Positions 1-64,000 of a stretch of DNA of 64,000 nucleotides are shown piece by piece. The notes below the pieces were generated by a model. That model ran no database searches. It was not told where the DNA came from and saw only the letters and a list, made by a program, of their open reading frames with translations. Every line of letters begins with the position of its first letter. The stretch's first letter is position 1. Origin of the DNA: a virus; the IMG/VR virus record IMGVR_UViG_3300033146_005170, positions 10,015 through 74,014 of that record, one strand, 5' to 3'. Both the position numbers and the translations under genes were made by a program.

Positions 1-2
1 GA

Positions 3-239
3 TATAGGTCAGTAACTATAGCTCCAGAAGAATGCCCTACAGATAAAGACTTAAATGAATTAAAAATAAATATAGTCACCACTGCTCTACCTTATATCTT
101 TTACCCTATTCAATTAGGTAATTTAACTATAGATGTAGGTTTTCAAAGCTATGTTAAAAGAGTTAAATACCTTACCTCTAATGACAGTGTTCGTTATGGT
201 ACTTTTATTTATGAGCTTCCAAATGGAGGCCTAATTTAG
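3..239 (+). CDS. 3' end of a plus-strand hypothetical protein (partial, runs in from before the window)
   Basis: Frame 3 is open from base 3 (YRSVTIAPEECP...YELPNGGLI*) to TAG at 237-239 and converges on the SbcC stop with a 9-bp overlap. Confidence 0.6.
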   Translation, partial: YRSVTIAPEECPTDKDLNELKINIVTTALPYIFYPIQLGNLTIDVGFQSYVKRVKYLTSNDSVRYGTFIYELPNGGLI

Positions 240-2102
240 GTCTCCATGGGTAATGTATATGAGTTGATTTTCTTGAGCTTTTAAAATTTCCAAGAGTAAT
301 TTTTCTCTTGTACTATCAAAACTAGCAGCCACTTCATCTAAGATTAAAGTTCTAAAACTGCCAAGTCTAGATATTTGAGCTAAACTTAGTCTAAGAGCTA
401 GACTAATAGAGTCTTGTTCTGAACCACTAAAGTATTCAAAATCTTCAATACCATAGTCACTGTTTATTTTTACCTTTTCATATTTACCTTCTGAAAGGTA
501 ATTAACTATATTAGAAACATTTTTCTCTAATAGAGGTATAACATTTTGTCCAAAAGCTTTTCTATAATTATCTATAAACTTAAGAAAATTTTTAAGGCTA
601 TTATACTTAGTCTCTTGAAGCTTAAGTTTAAGTTCTAATCTTTCTGACTCTTTTTTTAGTCTTTTATAGGACTCGTGTGCTTCTTGAATTGCAGTTAGAT
701 GATTAGCCTCTCTCTTATAAGGCTCTATATCTATTTCTTCTGGAGCTTCTAAATTTTGAATTTTTTGCTTGATGTTTACTTGTTTTCTAATTTCTATAAT
801 ATTTTTTAAAGGCTTAGCTTCTAATAGAGCATTTGGAACTTTATTATTTAATTCTAAATATCTATTATAAGTATCTTTATATCTTAATGATATTAAGGCC
901 TCCTCTATTTCAAGTAAACTTAGAGAAGGCTTTGTTATGCTATTTAGCTCTTGAACCAATTCATAAGCTTTATTTCTAGCTAAAGCTGCTTGATATTTTT
1001 CTTGAGATATTTCCATACTCTTTTTAAATTGATCTATGCTTTTTGGAGGTTTCTTAGGCCAAGGCTGTTCACAAGTTGGACAAGTAGCTGGTACACTCTT
1101 CCAAGTATTATAGAGTCTTTTTGCAGTGACTGTATCTTCATAAAGAAGTTTTAAGTTATCTTCTTTTTTTGGCTCAACATTTAGTTTTTCTAACTCTTTT
1201 TTAATATTTTGTATATTTTTATGAGTTATCTTGAGATTCATTAAGTCTTCTATTTGCATTGTGAAATACTCTGGCAATACTTTTATATCTTTTAATTTTT
1301 TCCTTAAAGTTAATTTTTCATTGATTAGATCATTTGTAGCTTTGATTTGGCTATTGTAAGCTATCTTTTCTTCATGTTCTTTTTCCTCTTGCTCAAGATC
1401 ATAGTCAATGCCATGCCATTGTCTAATCAAAAGTCTATCTTTTTGATAAGCTTCTAGTTTAGTTTTATAAGCTCCATATTCTATTAGCTTATTTTCTAAT
1501 TTTGCTTTGGCTAATTTTAATTGCTCAGATACATCTTCTATAGGCTTACCTAGATTAATAGAGCTTAAAGAATTCTTAGTATCTTCTAATAAACCTATTT
1601 CAAGTCTTAGAGCTATTTTAACTTCATCTTTAATAGCATCTAACTTATCTATTCTAAGAATTTTCTCTACTCTTTTTGTTCGCTCTAAAGGAGACAAGGC
1701 AGCGAAACTTCCTATTTCTTTTTGACCTATAAAAAAAGAAGTTTTAAATAACTCAGGAGTTAAACCATAGTGTTCAGTAACCCATTCAGATATACCTGTT
1801 TTATTTCTAGCAAGGATATTTCCAGTACTAAGATCTGTAACTAAAGCTAATTTATTGGTTCTTTCTATAACAAAATTATCAAGGTATAGCTTTACTCCAC
1901 CATCAGTTTGACCTTTTCTAATCCAATCTCTAGCTTTACCTCTAGTCATGGCTGTACCAAATAGTGCAAAGCCTATAGCCTCTACAATAGTTGTTTTTCC
2001 TGTACCATTTCTGGCTTGGATTAAATTAAATCCAGGATCAAATTCAATTAACTTATAGTTAAAAAGTCTATAGTTAACAAGTTCAAGCTTTAATAAATTC
2101 AT
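231..2102 (-). CDS. sbcC: SbcC/Rad50-like SMC ATPase (recombination nuclease subunit)
   Basis: Walker A ARNGTGKTT, central coiled coil with zinc-hook CPTC, signature FSGSEQ, Walker B LILDE, H-loop ITH. Confidence 0.92.
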   Translation of the reverse strand: MNLLKLELVNYRLFNYKLIEFDPGFNLIQARNGTGKTTIVEAIGFALFGTAMTRGKARDWIRKGQTDGGVKLYLDNFVIERTNKLALVTDLSTGNILARNKTGISEWVTEHYGLTPELFKTSFFIGQKEIGSFAALSPLERTKRVEKILRIDKLDAIKDEVKIALRLEIGLLEDTKNSLSSINLGKPIEDVSEQLKLAKAKLENKLIEYGAYKTKLEAYQKDRLLIRQWHGIDYDLEQEEKEHEEKIAYNSQIKATNDLINEKLTLRKKLKDIKVLPEYFTMQIEDLMNLKITHKNIQNIKKELEKLNVEPKKEDNLKLLYEDTVTAKRLYNTWKSVPATCPTCEQPWPKKPPKSIDQFKKSMEISQEKYQAALARNKAYELVQELNSITKPSLSLLEIEEALISLRYKDTYNRYLELNNKVPNALLEAKPLKNIIEIRKQVNIKQKIQNLEAPEEIDIEPYKREANHLTAIQEAHESYKRLKKESERLELKLKLQETKYNSLKNFLKFIDNYRKAFGQNVIPLLEKNVSNIVNYLSEGKYEKVKINSDYGIEDFEYFSGSEQDSISLALRLSLAQISRLGSFRTLILDEVAASFDSTREKLLLEILKAQENQLIYITHGDLN

Positions 2103-2952
2103 CTATTAACTCCTCTGTAAAGCCCTCTTTTAGAGCTGCTTGTTTAAATGAAGCAATTATATCAATATTGATATCTTTTTCTTCAAGTTTTAAATCTTTA
2201 ATAGTAACATCTTTAGAAGTCTTTACATAATAGCAATGGCCTTCTAAAAGATTAATAGGCTCTTCATAAAGTAAATGAACTTTATCAGCTTGAGGTACCT
2301 CTTTTAGGGTATTATTAATAACATAATAACGTTTGCCTATTTGATTTATAGCTTGAGGTACAACACTGCCTAGATGAACAAAATTTTTAGATATTGAGGC
2401 AGAGTGTTCGTGGCCAGAATAGATTATAATATCTTTTGCAGCTGCTAAGTTATAAAGTTCATCTGTAAAGCTATTGTCATTGTCATTATCCCAGTATTTT
2501 CTATTGCAGTGGGCTATAATAGTTCCCTTCTCTGGAGTTTTATGAATACATTCTTTCATAGCCTCTAAAAAGAGCTGTTGTGTATCTTGCCAAGCTACTA
2601 TAGAAAAATTTTCTCCTATATAGCTTTGATTTGCTTTAATTAGAAATATGTACTCTAAAATTTCAAGTCTAGAAAAGGCAGTGTCTTTTTTTAACATTGG
2701 AATATCATGATTTCCTGCAACTATATAAACTAAAGGCACACGAGTTGTAACTGAAATTAACTTCATTAAATCTAAAGCCGTCGGTTCTGAACTATCAAAA
2801 ACGTCACCGGCGAGTATTAGTTCTGTAGGATCTTCTTTTTGAAGTAATTCTTCCAGTATTTTTAGAGCTGCGTTATCCCAGATAGTAGGATCTCCATAAG
2901 TAGTTCTATGTTTTTTTCCTATATGAAGATCCCCAATTATCATTGTTTTCAT
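2083..2952 (-). CDS. sbcD: SbcD/Mre11-like metallophosphoesterase nuclease
   Basis: GDLH, GDVFD, GNHD, GHEH motifs; adjacent to sbcC; start moved to ATG at 2952 (ATGA overlap with upstream small ORF). Confidence 0.9.
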   Translation of the reverse strand: MKTMIIGDLHIGKKHRTTYGDPTIWDNAALKILEELLQKEDPTELILAGDVFDSSEPTALDLMKLISVTTRVPLVYIVAGNHDIPMLKKDTAFSRLEILEYIFLIKANQSYIGENFSIVAWQDTQQLFLEAMKECIHKTPEKGTIIAHCNRKYWDNDNDNSFTDELYNLAAAKDIIIYSGHEHSASISKNFVHLGSVVPQAINQIGKRYYVINNTLKEVPQADKVHLLYEEPINLLEGHCYYVKTSKDVTIKDLKLEEKDINIDIIASFKQAALKEGFTEELIDEFIKA

Positions 2953-3044
2953 TTTATGTCCCTTCTGAACCAAATAAATTGTAAAATGGCATTAAAGATA
3001 CTTGCTAGAGCGCCTAGTACTAAAAATGAGTAGACTACTGTCAT
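2949..3044 (-). CDS. 31-aa single-TM peptide (MTVVYSFLVLGALASIFNAILQFIWFRRDIK), not in ORF track
   Basis: Read manually; ATGA overlaps at both ends couple it to both neighbours. Confidence 0.65.
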   Translation of the reverse strand: MTVVYSFLVLGALASIFNAILQFIWFRRDIK

Positions 3045-3496
3045 ACTTGCCACCATTTATATTCTTTACATTGTTTATAAAACTGAAGTTCTTCCCAACG
3101 CCAGCTAGCTTTTTTACTTTTTGCTTTAGCTAAAACTTCACTAAAAGGTACAAAATAAAATTCATTAGTAGGAATTCTATGAATAATAAATATAGATTTT
3201 GCACCTGCAAAAGACCATCTTTGAGCATGTCCAATTTGTTTACTAGAAATATTTTTTAATGGAAATCTAGCTACATCATTTGAAGATTTAATTTCTACAA
3301 GATAAGTTTGTCCATTATAGATCGCTAAGCGATCTGAAGGCTGATTAGTAACCAAATTTCTAGCTGCATGGGTATCTATAAATTTATAAAAGACAAATGA
3401 CTTTGTCAATGCCATTTCTTCTTTGTATAAGTTATCAAAGATTTTCTCAGTGTCTTTACCATCGTTTCTCATAGATTTCCTCCTGATAGATCCCAT
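3041..3496 (-). CDS. RecU-like Holliday junction resolvase (PD-(D/E)XK)
   Basis: PSD...LVEIKSS nuclease core, FPLKNISSKQI motif typical of RecU; real start may be the MRND Met. Confidence 0.8.
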   Translation of the reverse strand: MGSIRRKSMRNDGKDTEKIFDNLYKEEMALTKSFVFYKFIDTHAARNLVTNQPSDRLAIYNGQTYLVEIKSSNDVARFPLKNISSKQIGHAQRWSFAGAKSIFIIHRIPTNEFYFVPFSEVLAKAKSKKASWRWEELQFYKQCKEYKWWQV

Positions 3497-3857
3497 TAAA
3501 ATGAATTACAGTGATAAGAGCATAGCCCCTAAAGAACTTTTCTGGTAACTTTACACCCTCAATGTCAAAATAAGTTCTATGAATTATTAAAATTTCAGGT
3601 CTAAATTGCATCAAAGATTTAACCCCTCCAAAATGAATATCTGTAGTTCTTTTTGGATAGATAAAATGCCAAGCTTTTGGAAGAGCTATAAGCTGTTTAT
3701 AGTTCTTAATAGTCTCCCAAGTACGCTTACCTACAAATACATTTTGATCTTTAATAAGATTTCTTAGCCATTTTTTATCTTCAGGAGGTCCCCAAGCAAC
3801 GCTACCATCATAACTAGCATAGCAGTTATTTTTTGATAAAAGTAATACTCCAAGCAT
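3456..3857 (-). CDS. Divergent dihydrofolate reductase
   Basis: W-GPPEDKKWL and VFVGKRTWETI (cf. MGRKTWESI), GG motif; nucleotide-metabolism cluster. Confidence 0.78.
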   Translation of the reverse strand: MLGVLLLSKNNCYASYDGSVAWGPPEDKKWLRNLIKDQNVFVGKRTWETIKNYKQLIALPKAWHFIYPKRTTDIHFGGVKSLMQFRPEILIIHRTYFDIEGVKLPEKFFRGYALITVIHFNGIYQEEIYEKRW

Positions 3858-3860
3858 CTG

Positions 3861-4028
3861 TTAATCCTCAAAGATAAATACTACTGGTATAATTAAGGTT
3901 ACAGTCAAAATAGCAAAGAAAAATCTTATAAAGCCTACACCTTCTAAATCCATTTTATCATAGTGAGCAGTTAGAAAAGCACCAGTAAGTAATAGTCCTA
4001 CCGCTAAATAGCCAATAACAAATATCAT
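3861..4028 (-). CDS. 55-aa two-TM membrane protein, not in ORF track
   Basis: MIFVIGYLAVGLLLTGAFLTAHYDKMDLEGVGFIRFFFAILTVTLIIPVVFIFED; ATGA overlap with upstream gene. Confidence 0.65.
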   Translation of the reverse strand: MIFVIGYLAVGLLLTGAFLTAHYDKMDLEGVGFIRFFFAILTVTLIIPVVFIFED

Positions 4029-4333
4029 TTTTTATTCCTTTTAGGTAAATTTATGTGATATTTCACAGTTAAGTAGTAACAAATATCATCATATTGTTGC
4101 TGCTGCTCTGTAGTTAATTTTTTTCTTATATAATAAACTTTCCAGAGCTCTACTACTTGATCTTTAGTCTTAGTTTCCAAGAGATCTATAGTTTTAGATT
4201 TTCTAGTGACAGTTCCTAATTTTCTTCTTGTAGTTTTAAAATTGAAAGAAATAGGTTTTGTCTTCTTTTCTTTTTCTTTTCTCTCTTTTCTTATGGCTTT
4301 CATAGTAAAGCCTACTTTGAGTCCTTCTAGCAT
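4025..4333 (-). CDS. Basic hypothetical protein
   Basis: ORF track; abuts neighbours in the operon. Confidence 0.6.
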   Translation of the reverse strand: MLEGLKVGFTMKAIRKERKEKEKKTKPISFNFKTTRRKLGTVTRKSKTIDLLETKTKDQVVELWKVYYIRKKLTTEQQQQYDDICYYLTVKYHINLPKRNKK

Positions 4334-4726
4334 CTAAAATTCCTTTACTTCTACGAGATCTCCTAAAGAAATTAGACTAGACCAATTTTCTTCAAGATCT
4401 ATTTCCTGACGAAAAGCTTTAAATAGAGTAACTCGATCTATCTTTTCTGTGATATTATATTTTTTAGTAAGATAGCTAGCTATCAAGGCTCCATTAAAAA
4501 TTTTTAAATTACTAGTTATGAGTAAATTAAGCTCTCCTTTCCTATAAGATTCAAAAGCATACTTACCGTAATGATCATAGCCTTCGCTCTTTTCATAGCC
4601 ATCACTTAGCAATTTATCATTAGTTTCTTGTAAATCACTAACTAAAGCTATTATATCATCATCCGTATTTAAAATAGGTGGATTAAGTAAATTTCGACTA
4701 CCAGATTTAAAAGCTTTTATAAACAT
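4334..4726 (-). CDS. Putative small nucleotidyltransferase-fold phage protein
   Basis: GSR...PP..NTDDD (GS...DxD) signature near the N-terminus. Confidence 0.5.
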   Translation of the reverse strand: MFIKAFKSGSRNLLNPPILNTDDDIIALVSDLQETNDKLLSDGYEKSEGYDHYGKYAFESYRKGELNLLITSNLKIFNGALIASYLTKKYNITEKIDRVTLFKAFRQEIDLEENWSSLISLGDLVEVKEF

Positions 4727-5121
4727 TGCTCTACCTCCATATATTGTGAGAGGTATTCTAGTACCTCTTCATATTCTTCTTTCACTGCTCCATATACCAA
4801 TTTTGCTGGCTTATGGCCAATAATATTCTTTGCACATTCCCAGCAAGGAGCTAAAGTAACATAAAAAGTTGAACCTTTTGTTTGTCTAACTGATACTTGG
4901 CGAATAGCATTCATTTCAGCATGATGAACTCGCCAGTGCTCAGTATTTCCATCCTCATCCTCACATCTATTGCTATCGCCTTCGATAGTGCCATTTACGC
5001 CCATAGAAATAAGTCTTTTATCTTTAACTATTAGACAAGCTACTTGAGCTTTTTTACAAGAAGATTGTGTAGCAGCGAGTTCTGCAAAAGTTATCCAAAA
5101 ATCATCTCCCCATCTACTCAT
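4717..5121 (-). CDS. dCMP deaminase
   Basis: HAEMNA and PCWEC zinc motifs, MGVNG. Confidence 0.92.
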   Translation of the reverse strand: MSRWGDDFWITFAELAATQSSCKKAQVACLIVKDKRLISMGVNGTIEGDSNRCEDEDGNTEHWRVHHAEMNAIRQVSVRQTKGSTFYVTLAPCWECAKNIIGHKPAKLVYGAVKEEYEEVLEYLSQYMEVEQCL

Positions 5122-5945
5122 GTTACAACCTTCACTCTAAAAATAGCCTCTGGTTTAACTTTGTATTCAGGAACTTTTATACTATCAATAAAATCATCCT
5201 TGTCTTTTCTAACTTTTTTAATAGTCCATTCAGGGTCTATTTCTACTCTATAAGTACTAGGCTTAGCAGACCTTTTCATATACTCAACAACTGCATCATA
5301 TTGGTTTTCATAAACATGAAGATGGGCTATAGAATAAAAAAGTTCTCCTACACCTACTTTTAAAGTATTAGCTAAAAGGTTACTTAAAATAGTGTACATC
5401 ATAATATCATAAGGTAAGCCTAAATAGGCATCATTACTTCGCAAAGTTAAATGGCAATTAAGCTGGCCTTCTATGATATTAAATACAGCTGTATAAGGAC
5501 AAGGTACATTTTTATGTTGAAATACTAAGTCTGATGGATGCCAAGACATTAAAACTTGTTGTCTTGATGAAGGATCTCTACTTAGATTTAGTAAAATCTG
5601 ATTAATCTGATTAAAACCATAAGCTGTAGCCCATCTATAACCATAAGCTCCTTTAACTATACCTGGAGAGTCTTCAAAAGCTTTCCAAATACTAGTGTAT
5701 CTATTAATCCATTCAGTTTCTTGAGTTCCAGATAAAAACCAAGTAACCTCAGCAGCTCCAGTTCTAGGATACATTTTTCTAATGTTTGACAATGGCCAAT
5801 AGTTCATATTCCATCTAAAAGCATAACCATGTGCAGCTGTTATGCTTGAATTAGTTCTTTGGTTTTTTTGAACCTTTCCATGTTTGCTAAGATACCTAAA
5901 TACCTTTCTATGAAGATAGTCAAAATTATTTTCCAGCTGAAACAT
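5118..5945 (-). CDS. Thymidylate synthase-superfamily enzyme with dCMP-type active site (putative dCMP methylase/hydroxymethylase)
   Basis: Catalytic PC, RSND, LHVY; LGLPYD instead of canonical LGLPFN. Confidence 0.85.
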   Translation of the reverse strand: MFQLENNFDYLHRKVFRYLSKHGKVQKNQRTNSSITAAHGYAFRWNMNYWPLSNIRKMYPRTGAAEVTWFLSGTQETEWINRYTSIWKAFEDSPGIVKGAYGYRWATAYGFNQINQILLNLSRDPSSRQQVLMSWHPSDLVFQHKNVPCPYTAVFNIIEGQLNCHLTLRSNDAYLGLPYDIMMYTILSNLLANTLKVGVGELFYSIAHLHVYENQYDAVVEYMKRSAKPSTYRVEIDPEWTIKKVRKDKDDFIDSIKVPEYKVKPEAIFRVKVVT

Positions 5946-7845
5946 CTAAAGCCCTTTCTATATTTTTAGGAGAAAAATCTCCTTTAAGTTCAATTTGATC
6001 TGCAAAATTAATACCTATACTAGCTTCAGCTATTAGTGGTACTGAAAAGCCTCTAGGAGTTCTTTCCATTATTTCAACTGCTTGTTTTATAAGCTCTGAA
6101 GCTTTTTCTTTCTTACAAGACCATACAAATTCATCGTGTACAGGAGCAATAAATTTATAATCTTCGTGAAATAAAAGATTTGATTCATCTAGAGATAGCA
6201 TACTAAGTTTCATAAGCTCACCAGCTGAGCCTTGAATAGTAAAATTTAGACCTTGATTTTCTGCTGATTTTGCTAGAGCTTTTATAGGACTGGCTATATC
6301 TGGTAAACGTCTTCTTCTACCAAAGATAGTAAGAACATATTTATTAGTCTTTAAAAAAGCCATAATCTTATTTACATAGTCATAAAAATAGCCTTTATAA
6401 CCTAGTTTATGTGCAGCTAGAAAATTTTCAGCCTCAGCTTCACTACAGTTTAGTAAATCAAATTTACTTAATCTAGCAGCTCCAGCTAAATAAAGAGCAG
6501 CGAAGTTTAGAGTTTTACCCTTTTGACGATTAGCTTTCTGCTCTTTATCACCTTTGTTTATTAGCTCTTTCATTTTATCATAGTCTAAACCACTAATATT
6601 GGTTCCAGATAAAGTGTGCATATCTTTTTTGGTACGATAACCATCTATTAACTTAGGATCTTGAGAAACATGAGCAGCTATACGCATTTCTATCTGTGAC
6701 CAGTCAATAGAAACAATACAGTCGTGATTAAATTTTGAAAAAGGTACTATTACTTTTCTTACTTTAACACCCTCACCTCTTTTACTTAATTGTTGAAGAT
6801 TTGGTGCTTGCATAGAAAATCGACCTGTCACTGTACCTGTTTGTCTAATTTGTGAATGAATTTTACCATCAGGGTATATTAACTTTGGATAAGGCTTATA
6901 ATAAAGCTTAAGTCTAGTTTCAACTTTTCTAATTTCACTAAAAGCCTTAATGACCTTATGAGTTTCGCCATATTTAGCTTCAAGTTCAAATAGTGACTCT
7001 TTATCTGTACTAGGAACACCAGTCTTTTTAGACACTTTATGTGGCTGTAGACCTAAATCTTTAAATAAAAATTTAGAGACTTGAGCTGGACTATTAAGAT
7101 TAATATTAGCCAATTCAGGAAATTCATCCAATAACCTATTCTTAATCTCAATATCTTCAGCTTGAATTTTATCAAGCATGGCTAAATCAACTTGTTGGCC
7201 TTGGCGATAGTGCTTAGCAACAATTTTGATTAAATCCATTTCAAATAATCTATAATAATCCATATTAACATAGTCTAGATAAAATTTATAAAGCTTTAAA
7301 GTCCAAATAGTATCAGACATACCATAATCAAAACCTTCTTCTGCAGTTATGTCTTTCATAGTTCCATTGCCAACGGTTTCAGCATATGAAGGCATAACAT
7401 GACCAAAAAGCCTTTTTACACTAGGTTTTAAACCTTGGGCATTATTTTCATTTGCTAAGACTCCCATAATCATGGTATCAAGAAGTTCTCCTTTAAAGTC
7501 ATAGCCATGGTTTAAAAAAATGCCATATTCAAAAGCCAAGTTATGTCCTACCATTTGTTTACAATCTTTTAAGATCTTAGGTAAATAGTCATAACTTAAT
7601 CTTAAGTCTTCTCCCTCTTGTTTATGATTAAAATCAAAATAAAATTCTAAGCCATCTTCTAAGTACAGCTGTAGAGATACCATTTTAGACTCTAGTTGAT
7701 TAAGAGGTCTTTGTTTAGGCGAAAGATCCATAAACCAAGCATTTTCATAAGGATTATAGGTCTCTATATCAACAGAGTAAAGAGTCTCTTTAGAATTCTC
7801 CAAGGCTTTTAAAGCCTCATTAATATTTGTTTTATTTATAATCAT
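5926..7845 (-). CDS. polA: Family A DNA polymerase with 3'-5' exonuclease
   Basis: DIET exo I, GHN exo II, TGRFS..PNLQQ, motif A DWSQIEMR, motif B KTLNFAALY, motif C VHDE. Confidence 0.96.
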   Translation of the reverse strand: MIINKTNINEALKALENSKETLYSVDIETYNPYENAWFMDLSPKQRPLNQLESKMVSLQLYLEDGLEFYFDFNHKQEGEDLRLSYDYLPKILKDCKQMVGHNLAFEYGIFLNHGYDFKGELLDTMIMGVLANENNAQGLKPSVKRLFGHVMPSYAETVGNGTMKDITAEEGFDYGMSDTIWTLKLYKFYLDYVNMDYYRLFEMDLIKIVAKHYRQGQQVDLAMLDKIQAEDIEIKNRLLDEFPELANINLNSPAQVSKFLFKDLGLQPHKVSKKTGVPSTDKESLFELEAKYGETHKVIKAFSEIRKVETRLKLYYKPYPKLIYPDGKIHSQIRQTGTVTGRFSMQAPNLQQLSKRGEGVKVRKVIVPFSKFNHDCIVSIDWSQIEMRIAAHVSQDPKLIDGYRTKKDMHTLSGTNISGLDYDKMKELINKGDKEQKANRQKGKTLNFAALYLAGAARLSKFDLLNCSEAEAENFLAAHKLGYKGYFYDYVNKIMAFLKTNKYVLTIFGRRRRLPDIASPIKALAKSAENQGLNFTIQGSAGELMKLSMLSLDESNLLFHEDYKFIAPVHDEFVWSCKKEKASELIKQAVEIMERTPRGFSVPLIAEASIGINFADQIELKGDFSPKNIERALDVSAGK

Positions 7846-8576
7846 AGCATTATTCCTTTTCTACCGCAGTAAGCTATAATATCTTTTTTAGCTCCTATAC
7901 AGGTATCTATTTCTTTAGGCTCTATAGGCGTTGCTAGCTTCCAAGACATACAGGCTTGTTCAGTCATCATTTTAGGATCATAATCACAATTTCCAATTGA
8001 AAAATGGTGATTGTACAGCTCTCTATCACTAAAAGTTAGCTTATTCCAAGCTGCTTTTCCAAAGCCTTTTTTACCTGGAATTTTATCTGAAGGATCTCCA
8101 ACTAAAGTTTTATATAGATCAATATGTCCTGGTATGCAATTGAATTTAACTCCCACAAGTTCTCTAGTTACTTTAGTGGTGGCATTTAAAAGAATTTCTA
8201 CTTCTTTATTTATTAAAGGCCAAAGATCTTTGTCATTAGAGATAACTATATCTCCTTTTTTGGCATTTAGTCTTAGATAATCATCTGCTTCAGCATCATT
8301 TATATAAAGAACTTTATTTTTAGTGTAGCAAAGGGCCATACCAATACAGTTCTTTAAAACCTCAAAATAAACTGGATCTTCACCCATATTACGCCCTTTT
8401 TTATAGTCAGCAAAAATTTCTCTTCTAGCTTTTCTAGAAGTTGGGGTATCACTAACTAAAGTCATAGGCTCGTGTTTACGTTTTAAAAGAAGATCATACA
8501 TAAGTTGATAAGGATTACCTCCTCCATGATAGATTCTTTTAATGTAATTATTTAGATCAATATAAATCATCACCAT
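7842..8576 (-). CDS. 5'-3' exonuclease / flap endonuclease
   Basis: YKKGR, EADD, SNDKD, GDPSDKIPG..GFGK motifs. Confidence 0.9.
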   Translation of the reverse strand: MVMIYIDLNNYIKRIYHGGGNPYQLMYDLLLKRKHEPMTLVSDTPTSRKARREIFADYKKGRNMGEDPVYFEVLKNCIGMALCYTKNKVLYINDAEADDYLRLNAKKGDIVISNDKDLWPLINKEVEILLNATTKVTRELVGVKFNCIPGHIDLYKTLVGDPSDKIPGKKGFGKAAWNKLTFSDRELYNHHFSIGNCDYDPKMMTEQACMSWKLATPIEPKEIDTCIGAKKDIIAYCGRKGIML

Positions 8577-8847
8577 TCTCCGCTAAATAGGCTTCTATAT
8601 AATCGATATAGTCTTGCCATACTTCTAAATTATTTTTTGGCGTACGAGGATCTACAGTTTCTATCTTATGATAAAAATACTCTAGTAACGTTTCCAAATC
8701 ATAAAGATTAGCAAGACCACCTTTAGAAGTAACTACAGAGCCAACAACTGCATCTTGACACTTATGCAATTGTTGTCTAACGCTACTTCTACTTTTACCA
8801 TTTCGTAGTACTATAAAGTCTACTAATGAATTACTTAATGTTGCCAT
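8557..8847 (-). CDS. Hypothetical protein (possible DNA-binding)
   Basis: ORF track; overlaps neighbours. Confidence 0.55.
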   Translation of the reverse strand: MATLSNSLVDFIVLRNGKSRSSVRQQLHKCQDAVVGSVVTSKGGLANLYDLETLLEYFYHKIETVDPRTPKNNLEVWQDYIDYIEAYLAENGDDLY

Positions 8848-9326
8848 TTTAAATCCAACATAGTAATTTTAATCTCTGGCATATTTGCTTTTACAAAACC
8901 AAGAGCGTCATGATAGGCTTCTCTAATTTGATCATATCCATAAGCTTCAAAAGGATCATTTTTATCATACTCTTCAAAAGGAGTATTAGTAAGATAGATA
9001 ATTTCATCTATCTCTGGTTTAACAATACTTTTATAAAGATTAAGAATAATCAAAGGTGGCATATTACCTAGTAAATAGCCTTGATAAACGAGCATGCTAA
9101 GCATACCTCTATCAGCAATCAACTGTATAGGATTTTTTCTCCAGTCTTGCCAAAACTGCATTTCATTGGCAAAGAATAAAAAAGTAGCTGCTGTACCTTC
9201 TATATTAGACTTAAGTAATAAGTCTCTAAAAACCCCATTTGGTAAATGTAATTTTTCTAAATTAGAGTTATTAACAAGAGTGGTTTTGCCACATTTATCT
9301 GGGCCTTCTACTAAAATTATTCCCAC
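8835..9326 (-). CDS. Thymidylate/dNMP kinase
   Basis: P-loop EGPDKCGKTT and DR..LS..VYQ motif. Confidence 0.85.
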   Translation of the reverse strand: MGIILVEGPDKCGKTTLVNNSNLEKLHLPNGVFRDLLLKSNIEGTAATFLFFANEMQFWQDWRKNPIQLIADRGMLSMLVYQGYLLGNMPPLIILNLYKSIVKPEIDEIIYLTNTPFEEYDKNDPFEAYGYDQIREAYHDALGFVKANMPEIKITMLDLKWQH

Positions 9327-9513
9327 GAATTTCTCCTTGATAGGTTATACAGTCTAGTGCTAGCAATATGAAAGGATTTTTAGAGCACTTAGAACTAAGT
9401 GCTCCTTTTCTTATTTTTTCAAGCTTATTATAAGTTTGAGAAAAAAGACCTTGTCTATGTCTATAAACAGCAACGGCTGCTTCTACAGCTGAATATGCCA
9501 TTGCCATTACCAT
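9295..9513 (-). CDS. Hypothetical protein
   Basis: ORF track; fills operon gap. Confidence 0.5.
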   Translation of the reverse strand: MVMAMAYSAVEAAVAVYRHRQGLFSQTYNKLEKIRKGALSSKCSKNPFILLALDCITYQGEIRGNNFSRRPR

Positions 9514-9674
9514 TCTCTTAGAATTTCATCAACTTCATCAGCACTTGTAGCTACAGAGAGTAGATCATGAGCAGCTTCAAGGCCATTAATAAGACCAGGT
9601 CCCCAAGTTGGATTTTCTCTTTCAATATAATCAAATAGAGCTTCCAAAATTTCAATGCAAGTTATATTATCCAT
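9507..9674 (-). CDS. Hypothetical protein
   Basis: ORF track; start moved to MDNIT. Confidence 0.55.
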   Translation of the reverse strand: MDNITCIEILEALFDYIERENPTWGPGLINGLEAAHDLLSVATSADEVDEILREW

Positions 9675-9813
9675 TTTTAATCCTTTTAGCATTAGCTTTA
9701 CGTCTGGCTTTTTCTTTACGCCTATTTTTCAACTTTCTTGTTCTAATCGATGGCCTAGTAAATACTGAGCCATCTGGTCTTTCTCTTCTACCTTTACCTT
9801 CTAGTTTTTTCAT
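9667..9813 (-). CDS. 48-aa very basic protein, not in ORF track
   Basis: MKKLEGKGRRERPDGSVFTRPSIRTRKLKNRRKEKARRKANAKRIKNG; ATGA overlap with upstream gene. Confidence 0.65.
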   Translation of the reverse strand: MKKLEGKGRRERPDGSVFTRPSIRTRKLKNRRKEKARRKANAKRIKNG

Positions 9814-10457
9814 ACTATACCTACTTTTTCAAAAGTTGCTTTAGAGTATCTAAAACCTTGTTTTGAAACAGTTCTTTCTACACCAATTTTAGTGATAATT
9901 TCCGTCATCTTATAGCCTTCTTTAGTCAGCTCTTTAATATAATCTGCAAAGGCAAATTTAGATGCTGGAGACAAAGAAATTTTTGTAAGCTTTTCGCCTT
10001 CATCAGCATAATCCCACTGAAAATAAATTTCATACCTAGCCTGAATTTTCATTTTTTCTGGCTCACCTGCTTTTGCTTTTTCTTCCATCAATAGCTCTTG
10101 CATTGATCGACCTGCAGTGTCAGTATGACCATCAAAACTTTCAGCAACTAGATTAGAACTTTCATCCCAAAGCTGCCATACAGGCTTGCCTCCTTCAATT
10201 ACTACTTCAATTGATGGATGAACACTATTGTCTGTTTTGTTAAGAAGTTCAGACCCATCAAGAATGAAGTAAGGCATAAAAGATGCAATTGTATCCAAAC
10301 CTTCGAACTCGGGATTTGCAGCTTGCATAGCTGAGCTTGAAGTAGCTGCTACTGGTGTAGCTGCATTTCCTGTAACCATTACTTCTGTAGCTGGTTGTTC
10401 ACTAACTTTTGTCTCTTCTGTTGCATTTACATCCAACTCTCTAATATCTCTAGCCAT
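9810..10457 (-). CDS. Putative single-stranded DNA-binding protein
   Basis: Acidic, beta-rich 215-aa protein heading the polymerase operon with its own promoter and SD; assignment mainly from context. Confidence 0.45.
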   Translation of the reverse strand: MARDIRELDVNATEETKVSEQPATEVMVTGNAATPVAATSSSAMQAANPEFEGLDTIASFMPYFILDGSELLNKTDNSVHPSIEVVIEGGKPVWQLWDESSNLVAESFDGHTDTAGRSMQELLMEEKAKAGEPEKMKIQARYEIYFQWDYADEGEKLTKISLSPASKFAFADYIKELTKEGYKMTEIITKIGVERTVSKQGFRYSKATFEKVGIV

Positions 10458-10523
10458 AACTAATCCTTAAAATAAATTTGTAGTGAAGTTCGAAAACTTC
10501 TCTATCAATTTATTTATAATAAT

Positions 10524-10554
10524 ATTATATCATAAGATTTATTATGAGTAACAC
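10524..10554 (-). promoter_or_regulatory. Promoter GTGTTAC-N18-TATAAT (TG extended -10)
   Basis: Member of the six-copy promoter family; upstream of the SSB/PolA operon. Confidence 0.7.
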
Positions 10555-10558
10555 AAAC

Positions 10559-11128
10559 TTAAATCTTTGCCATTAAATTAAATTTTAAGGCTATGACTAA
10601 TTTTTCTTTTGGACTAAGTTTTTTAAGTCCTCTTATAACAAAGTCAAAATTATCTTCTTGTTCTACTATTTCTAAAGTATCTTCTGTATTATGATCAATA
10701 TGATCTAGCTCAGTAAGCCCACACTTATCAGTTTGAAGTTCTAAAACTTGAATTATTAAATGTTTATTCATTCCTAACTCTTTAGCAATTAAATTAGCAT
10801 CAGGGATAAAATCATGAATTTTTGCAAAGTCTTCAATAAATTTGTAAACTTTAAATCTATTATAGACAATATGACTTGGCAGTTTTAATACTCTAGATCT
10901 AGAGGTAAGAGCATATGTAATAGCTTGTTTTATCCAAAAGCCTGCATAAGTAGAGAACTTAGTACCATAAGAAGGATCATAATGCTCTATAGCATTTAGT
11001 AAGCCAATACTACCTTCTTGAATAAGATCTTGAAAGTCTAAGCCTTTACTTGTTTTTCGATATTTATTAGCTATTATTTTCACTAAATATAAGTAATCTT
11101 CTACTAGGTCATTTATAAATGGGTCCAC
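10559..11128 (-). CDS. Phage sigma70-family factor (regions 2-3 and 4.1, lacking the region 4.2 HTH)
   Basis: DLIQEGSIGLLNAIEHYDP..GTKFSTYAGFWIKQAI = RpoD region 2; ends LSPKEKLVIALKFNLMAKI*. Confidence 0.9.
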   Translation of the reverse strand: MDPFINDLVEDYLYLVKIIANKYRKTSKGLDFQDLIQEGSIGLLNAIEHYDPSYGTKFSTYAGFWIKQAITYALTSRSRVLKLPSHIVYNRFKVYKFIEDFAKIHDFIPDANLIAKELGMNKHLIIQVLELQTDKCGLTELDHIDHNTEDTLEIVEQEDNFDFVIRGLKKLSPKEKLVIALKFNLMAKI

Positions 11129-12546
11129 TCTCTTATCTCCTTTTCAGTTATACGATTATCGAAAAATACAGATACTTCTTCTTTACCACTAAGAACTTGT
11201 TTAATAAAATCTATATTAGTTTTTATACCTCTAAATAAAGCTACTGCTGGTGTATTTTTAGCAATTAGAACAAAAATATTCACTTCCTCAGTTTGACCTG
11301 GTCTATGAACTCTATCTTGTCCTTGAAAAAATCCATCTACTTCATGATCAAGTTCAGCAAAAATTACATTATGAGCTTGTTGAAGATCTAGACCTACTCC
11401 TGCTGATTTAGGATTAGCCAAAAGGCATTGAACTTTTTTTGATTTAAAAAGTCTAACTGCTTCATCTTTCTTTTTAGCAGATACTCTTCCGTGTAATTCT
11501 GTAAAAGTTATTTTTTTATTTATAAGCAGCTCTTTCATTAAGTCCATATTAGCATGGAAATGTCCAAAAAGTATAAATTGTTCTGTACCTAAATCATCAA
11601 TTAAATTGCTTAAAACCTCCAAATAAGCTGATGGTTCTTTGGAATCTACTAACTTAGGATTAAACATAGCTCTTCTAGCTTCCATCATTAAAGCTGAGCC
11701 TTGTAAATAGACCAATTCTTTACTTACATCTTTAAGTTCTAAAAAGCCAAAACTAATAAGTTCACGTAGATTTTTTTCATGCTTTTCAGCTAAACTAAAC
11801 TGCTTTATAATCAGTCTTTTTTTAGGCAAGTCTTTTAAAACATCTTTTTTTAATAGTCTTCTACTAAATTTATTTAGCATATTACCTAATTCTGTTAGTC
11901 TTCTCCAACCAGTTATCAAAGGAAAACCATCTTTACCTTTACCCCTAATGACATGAATTCTTTCAAAGTTCTTTTTAGTCACATAAACTGCAGGTTTTAT
12001 TAATTGAAAAATATGAAATAAATCTCTTGGATCTTTAGTTAAAGGTGTACCATTCATTACAGTGACATACTTTGCTTTAAAGGCTAAAGCTTGAACTACA
12101 CCAAAACGATTCATTCTACCTGTAGAAGTAGATCTTTTGACTTCTCCAATTTTTACATTTTTAGATTCATCTATGGTAACAATATTCCAGGGAAATTTTT
12201 TAAGCTTTTCATAGTCTCTTACAACTAAATCATAGCTTATAATAACAATATTATGAGCCTCAATATTAAGTTTAGAACGTTGTTTAATTGTACCTTTATA
12301 CTTTAAAGCTTTTAAATTAGTATCAAAATACTCATAAATTTTATCATACCAAGTATCTAGCAATATTGGAGGTACAATTACTAAAGCCTTGCCACCTTCA
12401 GTCTCTAAAACATAAGTAATTAGTAAAAGAGCTCCAAAAGTTTTACCAACTCCAGGATCATGTAAAAGAGCTCCTTTTTGTTTATGTAAAAGATATTTAA
12501 AATCTTCTAACTGATAGTCATATGGATCTAATTTTATCTTAGTCAT
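11113..12546 (-). CDS. SNF2-family (SF2) helicase
   Basis: YDYQ, DPGVGKT, IDES, GTP, GVGLDLQ, QGQDRVHRPGQ. Confidence 0.9.
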   Translation of the reverse strand: MTKIKLDPYDYQLEDFKYLLHKQKGALLHDPGVGKTFGALLLITYVLETEGGKALVIVPPILLDTWYDKIYEYFDTNLKALKYKGTIKQRSKLNIEAHNIVIISYDLVVRDYEKLKKFPWNIVTIDESKNVKIGEVKRSTSTGRMNRFGVVQALAFKAKYVTVMNGTPLTKDPRDLFHIFQLIKPAVYVTKKNFERIHVIRGKGKDGFPLITGWRRLTELGNMLNKFSRRLLKKDVLKDLPKKRLIIKQFSLAEKHEKNLRELISFGFLELKDVSKELVYLQGSALMMEARRAMFNPKLVDSKEPSAYLEVLSNLIDDLGTEQFILFGHFHANMDLMKELLINKKITFTELHGRVSAKKKDEAVRLFKSKKVQCLLANPKSAGVGLDLQQAHNVIFAELDHEVDGFFQGQDRVHRPGQTEEVNIFVLIAKNTPAVALFRGIKTNIDFIKQVLSGKEEVSVFFDNRITEKEIREWTHL

Positions 12547-12548
12547 AG

Positions 12549-15293
12549 TTACTCCATAAAATTATCTAATACAATATTCTCTTTAGAGGCTAGATAAGTA
12601 TTAATGCCTATAATAGCTCTATGCTTACCTTTTATAATCTTATCAGATCTATGAATCTTAACAGTTACATAAGACTTTTTAGACATTTGAGAGGCAAAGC
12701 TAACTCTATCTGTTAAATATACACTAATCTTATTTTTATGAATATAGGCAGATAGATTATTATAGCAAGCCATAATATCTAAATAGAGTATTCCATTTTC
12801 AATAAGATAATGCCTATCTTTCATGAGTATCAAATCTCCAACAGTGATATTCATAAGATCTGCTATATCATTCATAATTGTAAGACTTTGAGCTATGTCA
12901 TCCATTGATTTCATTTCTTGATAAACAAGATTAGCTTCAGAAGTACAACTTTTAATATAGCTATTCATAGCAACTTGCATTTTGTCTACAAGAGCTTCAT
13001 CACTAGTATAAAGTAAAACATACTGCTGCAGGTAGTCCATTACAGTGATTAGATTGGCTATATTCCTTCTAGGACGATTTTCAAATACTTGCTTATATTT
13101 ATTTTCTAGATCTTTGTCATAAGCAAGAATTTTGTCTACAAATTCTTCAGGTCTTATGCGCATAACAAATTCTAAAAAATGAGCACCAATAATTTCTACA
13201 TTAAGTCGTTTCATATTTTCTAAAGCTTCAGATCTTCTTTTTGTATGTGTTACTTTATCCATATGAATTAAAATAATTCTATCTTGAACTGCACCTTCAT
13301 TTATTTGTTGCTCACCAATTATTGCTAAAGGAGCTAGGAAAGGTGTTTCTTCTATAGTTCTAGACCTGGTACCTCTAGATTCAAAACTTTTATTATAAGA
13401 AGCTCTAATAGCTTGAGATACTTGACCTTCTTCTCCTCTTTTAGAAGTATTTGCAGAAGGCTTAAATTCATCAAAAATTAAAGGCATAAGATTAGTTGAG
13501 CTACAAAATTTATTCATAGAGAAAGCTGTAGTTGAGCTAATGCTAGGAAAAGAAGGTCTTTCTGGTGCAAACAGTCTATGTAGTTGTAACATTGTTTGAG
13601 TTTTACCAGAGCCGTGAGTACCTGTTACAAATAAACTTGGCATAGGCTCATTTAAAGTCATACAATGTGGACTAAAGAAAGCTGAAAAGAACCAAGTAGT
13701 TAAAGGTACTATTACTTCATTTGCATTCATATCTAAAAAAGTATTAAAGAAAGTAATTATCTGATCTGCTCTAGGTGGTTCTGTAGAAGTAAAATTCAAT
13801 TTAGTCCTAGTAGTGACAGAAGAATCTGTAGTAGACTTAATCTTATCAATAGTATTGTTTAAAGACATAGAGCCTTCATGAGTTACATAGTGCCATTCAT
13901 CTTTATACCAATATAAACCAGTATAGCTTATCTCCCTTATCTTTTTGTGATCACTTTCGTGCATGATAGCTAGTTTTAGCATCTGTAAATCCTTATCTGT
14001 TCCAACATAGGCCATTCGCATTCCACAAAGTTTAGCAAATAATGCTCTAGAAGTAAAAGCCTCATCTGTAAATTCTTTTATTTCATCTTGACAACTAGGA
14101 CTACTAAATTTAGCCAAAAACTTACTCTTGTCTTCATAGCTAGCGTCCATTTTAACAGTCTCAGAAATTAATTCAATAGTAAAGTTTGAAAGTCTTCTTG
14201 GAGCATCTTCTAGACCTTCTCCTATATAGTAGTACTCTCCATCTTTAATCAATATACCTTCGTATACTGAAGCATTTGCTTCTCCTGTTTTAATTTCACA
14301 AGAGTTACAATCTACGTTATCTACACAACTAAGCATCATTTTGCAACCAAATTTAAACTTATCTGGTGCTTCTTTAGCATAGTCATATAGACCTCTAAAA
14401 TGTTGTTCAAAAGCAGTAGGTGTCTTATACTGCGTAGATCTATAAGTTTGAATAAACATTCTATTATAAGAAACTATCTGATCAATTGTCCAACCTTTAG
14501 CAATACCGTAGCTAATAGCTTGCATAGTAAGTAAATTACTGTTTACATTACCTTTAATATCAGAGTTTTCAGCTAGCTTTCTTACACAAATAGGTGTAGC
14601 AGTTTCTAGTACGACATTATCTGGTACTGGTTTACCTATTTTAACTAGATCAACTAATTTTTTAGTAGATTGAAACCAAGAAACAAGCAGTTCATTTTTC
14701 TTATTCTTTTTAAATTTAGGTGGATATTCTCCAGGCTTAGTAACTAGCTGTTTAATTTGATCAGCAGTTATACCATTAAAAAGAGCCTCAGGTATCCAAA
14801 CCTTATAGTTACCATTTTCTCTTTTTACATTTGTACGGCGCCATTGTCGTCCTTTACCTTGAGAATAAACAGCTAAATCTAGAGAACTAATAGTTGGTAA
14901 ACTATCATTGAGCCTAATAGCTAAATTTTTATATCTTAAAGGTAGAGCTTTTACAAACTTAGGATCCATATATAAATTAGGGTTTAGTTCAAAATGAAAA
15001 CCTTTACCACCACTGGCGTAAATTCTATAGTCTTCAGCTTCTAAATGATATGTAGCCTTAAAATAAGCTAATACTTCTCTAAGATCAGCTAAAGCTTCAG
15101 TTAAATTAGGGCTATCAAAATCTAAATAAAAAGGTCCCCAATACTCTTGCTCTTCTCCACTTGCTTCTACATCCTCTTGTCTATATTTTACGTATAATAC
15201 AGACTCATATTTAGCATTTTCTGGAATTTGCTCTTCAGGTACGCATTTCCACTTCTCTTTATGCTCAATATGGTAATATTTTAAACTGTGCAT
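12549..15293 (-). CDS. Primase-helicase: AEP primase, Cys-rich domain and C-terminal P-loop ATPase
   Basis: YLDFD and SGGKGFH (AEP motifs), PIC...CKMMLSC...CNSC, GTHGSGKT, FDEFK. Confidence 0.85.
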   Translation of the reverse strand: MHSLKYYHIEHKEKWKCVPEEQIPENAKYESVLYVKYRQEDVEASGEEQEYWGPFYLDFDSPNLTEALADLREVLAYFKATYHLEAEDYRIYASGGKGFHFELNPNLYMDPKFVKALPLRYKNLAIRLNDSLPTISSLDLAVYSQGKGRQWRRTNVKRENGNYKVWIPEALFNGITADQIKQLVTKPGEYPPKFKKNKKNELLVSWFQSTKKLVDLVKIGKPVPDNVVLETATPICVRKLAENSDIKGNVNSNLLTMQAISYGIAKGWTIDQIVSYNRMFIQTYRSTQYKTPTAFEQHFRGLYDYAKEAPDKFKFGCKMMLSCVDNVDCNSCEIKTGEANASVYEGILIKDGEYYYIGEGLEDAPRRLSNFTIELISETVKMDASYEDKSKFLAKFSSPSCQDEIKEFTDEAFTSRALFAKLCGMRMAYVGTDKDLQMLKLAIMHESDHKKIREISYTGLYWYKDEWHYVTHEGSMSLNNTIDKIKSTTDSSVTTRTKLNFTSTEPPRADQIITFFNTFLDMNANEVIVPLTTWFFSAFFSPHCMTLNEPMPSLFVTGTHGSGKTQTMLQLHRLFAPERPSFPSISSTTAFSMNKFCSSTNLMPLIFDEFKPSANTSKRGEEGQVSQAIRASYNKSFESRGTRSRTIEETPFLAPLAIIGEQQINEGAVQDRIILIHMDKVTHTKRRSEALENMKRLNVEIIGAHFLEFVMRIRPEEFVDKILAYDKDLENKYKQVFENRPRRNIANLITVMDYLQQYVLLYTSDEALVDKMQVAMNSYIKSCTSEANLVYQEMKSMDDIAQSLTIMNDIADLMNITVGDLILMKDRHYLIENGILYLDIMACYNNLSAYIHKNKISVYLTDRVSFASQMSKKSYVTVKIHRSDKIIKGKHRAIIGINTYLASKENIVLDNFME

Positions 15294-15305
15294 TTATTTA
15301 CCCCA

Positions 15306-15878
15306 TTATAAAGGTAGACGACTAGTTTGTACCTTTAGATATGTATCTTCTAAATAGTTATAAGTTTCTTCAAAAGTCCAAGCTTTATCTAGACAGTGTA
15401 CTAAAAAAGCATTATCTTCAATAGGCTGGAGATTAGTACCCCAGTTTTTAAAGTATTCTCCTTGCTTATAGCCATAATCTTGACGAAGTTTATTTAAAGC
15501 TTGTTTACCAAGAATATAATTAACAACTGCCGGATTTTGATTAACTATTAACCTAATAGCTTGATTATATTGATCTGTAGTAAAGGTGTAGGTTAGCTTT
15601 CTAAGAAAAAGGTAATCAGACTCTGCTGGTGCAAGCTCTATAATCGGCTTAAGAGGTTGCTTTTTGTAATAGGCAACATTAATTATAAAGATAACTATAT
15701 CTGCCATTTCAATTAGGATATTTAACTCGTCTCTGTCTACTTTTTTCCAGTCAGCATAACCTAAACTAGCAGTTAGTTCTCCAATTTCTTCTAAACCTGC
15801 AAGCCACATTACTTCAGCATTAGAGTCCATAGTCTTTTGCCAAGCAAATTGTCTTGTGATTATATCTGAAATATTCAT
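15306..15878 (-). CDS. dut: Dimeric all-alpha dUTPase (possible dCTPase)
   Basis: EEIGE, WK, EMAD, and K..LN.LRQ..GYK.G.Y.K.W...EDN as recalled for the Campylobacter dimeric dUTPase. Confidence 0.85.
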   Translation of the reverse strand: MNISDIITRQFAWQKTMDSNAEVMWLAGLEEIGELTASLGYADWKKVDRDELNILIEMADIVIFIINVAYYKKQPLKPIIELAPAESDYLFLRKLTYTFTTDQYNQAIRLIVNQNPAVVNYILGKQALNKLRQDYGYKQGEYFKNWGTNLQPIEDNAFLVHCLDKAWTFEETYNYLEDTYLKVQTSRLPL

Positions 15879-15966
15879 TATTTATCCTTTAATATGTATA
15901 TTAAAATATTATATAATAAGCTATAAAATAAGATGTACGAAGAGAAAAATTAGGGAGTCAAAAAAG

Positions 15967-16040
15967 AGGGTGGAGCAGCCAAACCTTTTTAGGGTTAATT
16001 TATTTTATCGCCAAACAAACTTAAATTTAAGCTCCACCCC
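15967..16040 (-). ncRNA. Candidate small structured RNA / complex terminator
   Basis: GGGTGGAGC/GCTCCACCC 9-bp closing stem around about 54 nt with inner hairpins, followed by a U-rich tract on the minus strand. Confidence 0.35.
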
Positions 16041-16076
16041 TTATAGTGTAATTAAAAGAACATGGCTAGTTTAATG

Positions 16077-16250
16077 TCATTTACCTTTCGGACAGCGCTC
16101 TCCATAACAAGGATCATTACCAACAAGAACTTCTGGAGTTTGATTTAAAAGTCCTCGTAAGTATCTCCACATAGGAAGCCTTCTTTTTTTGGCTTCCTTC
16201 TGTAAAATTTCTTTTAATTCTACAGGAATGGCTATATGAGTATATTTCAT
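16077..16250 (-). CDS. 57-aa ribbon-helix-helix (CopG/Arc-like) DNA-binding protein, not in ORF track
   Basis: MKYTHIAIPVELKEILQKEAKKRRLPMWRYLRGLL: alternating beta strand then two helices; ATGA overlap. Confidence 0.65.
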   Translation of the reverse strand: MKYTHIAIPVELKEILQKEAKKRRLPMWRYLRGLLNQTPEVLVGNDPCYGERCPKGK

Positions 16251-16618
16251 TTAAAAAAATCCTTTAAAGAACTTAATTTTTTAGCTGGCTTAATAAACTC
16301 AGCTCTTTTATAGAAAGTACCTTTTTTAGATTCATTCCAACAAGAACTGTCAATATGAAAAGTACTATCTTTATTTATTACAAAAGCAAAGTCAAGATTA
16401 TTCATACTTCTTACAAATCTAGCATTGCCTTTACGAATTTGTATAAAACAACCTTCTTTAAGAGCCTTATCTATTTTATCTGAAGATAGAATAGAAATTT
16501 TAACAGGCTCTTGATTAAAATTTTGAATTACTTCTTTTCTTAAAATGAAGGTATTTAAAACTAGAGCATAGACTATTAATATGACAATAATTACTGATTT
16601 CATATCAGTCTCCTGCAC
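16247..16618 (-). CDS. Membrane-anchored hypothetical protein
   Basis: N-terminal hydrophobic segment. Confidence 0.6.
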   Translation of the reverse strand: MQETDMKSVIIVILIVYALVLNTFILRKEVIQNFNQEPVKISILSSDKIDKALKEGCFIQIRKGNARFVRSMNNLDFAFVINKDSTFHIDSSCWNESKKGTFYKRAEFIKPAKKLSSLKDFFK

Positions 16619-17681
16619 TTACACATTCATTATAAGGTATACCTTGGCCCTGAGCTAAGCATTCTGCTTCTGTACGTTTATCAGCACAACAGTGTTTATG
16701 AAAACTGTCGTGAATTTCTCTACGTACTTCATAACCCTCATAGTCTTTAAAGCATTTAACCATTGGACCTCTATAATATACGTGATCATCAACATGATCA
16801 ATAACTGTAAGATTCCAATCACCTACACCAGAATAATTTTTTACTATTTGCTTTCCATCATAGACTAAAGTAACTTTATTAGTTGCTTTATTTCTGTCCC
16901 ATTTATATCTAGAAGTATAAGCAGCATAGTGTGTTTGATTATCTGCACAGATGCAAGGTTCAGGCTCTGGACAAAAATCTACTTTCTTAACATTAAGATA
17001 ATCTAAAGCTGTATAAGTAGTAAGGGTAGATTGTTCATCACCAAACATAACATACATAATATCAGCTAAAGCTTTAAATCTAAATACGGTGGTATTACTA
17101 TCATAAGGATTAAAACCGTCTTGCCAACTCCATTGATAAGGTGCATTTATATAAGTATTTGGGGTTTCTGAAACAGCTAGTCTTATAGTATTAGAAACTA
17201 CAGCGGCTACTTTAGCTCTAAGTTCATACCAGCTATCTTTTTCAAGATTTAGTCTTTTATGAGCTATTCTTTTACCATTATATTTATAAGAACAATTAAG
17301 CTCGCCATTCTCTACTGTAAGAATTGCGTTTTCAGGTTCCCAGTCTAGTAAAGTTTGGTTTTTGTCGTCAAAGGTAGTATAATAAACATACCTAGGTTCT
17401 GTATTATTACAATCGGGAGGCTCCGGACAATCTGGTGGTTCAGGACAAGTACAATTGCATTCTGGTGGTTCAGGACAAGTACAGTTGCATTCTGGTGGTT
17501 CAGGACAATCTGGCTCATTAAAAGTAAGCCAATTAATTTGGTCTATAATCTGCTCTAAAGAGGAACTATAGCTTAAAGTAGTTCTAGGGCCTAAAGTTAT
17601 AGGATTTATAAAGTATAAGCTTAAAGCTACAAGAAAAAAGGTTGCAATAGCGCCAAATAAGAAGTTTTTCATTGGTAACAC
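16605..17681 (-). CDS. Exported/membrane-anchored Cys-Pro repeat protein with putative carbohydrate-binding beta-sandwich
   Basis: N-terminal TM/signal; CPEPPECNCT tandem repeats; TFD....W...L....WYEL...V pattern resembling CBM/galactose-binding folds. Confidence 0.6.
   Translation of the reverse strand: MLPMKNFLFGAIATFFLVALSLYFINPITLGPRTTLSYSSSLEQIIDQINWLTFNEPDCPEPPECNCTCPEPPECNCTCPEPPDCPEPPDCNNTEPRYVYYTTFDDKNQTLLDWEPENAILTVENGELNCSYKYNGKRIAHKRLNLEKDSWYELRAKVAAVVSNTIRLAVSETPNTYINAPYQWSWQDGFNPYDSNTTVFRFKALADIMYVMFGDEQSTLTTYTALDYLNVKKVDFCPEPEPCICADNQTHYAAYTSRYKWDRNKATNKVTLVYDGKQIVKNYSGVGDWNLTVIDHVDDHVYYRGPMVKCFKDYEGYEVRREIHDSFHKHCCADKRTEAECLAQGQGIPYNECVSAGD
17412..17515 (-). repeat. Tandem coding repeat (CPEPPEC/CNCT units)
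   Basis: tctggtggttcaggacaa repeated at 18/30-bp spacing. Confidence 0.85.
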
Positions 17682-17696
17682 CTATTAAAGGAATTA

Positions 17697-17714
17697 AGAG
17701 CCTAAAAAGGCTCT
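17697..17714 (-). terminator. Hairpin AGAGCCT-tttt-AGGCTCT
   Basis: 7-bp perfect stem at the 3' side of the ncRNA candidate. Confidence 0.5.
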
Positions 17715-17720
17715 AAAGGA

Positions 17721-17917
17721 GATAGTAAATGCACAAAACTTGAGGAGAAGGCACTTACCGCCAGCACTAGTTTAAAGCAAGAAAAAAGACTGCACTGGGC
17801 GGTTGTGGGGTGTGGTAACTTGCTATTCTCAAGAAAATACCAGCCGTTGAGTAGGCAGCAAAAAATATCAAAAAACGCCTATAGTTACTCTTACCATCGT
17901 GAAGTGATTGACACCCC
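17721..17917 (-). ncRNA. Candidate multi-helix structured non-coding RNA
   Basis: GC-rich intergenic stretch with several complementary segments whose G-U pairs work only on the minus strand. Confidence 0.5.
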
Positions 17918-17923
17918 TAAACA

Positions 17924-17943
17924 TGAAGCCTAAGAAGGCTTCA
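17924..17943 (-). terminator. Hairpin TGAAGCC-ttctta-GGCTTCA
   Basis: Perfect 7-bp stem just after the stop of 17956..18495. Confidence 0.5.
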
Positions 17944-17955
17944 CTATTAGAAGTG

Positions 17956-18495
17956 TTAAACTTCTTTAGGAGTCTCTTCAGCCTCAGCATCAGGAGCATC
18001 AGGAGCATCTTCAGGAATACCTGCTGGCTCTTCATTATTTGTTTCAGGATTAGGATCCTCAACTTTTTTCTTTCTAGCTCTAGCCACAACCGGACGGCCT
18101 TTGCTTTTCAACCAATTTGCATACCAAGCAATAGAATTTGAGGTAGTCTCAACGCCTTCAGTTTCTTTCAGGTACCTAGCAAGTTCCGTATAGCTAAGTT
18201 CTGCCAAACTTTCATCTTGCAGTACTTTTATAGTATGATAAGCTTTTGTATTAGGATTCTCTCCTAGGGAGCCTCGCTTTGTCTTTTTAACGATAACGCC
18301 CTCATCATCAAGAGCAAAACCATTCTCATCTAGAAATTCTACCATAGCCTCTCGATCATCAATCTCATTATAATGATTAACGATTTTTTCCATCAGACGT
18401 TCTTTTGAGTCCTTGTCTTCCACCTCTAGCCCTAAACCAGCTGCTCTAGCTATCAACTGTACTTTTGTCATAGTATTTCCTTTTATGTTTTTCAA
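17956..18495 (-). CDS. Putative HTH DNA-binding protein with acidic Pro/Ala tail (paralogue of 26533..26874)
   Basis: LSYTELARYL...ETTSNSIAWY; likely start at MTKVQ after the AAGGA SD. Confidence 0.6.
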   Translation of the reverse strand: MKNIKGNTMTKVQLIARAAGLGLEVEDKDSKERLMEKIVNHYNEIDDREAMVEFLDENGFALDDEGVIVKKTKRGSLGENPNTKAYHTIKVLQDESLAELSYTELARYLKETEGVETTSNSIAWYANWLKSKGRPVVARARKKKVEDPNPETNNEEPAGIPEDAPDAPDAEAEETPKEV

Positions 18496-18519
18496 AGTTA
18501 CTTTAGCTTTGATATTATT

Positions 18520-18550
18520 ATTATAACGTGAGTTTTAATACAAGTTACAC
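18520..18550 (-). promoter_or_regulatory. Promoter GTGTAAC-N18-TATAAT
   Basis: Six-copy promoter family. Confidence 0.72.
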
Positions 18551-18553
18551 AAT

Positions 18554-18757
18554 TCAAAATTTATCATTTTGAACTAGTCTTACTATAGCTTCATATACCT
18601 CCTTTGCATAGTTGCTTTTTTCAAAAAACCAATTTGACTCTCCAGCGGCAGTGATGAACTTAATACTTTTATCAAGCTGAATTATCTCAACTGCCAGATT
18701 CAAATTAAAAATATTTTTATCATTATATGGGTTTACAAACCAGCCATTAAATTTCAT
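18554..18757 (-). CDS. Hypothetical protein
   Basis: ORF track. Confidence 0.6.
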   Translation of the reverse strand: MKFNGWFVNPYNDKNIFNLNLAVEIIQLDKSIKFITAAGESNWFFEKSNYAKEVYEAIVRLVQNDKF

Positions 18758-19699
18758 TTAAAAATCCTCAAGTTGTTTTAATAAGCACTCTTCTGGTAGT
18801 TTATCATCATACCAACGAACAAATACTCCATGCCTAAGTTTTTTATTCTTGGTTACATCATTAGCTCGAACTGTTAAAACCTTATGTTTAAGTTTTCCGT
18901 CTATAGCCAGTTGAGTTGCTTCTGCTCGACTGTTTAGATCTCCTAAAGAAGTAATTTTACCAATAGGATATATAGCTCCATGATGGTATACAGCGACTTC
19001 TAAAGCTCCTATCATACCTTCAAATTTACCTTTTCCAGGAGTAGTACCTATAACAAAACAATCAACTTCTAATTGCTTTTTGACTTTAGTCCAGCCTTTT
19101 TCATACCTTACTAAGTCATGTTTAAGCATAATACCTTCTCCATTATGCTCCATAATATCATTCCAAAGTCTTTTATAATTGTTAATACTCCAAGATCTGG
19201 CATGATAAACATGGTCATCTCCATAAATAAAAGGACTTTTTAAAATTTGAGGTTTTAGACTATCAAACATAAAAGTTCTAATAGTTTCTCTTCTAGTTAA
19301 GTAACTCTCATTAAAAATATTAAATCCAGCCCATCTTTGAACATCAAAGATTATGATTTTTAAATCTTCTGAAACTATTCCTTTTGAACCTAGTTCTGAT
19401 TGAGTAGCATTCCAACTATTCTCTGCTATTACTAGAGCTTCAACGTCTAAAATAGTATCATTGGGTAAATTCATTTTCTCTAATTGAGAAATTATATGAG
19501 GAATTTGTTCTGCCTTATTATGACCACCTCTAGTATGAGCATAATACTTATTTTCCACCTTAGATAAAATAAGCCTATGCCCATCAAATTTTTCTTCTAC
19601 ATAGATATGTGGCAGTTTAGCTAATACGCTAACTCCATCTATATTGATAGACTTTCCTGCTGATAAAAAATTACCGTATTTAGAACTTTTAAAAGACAT
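18758..19699 (-). CDS. ATP-dependent DNA ligase
   Basis: KFDGHR (motif I), LDVE, FDV, EGIMLK, KVK, OB-fold LRHGVF. Confidence 0.93.
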   Translation of the reverse strand: MSFKSSKYGNFLSAGKSINIDGVSVLAKLPHIYVEEKFDGHRLILSKVENKYYAHTRGGHNKAEQIPHIISQLEKMNLPNDTILDVEALVIAENSWNATQSELGSKGIVSEDLKIIIFDVQRWAGFNIFNESYLTRRETIRTFMFDSLKPQILKSPFIYGDDHVYHARSWSINNYKRLWNDIMEHNGEGIMLKHDLVRYEKGWTKVKKQLEVDCFVIGTTPGKGKFEGMIGALEVAVYHHGAIYPIGKITSLGDLNSRAEATQLAIDGKLKHKVLTVRANDVTKNKKLRHGVFVRWYDDKLPEECLLKQLEDF

Positions 19700-19949
19700 A
19701 GTTATCTCCTTTTATAAACTCGCATACCTCTTCAGCTAAATCTCTTATATAGGTAGTTTCGCAGGTATCTTCATAATCGCTGCACATTGCCACGACACCA
19801 TCGCATATTTCTGTGATCCCCATAATTTGCAATACATCTAAATAAACTGAGACTGTTCCTATTGAATATTCAGATAATATAGCTTTAAAGGTATTATGCT
19901 CTATAAGATCATTTAAGGTTATCTTATTCTGAGTCAAAGTCAGAGCCAT
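19689..19949 (-). CDS. Hypothetical protein
   Basis: ORF track. Confidence 0.55.
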   Translation of the reverse strand: MALTLTQNKITLNDLIEHNTFKAILSEYSIGTVSVYLDVLQIMGITEICDGVVAMCSDYEDTCETTYIRDLAEEVCEFIKGDNYVF

Positions 19950-20184
19950 TAAAGCCTCCTTCTATATTTGGTTCATAGCTTTTACCACCTACAAAATCTC
20001 CATCAGGAGTAACATTATAGGTTTTACCACCCACAAAATCTCCATCAGGTGTAACATTATAAGTTTTGCTTTCTACAAAGTCTCCATCAGGTGTAATATT
20101 ATAAGTATCACTGTTGAGAAGCCTACCTTCAGGTGTCATTGTCAATGCCATTATGGCAATACTTATAGATAAGGCTTTTTTCAT
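19924..20184 (-). CDS. Small secreted protein with 14-aa tandem repeats (YNVTPDGDFVGGKT)
   Basis: MKK+hydrophobic signal; three near-perfect TPDGDFV repeats plus degenerate flanking copies. Confidence 0.7.
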   Translation of the reverse strand: MKKALSISIAIMALTMTPEGRLLNSDTYNITPDGDFVESKTYNVTPDGDFVGGKTYNVTPDGDFVGGKSYEPNIEGGFNGSDFDSE

Positions 20185-20185
20185 A

Positions 20186-20683
20186 TTATACTTCCTCCTC
20201 TAGAACTACTTCATTAGCTTTTAAAGGTCTTGCAAAAGCCCAACGAGCACCAGCTATACCTTTATAGGCTGAAAACTTAGTATCAGATATATAACCCTTA
20301 AATACAGTCGGTATCCAGTTGTCTGATTCATCATCTCTAACCATAATGACTTTATTAATATTAGAGTTATCTAAGTACCATTCAGGCTTTTCTCTATATT
20401 TATAACCTTGCATCCAAAGTTGATGACTGCTAGTTACTGGCATCCAATCTTCAGAATTTTCTAAAGCAATTTCTATAGACTTACCCAAAGCCTTAGCTTT
20501 GCGAGCCTCAAAAAACTCATCTTCAATAACATAGTAAGTTGGACTATCAAACATAATATTTATAGGTTGAGCTTTATCATATTTAACCCAAATATTCTCA
20601 GCAGCGTTATACCACCATAGATTGCCATTATTGGCCCAATGCTTAAATATTGGCCAAAGTTGTTTAGCTCTTTCTTTTGTCAT
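20186..20683 (-). CDS. Hypothetical phage protein
   Basis: ORF track; VMVRD...W-type C-terminal module seen in phage accessory proteins. Confidence 0.6.
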   Translation of the reverse strand: MTKERAKQLWPIFKHWANNGNLWWYNAAENIWVKYDKAQPINIMFDSPTYYVIEDEFFEARKAKALGKSIEIALENSEDWMPVTSSHQLWMQGYKYREKPEWYLDNSNINKVIMVRDDESDNWIPTVFKGYISDTKFSAYKGIAGARWAFARPLKANEVVLEEEV

Positions 20684-20946
20684 AATAAGTCCTCCAATTT
20701 ATTTTCATTACCTAACAGCTCTCTAATATCTTCTCTTAGTCTTTTTATAGTAGTAGAACCTTCTGCTACTAAAAGACAATGTGCATAACCAATCCATCTG
20801 TTCATTTTAGCAATATCCCAAATAGATTTATTATTATAAAGGGTTATTAAGAGTTCATTAGCTTTACTGCAGTGTCTGTCTGAAATAGACAAACTGTAGT
20901 CTAAAATAGCTAGAGTATCTGCTAGCTGTTTCTTTTTCTTTTTCAT
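20680..20946 (-). CDS. Hypothetical protein
   Basis: ORF track. Confidence 0.6.
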   Translation of the reverse strand: MKKKKKQLADTLAILDYSLSISDRHCSKANELLITLYNNKSIWDIAKMNRWIGYAHCLLVAEGSTTIKRLREDIRELLGNENKLEDLL

Positions 20947-21092
20947 TTTTCCATCCTTACTAGAATACCAAATCTAGAGTTAAAAATTCTAGAAGCCTTT
21001 ATATAACCAGCACGTTTCCAGAGTTCTCTGAAATAACAAACTGGACAACTTAGTTTATTAACCCTAGTAGGGGTTAAAATTACTTTAGGCAT
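20943..21092 (-). CDS. 49-aa CxxC protein, not in ORF track
   Basis: MPKVILTPTRVNKLSCPVCYFRELWKR...; ATGA overlap with the downstream gene. Confidence 0.5.
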   Translation of the reverse strand: MPKVILTPTRVNKLSCPVCYFRELWKRAGYIKASRIFNSRFGILVRMEK

Positions 21093-21321
21093 TGTTAAGT
21101 TTATAGCTATCTTCAGCTAGTAACCAAAGTCTATTTTCTGACATATAAGCTTCTTCTTTAGACTCATATTCTCTGCCAACTTTAGGTAGCTTCCAAGTTT
21201 TTGATTTTTTATCAAACCAAATTTCTTGATCGTCAATGCCATAGGCACCAACTTTGATATAGTCAATGCCATTGACATTGTAGTGCCAACTAGCATCCCC
21301 ATGATAGTTTCTAAACTTCAC
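21085..21321 (-). CDS. Hypothetical protein
   Basis: ORF track; GTGA overlap. Confidence 0.55.
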   Translation of the reverse strand: MKFRNYHGDASWHYNVNGIDYIKVGAYGIDDQEIWFDKKSKTWKLPKVGREYESKEEAYMSENRLWLLAEDSYKLNNA

Positions 21322-21683
21322 TTTTTCTCCTTAGTAGATTGAGGTGAAGGAGTATTGTAGCATTCACTTTTTCTCCTTAGTAGATTAGGATGAAGGAATA
21401 TTGTAGCATCCATAAGTTCCCAAAATATTATAGCCTCAGGAATTACATCTAAAGCAACAAGTTCTAAATGGCTAAACAGTTGTTTTAATAGAGCTCTTCC
21501 ATGCCCTTGTCTCATAGGTGAAATTAAGATATTATATATCCTAGCTTCACCATCTGAGATATAAAAGCATATTATTCCAATATCTAAGCCTTTATACAGA
21601 ACTTGATATTCTTTTAACTCAGGCTTTTCTAAATCTTTACAAATAAAACTTAGCTTATAGGGCCGAGTAGCCATAGCTAGCAT
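21318..21683 (-). CDS. GNAT-family acetyltransferase-like protein
   Basis: I.NILI.P.RQGHGRALL (acetyl-CoA motif A), A..FW. Confidence 0.65.
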   Translation of the reverse strand: MLAMATRPYKLSFICKDLEKPELKEYQVLYKGLDIGIICFYISDGEARIYNILISPMRQGHGRALLKQLFSHLELVALDVIPEAIIFWELMDATIFLHPNLLRRKSECYNTPSPQSTKEKK

Positions 21684-21885
21684 TTCTTACATTTTTCCAG
21701 AAATAGCTTCCAACACTGTCAGCATCTCTAAGACCCTCATAGACCTCAAATGGAACATCATAATACTCATATTCTTTACCACTTACAAAGGTAATAAATA
21801 GAGAATTAGTTTGGCTATTGTAACCAATACTAGCTATATTGCTGCTTTCTACCTCAGTAGAATGATCCATACGTGGTTTTGACAT
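21655..21885 (-). CDS. KTSC-domain protein
   Basis: VESSNIASIGY...L.ITF.SG..YEY..VP..VY..L..ADSVGSYF; start at MSKP after AAGGAG. Confidence 0.9.
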   Translation of the reverse strand: MSKPRMDHSTEVESSNIASIGYNSQTNSLFITFVSGKEYEYYDVPFEVYEGLRDADSVGSYFWKNVRNASYGYSAL

Positions 21886-21915
21886 TTTTAACTCCTTTAA
21901 TATATATATACTATA

Positions 21916-21946
21916 ATTATATAATGAGTTTTTTAATGGGTTATTC
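21916..21946 (-). promoter_or_regulatory. Promoter GAATAAC-N18-TATAAT
   Basis: Six-copy promoter family. Confidence 0.6.
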
Positions 21947-22177
21947 GTAGTATCTTTTGACTTTAACTTGTAATTTTGAGATGGCAATATCATAAACTCG
22001 CCATATTCTTTGTCGAGAGATTTGAAGAATTTCTGCTATTTCAGCTACATCATAAGGTCTGTCCTCTAGTTGTATATCTAGAGAACATTTACCTTTTTTA
22101 TTTCTGTATTCGCAGAAGATTTTTTTGCAGTCTTTGGACGTGTCCGCATGCTCAGGGCATACATCCATAGGTTTCAT
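21941..22177 (-). CDS. Stand-alone sigma70 region-4.2-like HTH with N-terminal Cys/His cluster
   Basis: YDVAEIAEILQISRQRIWRVYDIAISKL aligns with Rpo[29 protein letters not shown]; CPEH, C, C, C upstream. Confidence 0.75.
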   Translation of the reverse strand: MKPMDVCPEHADTSKDCKKIFCEYRNKKGKCSLDIQLEDRPYDVAEIAEILQISRQRIWRVYDIAISKLQVKVKRYYE

Positions 22178-22178
22178 A

Positions 22179-22424
22179 TTACTCTTCTTTAACTGGTTTA
22201 GTCATGAATTCAGTAAGTTTAACCAAACTGGCATCATCATTATCAACAGCGTAACGAAGCATAGTAAGAGTATCAGCAGCTTTAGCACTGTTTAGATTAA
22301 ATTCAGTAACAAGATCTGATACTAATAGTTTAATTGGTTCATTTGACTCATCTTGGCCGATTTCTACTAGAGCTGCTCCAGCCTTAGCAAGAGCCTCAAC
22401 AAAATTTTTGTAAGCATCTATCAT
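22179..22424 (-). CDS. Hypothetical protein
   Basis: ORF track; AAGGA SD. Confidence 0.6.
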   Translation of the reverse strand: MIDAYKNFVEALAKAGAALVEIGQDESNEPIKLLVSDLVTEFNLNSAKAADTLTMLRYAVDNDDASLVKLTEFMTKPVKEE

Positions 22425-22433
22425 AATAATCCT

Positions 22434-23072
22434 TTAAGAAATAGTGACAGTTCTTTTTCTGCCATAATTGTAGTCTGCATCTCTAAGACATACAGAAATA
22501 ATATCTCCTGGGCTAGGAGCAACAGAGTAAACGTGAGCAACATGAGGTGTTGAAGGAGTACCTAAATCTGTTTTTGTAGTTTCATTAAATACTACTGGCG
22601 TACCAGAGTTCCAATCAAGAGTAATATCAGTAGATGTTGAGGCCTCAATAATTGGTCTTGTTTGTTGCTGAATAAGATAGTCAATATCTAGCTCAGTATC
22701 ATCTTCAAATACGATAGTACTTGAAGTTACATTTTTAAAACCTAGAGCTTCAAAGTACAGTCTGTAGTTATTCTTAATTAGAATGTGATCTGCTTGCTCT
22801 TTAAAAAGTCCTGCATCAAAAATAATTGGTAAATTTGAAGTTTTTAAATCAATATTACCATTACCTTGATCATCTAGTAACTTACCAATTCTAGATAATG
22901 CGGCTAGATTTAGATAGAATTCATTTACTCCTCCTGAGCCATCGTCTGTACCTATTGTTAGCCAATTACCAGCAAGAGCTACCTCTCTTGCTACTACTGG
23001 ATCTGCATATATAGTTGAGAAAATATCTCCACGAAGAAGTATTCCTGTTTGTGCCATTTTTTGTCCTTTCAA
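22434..23072 (-). CDS. Hypothetical, possibly virion-associated protein
   Basis: Beta-rich; likely start MAQTG. Confidence 0.55.
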   Translation of the reverse strand: MKGQKMAQTGILLRGDIFSTIYADPVVAREVALAGNWLTIGTDDGSGGVNEFYLNLAALSRIGKLLDDQGNGNIDLKTSNLPIIFDAGLFKEQADHILIKNNYRLYFEALGFKNVTSSTIVFEDDTELDIDYLIQQQTRPIIEASTSTDITLDWNSGTPVVFNETTKTDLGTPSTPHVAHVYSVAPSPGDIISVCLRDADYNYGRKRTVTIS

Positions 23073-23078
23073 ATTTAA

Positions 23079-23954
23079 TTATACCTTAGGTAAACTATCA
23101 AGCTGTACGTATTTATTATGTTCTCTATAGACCATTAAAGTTCGAACAGTGATTTTATCTATAGGTTTATAGCTTAAAATTCTATATTTTGAAGCTGCTT
23201 GGTACTCTAAAGTACACCAATAAAAGTCACCTTGGATATTGAGAACTCCTTTTAGCTGGAATTCTTCTCTGTTTAACTCTATAAAATCAAAGTTATTGGT
23301 GAACTCAATGTCATCATCTGGACCATAGGTATCATAAGGACCATTAGGTTCATAAATTATATATTCTGGCTTGGATATATAAGGTCTACCATCTGATATT
23401 CTATAAAAATAAGTTCCTACTCTTTTACTAGCAAGAACTAAAGGTTTTACTTGTATATAATCTTTTGTATAGTATCCAGATGGTAATTTCCACAGTGGTG
23501 GACCTTTCAAGACATAACATTCTTCTGGAGTATAAATTTCAAGAGTGGAATCTTGAGGATCAAGTATTGTATCATTATAAGGAACTGATGGCCTAGAAGG
23601 TATTGAATAGTTCATAAATGGCGAGACTTCAGACCAGTTCCAAGGTTTTGTATTAAAGCATAGAACATATAGCTTAGTAGCATCCATTTTCATACAAGGA
23701 GAAGTGCTAAATACATTACCTATAAGATTAATATTAAGTTCTAAGGGCTTTGCAGGGACATTGCCATCAGCATTGGTAATGACATTGACATTGCCATTGA
23801 AAGTGGCGATTCCTAAGCCTAAAGGTACATTAAATTTAGGAATAGCTTGTGAAGCTACAGTTTGATCCTCAAAAACTATTGTTTCTTCTATATATGAGCG
23901 TTGCTGGTCCCATAAATCAGCATTACCATCCCATAGACCTAGATTACCATCCAT
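23079..23954 (-). CDS. Hypothetical, possibly virion-associated protein
   Basis: N-terminal DGNxxLWDGN motif shared with two structural genes. Confidence 0.55.
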   Translation of the reverse strand: MDGNLGLWDGNADLWDQQRSYIEETIVFEDQTVASQAIPKFNVPLGLGIATFNGNVNVITNADGNVPAKPLELNINLIGNVFSTSPCMKMDATKLYVLCFNTKPWNWSEVSPFMNYSIPSRPSVPYNDTILDPQDSTLEIYTPEECYVLKGPPLWKLPSGYYTKDYIQVKPLVLASKRVGTYFYRISDGRPYISKPEYIIYEPNGPYDTYGPDDDIEFTNNFDFIELNREEFQLKGVLNIQGDFYWCTLEYQAASKYRILSYKPIDKITVRTLMVYREHNKYVQLDSLPKV

Positions 23955-23965
23955 TTATGTACTCC

Positions 23966-25333
23966 TTAGAGATCATCTATATTGTTTAATAAATTTTCAA
24001 TATCTTCTGGGTAATCCTCGACTTCACTTATAAAATCATCTTCAAATTCACTTACTAACTGCCAATCCTCTTCGGTTTTCGGATATTCATACTTAGAAAG
24101 TTTGTCAAAGAAAACTATAGGCTTTGGTTTCTGGTATTTGCGTCTATACTTTAAGAACTCAAAATAAACATTTTTCGTAATTCTAGTGCTTAAATTTTTA
24201 TAGTTCTTAAGCCAATGTAGCAGAGTATATTCATTAAAATGGGACTTAACAAAACCTCTTGGCAAAGGCAAATATGATAGCCATTGTGGCCACAAGCATA
24301 CTGTCTTAGTAGCATTATCAATAACCCAGTCACCATGCAATAAAGGTGTCAGATTAGTAGCCAAAACGGCCTCAACTTTAAAAAGTCTAGAAAAATAAAC
24401 TGGTACATATCGAATACGGCCAGCCTCTGTATCTACATAATATGGCTTATTAAGTTTAGGGATAAAGTTAAATCTCTTAACGGTAGGTTGATAATCACCA
24501 TATCTTATAGTACCCTTAGCCGGACCAAAATCTTTAAGATAGCCTTTATATTTATAGCTTGAGTCATCCCAAAAGAAATAAACAAAGGAACTATCTACAG
24601 TGGTTAGTTTTTCTTCTCCATAGAGTTCTTTTCTAATTTGTATTAATATATTATTGATAGTTTTTTGAGACTTATTGAATTTATTTAACGTTTGTTCTAG
24701 TTGAGTAAATAGAGGTTTTTCTTCTTCGGGTATCTCTTTTAACTGAACTATTTTTCTTTTAACTTGATCCATTGTCCAAGAATAGTTTTCTCCGCCATCC
24801 CAACTAGAATTAACTTCAACAGTTGGTGCTGAATCTAGAGCCTCAGCATAAAAGATAAGTATTTCTTTGGCTTTTTTTAAGCCATTTTTAATGTTCTTTT
24901 CTGAATAGTTAGGAATTCTAGTTCTATAAATTCTTGATGACCAAAGAGAGAGCAGTAGGAGATAATAAGGATTGCTATAATACTCTAAAGCTTTTTCTTT
25001 TATAGTATTATAAGTTATATCTTGTAAATCACCTAAAGATAAATAGGTATTTGCCCACTTTGCAAGAATAAATTCTTTTTTTGGGTTTAAATTCCTATTA
25101 TTAGTTCCTCCTAAATCTAGATCTTCTGCAGTTAGGCCTTCCTTTATTGCTGCTTCTCGCAGTGTTTTTATTCTAGACTCTACTACACCTAAATCTAGGT
25201 TTTCAAAAGTGAGGTTTTTAAGAATTAATATTATATCCTCTCTATATCTATAACCTAAAGAGAATAGTAGTTTTTGTCTTTTTGCTTTACTTTGTCTAAA
25301 AAAAGTGGTAGTGGACTGGTTATGTTTGGACAT
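23966..25333 (-). CDS. Hypothetical 455-aa protein
   Basis: ORF track; AGGAG SD and upstream promoter. Confidence 0.65.
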   Translation of the reverse strand: MSKHNQSTTTFFRQSKAKRQKLLFSLGYRYREDIILILKNLTFENLDLGVVESRIKTLREAAIKEGLTAEDLDLGGTNNRNLNPKKEFILAKWANTYLSLGDLQDITYNTIKEKALEYYSNPYYLLLLSLWSSRIYRTRIPNYSEKNIKNGLKKAKEILIFYAEALDSAPTVEVNSSWDGGENYSWTMDQVKRKIVQLKEIPEEEKPLFTQLEQTLNKFNKSQKTINNILIQIRKELYGEEKLTTVDSSFVYFFWDDSSYKYKGYLKDFGPAKGTIRYGDYQPTVKRFNFIPKLNKPYYVDTEAGRIRYVPVYFSRLFKVEAVLATNLTPLLHGDWVIDNATKTVCLWPQWLSYLPLPRGFVKSHFNEYTLLHWLKNYKNLSTRITKNVYFEFLKYRRKYQKPKPIVFFDKLSKYEYPKTEEDWQLVSEFEDDFISEVEDYPEDIENLLNNIDDL

Positions 25334-25385
25334 TGGATATGCTCCTAGTATTGTATTTTAATATTATATTATACTATAATATTAT

Positions 25386-25416
25386 ATTATACTATAAGAT
25401 GTTTTATTGGGTACTC
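25386..25416 (-). promoter_or_regulatory. Promoter GAGTACC-N18-TATAAT
   Basis: Six-copy promoter family. Confidence 0.55.
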
Positions 25417-25477
25417 GGTACTAAATATGGGTATTTGGTATTAGGCTGTTTACTTATGGAGACTTGCCTAGCGATAG

Positions 25478-25502
25478 GCGCCTAGCGCCTAGTGCCTAGC
25501 GC
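25478..25502. repeat. 7-bp tandem repeat (GCGCCTA)x3
   Basis: gcgcctagcgcctagtgcctagcgc. Confidence 0.75.
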
Positions 25503-25505
25503 TTG

Positions 25506-25675
25506 TTGCAATACTTTTAAGGGGATCTGTTATTGCAGTACTTTTAAGGGATTTGCCATTGCAGTATTTTTAGGAAGATTTGCCATTGCAGTATTTTTAG
25601 GAAGATTTGCTATTGCAGTATTTTTAGGAAGATTTGCCATTGCTATTGCCATTGCCATTGCCATTGCCATTGCAG
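25506..25675. repeat. Five about 27-bp tandem repeats (TTGCAGTATTTTTAGGAAGATTTGCCA) followed by a (TTGCCA)n hexamer run
   Basis: Units start at 25506, 25533, 25559, 25586, 25613; hexamers 25634-25675. Confidence 0.92.
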
Positions 25676-25756
25676 TGTTTTATTTAGGGAAAACATACGA
25701 TGTTTTGATAAATTGATTCATTTTAAATAGTCAAAAAAAATAAAATTAAAAGTCCA

Positions 25757-25931
25757 TTGACACATGCGAATATGTTCGATAAAAAATTTTTTTGCGTTTT
25801 TTAAAAATTGTTTATTTTTTAAGCAGGTTTTATCTATACTTGTTACTTACAGTGACGTTAAGTGAGCCAGTAAGTTTAAATGAAAATTAAACTGCAAAAA
25901 AATAAAATGTTTCGATATCCGCGTGTGTCAA
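25757..25931. repeat. 17-bp imperfect inverted repeat pair (TTGACACAYGCGRATAT)
   Basis: 25757-25773 versus 25915-25931, 15/17 match. Confidence 0.75.
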
Positions 25932-26057
25932 CCGCACTTTTTTTTTATTATTTTTATATATTTAATTATAATCTTTATTATATTATATATATATTATATA
26001 AACACCACTGCAGAGGCATAGTTATTATTAGTAAAAAAGCTCACTGTGAATAAAGTG

Positions 26058-26092
26058 CTGCAATGTCAATGGCAATAGCAATAGCAATGGCA
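26058..26092. repeat. Inverted copy of the TTGCYA hexamer run
   Basis: ctgcaatgtcaatggcaatagcaatagcaatggca. Confidence 0.8.
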
Positions 26093-26266
26093 TCTAGTAT
26101 CTCATTTTAGAATTTCAAATGAGCTTGAATCATTATGGATCCCCAGAAACAGAGCAATTTTTCCTGTCTAAGGAGAAGAATTTTTTCCATAATCAAAAAA
26201 CAATATTGCGTTGTTGACGTAGATATAGCGAGTATCACTATAAAAATAGCTATAAAAAATAGTTAT

Positions 26267-26365
26267 ATTTAGAATAGTATACTTGAGTTTAAATTGGGGG
26301 TTTTGAATATCATACTTAAGGGGATTTAGAATAGTATACTTGAGTTTAAACTGGGGGTTTTGAAT
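26267..26365. repeat. 42-bp direct repeat x2 (57-bp period)
   Basis: atttagaatagtatacttgagtttaaa(t/c)tgggggttttgaat at 26267 and 26324. Confidence 0.9.
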
Positions 26366-26411
26366 TGTTTTATTTTTGCCTATTTAGTGATTCTATAGAT
26401 TTATAAAGAAT

Positions 26412-26438
26412 AAAAAAAGGACGACTGTTCAGTCGTCC
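26412..26438 (-). terminator. Intrinsic terminator closing the early cassette
   Basis: GGACGACT-gaac-AGTCGTCC followed by T7 on the minus strand. Confidence 0.88.
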
Positions 26439-26536
26439 ATCTTGAATATGGCGAGTATTAGATACCTTAGGTTTATTATTCCGTAGATTAAGGCCACCAC
26501 CACAAGAAGGGCGGAGGCGAAGATTAGCCCGCTCAT
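26429..26536 (-). CDS. 35-aa membrane peptide, not in ORF track
   Basis: MSGLIFASALLVVVALIYGIINLRYLILAIFKMDD; ATGA overlap with 26533..26874. Confidence 0.6.
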   Translation of the reverse strand: MSGLIFASALLVVVALIYGIINLRYLILAIFKMDD

Positions 26537-26874
26537 GAGGAGATTCTAATTCTTCTTGGAAGCTCCCATTCTTCCTTTTTCTTAGAGACATAGGATGCGA
26601 TACTCTTACTTGTGGTTTTTGCTTCAGGCATAATTTGTCTGATGGCCTCGGCAATCATTCCGTAGTCCGCGGCGATAAACTTCTCGTCTTTGAGAATTGC
26701 CTTTGCCAATTCCTGAACAGTTCCGGACTTATTCGTCTCCAGTTCAATGATTTTAGCGACCAACTCTTCTTTGGTGGACTTCATAAGTTCTTCCTTACGG
26801 GCCTCTGGGTTGTCAAGGTCTACGCCCTGATACTTTTCTACGATGTCTTCTACAGTTGGGATTGTGATAGTCAT
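26533..26874 (-). CDS. Putative HTH DNA-binding early protein (paralogue of 17956..18495)
   Basis: DYGMIAEAIRQIMPEAKTTSKSIASY; AAGGAG SD. Confidence 0.65.
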   Translation of the reverse strand: MTITIPTVEDIVEKYQGVDLDNPEARKEELMKSTKEELVAKIIELETNKSGTVQELAKAILKDEKFIAADYGMIAEAIRQIMPEAKTTSKSIASYVSKKKEEWELPRRIRISS

Positions 26875-26941
26875 AATTGACTCCTTTTATATTTAGTACA
26901 GTCTGTTATAAAAATAACACCTCTTGCTTTGATACATTATA

Positions 26942-26980
26942 ATTATAACGTAAGCTTCACTATGTGTTACACATAGTGAA
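26942..26980 (-). promoter_or_regulatory. Promoter GTGTAAC-N18-TATAAT overlapped by a 25-bp palindrome
   Basis: TTCACTATGTGT-T-ACACATAGTGAA at 26956-26980 covers the upstream box. Confidence 0.72.
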
Positions 26981-26988
26981 ACACACGA

Positions 26989-27273
26989 TTATTTCGACCA
27001 GTTAAAATCCGCCCCGGAATTCCAAAGCTCGAAATAAATACTGTCCAAATCGATGTTAAATCGTTTTGCCAATACCGGTAGGAAATCGTACCAGAAATAC
27101 ACGCCGCTTTCCGGCTTCAGTTCATCGAATATTGTTATCCCGACACAATAGAATCCGCTTTTGTGTTCCTCGATATTCAAGTCCATCAGTATAGATGAAA
27201 TTTTTCCCTTGCCCATTTTGAATTGGACGTCTGTTGTTTCGTATTCCATTTCGAATGGCACTGTCATTGTCAT
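26989..27273 (-). CDS. Hypothetical early protein
   Basis: ORF track; AAGGAG SD; CpG-rich codons; C-terminal FWYDF..L...F.ID.D.I.F.LW..G resembles 27899..28369. Confidence 0.65.
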   Translation of the reverse strand: MTMTVPFEMEYETTDVQFKMGKGKISSILMDLNIEEHKSGFYCVGITIFDELKPESGVYFWYDFLPVLAKRFNIDLDSIYFELWNSGADFNWSK

Positions 27274-27299
27274 TTCTAACTCCTTTTTTGATATATCAT

Positions 27300-27330
27300 A
27301 TTATAACACGAGTTTTATTAAAGGTTACCT
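27300..27330 (-). promoter_or_regulatory. Promoter AGGTAAC-N18-TATAAT (TG extended -10)
   Basis: Six-copy promoter family. Confidence 0.7.
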
Positions 27331-27344
27331 ATGGGATTTTACCG

Positions 27345-27437
27345 ATGCCCCTGGGATTGCCCTTGCCCAATACAAAAGGGGTTGCCATAGGTATTTACTA
27401 AATGCCTATGGGATTGCCATTGCCCAGTACAAAAGGG
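27345..27437. repeat. 36-bp imperfect direct repeat x2 (57-bp period)
   Basis: atgcc..tgggattgcc.ttgccca.tacaaaaggg at 27345 and 27402. Confidence 0.8.
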
Positions 27438-27596
27438 ATATTGGAGGAGAAAAGCAGAATTTCCCTTATGTCTTAAACTTATTAGGGAAAATAAAGCTAG
27501 ATGCGATAATATTACTAAATTATTTCATTAAGCTTTAAATTATATAAAAAGTATCCCAGAATTGCACTGGATTTGCTAAAAAATGTAGCAAATTTG

Positions 27597-27866
27597 CTAC
27601 ATTTTCTTTATTTCTTCTAAGAAATCTTCAGTAAATGCACTATTTGGTGCATCTGACTGCATCTTCTTTAAGAAAATAGCTGTTTTATACTTAAAAATCT
27701 CCATTTTTACCTTAGAAATTTCCAGTTTTCCTTGAGCTATATAGTCTATTGTGGCTACTATTTCACCTAATAGAATATGTGCCTCTCTTAAGTTATCACT
27801 GCTTTCTAGCTCAATATCAGCTAAAATTTTAGCTAAGATCAGCAACTTATTGTAATAATTCATCAT
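27597..27866 (-). CDS. Hypothetical early protein
   Basis: ORF track; AAGGAG SD. Confidence 0.65.
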   Translation of the reverse strand: MMNYYNKLLILAKILADIELESSDNLREAHILLGEIVATIDYIAQGKLEISKVKMEIFKYKTAIFLKKMQSDAPNSAFTEDFLEEIKKM

Positions 27867-27898
27867 CTATCTCCTTTAGATAGTAATGGCCTAAGCCA

Positions 27899-28369
27899 TT
27901 ACTTATATTGAGGGTAAAAACCCTCTAGCCAGAGTCTATATTTTAGGTCATCTTCATCAATTGAAGCTACTTTACTGAGCTTTGGAATATAGTCAAACCA
28001 AAAGTCAAACCAAAAGTCTTCATAGTTATCGAAACCTAAGTCATGCTTTATAGGATTTTTAGCTTTTTCTAAAGTAACCCCCATAAATTTATGGCTTTTA
28101 TTGCCCCAAGTAGCCTCTAGATTAAACAAAGGGCCTTTAAGATTCAAGTACATAACCTGGTCATAGTATTCTCCGGCGGTGTAAGTCCAACTGTGAAGCC
28201 ACTCTTCTTCATAAGTCCAGCTTCTGGGTTGTGGGGTATAGTTAAGAGATTGCAAAACACCATCTCTTACTAGTAATGAGCCTTCAAAAGTGAGAAAAGA
28301 TCCCGGAGGAAGCTCCGTCATGATCTCTTCGTACATGTAGCTTTCGCTTTTTGGGATGTAAAGTTCCAT
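27899..28369 (-). CDS. Hypothetical early protein (acidic, aromatic-rich)
   Basis: ORF track; AAGGAG SD. Confidence 0.65.
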   Translation of the reverse strand: MELYIPKSESYMYEEIMTELPPGSFLTFEGSLLVRDGVLQSLNYTPQPRSWTYEEEWLHSWTYTAGEYYDQVMYLNLKGPLFNLEATWGNKSHKFMGVTLEKAKNPIKHDLGFDNYEDFWFDFWFDYIPKLSKVASIDEDDLKYRLWLEGFYPQYK

Positions 28370-28404
28370 TTACGTCTCCTTAAGTTTGATTTGGTGTTGC
28401 CACC

Positions 28405-28893
28405 TCAATGACCTCGAAGAGAGGCCATCAAGCTAGTAATTTTACCTGACAAACAGCCATTTGCATAGTCTCTTATTTTGGGGTATCTAACCCCATAAGA
28501 TCTGATTGCTTTTCTAAGAAAATCCTGGCTATTTTCCCTAGCCACCATTATTCTTATTAAGCCCTTGTAATCTCCTTTGGCTTTCATATCCAGTAATTCT
28601 CTAAAAGCCATAACACTGTTCTCTTCCGGCTCTAGAGTACTAAGAATATAAATTATAGCATGATCTGCTATGGCTGGTTCTTTTATTACCCTTTCTAATA
28701 GGTCTGCTCTATATTCTTTGATTTCTGCTTTTGTCGGGTTTAGCTTAACCGCATACCCTCTAAAAGAATCTTTGAAACTCTTTAAATCTAGAGTAAAACC
28801 AGCAGGCACAATTGCCTGCTTTAGAATGTGTAATCTTGACAACTCATTTTTACATGTTGCCACTTCCCCATCGGGGAACAGTATCTTTACCAT
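28405..28893 (-). CDS. Hypothetical early protein
   Basis: ORF track; AAGGAG SD. Confidence 0.65.
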   Translation of the reverse strand: MVKILFPDGEVATCKNELSRLHILKQAIVPAGFTLDLKSFKDSFRGYAVKLNPTKAEIKEYRADLLERVIKEPAIADHAIIYILSTLEPEENSVMAFRELLDMKAKGDYKGLIRIMVARENSQDFLRKAIRSYGVRYPKIRDYANGCLSGKITSLMASLRGH

Positions 28894-29144
28894 TCTAGCT
28901 CCTTTTTTACACTAGTCAATTCTCTAGCTAGACAATTTTCTAGAGCTTCTTGTTGTGCCATATGCTTGCTTCTCAGGTCGGAGTTAACGTATTTAAAATA
29001 CGTACCATACTCCAGTTCTCCCCTAAAATCATACTTATGTACACTATACTCTCTGCCTTCCTTATCCCGGCAGACGTAATTAGGGGTTATACAGATTACT
29101 CTGTAACCCCTAGTTTCGAATTCTTTAATCATATCTTTAATCAT
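28887..29144 (-). CDS. Hypothetical early protein
   Basis: ORF track; preceded by the 18-mer motif and SD. Confidence 0.65.
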   Translation of the reverse strand: MIKDMIKEFETRGYRVICITPNYVCRDKEGREYSVHKYDFRGELEYGTYFKYVNSDLRSKHMAQQEALENCLARELTSVKKELEW

Positions 29145-29160
29145 AACTACTTCTCCTTTA

Positions 29161-29178
29161 TTCTCTCAGGCAACATCC
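29161..29178 (-). promoter_or_regulatory. Conserved 18-mer GGATGTTGCCTGAGAGAA directly 5' of SD (other copies at 30034, 30395, 30632, 30858)
   Basis: Five near-identical copies, each followed by (T/CT)AA(A)GGAG or AAAGCGAGG and a start codon. Confidence 0.8.
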
Positions 29179-29191
29179 AGTTAATTAGCTT

Positions 29192-29545
29192 TTAAAGCCA
29201 AGCAAAGTAGGTGTATCTCCTAATAAGGAATTCTTCAAACAGCGCAAAGTCTTCAGCTGACCAGGAGGCCTTTGTGCTTTTTCGCCATTGCTCATAACCT
29301 TTTCTAGTTACATAGCTACCGCCATAATCCCTTAAGATGGCAAAACCTACAACAGCCAGATTATCTAGCAGAAAATAGCCAGTTTCTTCTAGCCTAGTAT
29401 CAAAGTCATCTTCTCTAATAGCCGGTTGACTTTGCTCCTTTTCAATTTCTGCTTGTGGTAAGTAGAAGATAGCCGCTTCCATGGCTATCTTATACAACAA
29501 TATGCTCTTTCGGCTCTTTATACTTGACTTAAAACAAAACTGCAT
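29192..29545 (-). CDS. Hypothetical early protein
   Basis: ORF track. Confidence 0.6.
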   Translation of the reverse strand: MQFCFKSSIKSRKSILLYKIAMEAAIFYLPQAEIEKEQSQPAIREDDFDTRLEETGYFLLDNLAVVGFAILRDYGGSYVTRKGYEQWRKSTKASWSAEDFALFEEFLIRRYTYFAWL

Positions 29546-30015
29546 TACTTTTCCTCCTCTTCATATTCCTTCCTCACCTCGAGCCATGCCAGTTCTTCGA
29601 GCTTGAGCCATTTAGACCCAAGCTCGTCTTTACCGCAAACGGCCTTGTCATCCCAGATGCCGTTTGTTGAAGCTGCAGCAGCGTACTTTAGATCCCATCT
29701 AGAGTTATATTCAGCCGCTGTAGTTAGGCTAAACTTGTTATGGATTTTATGGCGCATCATAAAAAATATTAACATAAGACCCCAGGTTTTGTACGAAATA
29801 TTCGTAAACTCTTTTGCCGTAATGGTAGGGAAGTACAAATCCCTTTGCAGCCTTATAGGCTTGGTCTTCAGCTCGATCAAGCCCATTCTCAACAGCTGTT
29901 CTGCTGCCTCCTGTAAGTTCTCAGGAATTTTAGGAGCCAGCAGCTCCTTACACCTTTTGTCCAAAAGGCGAGCTGCTTGTTGCAGCTGCTCTTTTAATCT
30001 AGTATCAACTTCCAT
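29545..30015 (-). CDS. Hypothetical early protein
   Basis: ORF track; preceded by the 18-mer motif. Confidence 0.65.
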   Translation of the reverse strand: MEVDTRLKEQLQQAARLLDKRCKELLAPKIPENLQEAAEQLLRMGLIELKTKPIRLQRDLYFPTITAKEFTNISYKTWGLMLIFFMMRHKIHNKFSLTTAAEYNSRWDLKYAAAASTNGIWDDKAVCGKDELGSKWLKLEELAWLEVRKEYEEEEK

Positions 30016-30028
30016 AGTTGAATCCTCG

Positions 30029-30135
30029 CTTTATTCTTTCAGGCAACATCCAGTTATTGAGTGTTCATTAACACTATAGAGCACACTACAATAGTGTACT
30101 CTAACTGTTAATGATCAGGTAATATTTACCTGATC
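30029..30135. repeat. 107-bp direct repeat, copy 1 (two hairpins plus 18-mer)
   Basis: 106/107 identical to 30390..30496. Confidence 0.95.
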
Positions 30136-30380
30136 CTCTTTCCGTATAGGCTATGAAGCTCCGAGATGACTTCGTTAATCATCTCTTGTTTATGCTTGTA
30201 ATATCCGGTATTATCCGAATACTTAAACTGACCCTTGCTGTCATAAGTGACAGTCTTGGTCACTTCATAAGTTTCTGGCGAGAATGATATACGTATGATA
30301 TACGTGTCTCCGCTATTTACCTTCATTGCTCTCGTAATATCAAAAGATGTTTTGATGTTCAAGTTATGGGGGATTACCAT
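30126..30380 (-). CDS. Hypothetical early protein bracketed by the 107-bp repeats
   Basis: ORF track; SD from one repeat boundary, stop codon inside the other repeat. Confidence 0.65.
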   Translation of the reverse strand: MVIPHNLNIKTSFDITRAMKVNSGDTYIIRISFSPETYEVTKTVTYDSKGQFKYSDNTGYYKHKQEMINEVISELHSLYGKRIR

Positions 30381-30389
30381 TTCTTACTC

Positions 30390-30496
30390 CTTTATTCTTT
30401 CAGGCAACATCCAGTTATTGAGTGTTCATTAACACTATAGAGCACACTGCAATAGTGTACTCTAACTGTTAATGATCAGGTAATATTTACCTGATC
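30390..30496. repeat. 107-bp direct repeat, copy 2
   Basis: 106/107 identical to 30029..30135. Confidence 0.95.
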
Positions 30497-30615
30497 TTTC
30501 TCAGTACGTAATAAACCGTACTTTGTGAAACTGCCATATACTTGGCAATAATCGCTGCTTTTATTCCTCGGTGGTACATACGGCATATTAAGCCGTTCCT
30601 TTTTTGCTTTGACAT
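30487..30615 (-). CDS. 42-aa HTH protein, not in ORF track
   Basis: MSKQKRNGLICRMYHRGIKAAIIAKYMAVSQSTVYYVLRKIR: IA..M.VS.STVY..L HTH; AAGGAG SD. Confidence 0.75.
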   Translation of the reverse strand: MSKQKRNGLICRMYHRGIKAAIIAKYMAVSQSTVYYVLRKIR

Positions 30616-30661
30616 TAAACTGTCTCCTTTATTCTTTCAGGTAACATCCCGTAAAGGTTAA

Positions 30662-30751
30662 TTAGCGAAGGTAATTAACTACAAAGAATAAAACTATGGC
30701 ATAAAGCCATGTTGTTATAGCAGCTATAGTAACTATGTCTATTATCTTCAT
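30662..30751 (-). CDS. 29-aa membrane peptide, not in ORF track
   Basis: MKIIDIVTIAAITTWLYAIVLFFVVNYLR with GAGG SD. Confidence 0.55.
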   Translation of the reverse strand: MKIIDIVTIAAITTWLYAIVLFFVVNYLR

Positions 30752-30766
30752 AATAGGCCTCTCTTT

Positions 30767-30801
30767 ACTAAGACGCTAGTAACTCGTACTAGCGTCTTAG
30801 T
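30767..30801. other. Perfect 15-bp hairpin
   Basis: ACTAAGACGCTAGTA-actcg-TACTAGCGTCTTAGT. Confidence 0.8.
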
Positions 30802-31017
30802 GCTTACATTAAAGCTTTTTAGGTAATTAAACCATTCAGCCATGACTTTCTCCTTAGTTCTTTCAGGTAATATCCTATTAATACTTAGGCGGGTGCCATA
30901 CTTAATTATGTGTACACTGTATACACACTTATTAGTCCCCTGCTTCGCCCGGAAAATTTTTCAAATTCTCTAGAAGGGGCTACCACTAAATAAGCTTAAC
31001 ATTAGTATATAGGCATT

Positions 31018-32964
31018 ATGAATTTTTTACCAATAAATATGCAAAGATCTAATATAAAAACAGCTGTTAAACCTCCATATTCTGGATGGGTTTCTGAATA
31101 TGCGAGATTTATGGAACATTATCCGGATGTTGTAGATTGGATTGATAGTTTACCAGATGAAATTTTTCCCTTAAACGGTAAAGTTGCAAGTATCAAATAT
31201 GACTATATAAGTTTACTAGTAGCTGAGAGAACCATGCCAGATGTACATCATAAGGATAGAAAAAGGTTTAAGATTAGGTATGAGACTACTAGTCAAGGGT
31301 CATGTATGATTCTTATTGATGGATGGTGTACTTGGTGGATTGAAACTTTATTTCAAGATGACTGGTGTCAGTTCAGTACTAAAGCACACGCTGCAGCTGT
31401 AGGAGATTTAGATGTTTGGCTAGGAGATAGCCCTAATTTTAAATCTTTACGTCATGATAAAGTTAGTGTTCAAGCTAAAGCTCCAGAAGGAAATATGTAC
31501 AACACTGCTCTAGACTATGTAGTTGGAAATAGTCTTTGTCAAATAGAAGCATATAAAATAGTGCCAGATATTTGGACCATTCCTCTTGAACCAGCTATTA
31601 GTTATACTCTTAAACCTAATACAGTTCCTTGGTATAAATTTCCTCCAAGAAATAGTCTATATACCACTGCAGGTAATGCTACAGATATTTTTGAACAAGC
31701 TAGCTTTGATTTTAAATGTTTATTTGGTACTAAAGCTTTTTTACCATCTATTGGTAAATTTATAGAATTTTATTGGTATTTTCTGAATGAGTGGCGTGGA
31801 CCTTACTACTCTAGATTTAAGGGTATTTTTGAAGATTGTGTTTTTAATGCTTCTCAGGTAAATTGTACCAAAGCAATAAAATGTAACTTCTGGGATATTA
31901 ACAAAGCTGCTGATCCATATTATAAGATAAATTTTCAGACTGCCGAGGAGTCTACTTTTGCCACTAATTGGGCTAGTATTTTTGGTACTGGTCAGTTTAT
32001 AAATAGTTGTATACGTCAAGATCAAATAGATGTTAGCTATACAGATACAAAAGTAGAAGCTTGTTGGTTAGAGGATATCGATGGCTATGTAAGTGGAGAA
32101 TTAATTAGAGTAAAGGCTATTAAACTTAAAGTTGCAGGTGAACTAATACTAAAAGGAGCTAATATTGAAGATGGGGAATTAACAGGTTCTAAATTTGATA
32201 TTAGAGGCTTATACCTTAGAAATAGTTCAATACATACCTCTGGAGATATGCTACTTGATGATAGTCGCTTAATAGATAGCGTTGTCAATGCCAGTACAGG
32301 TGCCTATGCCATTAAAGGTTTAGGTATGGACAATAGTACTTTAAGTTTACAGACTGGAGCTATTTTAGAAAACAGTTCAGTAGTTGGAGGTAGTACCTTG
32401 CTACTTGGGCAAAATGTTGTTTTCAAAAGTAGTGCAGTGGCTAATGGAGGTACCTTAACCATTGGGGAAGGAACTCAGCTAGAAGGTTGTTTTTTATCAG
32501 TGGCTCAAAACACAACTGTAGTTGATAATATTACCCTTATAGGGGTTGATCTAGGTTTAAAAACTCATTGGGGTTATGCAGATGATATGGGAGGAGAGAT
32601 AACTCATATGGGATTAAGTAGACAAACTCAAGCTACTTATGGCATACCCGTTACAAGTATAAATCTTAATCAATGCATAATAAAACACTCAGATTATTGG
32701 GCTTTGACTTCTGGAGCTAGATCTGAATTTGAGCTTTTTAAAGACTATGTTTTAGCCTATGACAAGTTGCTTTATCCAAGTAGTGGAGGAACTAGTAATG
32801 AGGCCGAAAAACTTTGGGTAGCAAAAGACCAAATAAGTGATAGCACACTGCAAGAATTAAAAACTTTAGAAGTGAATATACTAGGTTGTGAAAAACATAA
32901 GTGGTGGTATCCAATAAGCTATCCTTATGATCTAAATACAATAGTTGATCCAAGGAGACCATAG
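31018..32964 (+). CDS. Hypothetical 648-aa protein with C-terminal beta-helix-like repeats
   Basis: Repeating (L/I)xNSx(I/L/V)-type units in the C-terminal half. Confidence 0.6.
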   Translation: MNFLPINMQRSNIKTAVKPPYSGWVSEYARFMEHYPDVVDWIDSLPDEIFPLNGKVASIKYDYISLLVAERTMPDVHHKDRKRFKIRYETTSQGSCMILIDGWCTWWIETLFQDDWCQFSTKAHAAAVGDLDVWLGDSPNFKSLRHDKVSVQAKAPEGNMYNTALDYVVGNSLCQIEAYKIVPDIWTIPLEPAISYTLKPNTVPWYKFPPRNSLYTTAGNATDIFEQASFDFKCLFGTKAFLPSIGKFIEFYWYFLNEWRGPYYSRFKGIFEDCVFNASQVNCTKAIKCNFWDINKAADPYYKINFQTAEESTFATNWASIFGTGQFINSCIRQDQIDVSYTDTKVEACWLEDIDGYVSGELIRVKAIKLKVAGELILKGANIEDGELTGSKFDIRGLYLRNSSIHTSGDMLLDDSRLIDSVVNASTGAYAIKGLGMDNSTLSLQTGAILENSSVVGGSTLLLGQNVVFKSSAVANGGTLTIGEGTQLEGCFLSVAQNTTVVDNITLIGVDLGLKTHWGYADDMGGEITHMGLSRQTQATYGIPVTSINLNQCIIKHSDYWALTSGARSEFELFKDYVLAYDKLLYPSSGGTSNEAEKLWVAKDQISDSTLQELKTLEVNILGCEKHKWWYPISYPYDLNTIVDPRRP

Positions 32965-33354
32965 ATGCTTATAGATGACAATATTTATAGAGCCTTGCTA
33001 AGAATAAAAAATAAACCAGAAACTGCAGATTTATTAGTTGATCCAGAGTGTAAAGAAGACTTATTAAGCCTGCTATTAGTAGACTCTGATTCTGATGAAT
33101 TTAGTTTGCAACAGGAATTTGAGTCCTCTTATAAACTAGTTAAAGACTATATTAACAATATGGATAAAATTACCAGTAAAGAGGATTTAGATGTTTTAAA
33201 AGAAGCTCAAAAGTTTTTGACTTTTTTATTACGGAATGAAGAAAAACTTGCTAGTGTTGAAGAGGTAAAGAGATTTAAGGAGACTGTTCTTGAGGCCTTA
33301 GACGCTGCCAGTCCTGAGTTGAGAGACCAAGTTATTGCTGGATTAGCTCAATGA
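32965..33354 (+). CDS. terS: Putative terminase small subunit
   Basis: Helical 129-aa ORF coupled (ATGA) to terL; positional call. Confidence 0.6.
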   Translation: MLIDDNIYRALLRIKNKPETADLLVDPECKEDLLSLLLVDSDSDEFSLQQEFESSYKLVKDYINNMDKITSKEDLDVLKEAQKFLTFLLRNEEKLASVEEVKRFKETVLEALDAASPELRDQVIAGLAQ

Positions 33355-34964
33355 ATCCGTATATTACTAACTTTAGGTCTGAACTTATGGGTCGATATGG
33401 TTTGTTAAGTCATGGGCAAAGTAATTCTGAATGGATTGAACAAAATACAAAGTTATCAGGTAGAAATTTTAGCTTTGAAGGGCATGAGTTTCAGAGACAG
33501 ATCTTAGATGATGAATGCCAACATCTGGTAGTGAAAAAGTGTTCTCAGGTAGGTTTGACTGAAGTTATTATACGTTGGGTATTGGCTTTTTTAGCTAGAA
33601 ATCAGGGTCTAACTACTATCATGACTCAGCCAACTAGAATGATGGCTTTAAATTTTTCCACTACTAGAGTTGATGAGATAATAAAAGAGTCGCCACTGTT
33701 GAATAATCTTTTAGATCGTAAAGTAGATAGTAAAGAGCTTAAAAAGCTAAGTAAATCATATTTGTATATAAAAGGAACTATAGGTAGCTCATCGGCTATT
33801 TCAGTGCCTGCTGATGCTATTATTACTGATGAATATGACTTTAGCGATATGGCCGTAGTAGGTAAATATAATTCTAGACTTTCACATTCAAAATATAAGA
33901 TAATAAAAAGGTTCTCTACGCCTACTATACCTGACTTTGGAGTAACTAAAGAATTTGAGCTCTCGACTAAAAATCAAAGGCTACAAAAGTGTCCAAGTTG
34001 CAATCATTGGAACAATCATGACTTTTTTAAGGATGTCAAGATATTTCATCCTAAGTTTTATGGTGTGCCAATTGACAATATTCAATTAGACGACCTATTA
34101 GAGATAGGTCCTGATCAAATAAAAATGCAGTGTCAAAAATGCGGTAGAGCCTTAGACTACACAGACTACACTGCTCAAGAGTGGGTTGAAGAACATCCAG
34201 GAAGATATATTCATGGTTATCAAGTTAGACCTTGGCATACTGAAACTCAGAAACCTTTTGATCTTCTTCGGTCTAGAGAAGACTATGAACTTTACTCTGA
34301 CTGGGTTAATTTTGGTTTAGGTGAGGATTATATTGATGCTAGTCAGATTTTTGATTTGAAAAAGATTACCGCTAGTAGCTTTCCTGTTTCTGACCATTTT
34401 GGGATGTTCTTAGGGATTGATTTTGGTAAGAAATGCTATTTAGCAATGGGCTTTCCTATTGACAATTCTATTATTATTTCTCTTTATGAAGAGCTTAGTG
34501 AAGATAATGTTAAAGCTAGGGTTAAAGAGTTAATTAGAAGCTATTATATTGCTGGTATGGTTTTAGATGCCTTACCTCAAACTAAGTTGTCTTCTGATAT
34601 TAGGAGTTTGCTACCTGGTAAGGCCTACACTGCTTACTACTCAGATAGTCAAAAAGATTATTTTGCCTTAAGAGCCAATAATAAAGATGTTTCTATAGCT
34701 AGAACTCAGCTCTATGATAAGGTTTTAGGTCTAGATGAGATTATTATAAATGACACTGCACAACTTGAAACCTTTAAAAAGCATATGCAAGGAATGATAA
34801 AACAAAGACTTAAAGACAATGAAGTTGAAGCTGTTAGATATGTAAAGGTAAAACCAGATCATTATTTACACGCTGTAGGATACTTAAAAACAGCTATAGA
34901 TATCTTTGGAGCGAGTCAATCTCATATTGTAAAGCCTACTGTAACCACGACTAAAATGCAGTAG
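33351..34964 (+). CDS. terL: Terminase large subunit (GpA-like)
   Basis: FQ..I.D, KCSQVGLTE Walker A, DEYD, STPT, two CxxC, GIDFG, DHYLHA. Confidence 0.93.
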   Translation: MNPYITNFRSELMGRYGLLSHGQSNSEWIEQNTKLSGRNFSFEGHEFQRQILDDECQHLVVKKCSQVGLTEVIIRWVLAFLARNQGLTTIMTQPTRMMALNFSTTRVDEIIKESPLLNNLLDRKVDSKELKKLSKSYLYIKGTIGSSSAISVPADAIITDEYDFSDMAVVGKYNSRLSHSKYKIIKRFSTPTIPDFGVTKEFELSTKNQRLQKCPSCNHWNNHDFFKDVKIFHPKFYGVPIDNIQLDDLLEIGPDQIKMQCQKCGRALDYTDYTAQEWVEEHPGRYIHGYQVRPWHTETQKPFDLLRSREDYELYSDWVNFGLGEDYIDASQIFDLKKITASSFPVSDHFGMFLGIDFGKKCYLAMGFPIDNSIIISLYEELSEDNVKARVKELIRSYYIAGMVLDALPQTKLSSDIRSLLPGKAYTAYYSDSQKDYFALRANNKDVSIARTQLYDKVLGLDEIIINDTAQLETFKKHMQGMIKQRLKDNEVEAVRYVKVKPDHYLHAVGYLKTAIDIFGASQSHIVKPTVTTTKMQ

Positions 34965-35019
34965 GCTGCCATTAATTTACTTTGTTTCATTATATAGCAA
35001 TAAATGTTAGGAGAGCCAG

Positions 35020-36432
35020 ATGGCTATTTTGTTAAAAAATTTCTTTAAAGGTGCTAAACCTAGTGCTAAGCCTAAGTCTAGATCTCCTTTAAAAGAAGGG
35101 GATAAATATTCTCCTATACCTTATAACTCTTATACAGATCCAAGTTCTTTAAGAAACTCTGGAGATACCCAAACAGTTATTAAAAATCTTCAAAATTATG
35201 ATCCTGATTTTGGTAATGCTATTTGGGCTATCTTAAGGTTTTCAGATACACCACTTAAAATAATCTTTAGAAAAGATAAAGGGGAATTTGATGCTAAAAA
35301 GACTCTAGAGTTTATTAATTTAATTACTAATACTTGGGTTTCTAGTACTAATGCTCCTAGTCCTCGTGAGTTAGGGACTAATATTATTCAACAACTATTC
35401 ATGTTTGGAGGTGTAGGTGCTGAGGTTATATTAGACGAATTCAAATTACCTACTAGAACAGTTTTAGTCGCTGCGAAAGAGTTAGAATGGAAAAAATCTA
35501 ATGGATCTTTTATACCAATTCAAATGAATCAAGGAAAAGAGATTAAGTTAGACATTCCTACTTTTTTCTATACTGCTACAGATCTTCATCCTGATCAGGC
35601 AGCAGCTGATTCACCATTACTTTCTGCAGTACAAGCAGCAGTATTTAAACAACAAGTAATTACTGATATTCAAAGAGTTATTAGACGGGCAGGCTATCCA
35701 AGACATAAAGTTACTATTTTAGAAGAAATTCTTAGATCTAATGCACCAGCTAATATTAGAACTGATCCTGATGAGTTAGAGAAGTGGCTTATAAAACAAA
35801 AAGAGAGTATATCTGAAGGTTTAGCTAAACTAAAGCCAGAAGATGCCATAGTTATTTTTGATTCTATTGAGATTGACTATCTATCAACAGGTTCTAATAC
35901 TACAGTTGATTTTAAACCTATTGTGGAAATTTTAGATGGGCAATTAACTTCTTCTTTAAGAGTATTGCCTAGTATACTAGGTAAGTCAGGTATGGGTGGT
36001 TCTTCACAAAATATAGCCTCAGTTGAATCTATGTTATTTATTAACACTGTCACCTACTTGCAGAATAGGGCTGCCAAATTACTAAGTCAAATTTATACTA
36101 TTATGGCTAGATTACAAGGTATGAAGGGTCTTATTGAGGTTACTTATGAGCCAGTTAATCTAAGACCAGATCTTGAGCTAGAGCCTCAGAGATTGGCAAA
36201 ACAGAATAGAATTTTACAGCTTCAAAGCTTTGGGCATATAACTGACTCTGAAGCCGCTTTAGAACTAGGTATTTTACATGAACCTACAGAAGAACTTTCA
36301 GGTACTAGATTTTTAGATAGTAAGCCTGGAACTGATACAGAAAACATCTCTGCTAATACTGATCCTTTGGGTCGTAGTATTACAGGAGGTGATGGTTCTG
36401 GGGATACCAGAGGTAATGAATCAAGTTCATAG
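35020..36432 (+). CDS. Portal protein
   Basis: 470 aa immediately after terL; SPL, LRVLPSILG, C-terminal ITDSEA..ELG. Confidence 0.82.
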   Translation: MAILLKNFFKGAKPSAKPKSRSPLKEGDKYSPIPYNSYTDPSSLRNSGDTQTVIKNLQNYDPDFGNAIWAILRFSDTPLKIIFRKDKGEFDAKKTLEFINLITNTWVSSTNAPSPRELGTNIIQQLFMFGGVGAEVILDEFKLPTRTVLVAAKELEWKKSNGSFIPIQMNQGKEIKLDIPTFFYTATDLHPDQAAADSPLLSAVQAAVFKQQVITDIQRVIRRAGYPRHKVTILEEILRSNAPANIRTDPDELEKWLIKQKESISEGLAKLKPEDAIVIFDSIEIDYLSTGSNTTVDFKPIVEILDGQLTSSLRVLPSILGKSGMGGSSQNIASVESMLFINTVTYLQNRAAKLLSQIYTIMARLQGMKGLIEVTYEPVNLRPDLELEPQRLAKQNRILQLQSFGHITDSEAALELGILHEPTEELSGTRFLDSKPGTDTENISANTDPLGRSITGGDGSGDTRGNESSS

Positions 36433-36444
36433 AAAGGAAATAAT

Positions 36445-37503
36445 ATGGGAAAGAGACCTACAGAAGGTGCTTTTAAGGTAGAAACAGTATTTATAGACAG
36501 AAAACCCACTGCATATAATACTATTTTTTCTGAGGGAGCTTTGAGTCAAGTTGCTAATCATATCAATGAAAATGGCTTGCCATTGTTATTGAGTCATAAC
36601 AGTGGTAGATTGCCATCAGGTCAATGGTATGAGGCTAATAATACTACAGAACAAGTGATTGCTAAATTTTTTATTCCTAAAGAGATTAGAGAATTTGAAG
36701 ATGTTAAAACTCGTATTGATACAGGCATTTTAGATAGTGTATCAATTGGTTTTAGTGCTAAGAAACATACTTGTTCTATTTGTAATAATGACATAAATAA
36801 CTATCAAGAGTGTCCACACATTCCAGGTAGAGAGTATGAAATTAGAGATGATCCTAAAGGACCAGTAGTAGGTAAAGAAACTTGCTATGTAATTCTTGAT
36901 GAGCTTAGTGTTTCAGAAGGTAGTTTGGTATACTCTGGAGCTGTAAAAAGTGCCAAAGTTATTAAGTCTTCTGATAAAGCAGAGTTTTTTGAAAAGAATC
37001 ACTTTGAGTTTGCTGACGGTCAGCTAAAATTAGAGGCTATCCATACAAAGCATTCTCTACAAAGCTTAAATGAACAAAAAGACCCAGAAGGAAAATTGAT
37101 GGATGAGAAAACATTTAAAGAGCTTCAGACTAAGCATCTAGAGCTTCAAGAAAAGTTTACAGAACTTCGTCAGACTAATCTAACTGTACAAGAGAAAGTT
37201 CTAAGCTTGAGAACTGAAGTACAGGAGTATAAAGATAAAGCTGAGAAGTATGATACTATCGTGGCTAGTTTGGAAACAAAAGAGGCTGAGCATAAAAAAC
37301 TCTTTGCTGACTTTGCCGAAGCTGTTGAGAAACTAGCTGCTCCTTTTAAAGTTGACTATAAAGCTCCAGATAACTCTGAAGATTTGCTTGCTGACTTTGA
37401 AACATATATGGAAAAAGCAAAAGCTTTGCCATCAGGTCGTCAGTCTGTTAGTGAGCCTGACTCAATTGAATATGCCGCTCCAGAAGCTGCGTATAAAGTA
37501 TAA
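36445..37503 (+). CDS. Prohead protease with C-terminal scaffold
   Basis: LLSH, SVSIGF, CSIC...CPH insertion, EGSLVY.GA, coiled-coil C-terminus. Confidence 0.85.
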   Translation: MGKRPTEGAFKVETVFIDRKPTAYNTIFSEGALSQVANHINENGLPLLLSHNSGRLPSGQWYEANNTTEQVIAKFFIPKEIREFEDVKTRIDTGILDSVSIGFSAKKHTCSICNNDINNYQECPHIPGREYEIRDDPKGPVVGKETCYVILDELSVSEGSLVYSGAVKSAKVIKSSDKAEFFEKNHFEFADGQLKLEAIHTKHSLQSLNEQKDPEGKLMDEKTFKELQTKHLELQEKFTELRQTNLTVQEKVLSLRTEVQEYKDKAEKYDTIVASLETKEAEHKKLFADFAEAVEKLAAPFKVDYKAPDNSEDLLADFETYMEKAKALPSGRQSVSEPDSIEYAAPEAAYKV

Positions 37504-37514
37504 AGGGGAATTAA

Positions 37515-37886
37515 ATGTATCCAGAACTACTCTATAAAGGCCAGTATACGCTGAAAAGAGTTCTAACAATGCCAATGGTGCCTAGTCTTACAAAAGATGA
37601 TATAGGTAAACTTGTTTCTCTTGATTCTACAGGTACAGTTAGACTAGCACTTGAAGACGCTGTCTTTTTTGGTGTACTTAGAACAGTCAACAACAATGAC
37701 AATATCTGTACGGTTGATTTTTCTGGAGTTCATCAGTTTAAATCTACGGCTGGTATCGATGCAGGTAAAGCAGTTGTTCCAGGAGGTACTCCTGAAAATG
37801 TAAAAGAAGGTACAGGAGCTACTAAAGCTGTCACTTTGACTCAAGTTGCCGCAGGTGAGCTTGTTTCTGTATTTTTTCTAAACTAA
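37515..37886 (+). CDS. Capsid decoration/cement protein
   Basis: 123-aa beta-rich protein between protease and MCP. Confidence 0.7.
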   Translation: MYPELLYKGQYTLKRVLTMPMVPSLTKDDIGKLVSLDSTGTVRLALEDAVFFGVLRTVNNNDNICTVDFSGVHQFKSTAGIDAGKAVVPGGTPENVKEGTGATKAVTLTQVAAGELVSVFFLN

Positions 37887-37896
37887 GGAGCTTTAA

Positions 37897-39057
37897 ATGA
37901 AATTTAAACGAAAAGCAGTAGCTAAAGCTACTGAAGTTAGACTTAGCCCAAGTATGTATGCCGAAGCAGCAGCTTTGAAGCTTACTTTTTCTCAGTATCT
38001 TGAAAGACTTAATCCGTCTCAGCCTGGTGATACTCTTGATGCTTTTGAGCGTCAGCTTCAGAAGTTTGGTATTGTTACTCAGTCAATTCCTGAAAAAGGT
38101 ATTTATGCATCCACTGTAGAGCAGTTCTTGAAAGCCTCAGAGGAGTATACTTATGCAGACAATCAACCACTGCAAACTGATGTACCTGAGTCTAGAATTT
38201 TGTTTCCAGAGTTTATCTCTAGGGTAGCTCGAGTAGCTTTGTTAAAAGATCAAGATTATGATGTTAATAATCTTTTGGCTACTACTCGTGTTATTCCTAA
38301 TACCACTTTTAAAGAGCTGTGGATTGACACTACTCCAGGTAAATCAGATCAGCCAGATCGTACTCAATATGAGATGGGTAGAGTTGGTGAGTTTGGTACT
38401 TTTCCAAGAGTACAGATTAAATGGTCTGAAACAGCTAAAAGTGTCTATAAAAGAGGTGTACAGATAGACATGTCTTATGAGTTTCAGCGAGAAGCTACTA
38501 TGGATATTCTTGCTATTGTTATCTCTCGTATCATGATGACTCAGTCTATGGATCTATTTAAGAAAGCTCTTGCAATTGGTTTTAATGGTACTACAGTTGT
38601 TGAATCTAGTAGCCTAGACCCAGCCGCTACAGGTAATACGATCACTTACACTGCTTGGCTTAAGTGGACAGCCAGCTTTAAGCCTTATAGCTGTGGTGTA
38701 TACTATTGTTCTCTTGATACTGCATTGAAAATCATTATGATGGAAAAACCTGATGTTGATCCAGTAGCTATGATGGCAGCATTGAAACAAGGGCCTGTAG
38801 ATCAGAAGATCAGTCTTTCTAGAGGTATGTGGGATAACGTAACTATTTTCCCAATGACAGATGGATCTATTCCAGATGACTATATCTTTACTCTTGATAA
38901 AAACTATGCTCTTGAGAGAGTTATTCAAGCAGGTACAGATATCCAAGAGTCAGAGCGTATCATTACACAGCAGTTTGATTCAATTGTTATCTCTATCTCT
39001 GATGAGATTAGTAGAATTTTCTCTGATGCAACTTTTGTATTGCATCTATCAGACTAA
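37897..39057 (+). CDS. Major capsid protein (HK97 fold)
   Basis: Position; LFPEFI, RVGE.G.FP, KRG..I..SYE; highly expressed codon usage. Confidence 0.88.
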   Translation: MKFKRKAVAKATEVRLSPSMYAEAAALKLTFSQYLERLNPSQPGDTLDAFERQLQKFGIVTQSIPEKGIYASTVEQFLKASEEYTYADNQPLQTDVPESRILFPEFISRVARVALLKDQDYDVNNLLATTRVIPNTTFKELWIDTTPGKSDQPDRTQYEMGRVGEFGTFPRVQIKWSETAKSVYKRGVQIDMSYEFQREATMDILAIVISRIMMTQSMDLFKKALAIGFNGTTVVESSSLDPAATGNTITYTAWLKWTASFKPYSCGVYYCSLDTALKIIMMEKPDVDPVAMMAALKQGPVDQKISLSRGMWDNVTIFPMTDGSIPDDYIFTLDKNYALERVIQAGTDIQESERIITQQFDSIVISISDEISRIFSDATFVLHLSD

Positions 39058-39066
39058 GGAGAGATA

Positions 39067-39324
39067 ATGAAAGTTAAAGCTAAAGATCCCAGTAAAGTTT
39101 ACTGGGATAAAACTCAAGATAAAGTAATTCACGGTAAAAAGACTGTAGTTGTAAAAGCTACTGGTTTGATTAGAGAGCTTATTAACTCTGGAGCTCTAGT
39201 TGAAGTCTTTGAGGATAATGAGTCTCAAGTAGGTGTTGTAGATAGCAATAAGCTTAATCCTGAAAACACTGCTACTGGCAAGGCTAAAGAAAATACTTTT
39301 AACAAGTCAAAAGAAACTGCCTAG
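39067..39324 (+). CDS. Small head-associated protein
   Basis: Directly after the MCP; AAGGAG SD. Confidence 0.55.
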   Translation: MKVKAKDPSKVYWDKTQDKVIHGKKTVVVKATGLIRELINSGALVEVFEDNESQVGVVDSNKLNPENTATGKAKENTFNKSKETA

Positions 39325-39330
39325 TTTTTA

Positions 39331-39354
39331 TCTAAAGGTCATTAGACCTTTAGA
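39331..39354 (+). terminator. Hairpin after the capsid genes
   Basis: TCTAAAGGTC-atta-GACCTTTAGA. Confidence 0.6.
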
Positions 39355-39367
39355 GTAAGGACTAACT

Positions 39368-39766
39368 ATGACATTAACTTTTTCTTTTATAAGATCTTTA
39401 TCTGGAGCTAGCGAGGCAGAATTGCCTGATGTTGTTTTAGAGGACTTACAAGTAATAGATATAGCTAATACTTGGTATGATTCCTTAGACAATACTATAA
39501 CAGATCCAATTTCTGAAAATATTGCCTTATATTATAAAGGCTATAAATGTATTGTACTTTTAGAACTATACTTACTCACTGCCTTACCTGAAAAAATTAA
39601 GGACAATTTTAATGAGTTGACTCGATTTGATACTATTAAAGATGTTATTGCTTTAGCTAAGCAAAAGCTTTTAGAATTAGAAAATCCAGTAAATACTCTA
39701 GGGAACATTACTCGCTTTGATATAGTTTCTCCAACTATTGATCCGGTGACTCAAGAAGGTCGTTAA
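39368..39766 (+). CDS. Putative head-tail adaptor
   Basis: Size and position. Confidence 0.55.
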   Translation: MTLTFSFIRSLSGASEAELPDVVLEDLQVIDIANTWYDSLDNTITDPISENIALYYKGYKCIVLLELYLLTALPEKIKDNFNELTRFDTIKDVIALAKQKLLELENPVNTLGNITRFDIVSPTIDPVTQEGR

Positions 39767-39767
39767 A

Positions 39768-40379
39768 ATGAACATTCATAGTGTTCGTAGAAGATTTCAG
39801 CATAAAGTAGATTTTTTTATACCGAGTAAATATACTGGTAATATATTTCAAGGCTTTTATAGCTTACAGCAGGATCCCCTAAATAGCGAAAGATTTTTAT
39901 TATATATAACTATTTCTTTTAAACCTAATATAGTGGGTCATTTAATTTTTATTAAAAATCAACCTTGGCTAGTTCACAGATTTTTTAAAGAGGTAGTTAA
40001 TTTATCTCTATACGAGTATCTATTAATGCCTACTAATGATATGCTAGATATTCTAGTTATTAGACAAAGTGTAAATGCTCTTGGAACTTCTAATACAGAA
40101 ATAAGTACTGATGGGAATAACTTTTTACTTGATGGGAATAGTCTTTTTATTCCTAATAATAGAGTACATTGTATTCTAGATACTTTTAGTAGAAAAGAAA
40201 GGATTAATCCCACTGTTCAACCTGCTGATGCCTATGAAAGAACTTTTTTCATAGCTAGATCACAAATGATAGATTACCAAGTTCCTATAGCAGTTTACTA
40301 TAAAGGGATAAGATTTAAAGTTATGTCTAAGACTCCATATGATGGTGCCGTAGAACTTAGAGCTACACAGGAATTATAA
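39768..40379 (+). CDS. Putative head-closure/stopper protein
   Basis: Position; beta-rich C-terminal domain. Confidence 0.5.
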   Translation: MNIHSVRRRFQHKVDFFIPSKYTGNIFQGFYSLQQDPLNSERFLLYITISFKPNIVGHLIFIKNQPWLVHRFFKEVVNLSLYEYLLMPTNDMLDILVIRQSVNALGTSNTEISTDGNNFLLDGNSLFIPNNRVHCILDTFSRKERINPTVQPADAYERTFFIARSQMIDYQVPIAVYYKGIRFKVMSKTPYDGAVELRATQEL

Positions 40380-41035
40380 TGGCCACTAAAATAGCTAGAG
40401 TAGAGGATGTTATTACCAGTATTCAATATATAGCTAATGACTTTGCTCTGGCTAATAATCTTGAATTTGCTGATACTTCTTCTGTTGAAGCAGCTAATGA
40501 CTTAATTCAGCAAAGTAAGAATTTATTAATTCTTGTTTTTGAGTCTTTAAAACAAGAAACTTTTAGTACTTTTTCTTTTAGACTTTTTGTTTCTTTTGCT
40601 TCTGAAATAGATGCTAATTCCTCTAAAACTGGTATAGTTTTAGCCTCTTTTATGTCTTTATTACCTAGGTTTTCTAGAGTAATTATTTATGATGCTGATG
40701 GTCTAAGAAAACCAGTGTCTGAATTTTATGATACAGGTGTAAGGTTTGTAGTTCAAAATATAGTTCAGAAACAAATGTCTAAGCCACAAATGAGGAATAA
40801 CTTATTGTCTATCGAATTTACTCTTTTAGGTTTAGCGAATAAAGCTATGTTACAGTATTGTAATTTATTCAGTAAGTTAGCTCTAGACGAACAAGCTAGC
40901 TTAAGAGTTAATTTACATAGAGAGATACTAGACACTGCAGAACTTCAAGGAGGTGGTTTTTATCCTGGTTCAGGAGTTAATCCTAGTCAGACTAGTTATC
41001 CTTATTCAATTATTTCAGTTAGGGGTCAAGTATGA
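40379..41035 (+). CDS. Putative tail terminator/neck protein
   Basis: Position. Confidence 0.45.
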   Translation: MATKIARVEDVITSIQYIANDFALANNLEFADTSSVEAANDLIQQSKNLLILVFESLKQETFSTFSFRLFVSFASEIDANSSKTGIVLASFMSLLPRFSRVIIYDADGLRKPVSEFYDTGVRFVVQNIVQKQMSKPQMRNNLLSIEFTLLGLANKAMLQYCNLFSKLALDEQASLRVNLHREILDTAELQGGGFYPGSGVNPSQTSYPYSIISVRGQV

Positions 41036-42627
41036 GTTATAATAGAGTTAATTGGCAGGATTTACCTAATATAGATACACCTGTTAATGCTGATAATTTA
41101 AACCGAATGGATGAGGCTATAGCTAATTTAGATAGCTTTTTAGTTCCTAGCGTAGGTACTAGTGAACCTATAGTAATGCCAGATGGTAGCATTAGACACT
41201 ATAGTGGTACTCATTATTTTCCTATCTATATATCAACTACAGGTGACGATAACGACACTGATGGTTCTCAAGCTAAACCTTTTAAAACTTTTGATGGTAT
41301 TGTGCAGTTTCTTCAGTCCATAGCAAGTGGTCGTATGGTAGAAGTTTATATGGAAGATGGTGAGTACATTTGGATTACTACTGGTTGGGAGTATATTACT
41401 TTAGCTGGTTTGAGAATTCGAAGTATATCAAATAATCCAGCAAATTGTAAAATTATCTCTAATGGTAGTTGTTACTCTTTAGGCTTTTTAGAACCTGCAT
41501 TTATAAATATTAAAAGAGTTACTATAGATGTACAATCGACAGGTGGAACCTTATGGTTTGGTATGCTTTGGCAAGCAAGATTTTATGGCTGTCCTATTAC
41601 TTGTGATAGTGATTGGGGAGTAGTAGGTTCTTGGGTAAATTTATTTGTTTTATTTGATGGCTCACCAGACTATGAAATTAAATTAATAGATGGGAAGCCT
41701 CTTGTATATAACAATAATAGTGGCTTTGTTAGGATTATGTTTGATGATGGTCATTATCTAAATAACCCAACTGTTGAAGCTAATTGGATTAGTAGGCCAG
41801 TAGTATTACCAGATGGATCAGTTTTAAATCCTCAAGCTATTGTTGGGTTAAGTAATCTTGTATATACTGATTTACCTGATATAACTGGCGAGCCACCTAC
41901 AGCTCAAACCTTTATGAACTATACTGAGAAAAAACCATATTGGTGGACTGGAGATGAGTATATTACCTTTCCTGAAGGTGAGCAAAGTCAACTGCAAAAA
42001 ACCGATACTTATTACCCTAGTTGGTACTTATTAGGTAGAAATCCTGATAATTATAAAGCTCCAGGGAAGTACGCTGTAGATTTGAGTTATAGTAGCCAAA
42101 GTGGCAATGCCAATGGCGCTTCCGGAGGTTATTCATTTACTGTAGGTTATAATGTTAAGGCTACTAAAAATTATTCAAAAGCAAGCGGGTATTTAACAGA
42201 GGCCACTGGTTATTGTGCCTATGCACATGGCTTTAAGGCTTATGCTATAGAGGATTATACAGTAGCAATAGGCTATGGTGTTAAAGCAACAGCTGAATAT
42301 CAGATTGCTTATGGTTACTATAATCTTGGTGAGTCTGATTCTTTATTTGAAGTTGGAGTAGGCCAGAGTGACTCTGCTAGAGCTAATGGCCTAGCTGTTA
42401 AACAGGATGGAACAGTTAGAGCGCAAAAAAGTACTGTAGAAGCTATTAAAAATGCTCCAGAAACAGTCTTAGTAACTAAAGAATTTTTAGACTCAAATGC
42501 TGGAACTTCTTCAGATAGACCTAATTTAACTAGTGCTAGTGGTAATGCTTTTTTTGATACTGACTTAGGTAAACCTATTTGGTTTAATGGTACTGATTGG
42601 GTTGATGCTAGTGGAACTTTAGTATGA
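41032..42627 (+). CDS. Fibre/adhesin protein (beta-helix plus YadA-like head repeats)
   Basis: N-terminal W...TPVNADNLNRMDEAI, YISTTGDD..DGS..KPFKT, 14-aa A.G.YS.A.G repeats, C-terminal FFDTDLGKPIW.NG..WVDA.G. Confidence 0.75.
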   Translation: MSYNRVNWQDLPNIDTPVNADNLNRMDEAIANLDSFLVPSVGTSEPIVMPDGSIRHYSGTHYFPIYISTTGDDNDTDGSQAKPFKTFDGIVQFLQSIASGRMVEVYMEDGEYIWITTGWEYITLAGLRIRSISNNPANCKIISNGSCYSLGFLEPAFINIKRVTIDVQSTGGTLWFGMLWQARFYGCPITCDSDWGVVGSWVNLFVLFDGSPDYEIKLIDGKPLVYNNNSGFVRIMFDDGHYLNNPTVEANWISRPVVLPDGSVLNPQAIVGLSNLVYTDLPDITGEPPTAQTFMNYTEKKPYWWTGDEYITFPEGEQSQLQKTDTYYPSWYLLGRNPDNYKAPGKYAVDLSYSSQSGNANGASGGYSFTVGYNVKATKNYSKASGYLTEATGYCAYAHGFKAYAIEDYTVAIGYGVKATAEYQIAYGYYNLGESDSLFEVGVGQSDSARANGLAVKQDGTVRAQKSTVEAIKNAPETVLVTKEFLDSNAGTSSDRPNLTSASGNAFFDTDLGKPIWFNGTDWVDASGTLV

Positions 42628-42770
42628 AAAGAGTAGTTAGATGGATCTTAGTTTTAATTTTTATACTATGGTTTGGTGTTTTTTTAGTGGCCTGTACAGT
42701 TATTATAAATTCTAGTATAGATAAAGAAGAAGAAGTTAATGGCTCTACTTCTTTTGAACTTGCAATATAA
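42624..42770 (+). CDS. 48-aa single-TM protein, not in ORF track
   Basis: MKRVVRWILVLIFILWFGVFLVACTVIINSSIDKEEE...; ATGA overlap. Confidence 0.6.
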   Translation: MKRVVRWILVLIFILWFGVFLVACTVIINSSIDKEEEVNGSTSFELAI

Positions 42771-42780
42771 GGAGCATTTT

Positions 42781-43257
42781 ATGTTAAGATTAATTTTAGT
42801 TATCCTAGGAATTATTTTTCTAGGCTGTGGTGGAGATACAGAGAGTTCTTCTACATATTATATTGATGGTAATGGTACTATACCGCCACTTGAACAAAAT
42901 CAAACTATTAAGCCTGATGGTAATGTTCAAAGTGTCGAGGTTAGTGATAGTGGGCTTTTAATTATGTGTAATGAAGGTTCTTCTTGTACAGTTACCATAG
43001 GAGATAACAATGGAAATCTTTTGGAAGGTAACACAGGCAAAACTAGTGTTTCTGGCTCTAATTTGGATTATACTTATTGGTATCAGTATAATGGGGGTTC
43101 TTGTTGTATTACTTGTGGTGAATGTGCTGATGAGAATATTACCGTTCCAGACATCAATGTAACCGAGGTAATACCAGATTGTTCTAGTGACTTTAGTGGA
43201 GGTGTTTGCTCATGTGATATTTCAAATAGCTTTTGTGGTCAAATAAGCGGTTCTTGA
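42781..43257 (+). CDS. Cys-rich lipoprotein
   Basis: Start after AAGGAG; MLRLILVILGIIFLG-C lipobox. Confidence 0.75.
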   Translation: MLRLILVILGIIFLGCGGDTESSSTYYIDGNGTIPPLEQNQTIKPDGNVQSVEVSDSGLLIMCNEGSSCTVTIGDNNGNLLEGNTGKTSVSGSNLDYTYWYQYNGGSCCITCGECADENITVPDINVTEVIPDCSSDFSGGVCSCDISNSFCGQISGS

Positions 43258-43339
43258 GTAACCGCAGTTAGAGACTGTCCAAGTATAGTCTTTTAACCAA
43301 TTATCAATTGTAAGCAATAAAATCATAGGAGGCCTAATT

Positions 43340-44170
43340 ATGGCATCACAATCAAAAACTCAAGATTTCTTTATTGGAGATCTAGACCTTCGTCTTTCAT
43401 TTGATCTAACTAAAGCAGGGGAACTTTCTCCAGCAGAAACTGTTGGTCTTATGACTCAATGTACAGTAAGTATGGTAACTAATGAGGTTAAGCTAAATGC
43501 AGGTTTTCCACAGCGTACTTATGCTAATGCTGTTGCTTCTAGAGATCTGACTATTACTGGTAATCTTAGTGAGTATACAGCATCTAACTTGGCTATGCTT
43601 TATGGTGATAAAGAAGCTTACTTGGAGTCTCTTAGTGCAACAGAGGCTGAAACAACTCTATCTGCTGATGTTCTTGCAGCTGCTACAACTCTAGCTGTTG
43701 TAGATTCTTCTGACTTTGCAGTTGGTGATGTTGTTTATATTGTAAGTGCTGATGACTCTAATGATGTATATGTAGCTAATGTTTCTAGTCTACCAGATGC
43801 TACATCTATTGAAATTTCTTATGGTTTGCCAAGAGGTTTTGTTAGTGGTTCACGAGTAGTTAAAGGTCAAGCTATTGAGCTTGGTTCTGCTGATACTGTT
43901 CCACCAATGACTCTTCAAGTTCTTGGTATTATGCCTCTTGATGGTGAGCCATTTATCTATGACATCTGGAAAGGCACTATTTCAGGTACAGTAGAGGTAG
44001 CTACTTCTACAGATGCTTTTGGTAGCTTGGCTTATACAATCAGTCCACTTACACCTTCTATTAAGGAAATTGAATGTGGTGTATTTGGTGATGATGCAGC
44101 TAAGAAAGCAGTTGTCAAGCACTTCAAGCAGGGTAGACTTCTCAAGAGTCTTTCTGGTACAACCTGTTAA
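43340..44170 (+). CDS. Major tail (tube) protein with inserted beta-domain
   Basis: Position before chaperones and TMP; strong AGGAGG SD; internal TTLSA...TTL.V.DSS.F.VGD.V module. Confidence 0.8.
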   Translation: MASQSKTQDFFIGDLDLRLSFDLTKAGELSPAETVGLMTQCTVSMVTNEVKLNAGFPQRTYANAVASRDLTITGNLSEYTASNLAMLYGDKEAYLESLSATEAETTLSADVLAAATTLAVVDSSDFAVGDVVYIVSADDSNDVYVANVSSLPDATSIEISYGLPRGFVSGSRVVKGQAIELGSADTVPPMTLQVLGIMPLDGEPFIYDIWKGTISGTVEVATSTDAFGSLAYTISPLTPSIKEIECGVFGDDAAKKAVVKHFKQGRLLKSLSGTTC

Positions 44171-44174
44171 AAAT

Positions 44175-44192
44175 TCTCACCTTCGGGTGAGA
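44175..44192 (+). terminator. C(UUCG)G tetraloop hairpin after the major tail gene
   Basis: TCTCACC-TTCG-GGTGAGA. Confidence 0.75.
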
Positions 44193-44256
44193 TAGTTTAA
44201 AAAGGCCTTCAATGTCCGCTGAAGGTCTCTTTAAACTATCTAGTAAGGCGGACATT

Positions 44257-44604
44257 ATGAATGAAGAATTAATTCTAAATTATACAAACTCTACAGAGAA
44301 AAAACCTTTTAAGCTAACCTATGGGGTACATAAAGAATTACAGAATTATTTAATGAAGGATAATAACTTATTTAATATTTTCACTGATACTGTAATAGCC
44401 GATGAGATTCTTAAAATAGCTTTATCAGATAGAAATTCTCAAGGCCAAATTGTAAAAGAGTTTGTTGATTTTGATAGTATAGAATATTTAGATCTTAGGG
44501 CTCTTTTAGAGCTTATTTTTGATTATTTTCAAAATTTTTTTCTAGAGAATCAATTGAAAGTGGAGAAAGCAATTCAGAAACTAACTCCTCAGACTACAGC
44601 TTAA
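44257..44604 (+). CDS. Tail assembly chaperone (gpG-like)
   Basis: Between the tube and TMP genes; alternative start at 44212. Confidence 0.75.
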   Translation: MNEELILNYTNSTEKKPFKLTYGVHKELQNYLMKDNNLFNIFTDTVIADEILKIALSDRNSQGQIVKEFVDFDSIEYLDLRALLELIFDYFQNFFLENQLKVEKAIQKLTPQTTA

Positions 44605-44885
44605 TTGAAGGTCTTTTAGATAAACCTTTTGATGAACTATTACTCTGGTTATATAACTATAGACCAGATAAAGTAATAGAGGCTAGTTATTTATCTACAA
44701 GACAAGAATTACTAACTGCAGCACAACTTAAGATTGAGATCACCAATTTTAAGTACTCCGATATGTTTAAATTAATAGCAAGAGCTAATGGTAATGAAGT
44801 TAAAGGTCATAAAAATAGTAAACCTAGTAAAGAGCTTCCTAAAGCGGACTTCAATACTATAGCTGCCTTTATTGGAGCAATGTAA
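44257..44885 (+). CDS. Tail assembly chaperone, -1 frameshift product (gpGT-like)
   Basis: Slippery A AAT TTT TTT at 44532-44541; -1 frame (SRESIESGE...FIGAM*) is open to TAA at 44883-44885, overlapping the TMP ATG. Confidence 0.8.
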
Positions 44886-47800
44886 TGCAATTAAATGTTA
44901 GTACTTTTATAAATCAGTTAAAGATATCTAATAGAGAAAACCCTGATTTATTTACTTCTATCTACTATAGAGGGAATAAATTAATTTTAAATTTAGAAAG
45001 TTCTATAGGTTCTATAGGTCTTTATACTTTTGAATTAGATAGACCAGTAAGAGATGTTAGACATCTTTTGAATAAAGAGGCTACTTATGTTAAACCTCTT
45101 AGTCAAATGCCTGAAGGTTCTAGTCTTGAATTATTAGAGTTAAAAAGAACTTTAGCAGTAGGTAAGCCTAAGAGTAGATATGGTAGTGATAATTTATCTT
45201 TTTTAGATTCTCTTAAATATAGTAGTCTTGATAAAGTAGTTAATGAATTCACTGCTTTGGCTGTAACTAATGAGATTAAACTAGGTAAGACTTCTTTAAA
45301 TACCTTTGATAATTCTGAAAATGCTAGAAGGTATCATAGAATAGAAGCTCTTTGGAATAAATATGCCAGAGCTAATAAGATAGCTTATGATAAACCTATG
45401 GCTAAGAATCTTTTAAAGACTGTTAATTCTTTAGTACATAAAAGTTTAGAGCAAAGTTCTATTAATCCTGTAGTAGCTACTAAAGTACCAAAGCAGATTC
45501 AAGCTAAATTTAAAAAGGAAAGTATTCAACAGTCTAAAAATAGTAAACAAGCTAGTATTTTATATCAAAAAAAGATAGATAATTATAAGCAAGCTAGACT
45601 TGAAGAATACAAAAAGCCTGAGATTCATACTTTAAAGTATAATTTTCTTGTAGATAAATATGGCCTACAGCAGAAAGCTTTAAAAGTAGGTAATGAGTAT
45701 GTTTTATTTTCTAAAAAAGGTATATCTGAAGGAGAAGTAGCTAGTCTAGCTGCAAACTTAAAACATGCTTTTGGTTCTTATCCTAAAGAGTATATAAATT
45801 TTAAAGTAATTACACCTGAAAAGGCTATTAAAGCTAAAGTTACACCTAGAGAGAGCTTTGTTTATAAACCTACTGAACTAGGCTATGAACAAGTTCAGGC
45901 TGGTATAGAGTCTGATATTTTAGAATATCCTAACTATGAGCCTATAGAAGTTGAGGTTAATGGCAAAAAATATACTAAGAAACCTGTAAGTCAAAGAACT
46001 TATGTTTATAGAGCTATGCAGAAATTAGTTCCTCAAGATAAGGAAATAGATCTATTAACTAAACAAGAACAACATAGTCTTCAACAAAAAGCTATTAAGT
46101 CTAAAGCCTATAAACAGTATTTGGAATTAGCTTCTGAAACTTTAAAAGCTTTCAGTAACCCTTTTGATAGCTATGCAACTACTAGTTGGAACTTAAATAG
46201 GTTAACTTATGAAGACTTAGCTCAGATAGCCAATAATTTAGATAGACCTAATAAGTATAAAGAGTTTCTTAACTATGATGCTTTTGTTGGAAAAACTCCT
46301 AAAGATCTTTTTAGCTTTGGTACTAGAAGAGCTATTATAAAAAATGCTATAGATCTTCAGTTTAAAAATAGTCCAGAGGAAGAGCTATTAAAGAAAAAGA
46401 AAGATCAAGCCATTAAAGTTGCTAGTAAATTTGGAATTTCTAAAGATATTATTGAAAATGAACTTGAAAATATTGATCCTAAACAAGGTATTAAACTTCT
46501 TAATAATATTGAGGATTTTTTTAATGAATCAGATTATTTAAGAAAAACTCAAGATATGTCTAAACTAGATAGGTATAAAGGAACTATTAAAAACTATGAT
46601 GACTTTAAATCTATTGCTAAAAGTTTTGGTAAATCTTTTACTAAAAATCCAAAAGAAATTAAAAGTTTAGGTCTATTAACTCGTTATGCAAGAAATCCTA
46701 TTCTTAATCTTGAAGGCCATATTAGAAAAGAGGTAGTTGATAGTACTATATATCATGCTATTAGACAAGCTCATAGTTTTAATAAGTTAGCAGATAATTC
46801 TCCTTTAAGTCCTAAGTATCTAGATGACTTCACTGCACTATTAGCTGATGAGGATAGGCTTAGACTGCTTAAGCTATTTAAAAAATTAGACTCTTATCCT
46901 ATTACTAAACAAGCTATAAAACAGACTTTTGGCAGTGATAGAGCTATTATAGAGGCTCTATCTAAAAGAGATGATCAAGGTAGAAGAGCTATTGATAAAG
47001 CTATAGCTTTTAAAGATGGCGAGCCAGTAACTTCTGAAAAGCTTACTTCATTCATTGACTATGGGAGTAACTTAGAACTAGAGGCTCATCAAAAGGATGA
47101 CATACAAAGAACTTTTGAAAGTTTGATTTTAGAAGAGCAGCATAATGAAAGACAAGCAAGAGAAAAAGGGGTTGCCTATAAAAGTAAAACAAGGGCAGAA
47201 CTTTTTAATCAAGCTACTAGTCAAGTTAAAACTTTAGGAGTATTTGATGATAGCCTAGAAACTATTTCTTATTTAGATAAAGTATTTAGAACTGGAAAAC
47301 CCTCTGTATCTGATATTTTAACAGCTACTGAGACTTTAAAACTGTGGAAACCAGAACTATTTGAAACTAAGTCTTTAGGTACTTCTAAAGAATTTTTAAA
47401 ACCAGGATTTTTGAAAAGGCAAGTTAATAATCTTTATAGTGAATTAATGAATTATAATTTTGATATATCTAATGATCCCAAGAATATTTTTATTCGTTTG
47501 AGTCCTGAACTAGTTAAAAGACTTAATTCTATGTCTGAAAGTACTTATTACAAGCTTTGGCAAAGTTCTAAAGGTACACAATTTGATCCAGGATTAATTA
47601 AATTTAGTACTAATAAGGCTGAGTATGGGCCATTAAAACAGCATAAGGAACAACTTACTAAGCTAGTTTTTCCTGAAGATAATCTAGAAAGAACTGCTTA
47701 TTATCGGACTAGAATTTTAAAATTACTAGATCCAGTAAAGATTAAAGGTGTGAATAAAAAGCTTTATAGTGAATTACAAGACTATTATGCCTCAACTAAT

Positions 47801-50800
47801 GTGCTTACTACTAAGGATCTCAGTTTATATAATTTTTTAGAAGATAACTTATATGCACCAGAAAAAGGTCTAGAGTATTTGAATTTAGGAAGTATAAATC
47901 CTAATGAACTAATTGAACAAGTACTATATCCACAAAAGACTAAACAAGGAGTTTTAGCTCCAGTTAAAGATCCAAGGCATATAGGTGAGGTTAGTAAGAC
48001 TCTTCTAAGTGATGTTCTTCCTAGTGATAAGGCTAAGCTTACTAGACTTAATAGAGGTAAAGCAGCTGCCGCTTTAAGCGATAAAAGAAACTTTTCTAGA
48101 TTTCAAGCTCTTGGTAAAGGTTTTTTTGAGACTCAAAATATAGATGATCTTTTAGATGGTTTAAAAGGTCCTAAAGGTCTTACGGAAGCATTTTCTAGAG
48201 CAGCAACTGCCAAGATAGACTTAGTAGCTAATAAAGGCTTTAAGGCCTTTAAAGATACTACTTTTGGTTTAGAAGATTTTAAGGCTCTTAAAAATTTAAC
48301 AGTTCCAGAAATAGAACAACGCATTAATGATATTTTTATTGGAGGTAAAAAGTATATTAGGGAGCAATATAATCTAGGAAGATATACAAATGCTAAAGCT
48401 GGTTATGAAGCTTTAGAAAGTTTAGTTAAAAGACTTCATAGTGCAAGTTCTCTTACTGGCTTTGATATTAAAACTAATCAAGAATTTTTATTTGATCTTT
48501 TTGACTATGATAAAGATCTTTTAACTAAATTAAAGACTAAAAGTTTAACAAAGTATTTAGATATTTATAGAAGTAGCCAACCTGTACCACAACTTAGAAG
48601 TGGAGATATTTTAGCTGATTATCAGGCTAGCACTTTAAGGGCCATTGAAAAAAGTGTTTTGGCTGAAGTTCTTCCTGGTGGAGGTTCAGCCTTTGATATT
48701 AAACACGCTGTTAAAGATGCCTCTTTTGATTCTACTTCTTTTGAATCTAGACGTTTAGTTGCTTTGAGAGAAACTTATAATAAATCTCTACCTTATGCTG
48801 ATGAGCTAAAATTAGGTTATAATCCAGAAGGTCTTAAGCCCTCTAGACCTTTTCCTTTTAGACGTCAATGGAAATTAGGAAGTATAGGTGAGTTTTGGAA
48901 TACTGAAAGTACTATGCTTATGCAGGAGTCATTTGCTTCTCCAGAAAAAATAAGAGATTATTTAACTCAGAAAAGGTTAAGCCTACAGACTGAAGTAGAT
49001 TTATACTTGAGTTTAAGTCCAGAAAAAAGAAAGCTTTATTTTAAAAAGCCTCCTTGGGACAGGGTTTTAGATTTTAATGTTCTTTTAGAAAGGGAATTAG
49101 ATTATCCTGGGGGTCAGTTAAGTTATAATAAAAAGTATAGACCTTGGCTAGTACCTGAAGAGCCAAAAAGAAAACCTATAGTTCCACAAAAAGAAGAGGT
49201 ATTAGTAGGTACTAAAATTCATAAGCCTAAAACTACTACAAAAAATTCTGATGACGCTTGGTCTTCATTTTTTAAAAAGCACGGTACTAAATTTAGTACT
49301 GGAGGCAAAGTACCTGGTAAAGGGCATATTGATGAAGTACCAGCATTGTTAACTAAGGGAGAAGTAGTTTTAGATGTAGCTACTTCAGAAAAACTAGGTA
49401 TTAAAACTCAAGATGATTATAATAGATTTAAGAAAAAAGTAGCCTCTGGACCTGTAGTTAAATTTGCTAGAGGTGGAATTGTTGATGCAGATAAATTAGC
49501 TGCCTCTTTAGATAAGCGTTTTACAGGATTAGATTTTGGTTCTCCAGAAGATGTAAATAAATTTACTAAAGTTTTAACTAGTTTAAATAAAGGCTTAGCT
49601 AAGTTGGGTACAACTATAGATCAAAGAACAGCTTTTACTAATGCAGCTATAGAAAGTATTATGCAAAAAGGTAAGGGTGTACCAACTAGTTACACTGCCA
49701 GTGAATTAAGACTAGATATTGAAGCTAATCAATTAGAATTTCATTTAAAAAGTGGTAAGGCTCTAGATCAGTTTACTGATATTTCAGGTCAAAATATAAA
49801 CTATGATACTGCAAGAGGTTATATTTCTAGACTTGAGGCTAAAGGTCTTAATGTAAATAAAGCTAAATTATATAGTGCTTCAATAGAGGCTCAAAGAGCT
49901 GGATTTTCTGTTAGTGAATTTGAAAGTATGTTGAAAGGGGAGTTTACTGAGCCTATTCTAGCCAAGTTTCAAAATATGAGTGCTTTAGATAGTAGCTTAC
50001 TTAAAACAGAATTACCAAATAGTATTACTAAAGGTTTAAAAGAAGCTCTTAAGTTCGCTGCTCCAGAAACTCCAAGTCTAGATAGTTTTGATAAGTTATT
50101 TGTTAAATTAGAAAAAGATGCTCCTCTACTTAAAAGAATTACAGGCATAGACTTTAGAGGTATAGATGATGTTTTACAAAGAGCAGGAAAAACTTTAAAT
50201 ACAGAAAATAGACTTCAAGAGTTTCATACTAGAGCTAAAGCTTTTGACTTTGAAAAGGTATCTATACCTAAAGGTACAGTTAGTGAACTCTATGAAATGC
50301 AAGATGTTTTATCTGGTGTTAACAAAGCCTTTAAAGAAATTGAGCATATAGGAGATACTAAAGCTAGAATAGGTTTTCAAGAGTTTACTACTGGAATAAG
50401 AGAATCTAGATCTATTAAAGAGCATGCTAATGCAAGAGCTAGAGAAATGGCAGCTTTGACTAAACAAAATGCTCTATTTGCAGCTTCTTATATTGGTATT
50501 AATTCAGTTCAACAACTTTTTGGTAATACTTTACAATTTCTTGGGGACTTTGATGATGCTTTAAAAAATCTTCAAGCTATTACTGGTGATACTTCAGAAG
50601 GCCTTAATGTAATGTCAAAGGCCATTAAGCAAGTATCAACTGATACTAAATTTTCAGCTTTAGAAATTTCTGGAGCTGCCACTATTCTTGGTCAAGCAGG
50701 TTTTAGTGCTACCGGTATTCAAAAATCTTTACAAGGGAATGTAGAATTAGCAACAGCAACTGGCTCTAAATTGGAAGACTCTACACAAGTTTTAACTTCA

Positions 50801-53800
50801 GCTTTGACTATTTGGGATACTTCATTAACAGAGTCTAAAAAATTAGCTAATGAATTCACTGCAGCGATTAATGAATCAAAACTAGATATTAATTCCTTAG
50901 CTTTGACTTTACAATATGCTGGTAATATTGCAGCTTCAGCTGATGTATCTATTACTGATTTAGTAACTTCAACTTCATTACTTAAAGATGCAGGTATTAA
51001 AAGAGGTTCAACGCTAGGTACAGGCCAACGACTTTTAATTAGTGACTTTGCTAATCCTACTAAAAAGTTTGCAGAGTCTCTAAATGATGCAGGCATTTCT
51101 ATAGTGAAGTTTCAAGATGCTTTTAAATCTAAAGGTTTTCAAGGTGCTTTAAAGATGATGAAAGAGGCAGGCTATGGCTTGGCTTCTGCGTCTAAAGGTA
51201 TGGAAGTAAGAGAAAAATCTATATACTTAGCCTTAATTAATCAGTTAGATCAATTTGATACTTTTAGAGAAAGTATATCTGGTACAGAGGCAGCGACAGT
51301 TGCCAATGTAGTACAGATGAGTGCTATTGGTAATAAATTTAAAAATATGGTTAACTCTTGGCAGATTGCAGCAAATGACACTGTTGATAATGCTAGTGGT
51401 CTATTTAGAAGTGCCTTAGATGCTTTAACTATTAAGCAAGAAAAACCTAATCCTAGAGAGACTTTTATTAATCTTAATAGAGATATGTCTAAGGGAGAAA
51501 AGCCTTTTACAGAGAGTTCTTTAGTAGGTGCAGGTTTAGAACTAGGTCTAGCAGGTTTAGTGGCTGGTACAGCAGCTAAAGAGTATATAGGTACTACTTT
51601 AACTAACCTACCTAGAGTAGGTGGAGCTGTAGGTAAGTATGGTGCTTTGGGTTTAACAACTTTAGGAGCAGGCTTGGCTGGAGCTACTTTTGCTCCTGAA
51701 GGGAATTCTATGGAGGGAGCCATAGAAGCAATATTACCAGCTTTAGCTTATGAGGGTATGATTAATAAAATAGAAGCTAGAAATGAAGCTATTAATCAAG
51801 GTGCTAGGGGTACTAAAATTTCTGGTATTAGGAAAACTGGTTTAGGCGTGGCAGCTGGACTATTAGTAAATGCTTTTTCTGGTGGTACAGAATCTGATAG
51901 TGCGTGGACTAGAGCTCTTGCTTCTGGAACTGAATTTGGAGTAACTGGAGCTTTAGTTTCTAAAAATCCTCTAGCAACTGTTGGGTCAGCAATAGTTGGA
52001 GCAGTCTATGGTGCTCTTAATGAACCTAATAGACCTGAGAATGGTTTGTTTCAAGTTCTAGGTAATACTTCTAATGCTCTTAAGTCTTTAAATACAGAAA
52101 TAGAAGCAGTGTCTAAGTTTTCAAGACAAGTAGTTAGTCAGCAAAATTCAGCCTATAAGATTTTTAGTGAAGATGATCTAGGCACTATTGAATTAAAAAA
52201 GAGAGGGGTTATTTCTCAAGCTACTGAATTAGTAGATAATATTCAAGGTCTTGAAGGAACTGTAGCGTCTTTATCTGGTGAAGATGTAGTTAGAAGTATA
52301 GTTGATTCTCTTAAAAATATAACCCCAGAAAAAATAAAAGCTGTCAATGAGGGTAAGGAAGTTTATAGAGTTAATAGACTAGTAGTTAATGAAGCAGGTA
52401 CTCTAGAACTAAAACAACTAGAGTATGGAGGTAGTTTTCAAGGACTAGTATCTAAACTAATGGAAGAAGCCGTTAGTGTTACAACAAATCAAGTAGATAA
52501 ACTTACTCAAAAGAAATTATTTCCAGTAATTGATAGTTTAAATACTGATAAATTAGAATCTTTAGCCGACAATGCTAAAACTCAAGATGAACGTTTAACC
52601 CTATTTACTCAAGCTATTAAGCCTATTATAGATATTAGAAAGTCTAATCCAGCCTTTACAGAGAGAAATCAAGATGAATTAATTAATCTTATGGAACAGG
52701 CAAGAAATGCAACTGCCACTTCAATTTTTGAAGGTAGAAATGCTGAGGCTTGGAAAACCGTTTGGAAAATGGATAAGCAAATTGACTCTTTTAAAAGAAG
52801 TCTTAATACAGCAGCTACAAGTATTAAAACTCTTCCAGAAAGTATAAACTATGCAAAAGCTGTAATAGATAGATTGAAAGCTGAAGGTCTCTCAGATAAG
52901 GAAATAAGGAGTAGTACAAAATATAAACTTGCTAGAGAGAAATATGTTGATCTAGAAAGATCAAGAGGAGATATAGGCTATTTAGTAGAACAAGCTAGAG
53001 ATGGTAGAATTAGGCTAGATGACTTTCAGAAAAAGTCTAATAAGATTTATAAATCTATTTTAACCACTGCTAGTACTAATATTGAAGATATGATTTTAAA
53101 TCAAGGAGTTACTCTTACTAATTTATCTGTACAAGTAGCTAAAAATCTCACTGCCTTAGATACAAAAGCTTTGGCCTCTATGAGAAGTTCTATGGGCACT
53201 TGGGGTAAGGATATTGTACCTTTAAGCAATAAAGAAATTATGTCTTTAGGTAAGGATTTAATAACAGCTGATGTAGGTAATAAAGCTTTAGAAATGTCTA
53301 AAGTTCCTCTTGATAAAAGACAAGATATTAAGCTTAGAGATATTAGACAGATAAGTGCTTTAAATGTTAATTTAGCTTCTAAAGAAGTAGTTCTTGCTGA
53401 TAAGACTAGAGCTATAGTTAGCAATAAAGTTGAGAATCTTTTAACTGGTTTTATTAAAAATGTTGTTAGCCAGTCTTCATCTGAAGGTCTAGGGTATTCT
53501 GAATATAGACTCTTTAATCAATTTGATAAGTTTGCCAAAAAACTAGGTTATAAAAGTTTACAAACTGCAGATAAATCAAGGCTGGGCTATTATGAGTTAA
53601 AAAATTTAAGTTATCCTGAACTTACTAGTGTTTTTAATGAAACAACTTTAGATAAACTTAATAAGCTTGGAGAGAGAACCCTTGAAGCTCTTAAGTTAAG
53701 TAAAAAAAGAGCTGAAAGAGATGTACAAACTAAAAAAGCTCAAGCTGTAGAAGATACAGAGACTAATTATCTACGTGGAGCTCAAAAAATAGCTAGAGAT

Positions 53801-56800
53801 TATATTAGAGGAGATAAGAAAATAGCTTTAGCTAGAGCTAGAGGTTTAGAAGATATTAATAAACAAGCTGAACGTGGTATGATAGATCTTCGTAAAGGTC
53901 ATAAAAGAGGTATGGAAGACCTAGCCATTGCTGAACGAAGAGGCTGGCAAGATATAGCTATAGCTACTGAGAGGGGTCTTCAAGATATAGCCATAGCTAG
54001 AGTTCGTGGTTATCAAGATATAGCTAAATTTGAGCGAAGAGGTTGGCAAGATATAGCTATAGCCAGATCTAGAGGCTATCAAGATATTTCTATTTCAAGA
54101 GAAAGAGGCTATCAAGATATTTCTATAGCTAGAACTAGAGGCTATCAAGACATAGCTCAAAAAAGAAAATATGGCGTTGAAGATATTCAACTTTCTAATG
54201 CAAGAGCTTTAGAAGATATTGCTAGAGGCTTTGAAAGAAATTTCGCTGCCCTTAATTTAAGAGCAGATAGAAGTAGAGAAGACTTAGATCTTAAAATTTC
54301 TAGAGCTAATGAAGATCTACTAAAGAAGACTGGTAGAGCTTTAGAGGATTTAACTACGTCATATGAAGATAAGCTAGAAGATATTCACAAGGCTTATAGA
54401 CGACAAGTAGATTCTCTAACTAGACGTTATACTTATAATATTGAAGCTATTAAACGTGGCTATGAAGATAATTTAAAAGCTATTGGTAGAGCAAGACAAG
54501 ATACTATAGATTTCTTTTATAGAAGTTTAGAAAGACCTCAGGTTATAGATCTAGGTCCAGATGCTCTTCTTAAAATTGCTAATAATCTTAATGATGTGAG
54601 TCTAGCCACTAATGCTCAAAAAGCAGCTTTAGAGGCTAATACTTCAGCAGTTAAACAACACACTGCCTTGTTAAAGACTCAGCAAAGTATAGTAAAAGAA
54701 GCCTATAAAGAAGCTTATAAAAAAGTAGGTGGAAAAGTTTATAATGACAATGGCACTGTCAATCAAGATTTTGTAGACCAATATAAACTCTATATGGATA
54801 AGAATTCAGGTAAACTTATTGACTCTACTATAAGTCTTGCTATTGATAGAGCTATGGCTGGAGGTGGTTTTAATATTACTCAAGCTTTAACTAATCCAGA
54901 GTATATTGTAAGACAGGTATCTAACCCTAGTGCAGCAATGACCACTGGAGGAGCATTAACTAGCACTGGTTTAAGTAATGATGAAGCAGCAAGTGCTTTA
55001 GCAGGTTTACAAGCTGGAGAAGTTAGAATATCTACTACAGCTGGAGTTTTACTAGAGGCTAAAGGTGGAATGGAAGGTGCTCTATTCGATTTAGAAACTT
55101 CTATGCTTCAGTTTGATATTAAAATTAGAGAGGCAGGAATTAATCTAGGTATAGCGCTTAGAGAAGCAGCTATTCAATATAATCAACAACTGCTTGAAGC
55201 AGCTATAAGTCTTTCTCAAGCTTTAGAAGATCTAGAAACTTCTAATAGTAGAAGTCTTAGAGACATTAATTTAAACTTAGCTCGAGGCTTAGATGATATT
55301 CAATTAGCCTATGCTCGAGGTCTAGAAGATTTGAATAAAGCTTTTGCTAGAGGCTTGGAAGACTTACAATTGTCTCATAGATATGCTATGGATGATTTAG
55401 AGATTAGAACTTCAAGAATGTATGAAGACCTAGAGAGAAGCTTAACTCGAGCTAGTGAATCTTTAGAATTAAGCTTAACTCGAGCTGGTGAAAATTTAGA
55501 ACTTAAGTTATCAAGAGCTACTGAAGACTTAGAATTAAAATTAATTAGAGCTGGTGAAGACTTGAGTCTAAAAGTACTAAGAGCTGGTGAAGACTTAGAA
55601 ATTAGACTGTTTAGATCTGGAGAAGACTTATATTTAAAAACTCAAAGAGCTGGTGAAGATCTATCTCTAAGAATTCAAAGAGCTGGTGAGGACTTAGAGC
55701 TTAGTTTGTCTAGAGGCTATGAAGATTTAGGTGATAAGTTAGCAAGAGCTACTGAAGATCTTAATACTAGATTTAATAGAGCTGGAGAAGATTTAGTTAC
55801 TAGAGTTACAGAAGCTCTAGCTGATTTAGAAATTTCTAGAGCTCAACGACTTGAAGATCTTGAAACTGGCATTGGCAGAGCTATTGAGCATTTAGGTCAA
55901 GGTGTAGTGGATGCTGGAGAGAATTTAAAGACTAAACTAAGAGAAGCTGCTGAAGACTTAAGAGGATCTATGTCTGAGGCTATGAGTAATGCTATGGTTG
56001 AGGCTACTACAGCAGCAGTTAACACTGTGATGGCCGGAGACATTAAAATAGAGAGTCTCGAACAAAAAATTAATAAGGCTTTACAAACTTTAAATCTAAA
56101 TGCTGAATTAATTATTAATCAAGTAGCTGGAGCTTGGGCTACAGCCTTAAGTAGTGAGCAGCTTAAAAATGCTATGAGAACTACTTCTATACAAACTTTA
56201 AGAGGTCTATTTACAAATTTAAAGATGCCTTTAGATGTTTTGACTAAAAATCTTGATAGTCAAATTGCTAGCGGTTTTGATATAAAGTTTTTTCCATCTT
56301 TAAATGTTCTAGCTGGTACTATAGATAATAATACGACAAAAGTTTCTAGAAGCTTGAGTTCTTTTGGTGCTAAAATAGACGGTGCAGCGAAAGCAGCTGA
56401 TCAAAACATATCTAGTGCTAGAGCTAGTTTAGCAACAGTTAGCCTAAACTTAGAAGCCATAGGTTTAGACTTAAATACTTCAAGTTCTTTAATAGAAGAT
56501 GCAGGATCTAGTACCAGAAATGCGGCTAGTACCTTTTTAGACGATGTTATTACAACAGCTCAAGAGACAAAGAAAGCTGCTGAAGTTTTAAGTCAAATTA
56601 AAATAACTGATATAACTAAGAATATTGTAAATAACACTACTAATTTAGTTAGTAGTGTTACAGGTATGAATAGTATAGCTACAGCTATGGATAAAGTAGC
56701 CATAAGTATTACTCATACTACTAACGCCGCTGTGGCTCAAATTTCACAAGCTGCTGATTTGGTTGCTAATCAAGCTGCTCAGGCAAATAGAATTATTAAT

Positions 56801-57178
56801 ATGAGTGTTCTAAGTACTCAAGGAAGCTCGGGTAATAATGATATAAGCATTACTAGATCTAATAAATCTGCTGGTGGATTAGTTGCTCCAGGAGTTTATG
56901 GTGGAGGAGATAAATATCCTCATTTACTAGAGGCTGGTGAATATGTAATAAGAAAAGAGATAGTTAAAGACCGTGGAATTGAATGGTTTGAAGCTTTAAA
57001 TAATAATTTAGTTACTCAAATTGCTAATAGCTCTAATACATCTAGATTACCTTCTAATTCAGGAAGTGTATTTAATGTTAATATTGGAGTACAAGCTGAG
57101 GTAAGTACTTCAAATATAGAGCAGCATATAGATCAAATTGCTGACGGTGTTAAAAGAGTCTTTGAGGAGTATAGTTAA
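44885..57178 (+). CDS. Giant tape measure protein (4097 aa)
   Basis: TP901-type core (FDDAL..LQAITG...TKFSA.E...A...LGQAGF) at about aa 1890; 11-aa repeat blocks; C-terminal AGG.V....D..P..L..GEYV motif; follows the chaperones. Confidence 0.9.
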   Translation: MQLNVSTFINQLKISNRENPDLFTSIYYRGNKLILNLESSIGSIGLYTFELDRPVRDVRHLLNKEATYVKPLSQMPEGSSLELLELKRTLAVGKPKSRYGSDNLSFLDSLKYSSLDKVVNEFTALAVTNEIKLGKTSLNTFDNSENARRYHRIEALWNKYARANKIAYDKPMAKNLLKTVNSLVHKSLEQSSINPVVATKVPKQIQAKFKKESIQQSKNSKQASILYQKKIDNYKQARLEEYKKPEIHTLKYNFLVDKYGLQQKALKVGNEYVLFSKKGISEGEVASLAANLKHAFGSYPKEYINFKVITPEKAIKAKVTPRESFVYKPTELGYEQVQAGIESDILEYPNYEPIEVEVNGKKYTKKPVSQRTYVYRAMQKLVPQDKEIDLLTKQEQHSLQQKAIKSKAYKQYLELASETLKAFSNPFDSYATTSWNLNRLTYEDLAQIANNLDRPNKYKEFLNYDAFVGKTPKDLFSFGTRRAIIKNAIDLQFKNSPEEELLKKKKDQAIKVASKFGISKDIIENELENIDPKQGIKLLNNIEDFFNESDYLRKTQDMSKLDRYKGTIKNYDDFKSIAKSFGKSFTKNPKEIKSLGLLTRYARNPILNLEGHIRKEVVDSTIYHAIRQAHSFNKLADNSPLSPKYLDDFTALLADEDRLRLLKLFKKLDSYPITKQAIKQTFGSDRAIIEALSKRDDQGRRAIDKAIAFKDGEPVTSEKLTSFIDYGSNLELEAHQKDDIQRTFESLILEEQHNERQAREKGVAYKSKTRAELFNQATSQVKTLGVFDDSLETISYLDKVFRTGKPSVSDILTATETLKLWKPELFETKSLGTSKEFLKPGFLKRQVNNLYSELMNYNFDISNDPKNIFIRLSPELVKRLNSMSESTYYKLWQSSKGTQFDPGLIKFSTNKAEYGPLKQHKEQLTKLVFPEDNLERTAYYRTRILKLLDPVKIKGVNKKLYSELQDYYASTNVLTTKDLSLYNFLEDNLYAPEKGLEYLNLGSINPNELIEQVLYPQKTKQGVLAPVKDPRHIGEVSKTLLSDVLPSDKAKLTRLNRGKAAAALSDKRNFSRFQALGKGFFETQNIDDLLDGLKGPKGLTEAFSRAATAKIDLVANKGFKAFKDTTFGLEDFKALKNLTVPEIEQRINDIFIGGKKYIREQYNLGRYTNAKAGYEALESLVKRLHSASSLTGFDIKTNQEFLFDLFDYDKDLLTKLKTKSLTKYLDIYRSSQPVPQLRSGDILADYQASTLRAIEKSVLAEVLPGGGSAFDIKHAVKDASFDSTSFESRRLVALRETYNKSLPYADELKLGYNPEGLKPSRPFPFRRQWKLGSIGEFWNTESTMLMQESFASPEKIRDYLTQKRLSLQTEVDLYLSLSPEKRKLYFKKPPWDRVLDFNVLLERELDYPGGQLSYNKKYRPWLVPEEPKRKPIVPQKEEVLVGTKIHKPKTTTKNSDDAWSSFFKKHGTKFSTGGKVPGKGHIDEVPALLTKGEVVLDVATSEKLGIKTQDDYNRFKKKVASGPVVKFARGGIVDADKLAASLDKRFTGLDFGSPEDVNKFTKVLTSLNKGLAKLGTTIDQRTAFTNAAIESIMQKGKGVPTSYTASELRLDIEANQLEFHLKSGKALDQFTDISGQNINYDTARGYISRLEAKGLNVNKAKLYSASIEAQRAGFSVSEFESMLKGEFTEPILAKFQNMSALDSSLLKTELPNSITKGLKEALKFAAPETPSLDSFDKLFVKLEKDAPLLKRITGIDFRGIDDVLQRAGKTLNTENRLQEFHTRAKAFDFEKVSIPKGTVSELYEMQDVLSGVNKAFKEIEHIGDTKARIGFQEFTTGIRESRSIKEHANARAREMAALTKQNALFAASYIGINSVQQLFGNTLQFLGDFDDALKNLQAITGDTSEGLNVMSKAIKQVSTDTKFSALEISGAATILGQAGFSATGIQKSLQGNVELATATGSKLEDSTQVLTSALTIWDTSLTESKKLANEFTAAINESKLDINSLALTLQYAGNIAASADVSITDLVTSTSLLKDAGIKRGSTLGTGQRLLISDFANPTKKFAESLNDAGISIVKFQDAFKSKGFQGALKMMKEAGYGLASASKGMEVREKSIYLALINQLDQFDTFRESISGTEAATVANVVQMSAIGNKFKNMVNSWQIAANDTVDNASGLFRSALDALTIKQEKPNPRETFINLNRDMSKGEKPFTESSLVGAGLELGLAGLVAGTAAKEYIGTTLTNLPRVGGAVGKYGALGLTTLGAGLAGATFAPEGNSMEGAIEAILPALAYEGMINKIEARNEAINQGARGTKISGIRKTGLGVAAGLLVNAFSGGTESDSAWTRALASGTEFGVTGALVSKNPLATVGSAIVGAVYGALNEPNRPENGLFQVLGNTSNALKSLNTEIEAVSKFSRQVVSQQNSAYKIFSEDDLGTIELKKRGVISQATELVDNIQGLEGTVASLSGEDVVRSIVDSLKNITPEKIKAVNEGKEVYRVNRLVVNEAGTLELKQLEYGGSFQGLVSKLMEEAVSVTTNQVDKLTQKKLFPVIDSLNTDKLESLADNAKTQDERLTLFTQAIKPIIDIRKSNPAFTERNQDELINLMEQARNATATSIFEGRNAEAWKTVWKMDKQIDSFKRSLNTAATSIKTLPESINYAKAVIDRLKAEGLSDKEIRSSTKYKLAREKYVDLERSRGDIGYLVEQARDGRIRLDDFQKKSNKIYKSILTTASTNIEDMILNQGVTLTNLSVQVAKNLTALDTKALASMRSSMGTWGKDIVPLSNKEIMSLGKDLITADVGNKALEMSKVPLDKRQDIKLRDIRQISALNVNLASKEVVLADKTRAIVSNKVENLLTGFIKNVVSQSSSEGLGYSEYRLFNQFDKFAKKLGYKSLQTADKSRLGYYELKNLSYPELTSVFNETTLDKLNKLGERTLEALKLSKKRAERDVQTKKAQAVEDTETNYLRGAQKIARDYIRGDKKIALARARGLEDINKQAERGMIDLRKGHKRGMEDLAIAERRGWQDIAIATERGLQDIAIARVRGYQDIAKFERRGWQDIAIARSRGYQDISISRERGYQDISIARTRGYQDIAQKRKYGVEDIQLSNARALEDIARGFERNFAALNLRADRSREDLDLKISRANEDLLKKTGRALEDLTTSYEDKLEDIHKAYRRQVDSLTRRYTYNIEAIKRGYEDNLKAIGRARQDTIDFFYRSLERPQVIDLGPDALLKIANNLNDVSLATNAQKAALEANTSAVKQHTALLKTQQSIVKEAYKEAYKKVGGKVYNDNGTVNQDFVDQYKLYMDKNSGKLIDSTISLAIDRAMAGGGFNITQALTNPEYIVRQVSNPSAAMTTGGALTSTGLSNDEAASALAGLQAGEVRISTTAGVLLEAKGGMEGALFDLETSMLQFDIKIREAGINLGIALREAAIQYNQQLLEAAISLSQALEDLETSNSRSLRDINLNLARGLDDIQLAYARGLEDLNKAFARGLEDLQLSHRYAMDDLEIRTSRMYEDLERSLTRASESLELSLTRAGENLELKLSRATEDLELKLIRAGEDLSLKVLRAGEDLEIRLFRSGEDLYLKTQRAGEDLSLRIQRAGEDLELSLSRGYEDLGDKLARATEDLNTRFNRAGEDLVTRVTEALADLEISRAQRLEDLETGIGRAIEHLGQGVVDAGENLKTKLREAAEDLRGSMSEAMSNAMVEATTAAVNTVMAGDIKIESLEQKINKALQTLNLNAELIINQVAGAWATALSSEQLKNAMRTTSIQTLRGLFTNLKMPLDVLTKNLDSQIASGFDIKFFPSLNVLAGTIDNNTTKVSRSLSSFGAKIDGAAKAADQNISSARASLATVSLNLEAIGLDLNTSSSLIEDAGSSTRNAASTFLDDVITTAQETKKAAEVLSQIKITDITKNIVNNTTNLVSSVTGMNSIATAMDKVAISITHTTNAAVAQISQAADLVANQAAQANRIINMSVLSTQGSSGNNDISITRSNKSAGGLVAPGVYGGGDKYPHLLEAGEYVIRKEIVKDRGIEWFEALNNNLVTQIANSSNTSRLPSNSGSVFNVNIGVQAEVSTSNIEQHIDQIADGVKRVFEEYS

Positions 57179-57780
57179 TGGCTATAATTGATAGATACTT
57201 ATATGAAAATCTTACTTATACTATAGGTACTGGTAAAAAACCAGTACTTGTAGATACTACTTTAGTGCATCCTAAAATAGCTATACCCAAAGTTACTTGG
57301 GAAATTGACTTTGGAACTGTTTCAGAGGAATTAAAAAATGCTATAGAAGAAACTATTTTTAAAGAGCCAAATAATACAGGTATAAACTGTGCTGTGGGAC
57401 CTGCCTATGTAATTGGAAAATACGATGATGGTTTTAATCCAATAGAATATCACTTAACTTATCTATTTGAATATGAATATTATAGAACTTTTGTTGATAG
57501 ACCTATAGGTTATACTGTTGTTGGCACTGATCATTTATTGGATATAGGCATTACTATTCCAATAAATCAAAATGAAAATGATCCTATAGTAATTATACCC
57601 ACTAAAACTGAATTGTATAGAAAACTCTTTTACAAAGAGAGTCTAGTTAAAGTAACTCATATAGCTAATGCTATTTCTAAAATGAGAATGAAATTTGATG
57701 AAGTTTATAAACCTTTATATAATTCTCCTGGTATGTTCATTGTAGGGGCTTCTGATGCTAATTACATTACTTGTAGCTAA
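57178..57780 (+). CDS. Putative distal tail protein
   Basis: Position after the TMP. Confidence 0.55.
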   Translation: MAIIDRYLYENLTYTIGTGKKPVLVDTTLVHPKIAIPKVTWEIDFGTVSEELKNAIEETIFKEPNNTGINCAVGPAYVIGKYDDGFNPIEYHLTYLFEYEYYRTFVDRPIGYTVVGTDHLLDIGITIPINQNENDPIVIIPTKTELYRKLFYKESLVKVTHIANAISKMRMKFDEVYKPLYNSPGMFIVGASDANYITCS

Positions 57781-58687
57781 TTCTTATAAGATAGCAAATC
57801 ATCTAAATAATTCAGATGCTGTCTATATAGACTCTTTAAAAATAAATTCTTTAGTTTCAAAAAAAGGTCTAGCTATAGATAAAGTATCTTTTACTATTGA
57901 TACCGAGTCTTTAGATACTTTAAATGAATCTTTCTTTTATCTTAGTTATAATACTCCTATAAAATTATTTATCGATGATTTATTAATACTTGATGGTTTT
58001 ATTAGTACAGTCAATGTTAGTTCTAAAGCTGTTGTATCCTTTCAAATAGCTGATAAAATGGAATATTTCTTAAGACAATCTTTTGTACCCTCTATTGCTT
58101 CAGTTTGTCAAAATCAGATCTATTCTAAGTTCTGTGGCCTTAGAGCTTTAGATTTTCATTTATTAGCTACTCAAGTAGAAATTAATTGTCTAACTGGATT
58201 TTTTTACTACAGAATTGATGGTTTTAAACTTTTTATAGGTCAAAATGAATATGACTTTGAGCCTATAGATGGCAATTTACATTTATATGATGGAAATTCT
58301 CAACTTTATGGCAATTTAGACATTCCAAATAACTTATTTAAAAATCCAGATAATTGGATTGGAATGATTGTTATTATTAATGGAAAATATAAAGCCACTG
58401 TAACAAGCTATACAGAGAATAAATTTTTTCTTTCTCTTAACTATCTAGACAAAAGAATTATTGCTGATACTCTTGATTTTTATATGCCTTGTGATAAGAC
58501 CTATGGAACTTGTGCAGTTAGATTTAATAATACTAATAACTTTTGGGGTTTTCCTAATACAGGTTTAAAGCTAAAGACTTATTCAATTTTCTCTGCAGAC
58601 AGTTTAGAATATTGTGGAAGTGAAGAAGCTGAACTGCCACAAGAAGATTGTCCTTTAGATCATAGTTTATTTGGAGTTGAGATATGA
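57755..58687 (+). CDS. Tail-tip/hub protein with Cys cluster (BR0599/gpL-like)
   Basis: C...IY...CG and CDKT..TC..RFNN..NF.GFP. Confidence 0.8.
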   Translation: MLITLLVANSYKIANHLNNSDAVYIDSLKINSLVSKKGLAIDKVSFTIDTESLDTLNESFFYLSYNTPIKLFIDDLLILDGFISTVNVSSKAVVSFQIADKMEYFLRQSFVPSIASVCQNQIYSKFCGLRALDFHLLATQVEINCLTGFFYYRIDGFKLFIGQNEYDFEPIDGNLHLYDGNSQLYGNLDIPNNLFKNPDNWIGMIVIINGKYKATVTSYTENKFFLSLNYLDKRIIADTLDFYMPCDKTYGTCAVRFNNTNNFWGFPNTGLKLKTYSIFSADSLEYCGSEEAELPQEDCPLDHSLFGVEI

Positions 58688-60861
58688 GTTCTAATAGAGT
58701 AGAGAGCTTTGTAGGTGCTCAAAATTTTTGTACAGGGTCTCAAACAGACTATGCTACTTGTATTACAAATAATATGAGGTTTTTACCTTTTACTGATGAT
58801 ACTTATAAGCCTAGTAGCTATGCTGGTATTAATATATCTAATAGCGAGCTTTCAGCTTTATCTGGTAAGACCTATGTAGATGCAAAGCCATTAGCTATAG
58901 CTAATATCTATGTTAGAAAGATGATGAAAAATGACTATGGTGTTATTTCTTTCCGATGTAAAGATGTTTATTCTCAGCCTAGATTACCTTTACCTAGACT
59001 ACAAGATCTTGGGCTTGAAAGTTATGAAATAGTTAATATTGTAGATGTTATACCTGAGCCTGAAGAAGATCAAGATTTATTCTATGGAGTGCCACTACTT
59101 AATGAAGACGACTGCTTAGGAGACTATAACTGCTTATTAAATGTATACTTAACTAACAGTATTAATCTTTCTATAGGATTATCTAGATCTTTAGGTCTAG
59201 TAGTTAATAGTGGTGATTCTATTCAGTCTATTATAAATAATATGGGTAATTACTATCAATTACCAGCTGAAGCTAATATACTAGGAGACAATATACTTAT
59301 TTCTGAGGCTATAGCTACTAAGCTATTAGAGGAATTACAAAAACTTAGCCTAATAATTAATCCTAGTCATGATTATTTTGTAATTATGAATAATATGACC
59401 ATAATAGCTGATAGTTTAGTTAGGCTTATTCAAAATCAAGATATAGGTATAGATCTATATGATAATGTTGTTCAGCCTTTAGTAGACTCTATTGATGAGC
59501 ATACAGATTTTGCTTACTATGATTTTAGTATTACTGATGGTGTTTCTGAATATTTAAAAACCTATGACTATAATTTTCTATTTGGAATTAGCTATCAAGA
59601 AAAACTTGTTATACAATCTTTTGGAAGTACTCCTAAAATTGACTATACTGAAGAGAATTATAACTATTTATTGATCTCTATAGAAAATAAATATGCTATG
59701 GAAATATATAACGCAACTAACAATATTATTTTAAAAATTCAAGAGCTTTATAATTATAGTAATGTATCACAAATTACAACTGCAACTGAAATAAATTTAC
59801 GTCTTTATAATGAAATGATAGTTTATAAAGACTACTTTACAGTTAATCTTTTAAATAAATTTAATGATCCTAAGTATAATGATGTAATTTTGGCTCTAAT
59901 TAATCTAATAGATAATTTCACTGTACAGTATAGTGGTGGTACTAATATAATACATAGAGTAGCTACTTTATATAATCCTACAGACCCAGAGGCTAAAGAA
60001 AGAGTTATCTCTGAATTAGATAAATATTTTAGTGAAGTTGGTGATAATTATAAAATTTTACTAGCTCAATTTTGGGATATTTATAGCTTAGCTTTTAGTC
60101 TTGATAGCTCTAAGGTAACCACACAAGAATTTGGTTTAAACTTTAAAGACTCAGGAGATTTTTATTTTGCTGATGTAGCTTATAGTCTAGCCTATAGTAG
60201 GATTGTAGGACTCAAAGGTTTAATTATTGATGATGAGGTTTATGACTTATCAGATATAACTACTTTAGGAGGAAATATTACTCCAGAGGTTTCACAAGCT
60301 GGTTGTGTTAAATACACCTTTACTAGACATATTATGCCAACTTATAGTCCTACTATAGAGATGTATCTTTATCCTGGAACTCCAGATCAACCATACTGTC
60401 CAACAGTTAATAAGTATCATAACTATAATGCTTGTTCTTATAGTGGTATTTTTACAAAGTTATTAGAGCCTATAGATCAAAATGGTGATGCTAATATAGG
60501 TCTTTATGTTTTTAAGAACTATAGGCCATTAGAAAAGACTGTTGAAGAAGTTACTAGAATTGGAAAATTTAATATTAATAGTATTAATCTTAATGATCCA
60601 TCTTTAGATGATAAAAGTTATGAAGCTATGGTTCAAAAGGAAATTTTAAATTTGACAAATGCAAGTTCTATAATTAATAGTACTATAACAACAGATGATT
60701 TTAAATACTATCTTAGTAGTAAGATAGTAGATGAAGTAGCAGTTAACAATTATCCTAATCTAGCTTTAGTGGAGTTTAAAAAATTTCCTATAGGCTCAAG
60801 CTTAAGTCTTCCTAAAATAAAACTTTTAGTTGAAGCTGATGATCCAGCATTAAAGGTTTAA
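58684..60861 (+). CDS. Putative tail-tip/baseplate protein
   Basis: Position; Y.GT.DQ and YP.LA.V motifs typical of tail-tip proteins. Confidence 0.55.
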   Translation: MSSNRVESFVGAQNFCTGSQTDYATCITNNMRFLPFTDDTYKPSSYAGINISNSELSALSGKTYVDAKPLAIANIYVRKMMKNDYGVISFRCKDVYSQPRLPLPRLQDLGLESYEIVNIVDVIPEPEEDQDLFYGVPLLNEDDCLGDYNCLLNVYLTNSINLSIGLSRSLGLVVNSGDSIQSIINNMGNYYQLPAEANILGDNILISEAIATKLLEELQKLSLIINPSHDYFVIMNNMTIIADSLVRLIQNQDIGIDLYDNVVQPLVDSIDEHTDFAYYDFSITDGVSEYLKTYDYNFLFGISYQEKLVIQSFGSTPKIDYTEENYNYLLISIENKYAMEIYNATNNIILKIQELYNYSNVSQITTATEINLRLYNEMIVYKDYFTVNLLNKFNDPKYNDVILALINLIDNFTVQYSGGTNIIHRVATLYNPTDPEAKERVISELDKYFSEVGDNYKILLAQFWDIYSLAFSLDSSKVTTQEFGLNFKDSGDFYFADVAYSLAYSRIVGLKGLIIDDEVYDLSDITTLGGNITPEVSQAGCVKYTFTRHIMPTYSPTIEMYLYPGTPDQPYCPTVNKYHNYNACSYSGIFTKLLEPIDQNGDANIGLYVFKNYRPLEKTVEEVTRIGKFNINSINLNDPSLDDKSYEAMVQKEILNLTNASSIINSTITTDDFKYYLSSKIVDEVAVNNYPNLALVEFKKFPIGSSLSLPKIKLLVEADDPALKV

Positions 60862-60863
60862 AA

Positions 60864-61487
60864 ATGAATCTTACACAAATTACAGCTGCAGTTAATCAAC
60901 ATAGATCTTCTTTTGAATCTTTAGGTGATTTAATTGTAGATAGCCTATATATTTTAGAAGATATGACTTTACAATTTAAAGATCTAAGATCTTTTTATCT
61001 CTATTTAGCTCAAGTACATATTTTAGAACCAATATTTCATGGAGAGAAAGTAACTTTTATACCAGCAGATATAGCCTCTGCTTTTATTAGTCTCTCTTGG
61101 AAAAACTTTAAAGAGTTATCTTATATAAATAATGAATATACTCTTGAGTTTAAAGCAAATACACTAGAAGAAAATCCTTCTATTAATTTTATAGATCTAG
61201 GTTTACTTGGTGAGTCTAATACTTATAAACCCTATGGAAGTACAGGTTCTAGGTCTATTAGATCTAATTTAACTAAAGATTTAATGGGTATTAAAACCTT
61301 TTTTGATACTAATTTTAAGTTTAAATTATACAGAGGTACCATTAGCTTCACTGCCAGTACAATTTTTGAAAAAGGTACTATTATAGATATAGAAGATAAG
61401 GCTCTTTATGTTTTAATTATAGAATTTAGAGTAAATTTTAAAACTGGAACTGTAAGCCACACAGGTATGGTTTTAGCTAAAGGATAA
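60864..61487 (+). CDS. Putative tail-tip protein
   Basis: Position. Confidence 0.45.
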   Translation: MNLTQITAAVNQHRSSFESLGDLIVDSLYILEDMTLQFKDLRSFYLYLAQVHILEPIFHGEKVTFIPADIASAFISLSWKNFKELSYINNEYTLEFKANTLEENPSINFIDLGLLGESNTYKPYGSTGSRSIRSNLTKDLMGIKTFFDTNFKFKLYRGTISFTASTIFEKGTIIDIEDKALYVLIIEFRVNFKTGTVSHTGMVLAKG

Positions 61488-61489
61488 AG

Positions 61490-62371
61490 ATGTTAAGATT
61501 CAAATATACAACTAATTCTTCTAGACTAGATTTACCTTATCATATTTATGGTATTACTAGTGATACTGAAAGTGTAGAGATAAAAGTTAATGGTAATAGC
61601 ATTGGCTTTTATAAGCCAAATATGACTTTAGAGTCTTCTACATACAATTTTTCTAAGTTTTTTTGGCCTGAAGAAAAACTTTTACAGTTACTTATTACTG
61701 GCAGTAGACAAGAGTATAGTCCAAAAGAAAATGAAATTTATTTTAATAAAAATACCATTACATTTGTTAAACTAGAAAATGGCTTATATCTCTATAGACA
61801 TGAAGATAGAGTCAATTATAGCTGGGAAGAGAATAAGAGATCTAGATTTTATTTTAATCCTAAGTATTTTAATTCTGAATATCTATGGAAGCTTAGGACA
61901 GGGTATGTTCCAACAAAAGAAAATTTAACCTATCAATGGCCTAAAGGATATGAACAAGAGCTATTTTTACCCACTACAGTTATTTTTCAAGATAGTAACT
62001 ATTGGTATGATAAAAAAAGTTTTTCTGATGTTGAACCTCTAAAAAATGATTATTTTAGTTTACCTGAACAAGGACCTGAAATTATTTTAAATTTAACTCA
62101 TATAATTGAGCTAGATTTAAAAAATGGTGATAGCTTAGAAATTAGTAATGGCAAAGATACAATTAATACCACTGTAAATATTAGTGAAGAAACTAGTTTT
62201 AATAACTTAGATTTCTATGAAACTGACAGGCCTTTAATTCATGTTGAGTTTAATTCAATAAACCCTAATAAGTTAATTCATTATTCTCAAGGTTTATTGA
62301 AAGGTTCAAAAGAGCTTATCCAGTTAAATCTTTACGGTAGTGATGTACAATTTAATATACGAAGGATATAA
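61490..62371 (+). CDS. Hypothetical late protein
   Basis: ORF track. Confidence 0.55.
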   Translation: MLRFKYTTNSSRLDLPYHIYGITSDTESVEIKVNGNSIGFYKPNMTLESSTYNFSKFFWPEEKLLQLLITGSRQEYSPKENEIYFNKNTITFVKLENGLYLYRHEDRVNYSWEENKRSRFYFNPKYFNSEYLWKLRTGYVPTKENLTYQWPKGYEQELFLPTTVIFQDSNYWYDKKSFSDVEPLKNDYFSLPEQGPEIILNLTHIIELDLKNGDSLEISNGKDTINTTVNISEETSFNNLDFYETDRPLIHVEFNSINPNKLIHYSQGLLKGSKELIQLNLYGSDVQFNIRRI

Positions 62372-62372
62372 A

Positions 62373-62777
62373 ATGATTAGAGTTAAGAGTAGAAAACCTA
62401 GAACTGTCAGTAGACCCTCTAAGGTTATCGTAGACAATGATAAAATGGCAGTTGTAGAGTTTATTTATGGAAATGTATGGGTAAGACATATGATTTTTAA
62501 GGCTAAAGGCTCTGTTAAAAAAGGTCATAAGCATAACTTTGATCATATTCATTTTGTAGCTCATGGTTCAGTAGAAGTTTTTGAGCTAGGTGAACATGGT
62601 GAGAAAAAATCACTAGGTATCTATAAAGCTGGTGAATTTCTTAGGGTACCAGCAGGAATGGCTCATACAGTAGTAGCTCAAGAAGACAATACTATAGCAT
62701 ACTGTGTACAAGCAGTTCGTGATGCTTCAGGTCTTGTAACTGAAGATAACTTAGACTTTAAAAATACGAGGTTATAA
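62373..62777 (+). CDS. Cupin-domain protein
   Basis: GHKHNFDH...G.V and VPAG.AH metal-binding motifs; start moved to MIRVK. Confidence 0.8.
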   Translation: MIRVKSRKPRTVSRPSKVIVDNDKMAVVEFIYGNVWVRHMIFKAKGSVKKGHKHNFDHIHFVAHGSVEVFELGEHGEKKSLGIYKAGEFLRVPAGMAHTVVAQEDNTIAYCVQAVRDASGLVTEDNLDFKNTRL

Positions 62778-62779
62778 CT

Positions 62780-63712
62780 ATGGCAGATTATACAGTTGAT
62801 TTTACTAGTGGCTCTACTCAAACTATCAGTCATGAATTTCAAAATTTAGATGATACTATTTCTATTGACATTCCTCAAGGTATAGTTAAAGTTAGATCAG
62901 AAGATACTGGCTATGACTATAACAATGGTGACTATGAGTACTTTGGTACTGGGGTATTTTTTACTTTAGAAACTGAGGATGGAGAAATCTTTATTCAACC
63001 CAATAAACATTCTAGTCAGGAAGATGGTAGTTACAGTGAAGCTACTCAAATTCTTTTAGAAGTAGAAGATAAAGCATACTTAAATGTTGGTCTTTCAACT
63101 GAGGGTTTAGATGACAATGCTTTACCTCAAACGATAGATATTACTTTTGAACTTTTAAGTAGTTCTCTTATTCCTGTATTAAGAAATACTAAAGGTTCTG
63201 AACTGACTTTTGAAGAGCTTGATACTAATTTTAATGTATCTTGGGAAATGGGAAAAAGTAATTCTAGTATGATAGCTCAGTTAAAAGAAAATTTATTTAC
63301 AAGAGGTTTTGACACAATGGAGACTTTAGCAGATGGTACAAGTAGTGTTTCAGTCTATTTATCCGTTCTTTGGGATAATTACTATGGAACAGCTGACTCT
63401 GTAGAATTTGCATCTGCCTTAGTTCATATACTTTATAATGATGGTCAACAAGTTGAACTTGGCTTATTACAGCTTATGGTTTATAATGGTGATCTTTATT
63501 TTAATGTTATAAAATCTCCGAATAATCTTACTTTAAATAGTGTATCTTTAGATACAGTAGGTTCTGAAAGCGATATGCAAGAGGAATATATGAGAGGTTG
63601 TCCTATAACTACAATATTTCTGTATTTCAGCTATACTCTAGCAGAAGGAACTGACGGTGAATTAGGCTTACTTCAACCACGGTTTACTAGATCTTTAGTT
63701 GAGGGTAGTTAA
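62780..63712 (+). CDS. Acidic virion/tail-fibre-associated protein
   Basis: LRNTKGSELTFEELDTNF motif typical of phage fibre/baseplate attachment segments. Confidence 0.6.
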   Translation: MADYTVDFTSGSTQTISHEFQNLDDTISIDIPQGIVKVRSEDTGYDYNNGDYEYFGTGVFFTLETEDGEIFIQPNKHSSQEDGSYSEATQILLEVEDKAYLNVGLSTEGLDDNALPQTIDITFELLSSSLIPVLRNTKGSELTFEELDTNFNVSWEMGKSNSSMIAQLKENLFTRGFDTMETLADGTSSVSVYLSVLWDNYYGTADSVEFASALVHILYNDGQQVELGLLQLMVYNGDLYFNVIKSPNNLTLNSVSLDTVGSESDMQEEYMRGCPITTIFLYFSYTLAEGTDGELGLLQPRFTRSLVEGS

Positions 63713-63719
63713 TACTTAA

Positions 63720-64000
63720 ATGTCTTATTCTATTAAAGGCTATATGCCTATTGGTTATGCTATAGGGGAACAAGCTTGTCAAAGTTATTCTCCTATAGGC
63801 TATATACCCGCTGGATATGTTGTTAGTGGAGATATAAAATATGCTCAGAGTGGCTATATGCCTATTGGTTATTCTGATGATACTTTATGTTTAGAAGAAA
63901 CAAACTGTATTGGCTATGTCGCTAGTGGCTATATGGTCGATGGCTATGCTGAATGTTTAGAAGAAACAAGCTGTATTGGCTATGTCGCTAGTGGCTATAT
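63720..64000 (+). CDS. GY-repeat protein, partial (runs off the window)
   Basis: MSYSIKGYMPIGY...CLEETNCIGYVASGYMVDGYAECLEETSCIGYVASGY; 66-bp tandem repeat at the end. Confidence 0.7.
   Translation, partial: MSYSIKGYMPIGYAIGEQACQSYSPIGYIPAGYVVSGDIKYAQSGYMPIGYSDDTLCLEETNCIGYVASGYMVDGYAECLEETSCIGYVASGY

Follow-up and report, generated by a model that had tools for sequence, protein, structure and literature searches.

An uncultured phage carries a single gene of the thymidylate synthase (TS) family, in an operon that also encodes a predicted deaminase and a DHFR-like protein. Such a gene set raises the question of which pyrimidine the enzyme methylates, dUMP or dCMP, and whether the product ends up as thymidine, as modified cytosine in the virion DNA, or as both. 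The genome, IMG/VR record IMGVR_UViG_3300033146_005170, spans 74,014 bp, carries direct terminal repeats, is rated 100% complete and has a G+C content of 32%. The window analysed here is a 64,000-nucleotide stretch of that record (positions 10,015 to 74,014), and the following features, in window coordinates, are relevant to the question:

5926..7845, minus strand: family A DNA polymerase (PolA), from the ORF list and tblastn matches to phage DNA polymerase I genes
5118..5945, minus strand: TS-like ORF of the ThyA family, 275 aa (PF00303, 4e-48)
4717..5121, minus strand: zinc deaminase of the dCMP-deaminase family, 134 aa (PF00383, 3e-20; phrog_174, 8e-32)
4334..4726, minus strand: 130-aa ORF within the operon with no assigned function (phrog_15166, unknown function, 1e-20; no Pfam match)
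4025..4333, minus strand: 102-aa basic ORF within the operon with no assigned function (no family match in Pfam or PHROGs)
3861..4028, minus strand: hydrophobic ORF of 55 aa, whose translation suggests two membrane helices (no family match in Pfam or PHROGs)
3456..3857, minus strand: truncated DHFR-fold protein, 133 aa (family profile, AlphaFold model and Foldseek)
8835..9326, minus strand: P-loop protein of the thymidylate kinase family, 163 aa (phrog_761, 7e-10; PF02223, 1.5e-5, below the cut-off)
15306..15878, minus strand: all-alpha NTP pyrophosphatase of the dimeric dUTPase family, 190 aa (PDB 1W2Y, 2.4e-6; 1OGK, 3.5e-6)

The operon is tightly packed. The 3' end of the PolA gene overlaps the start of the TS gene by 20 nt, and the stop codon of the TS gene and the start codon of the deaminase gene share an ATGA at 5118−5121, confirming the coupling of these two genes described in a first-pass annotation of the window. 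On the same strand, past the three small ORFs that follow the deaminase, the DHFR-fold ORF is found 1.26 kb downstream. The synteny PolA, TS, deaminase, DHFR-like, RecU, SbcD is kept in two relatives (L012 and L092). In L100, a homologue of the 102-aa ORF, at 50% identity, is placed after the deaminase.

The TS-like ORF matches PF00303 across profile positions 6−264 of 266, scoring 164 bits where the cut-off is 24.3. It is the only match to this family in the whole genome (74,014 bp), which has no match to ThyX (PF02511) either, so the earlier observation of a sole TS-family gene with no canonical thyA or thyX holds for the complete genome and not just for the window. Its product reads NVPCPYTA...LRSNDAYLGLPYDIM...AHLHVY. 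The GAT codon at 5406−5408 (minus strand) encodes an Asp aligned to N177 of E. coli ThyA, the pyrimidine-specificity residue, and a Pro aligns to H147, so that both the Asp and the change from PCH to PCP were read correctly at first pass. In E. coli numbering the signature is F83, Q127, C146, P147, D177, H207, Y209. The ThyA catalytic set (R21, E58, W80, Y94, R126, C146, R166, S167, D169, H207 and Y209) is present in full, and among the phosphate, folate and proton-relay residues that we checked there is one change, R127 to Q. Canonical ThyA, as in E. coli and Bacillus phage QCM8, has the same fold and catalytic residues and a C-terminal tail of similar length; N177D, H147P, W83F and R127Q set the phage enzyme apart from it. 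The combination F83-P147-D177 is common to all 120 of the nearest database relatives and is found in the TS of Xp12, PaMx28, ZQG1, RcSimone-Hastad and Axy16. Positions 147 and 177 were previously reported to distinguish modified from unmodified viral contigs (eLife PMC8670742).

In an IQ-TREE phylogeny with the ThyA branch as outgroup, the phage enzyme fell outside that branch. The P147/D177 sequences, including Xp12 and this TS, formed one clade (96/89). The Xp12-type group was given its name with an initial tree already in view. Its sister clade (100/99) comprises the gp42-type and N147/N177-type sequences. Within the P147/D177 clade, the TS sits in a deep subclade of nine rows (100/99), separate from that of Xp12, and no characterized enzyme was placed in it. 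The phylogenetic check proposed at first pass therefore places the enzyme with that of Xp12 and apart from the gp42 type.

Two other activities have to be weighed against methylation of dCMP. The enzyme could be a dCMP hydroxymethylase like T4 gp42, yielding DNA with 5-hydroxymethylcytosine or a derivative of it; the Asp at N177 is common to gp42, and hydride transfer cannot be proved from sequence alone. However, forcing the TS into the gp42-type sister clade costs 30 log-likelihood units and is rejected by the AU test (p = 0.011). In the alignment gp42 has the signature V83-T147-D177, with T147 in place of P147, and a shorter C-terminal tail, whereas tails in the P147/D177 clade are of ThyA length and end in hydrophobic V-V or V-I. 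There was no TET/JBP match in the whole genome, and Pfam or PHROGs scans of 28 ORFs showed no glycosyltransferase; nor was a gene resembling a beta-glucosyltransferase noticed. The DHFR gene, which had been taken at first pass as an argument for true methylation, also bears on this point: 28 of 37 P147/D177 (methylase-type) loci have a DHFR no further than 8 kb away, compared with none of 47 hydroxymethylase-type loci (0/29 with T147/D177 and 0/18 with N147/N177), counts drawn from loci that are related to one another and that were chosen with search patterns favouring Asp-type enzymes. A hydroxymethylase is very unlikely on this evidence, and with it the hm5C option of the first-pass annotation. 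Alternatively, the TS could be an ordinary or dual-specificity enzyme using dUMP from the neighbouring dCMP deaminase, with the DHFR recycling folate as in the td/frd system of T4. A TS, a dCMP deaminase and a DHFR do also make up the classical dTMP gene set, the deaminase here resembles classical dCMP deaminases, and all the other ThyA catalytic residues are kept. Against this, work cited in PMC8670742 (Hardy & Nalivaika 1992; Liu & Santi 1992) is reported to show that N177D makes ThyA use dCMP in place of dUMP, Asp and Pro are invariant in all 77 clade rows of the tree alignment as well as in the 120 nearest relatives, and characterized members of the clade make 5mdC (bioRxiv 10.1101/2024.12.05.627091). 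The canonical TS of phage QCM8, moreover, keeps W83-H147-N177 and falls outside the clade. We consider a dUMP-dependent role highly improbable.

We conclude that the TS, as judged from its sequence, belongs with the enzymes that take dCMP, rather than dUMP, as methyl acceptor, and that it probably makes 5-methyl-dCMP. The tree, AU test, signature, C-terminal tail and co-occurrence with DHFR all support the first-pass description of a dCMP-specific true methylase rather than a hydroxymethylase. The annotation ‘thymidylate synthase’ is probably wrong here, one more such case.

The deaminase carries the HAE and PCxxC motifs. Its PDB matches are strongest for classical dCMP deaminases (2HVV, 5e-14; 4P9C, 1e-13; T4 Cd, 1VQ2, 4e-10) and weak for the PBCV-1 enzyme (7FH4, 1e-4), whereas the Xp12 deaminase resembles the human and PBCV-1 enzymes (7FH4, 3e-12). 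In the deaminase tree, this protein groups with deaminases from gp42-type loci, and the main split (SH-aLRT 94) parts it from the branch of Xp12/PBCV-1-like sequences. Orthology with the Xp12 and mSCD-B5 deaminases was rejected on account of the weak 7FH4 match and the position on the opposite side of that split. The mSCD-B5 enzyme, which selectively deaminates 5mdCTP, is nearest to the bifunctional dCMP/dCTP deaminase of PBCV-1 and requires triphosphate substrates, and 5mC preference is reported to be sporadic within the deaminase family (bioRxiv 10.1101/2024.12.05.627091). Since the phage protein lies outside the Xp12/mSCD-B5 type, that preference may not carry over. The first-pass annotation had described a deaminase family able to take 5-methyl-dCMP; membership of the dCMP-deaminase family stands, but the protein is not of the Xp12/mSCD-B5 subfamily. 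Whether it acts on 5-methyl-dC nucleotides is, from these comparisons, an evenly balanced question. The protein is a compact candidate for enzyme work on 5mC-selective deamination in methylation sequencing.

The DHFR-like protein is a more divergent case. As a single sequence it matches PF00186 only over residues 9−54 and below the cut-off (E = 0.0027, 17.9 bits against 25), the weakest part of the observation. A full phmmer search retrieved 16 relatives, and a profile of the family alignment (A2) gave only DHFRs among the PDB matches listed, with a best E-value of 2.6e-7 and matches over their full length. The AlphaFold model has a pLDDT of 94.8, and its top Foldseek matches are all DHFRs (TM 0.70, E 6e-9). 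E. coli D27, G43, T46 and G95-G96 have counterparts that do not vary across the family alignment. Unlike FolA, the protein has 133 rather than about 159 residues: its adenosine-binding subdomain has lost strand D and helix E, about 23 residues (roughly E. coli 65−89), a gap shared by half of the family, and the F-G loop is shorter. Family profile and fold make the DHFR assignment firm: this is a real, if divergent, DHFR-fold protein with the catalytic acid and the glycine-rich cofactor loops. The first-pass call of a DHFR is therefore right as to fold and catalytic residues, with the qualification that this is a truncated, divergent form below the Pfam cut-off. The incomplete adenosine-binding subdomain counts against the proposed module, as it leaves the protein a putative reductase.

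The known system closest to this arrangement is that of Xp12 and its Bosavirus/Pamexvirus relatives (PaMx28, PaMx74, AXL1 and ZQG1), whose module comprises a PRA-PH pyrophosphatase, a TS homologue, a dCMP-family deaminase and a DHFR. These phages have 5mC in place of C and obtain thymidine nucleotides by deaminating 5-methyl-dC nucleotides (bioRxiv 10.1101/2024.12.05.627091; eLife PMC8670742). In Xp12, labelled cytosine ends up in both 5mC and T; 5mdC was formed in vivo by the TS of Xp12 and by five TS homologues from metagenomes that are linked to deaminases, and the one enzyme studied in detail was shown to deaminate the triphosphate, turning 5mdCTP into dTTP (bioRxiv 10.1101/2024.12.05.627091). 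In Pamexvirus relatives with the cassette, the DNA resists cutting by restriction enzymes that have G/C in their sites (PMC9206674). Our phage shares with them the TS clade and the F83-P147-D177 signature, a sole TS-family gene, the order TS, deaminase, DHFR on the strand of the replication genes, and the overlap of the TS stop with the deaminase start. The same order with overlapping genes is seen in Xp12, PaMx28, ZQG1 and RcSimone-Hastad, and the deaminase directly follows the TS in most P147/D177 loci. The differences are considerable: TS identity is about 30−33%, with a separate deep subclade and Q for R at E. coli 127; the deaminase comes from another subfamily; the DHFR has no BLAST similarity to Xp12-type DHFRs; three small ORFs separate deaminase and DHFR; and genome G+C is 32% rather than the 67.3% of AXL1 (PMC9206674). 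The Xp12-type pyrophosphatase profile has no match at this phage, where PolA stands upstream of the TS in place of PRA-PH and the dimeric-dUTPase-family gene is 9 kb away. That the linkage of an Asp-type TS, a deaminase and a DHFR is kept despite other deaminase and DHFR subfamilies adds to the case for mutual dependence of the three activities.

The locus also resembles those of the metagenomic mSCD set (bioRxiv 10.1101/2024.12.05.627091) and the MetaGPA analysis of TS (eLife PMC8670742), which have the same genetic signature, an N177D TS homologue with a PF00383 deaminase no more than 3 kb away; DNA_pol_A is one of the commonest neighbours there, and PolA directly precedes the TS here. Unlike mSCD-B5, as compared via the PBCV-1 match, the deaminase resembles the classical dCMP deaminases. 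With T4, which combines the gp42 hydroxymethylase, the gp1 dNMP kinase, the gp56 dCTPase/dUTPase, Cd, Td and Frd, the phage shares the Asp at the specificity position and plausibly similar helper roles, whereas T4 has a separate canonical TS (td) that this phage does not have. Two candidate helpers were pointed out at first pass, and both family assignments were borne out. The product of 8835−9326 has the motifs VEGPDKCGKTT (P-loop) and DR...YQG, gave no match in a PDB sequence search, and is a candidate 5-methyl-dCMP/dTMP kinase. That of 15306−15878, with further matches to PF08761 (7e-4) and phrog_173 (8.5e-5), is a candidate dUTPase and/or dCTPase.

By analogy with these systems, the region is likely to be a pyrimidine-remodelling module of the Xp12 kind, for which we infer every substrate and product, as well as the state of the virion DNA. 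The ThyA homologue would take dCMP rather than dUMP, transferring and reducing the one-carbon unit of methylene-tetrahydrofolate to give 5-methyl-dCMP and dihydrofolate, the latter recycled by the downstream DHFR-fold protein. The thymidylate-kinase-like enzyme, with host NDP kinase, would raise 5-methyl-dCMP to the triphosphate for incorporation by PolA, so that 5-methylcytosine would replace C in virion DNA wholly or largely. The coupled deaminase would convert part of the 5-methyl-dC nucleotide pool, as mono- or triphosphate, to thymidine nucleotides, a supply of T without any dUMP-dependent TS. Removal of dUTP, dCTP or both may fall to the enzyme of the dimeric dUTPase family. Modified DNA and a dTMP route, offered at first pass as alternatives, are both kept here, since they are not exclusive and co-occur in Xp12-type phages.

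A rival reading keeps the methylated product out of the DNA. The deaminase could turn essentially all 5-methyl-dCMP into dTMP, leaving ordinary C in the virion and making the module merely a dUMP-independent source of T for an AT-rich genome, whose 32% G+C implies a high T demand. No MazG or PRA-PH match (PF03819 or PF01503) was found in the whole genome, and thus no dCTP-clearing enzyme of those types. The set of TS, deaminase and DHFR also occurs on contigs of 180−490 kb with a cellular appearance, and extends to a protein labelled Patescibacteria, where full methylation is less expected. CATG is strongly avoided in the phage DNA (79 observed against 147 expected, z = −6.6), which suggests that cytosine-containing sites remain under selection and counts against a 5mC genome, as avoidance would be needless if 5mC blocked the relevant host enzyme. 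On the other hand, 5mC fully replaces C in Xp12 and PaMx74, phages of the same TS type (bioRxiv 10.1101/2024.12.05.627091), the TMK-like kinase and the dUTPase-family NTPase could fill the roles of T4 gp1 and gp56, and no sequence feature bars incorporation of 5mdCTP. No C5 DNA methyltransferase match (Pfam) was seen in the whole genome. Overall, a route to T alone appears unlikely, and a phage DNA carrying mostly 5mC, as predicted from the gene content, is slightly favoured.

A system of this kind has already been described, as Xp12-type phages are known both to replace C with 5mC and to make T by deamination; its presentation as new at first pass does not stand, with positions 147 and 177 already treated in PMC8670742 and the TS-deaminase pairing in bioRxiv 10.1101/2024.12.05.627091. 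With the present locus, a low-G+C uncultured phage lineage joins the viruses in which 5-methylcytosine is expected to take the place of C and methylated cytosine nucleotides to serve as the source of thymidine. It is conceivable, if rather doubtful, that this lineage built its cytosine-methylation module independently from non-orthologous parts. These would be a classical ComEB/T4-Cd-like deaminase, a dimeric-dUTPase-family NTPase replacing PRA-PH and a new minimal DHFR class of ~130 aa, which would function despite the loss of strand D and helix E and might use its cofactor differently. Convergence would then account for the repeated linkage of an Asp-type TS, deaminase and DHFR, and no natural enzyme with the FolA fold would be smaller than the mini-DHFR. 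The 133-aa protein is in any case a candidate minimal DHFR scaffold for enzyme work.

The ThyA-family ORF of the window, a predicted dCMP methylase (hereafter the TS homologue), lies in a tightly packed run of genes on the minus strand:

7842-8576 (-), 5'-3' exonuclease, first in the run
5926-7845 (-), family A DNA polymerase (PolA)
5118-5945 (-), ThyA-family ORF, 275 aa
4717-5121 (-), dCMP-deaminase-family ORF, 134 aa
4334-4726 (-), small ORF, function not assigned
4025-4333 (-), small ORF, function not assigned
3861-4028 (-), small ORF, function not assigned
3456-3857 (-), DHFR-like ORF, 133 aa
3041-3496 (-), RecU-like Holliday-junction resolvase
2083-2973 (-), SbcD-like phosphoesterase/nuclease

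Adjacent genes in this run abut or overlap: PolA and TS share 20 nt, and an ATGA at 5118-5121 is common to the TS and deaminase genes. Judged by these same-strand overlaps and the close packing, the run may form one operon; a promoter/terminator scan of 1900-10700 found fewer promoter-like sites than in shuffled sequences. The last 41 nt of the DHFR-like gene are shared with the RecU-like gene, after which comes the SbcD-like gene; this order (DHFR-like, RecU, SbcD) is kept in two related loci, L012 and L092. The window covers positions 10,015-74,014 of an IMG/VR record of 74,014 bp, which has direct terminal repeats and is rated complete. The record holds a single PF00303 match and no match to ThyX or to the Pfam C5 DNA methyltransferase, TET/JBP, MazG and PRA-PH families. 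No tRNA genes were found, and a megablast search of 3000-8000 against 50,697 phage records returned no match, indicating no close cultured relative among them.

The TS homologue covers the whole PF00303 domain (Pfam, 4e-48). Reading the sequence bore out the TS motifs, and the GAT codon at 5406-5408, described in the first-pass annotation. Aligned with E. coli ThyA, whose numbering is used here, the protein keeps R21, E58, W80, Y94, R126, C146, R166, S167, D169, H207 and Y209, and carries F83, Q127, P147 and D177. H147 and N177 are found instead in E. coli ThyA and in the Bacillus phage QCM8 TS, whereas T4 gp42 shares D177 but has V83 and T147. All 120 nearest proteins in a collection of 5.8 billion sequences have F83, P147 and D177; nearly all are metagenomic, the closest is 58% identical, and a Patescibacteria-labelled protein with this signature was among the matches. 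The same three residues occur in the TS of phages Xp12 (Xanthomonas), PaMx28 and ZQG1 (Pseudomonas), RcSimone-Hastad (Rhodobacter) and Axy16 (Achromobacter), which were the best matches in the 50,697 phage records at 30-33% identity. The two closest relatives, P0002 and P0003 (57-58% identity, 432-434 aa), contain an HNH_3 domain (PF13392), as if a homing-endonuclease-type element had inserted into the TS gene or been fused to it; the window gene has no such insert. Versions with the F83-P147-D177 signature and His127 were also found on contigs of 86-490 kb (loci L119, L120, L126, L134, L135, L139, L149 and L157), which look cellular and often have a deaminase and DHFR nearby, with PRA-PH absent.

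In a phylogeny of 47 sequences (IQ-TREE, LG+C20+F+G4, rooted on the canonical enzymes), the P147/D177 (P-D) sequences, including Xp12 and the window, formed one clade with support of 96/89. Its sister clade (100/99) comprised a T147/D177 (T-D) group that includes gp42 and an N147/N177 (N-N) group. Within the P-D clade the window falls in a well-supported metagenomic subclade, apart from that of Xp12. A FastTree phylogeny of 129 rows showed the same split between the two clades. Forcing the window TS into the sister clade cost 30 log-likelihood units (AU p=0.011, for a group named after the tree had been seen). Both this tree and the deaminase tree described below were built without the metagenomic enzymes assayed in a 2024 preprint (bioRxiv 10.1101/2024.12.05.627091; hereafter the preprint).

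Much of this module has precedent. Published work already covers the N177D switch in specificity and the power of positions 147 and 177 to discriminate in viral metagenomes (PMC8670742), the pairing of TS with a deaminase and its proposed role (the preprint), and the Pamexvirus/Bosavirus cassette of DHFR, deaminase, TS and pyrophosphatase, in phages whose DNA resists restriction (PMC9206674). The window module is thus another member of a described type. Its peculiarities are local: the deaminase is of another subfamily than that of Xp12, the DHFR is truncated and belongs to a divergent family, a dUTPase-family enzyme replaces PRA-PH, and the lineage is low in G+C and has no cultured relatives.

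Three lines favour reductive methylation over hydroxymethylation as the predicted reaction: membership of the Xp12 clade, linkage to DHFR and the C-terminal tail. Co-expressed with T4 gp1, the Xp12 TS yields 5mdC, as do five of seven metagenomic deaminase-linked TS homologues (the preprint). The first-pass annotation had argued from the neighbouring DHFR that the enzyme is a true methylase, and counts in IMG/VR loci agree: DHFR lies within 8 kb of TS in 28 of 37 P-D loci but in none of 29 T-D and 18 N-N loci (Fisher p about 1e-14, for loci that are related to one another and search patterns that favoured Asp-type enzymes). Among metagenome loci with the F83-P147-D177 signature, DHFR was present in 40 of 76, many contigs being too short to tell. 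The tail of the P-D clade has ThyA length and, as in ThyA, a hydrophobic V-V or V-I end, whereas that of gp42 is cut short and other hydroxymethylase-type tails are unrelated to it. Hydride transfer in ThyA involves closure of the C-terminus over the folate, and we infer that the ThyA-like tail reflects the same step in the P-D clade. A CMP-specific, MilA-like role was set aside, since the gene appears to be part of an operon for DNA replication and the closest relative that has been characterised acts on dCMP.

By the most probable reading, the TS homologue would convert dCMP to 5-methyl-dCMP with release of dihydrofolate, from which the DHFR-fold protein would regenerate tetrahydrofolate. 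The 5-methyl-dC nucleotides would have two fates: some would be phosphorylated and incorporated instead of dCTP, and others would be deaminated to give thymidine nucleotides. The same scheme has been proposed for Xp12, in which labelled cytosine reaches both 5mC and T (the preprint). The two outcomes envisaged in the first-pass annotation, modified cytosine in virion DNA and a route to dTMP through 5-methyl-dCMP, therefore both belong to one known pathway, but as its two halves and not as alternatives.

It is also conceivable, if rather unlikely, that the phage uses the second half only, making thymidine via 5-methyl-dCMP and leaving its DNA unmodified. This would fit the absence of a PRA-PH enzyme, and likewise the fact that the same genes occur together on very large contigs that look cellular. 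A thymidine-only route would also fit the strong avoidance of CATG, which occurs 79 times in 1-64000 against 147 expected (z=-6.6, maximal-order Markov model). No other 4-bp palindrome is near this depletion, and GATC and GTAC are slightly over-represented. The depletion suggests that a host restriction system specific for CATG exerts selection, and it bears on whether the phage DNA is fully protected, but as a test of protection it is ambiguous.

For the two-branched pathway, candidate helper genes lie elsewhere in the window. ORF 8835-9326 encodes a thymidylate-kinase-family P-loop protein with no meaningful PDB sequence match, and is a reasonable candidate for a 5-methyl-dCMP kinase. ORF 15306-15878 is a member of the dimeric-dUTPase family, which we take to belong to the all-alpha NTP pyrophosphatase superfamily together with PRA-PH, MazG and T4 gp56. 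A PRA-PH gene lies 5' of TS in Xp12, ZQG1, RcSimone-Hastad and most Xp12-like loci; the window gave no match to the Xp12-type profile of this enzyme, and PRA-PH is rare in the metagenome loci (2/76). In L012, a syntenic 96-kb relative, a 127-aa PF18909 gene (dATP/dGTP diphosphohydrolase N-terminal, MazG-like; L012:4988-5371) lies between the sigma-factor block and the exonuclease. The same slot in the window holds the TMK-like kinase (8835-9326) and a 96-aa ORF (8557-8847); the nucleotide-pool genes at this position differ between the two.

The deaminase matches PF00383 clearly and carries the zinc motifs HAE and PCxxC. A deaminase immediately follows TS in most P-D loci, and also in the nearest relatives of the window (L012, L092-L095 and L100). 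The window enzyme gives E-values of about 1e-13 with the dCMP deaminases of Streptococcus mutans and cyanophage S-TIM5, 4e-10 with T4 Cd and only 1e-4 with the bifunctional dCMP/dCTP deaminase of PBCV-1; the Xp12 deaminase gives 5e-14 with human dCMP deaminase and 3e-12 with the PBCV-1 enzyme. A deaminase tree of poor resolution places the window and L012 on the side where deaminases of gp42-type loci predominate. By these sequence comparisons, the window and Xp12 enzymes belong to different subfamilies. The 5mC-selective deaminase mSCD-B5, whose closest structural match is PBCV-1, is strictly triphosphate-dependent, and 5mC preference has been called sporadic across the family (the preprint). 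The window enzyme may act on 5-methyl-dCMP, 5-methyl-dCTP or simply dCMP.

As a single sequence, the 133-aa ORF makes only a weak case for a DHFR. PF00186 matches only residues 9-54, under the cut-off (E=0.0027), and an Xp12-type DHFR profile reaches only E=0.0019 in the window. PDB sequence matches range from 0.014 to 1, nearly all being DHFRs aligned in register. A word-based protein search returned only the ORF itself, and tblastn against Xp12-type loci gave no match. Full phmmer against 1.84 billion representatives yielded 16 relatives, 130-160 aa long, in whose alignment D27, G43, T46, G77 and G78 are invariant, corresponding to D27, G43, T46, G95 and G96 of E. coli DHFR. For the family profile, the PDB matches listed were all DHFRs aligned from end to end, two engineered DHFR fusions among them (best 2.6e-7). 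AlphaFold modelled the ORF with a pLDDT of 35.7 from the single sequence and 94.8 (pTM 0.87) from the alignment, and all Foldseek matches of the latter model were DHFRs (TM 0.70, E 6e-9).

About 23 residues between strands C and E are absent from the window protein and from about half of the family. The gap corresponds approximately to E. coli residues 65-89, comprising strand D and helix E of the adenosine-binding subdomain. Members of this small DHFR-derived family (window 3456-3857 and the related proteins P0122-P0137) are either short, at 130-138 aa, or long, at 145-160 aa, and the syntenic L012 and L092 encode full-length proteins of 155-157 aa. The short forms are conserved and have a confident fold; kept across diverged members, they are probably functional and may represent a minimal natural DHFR.
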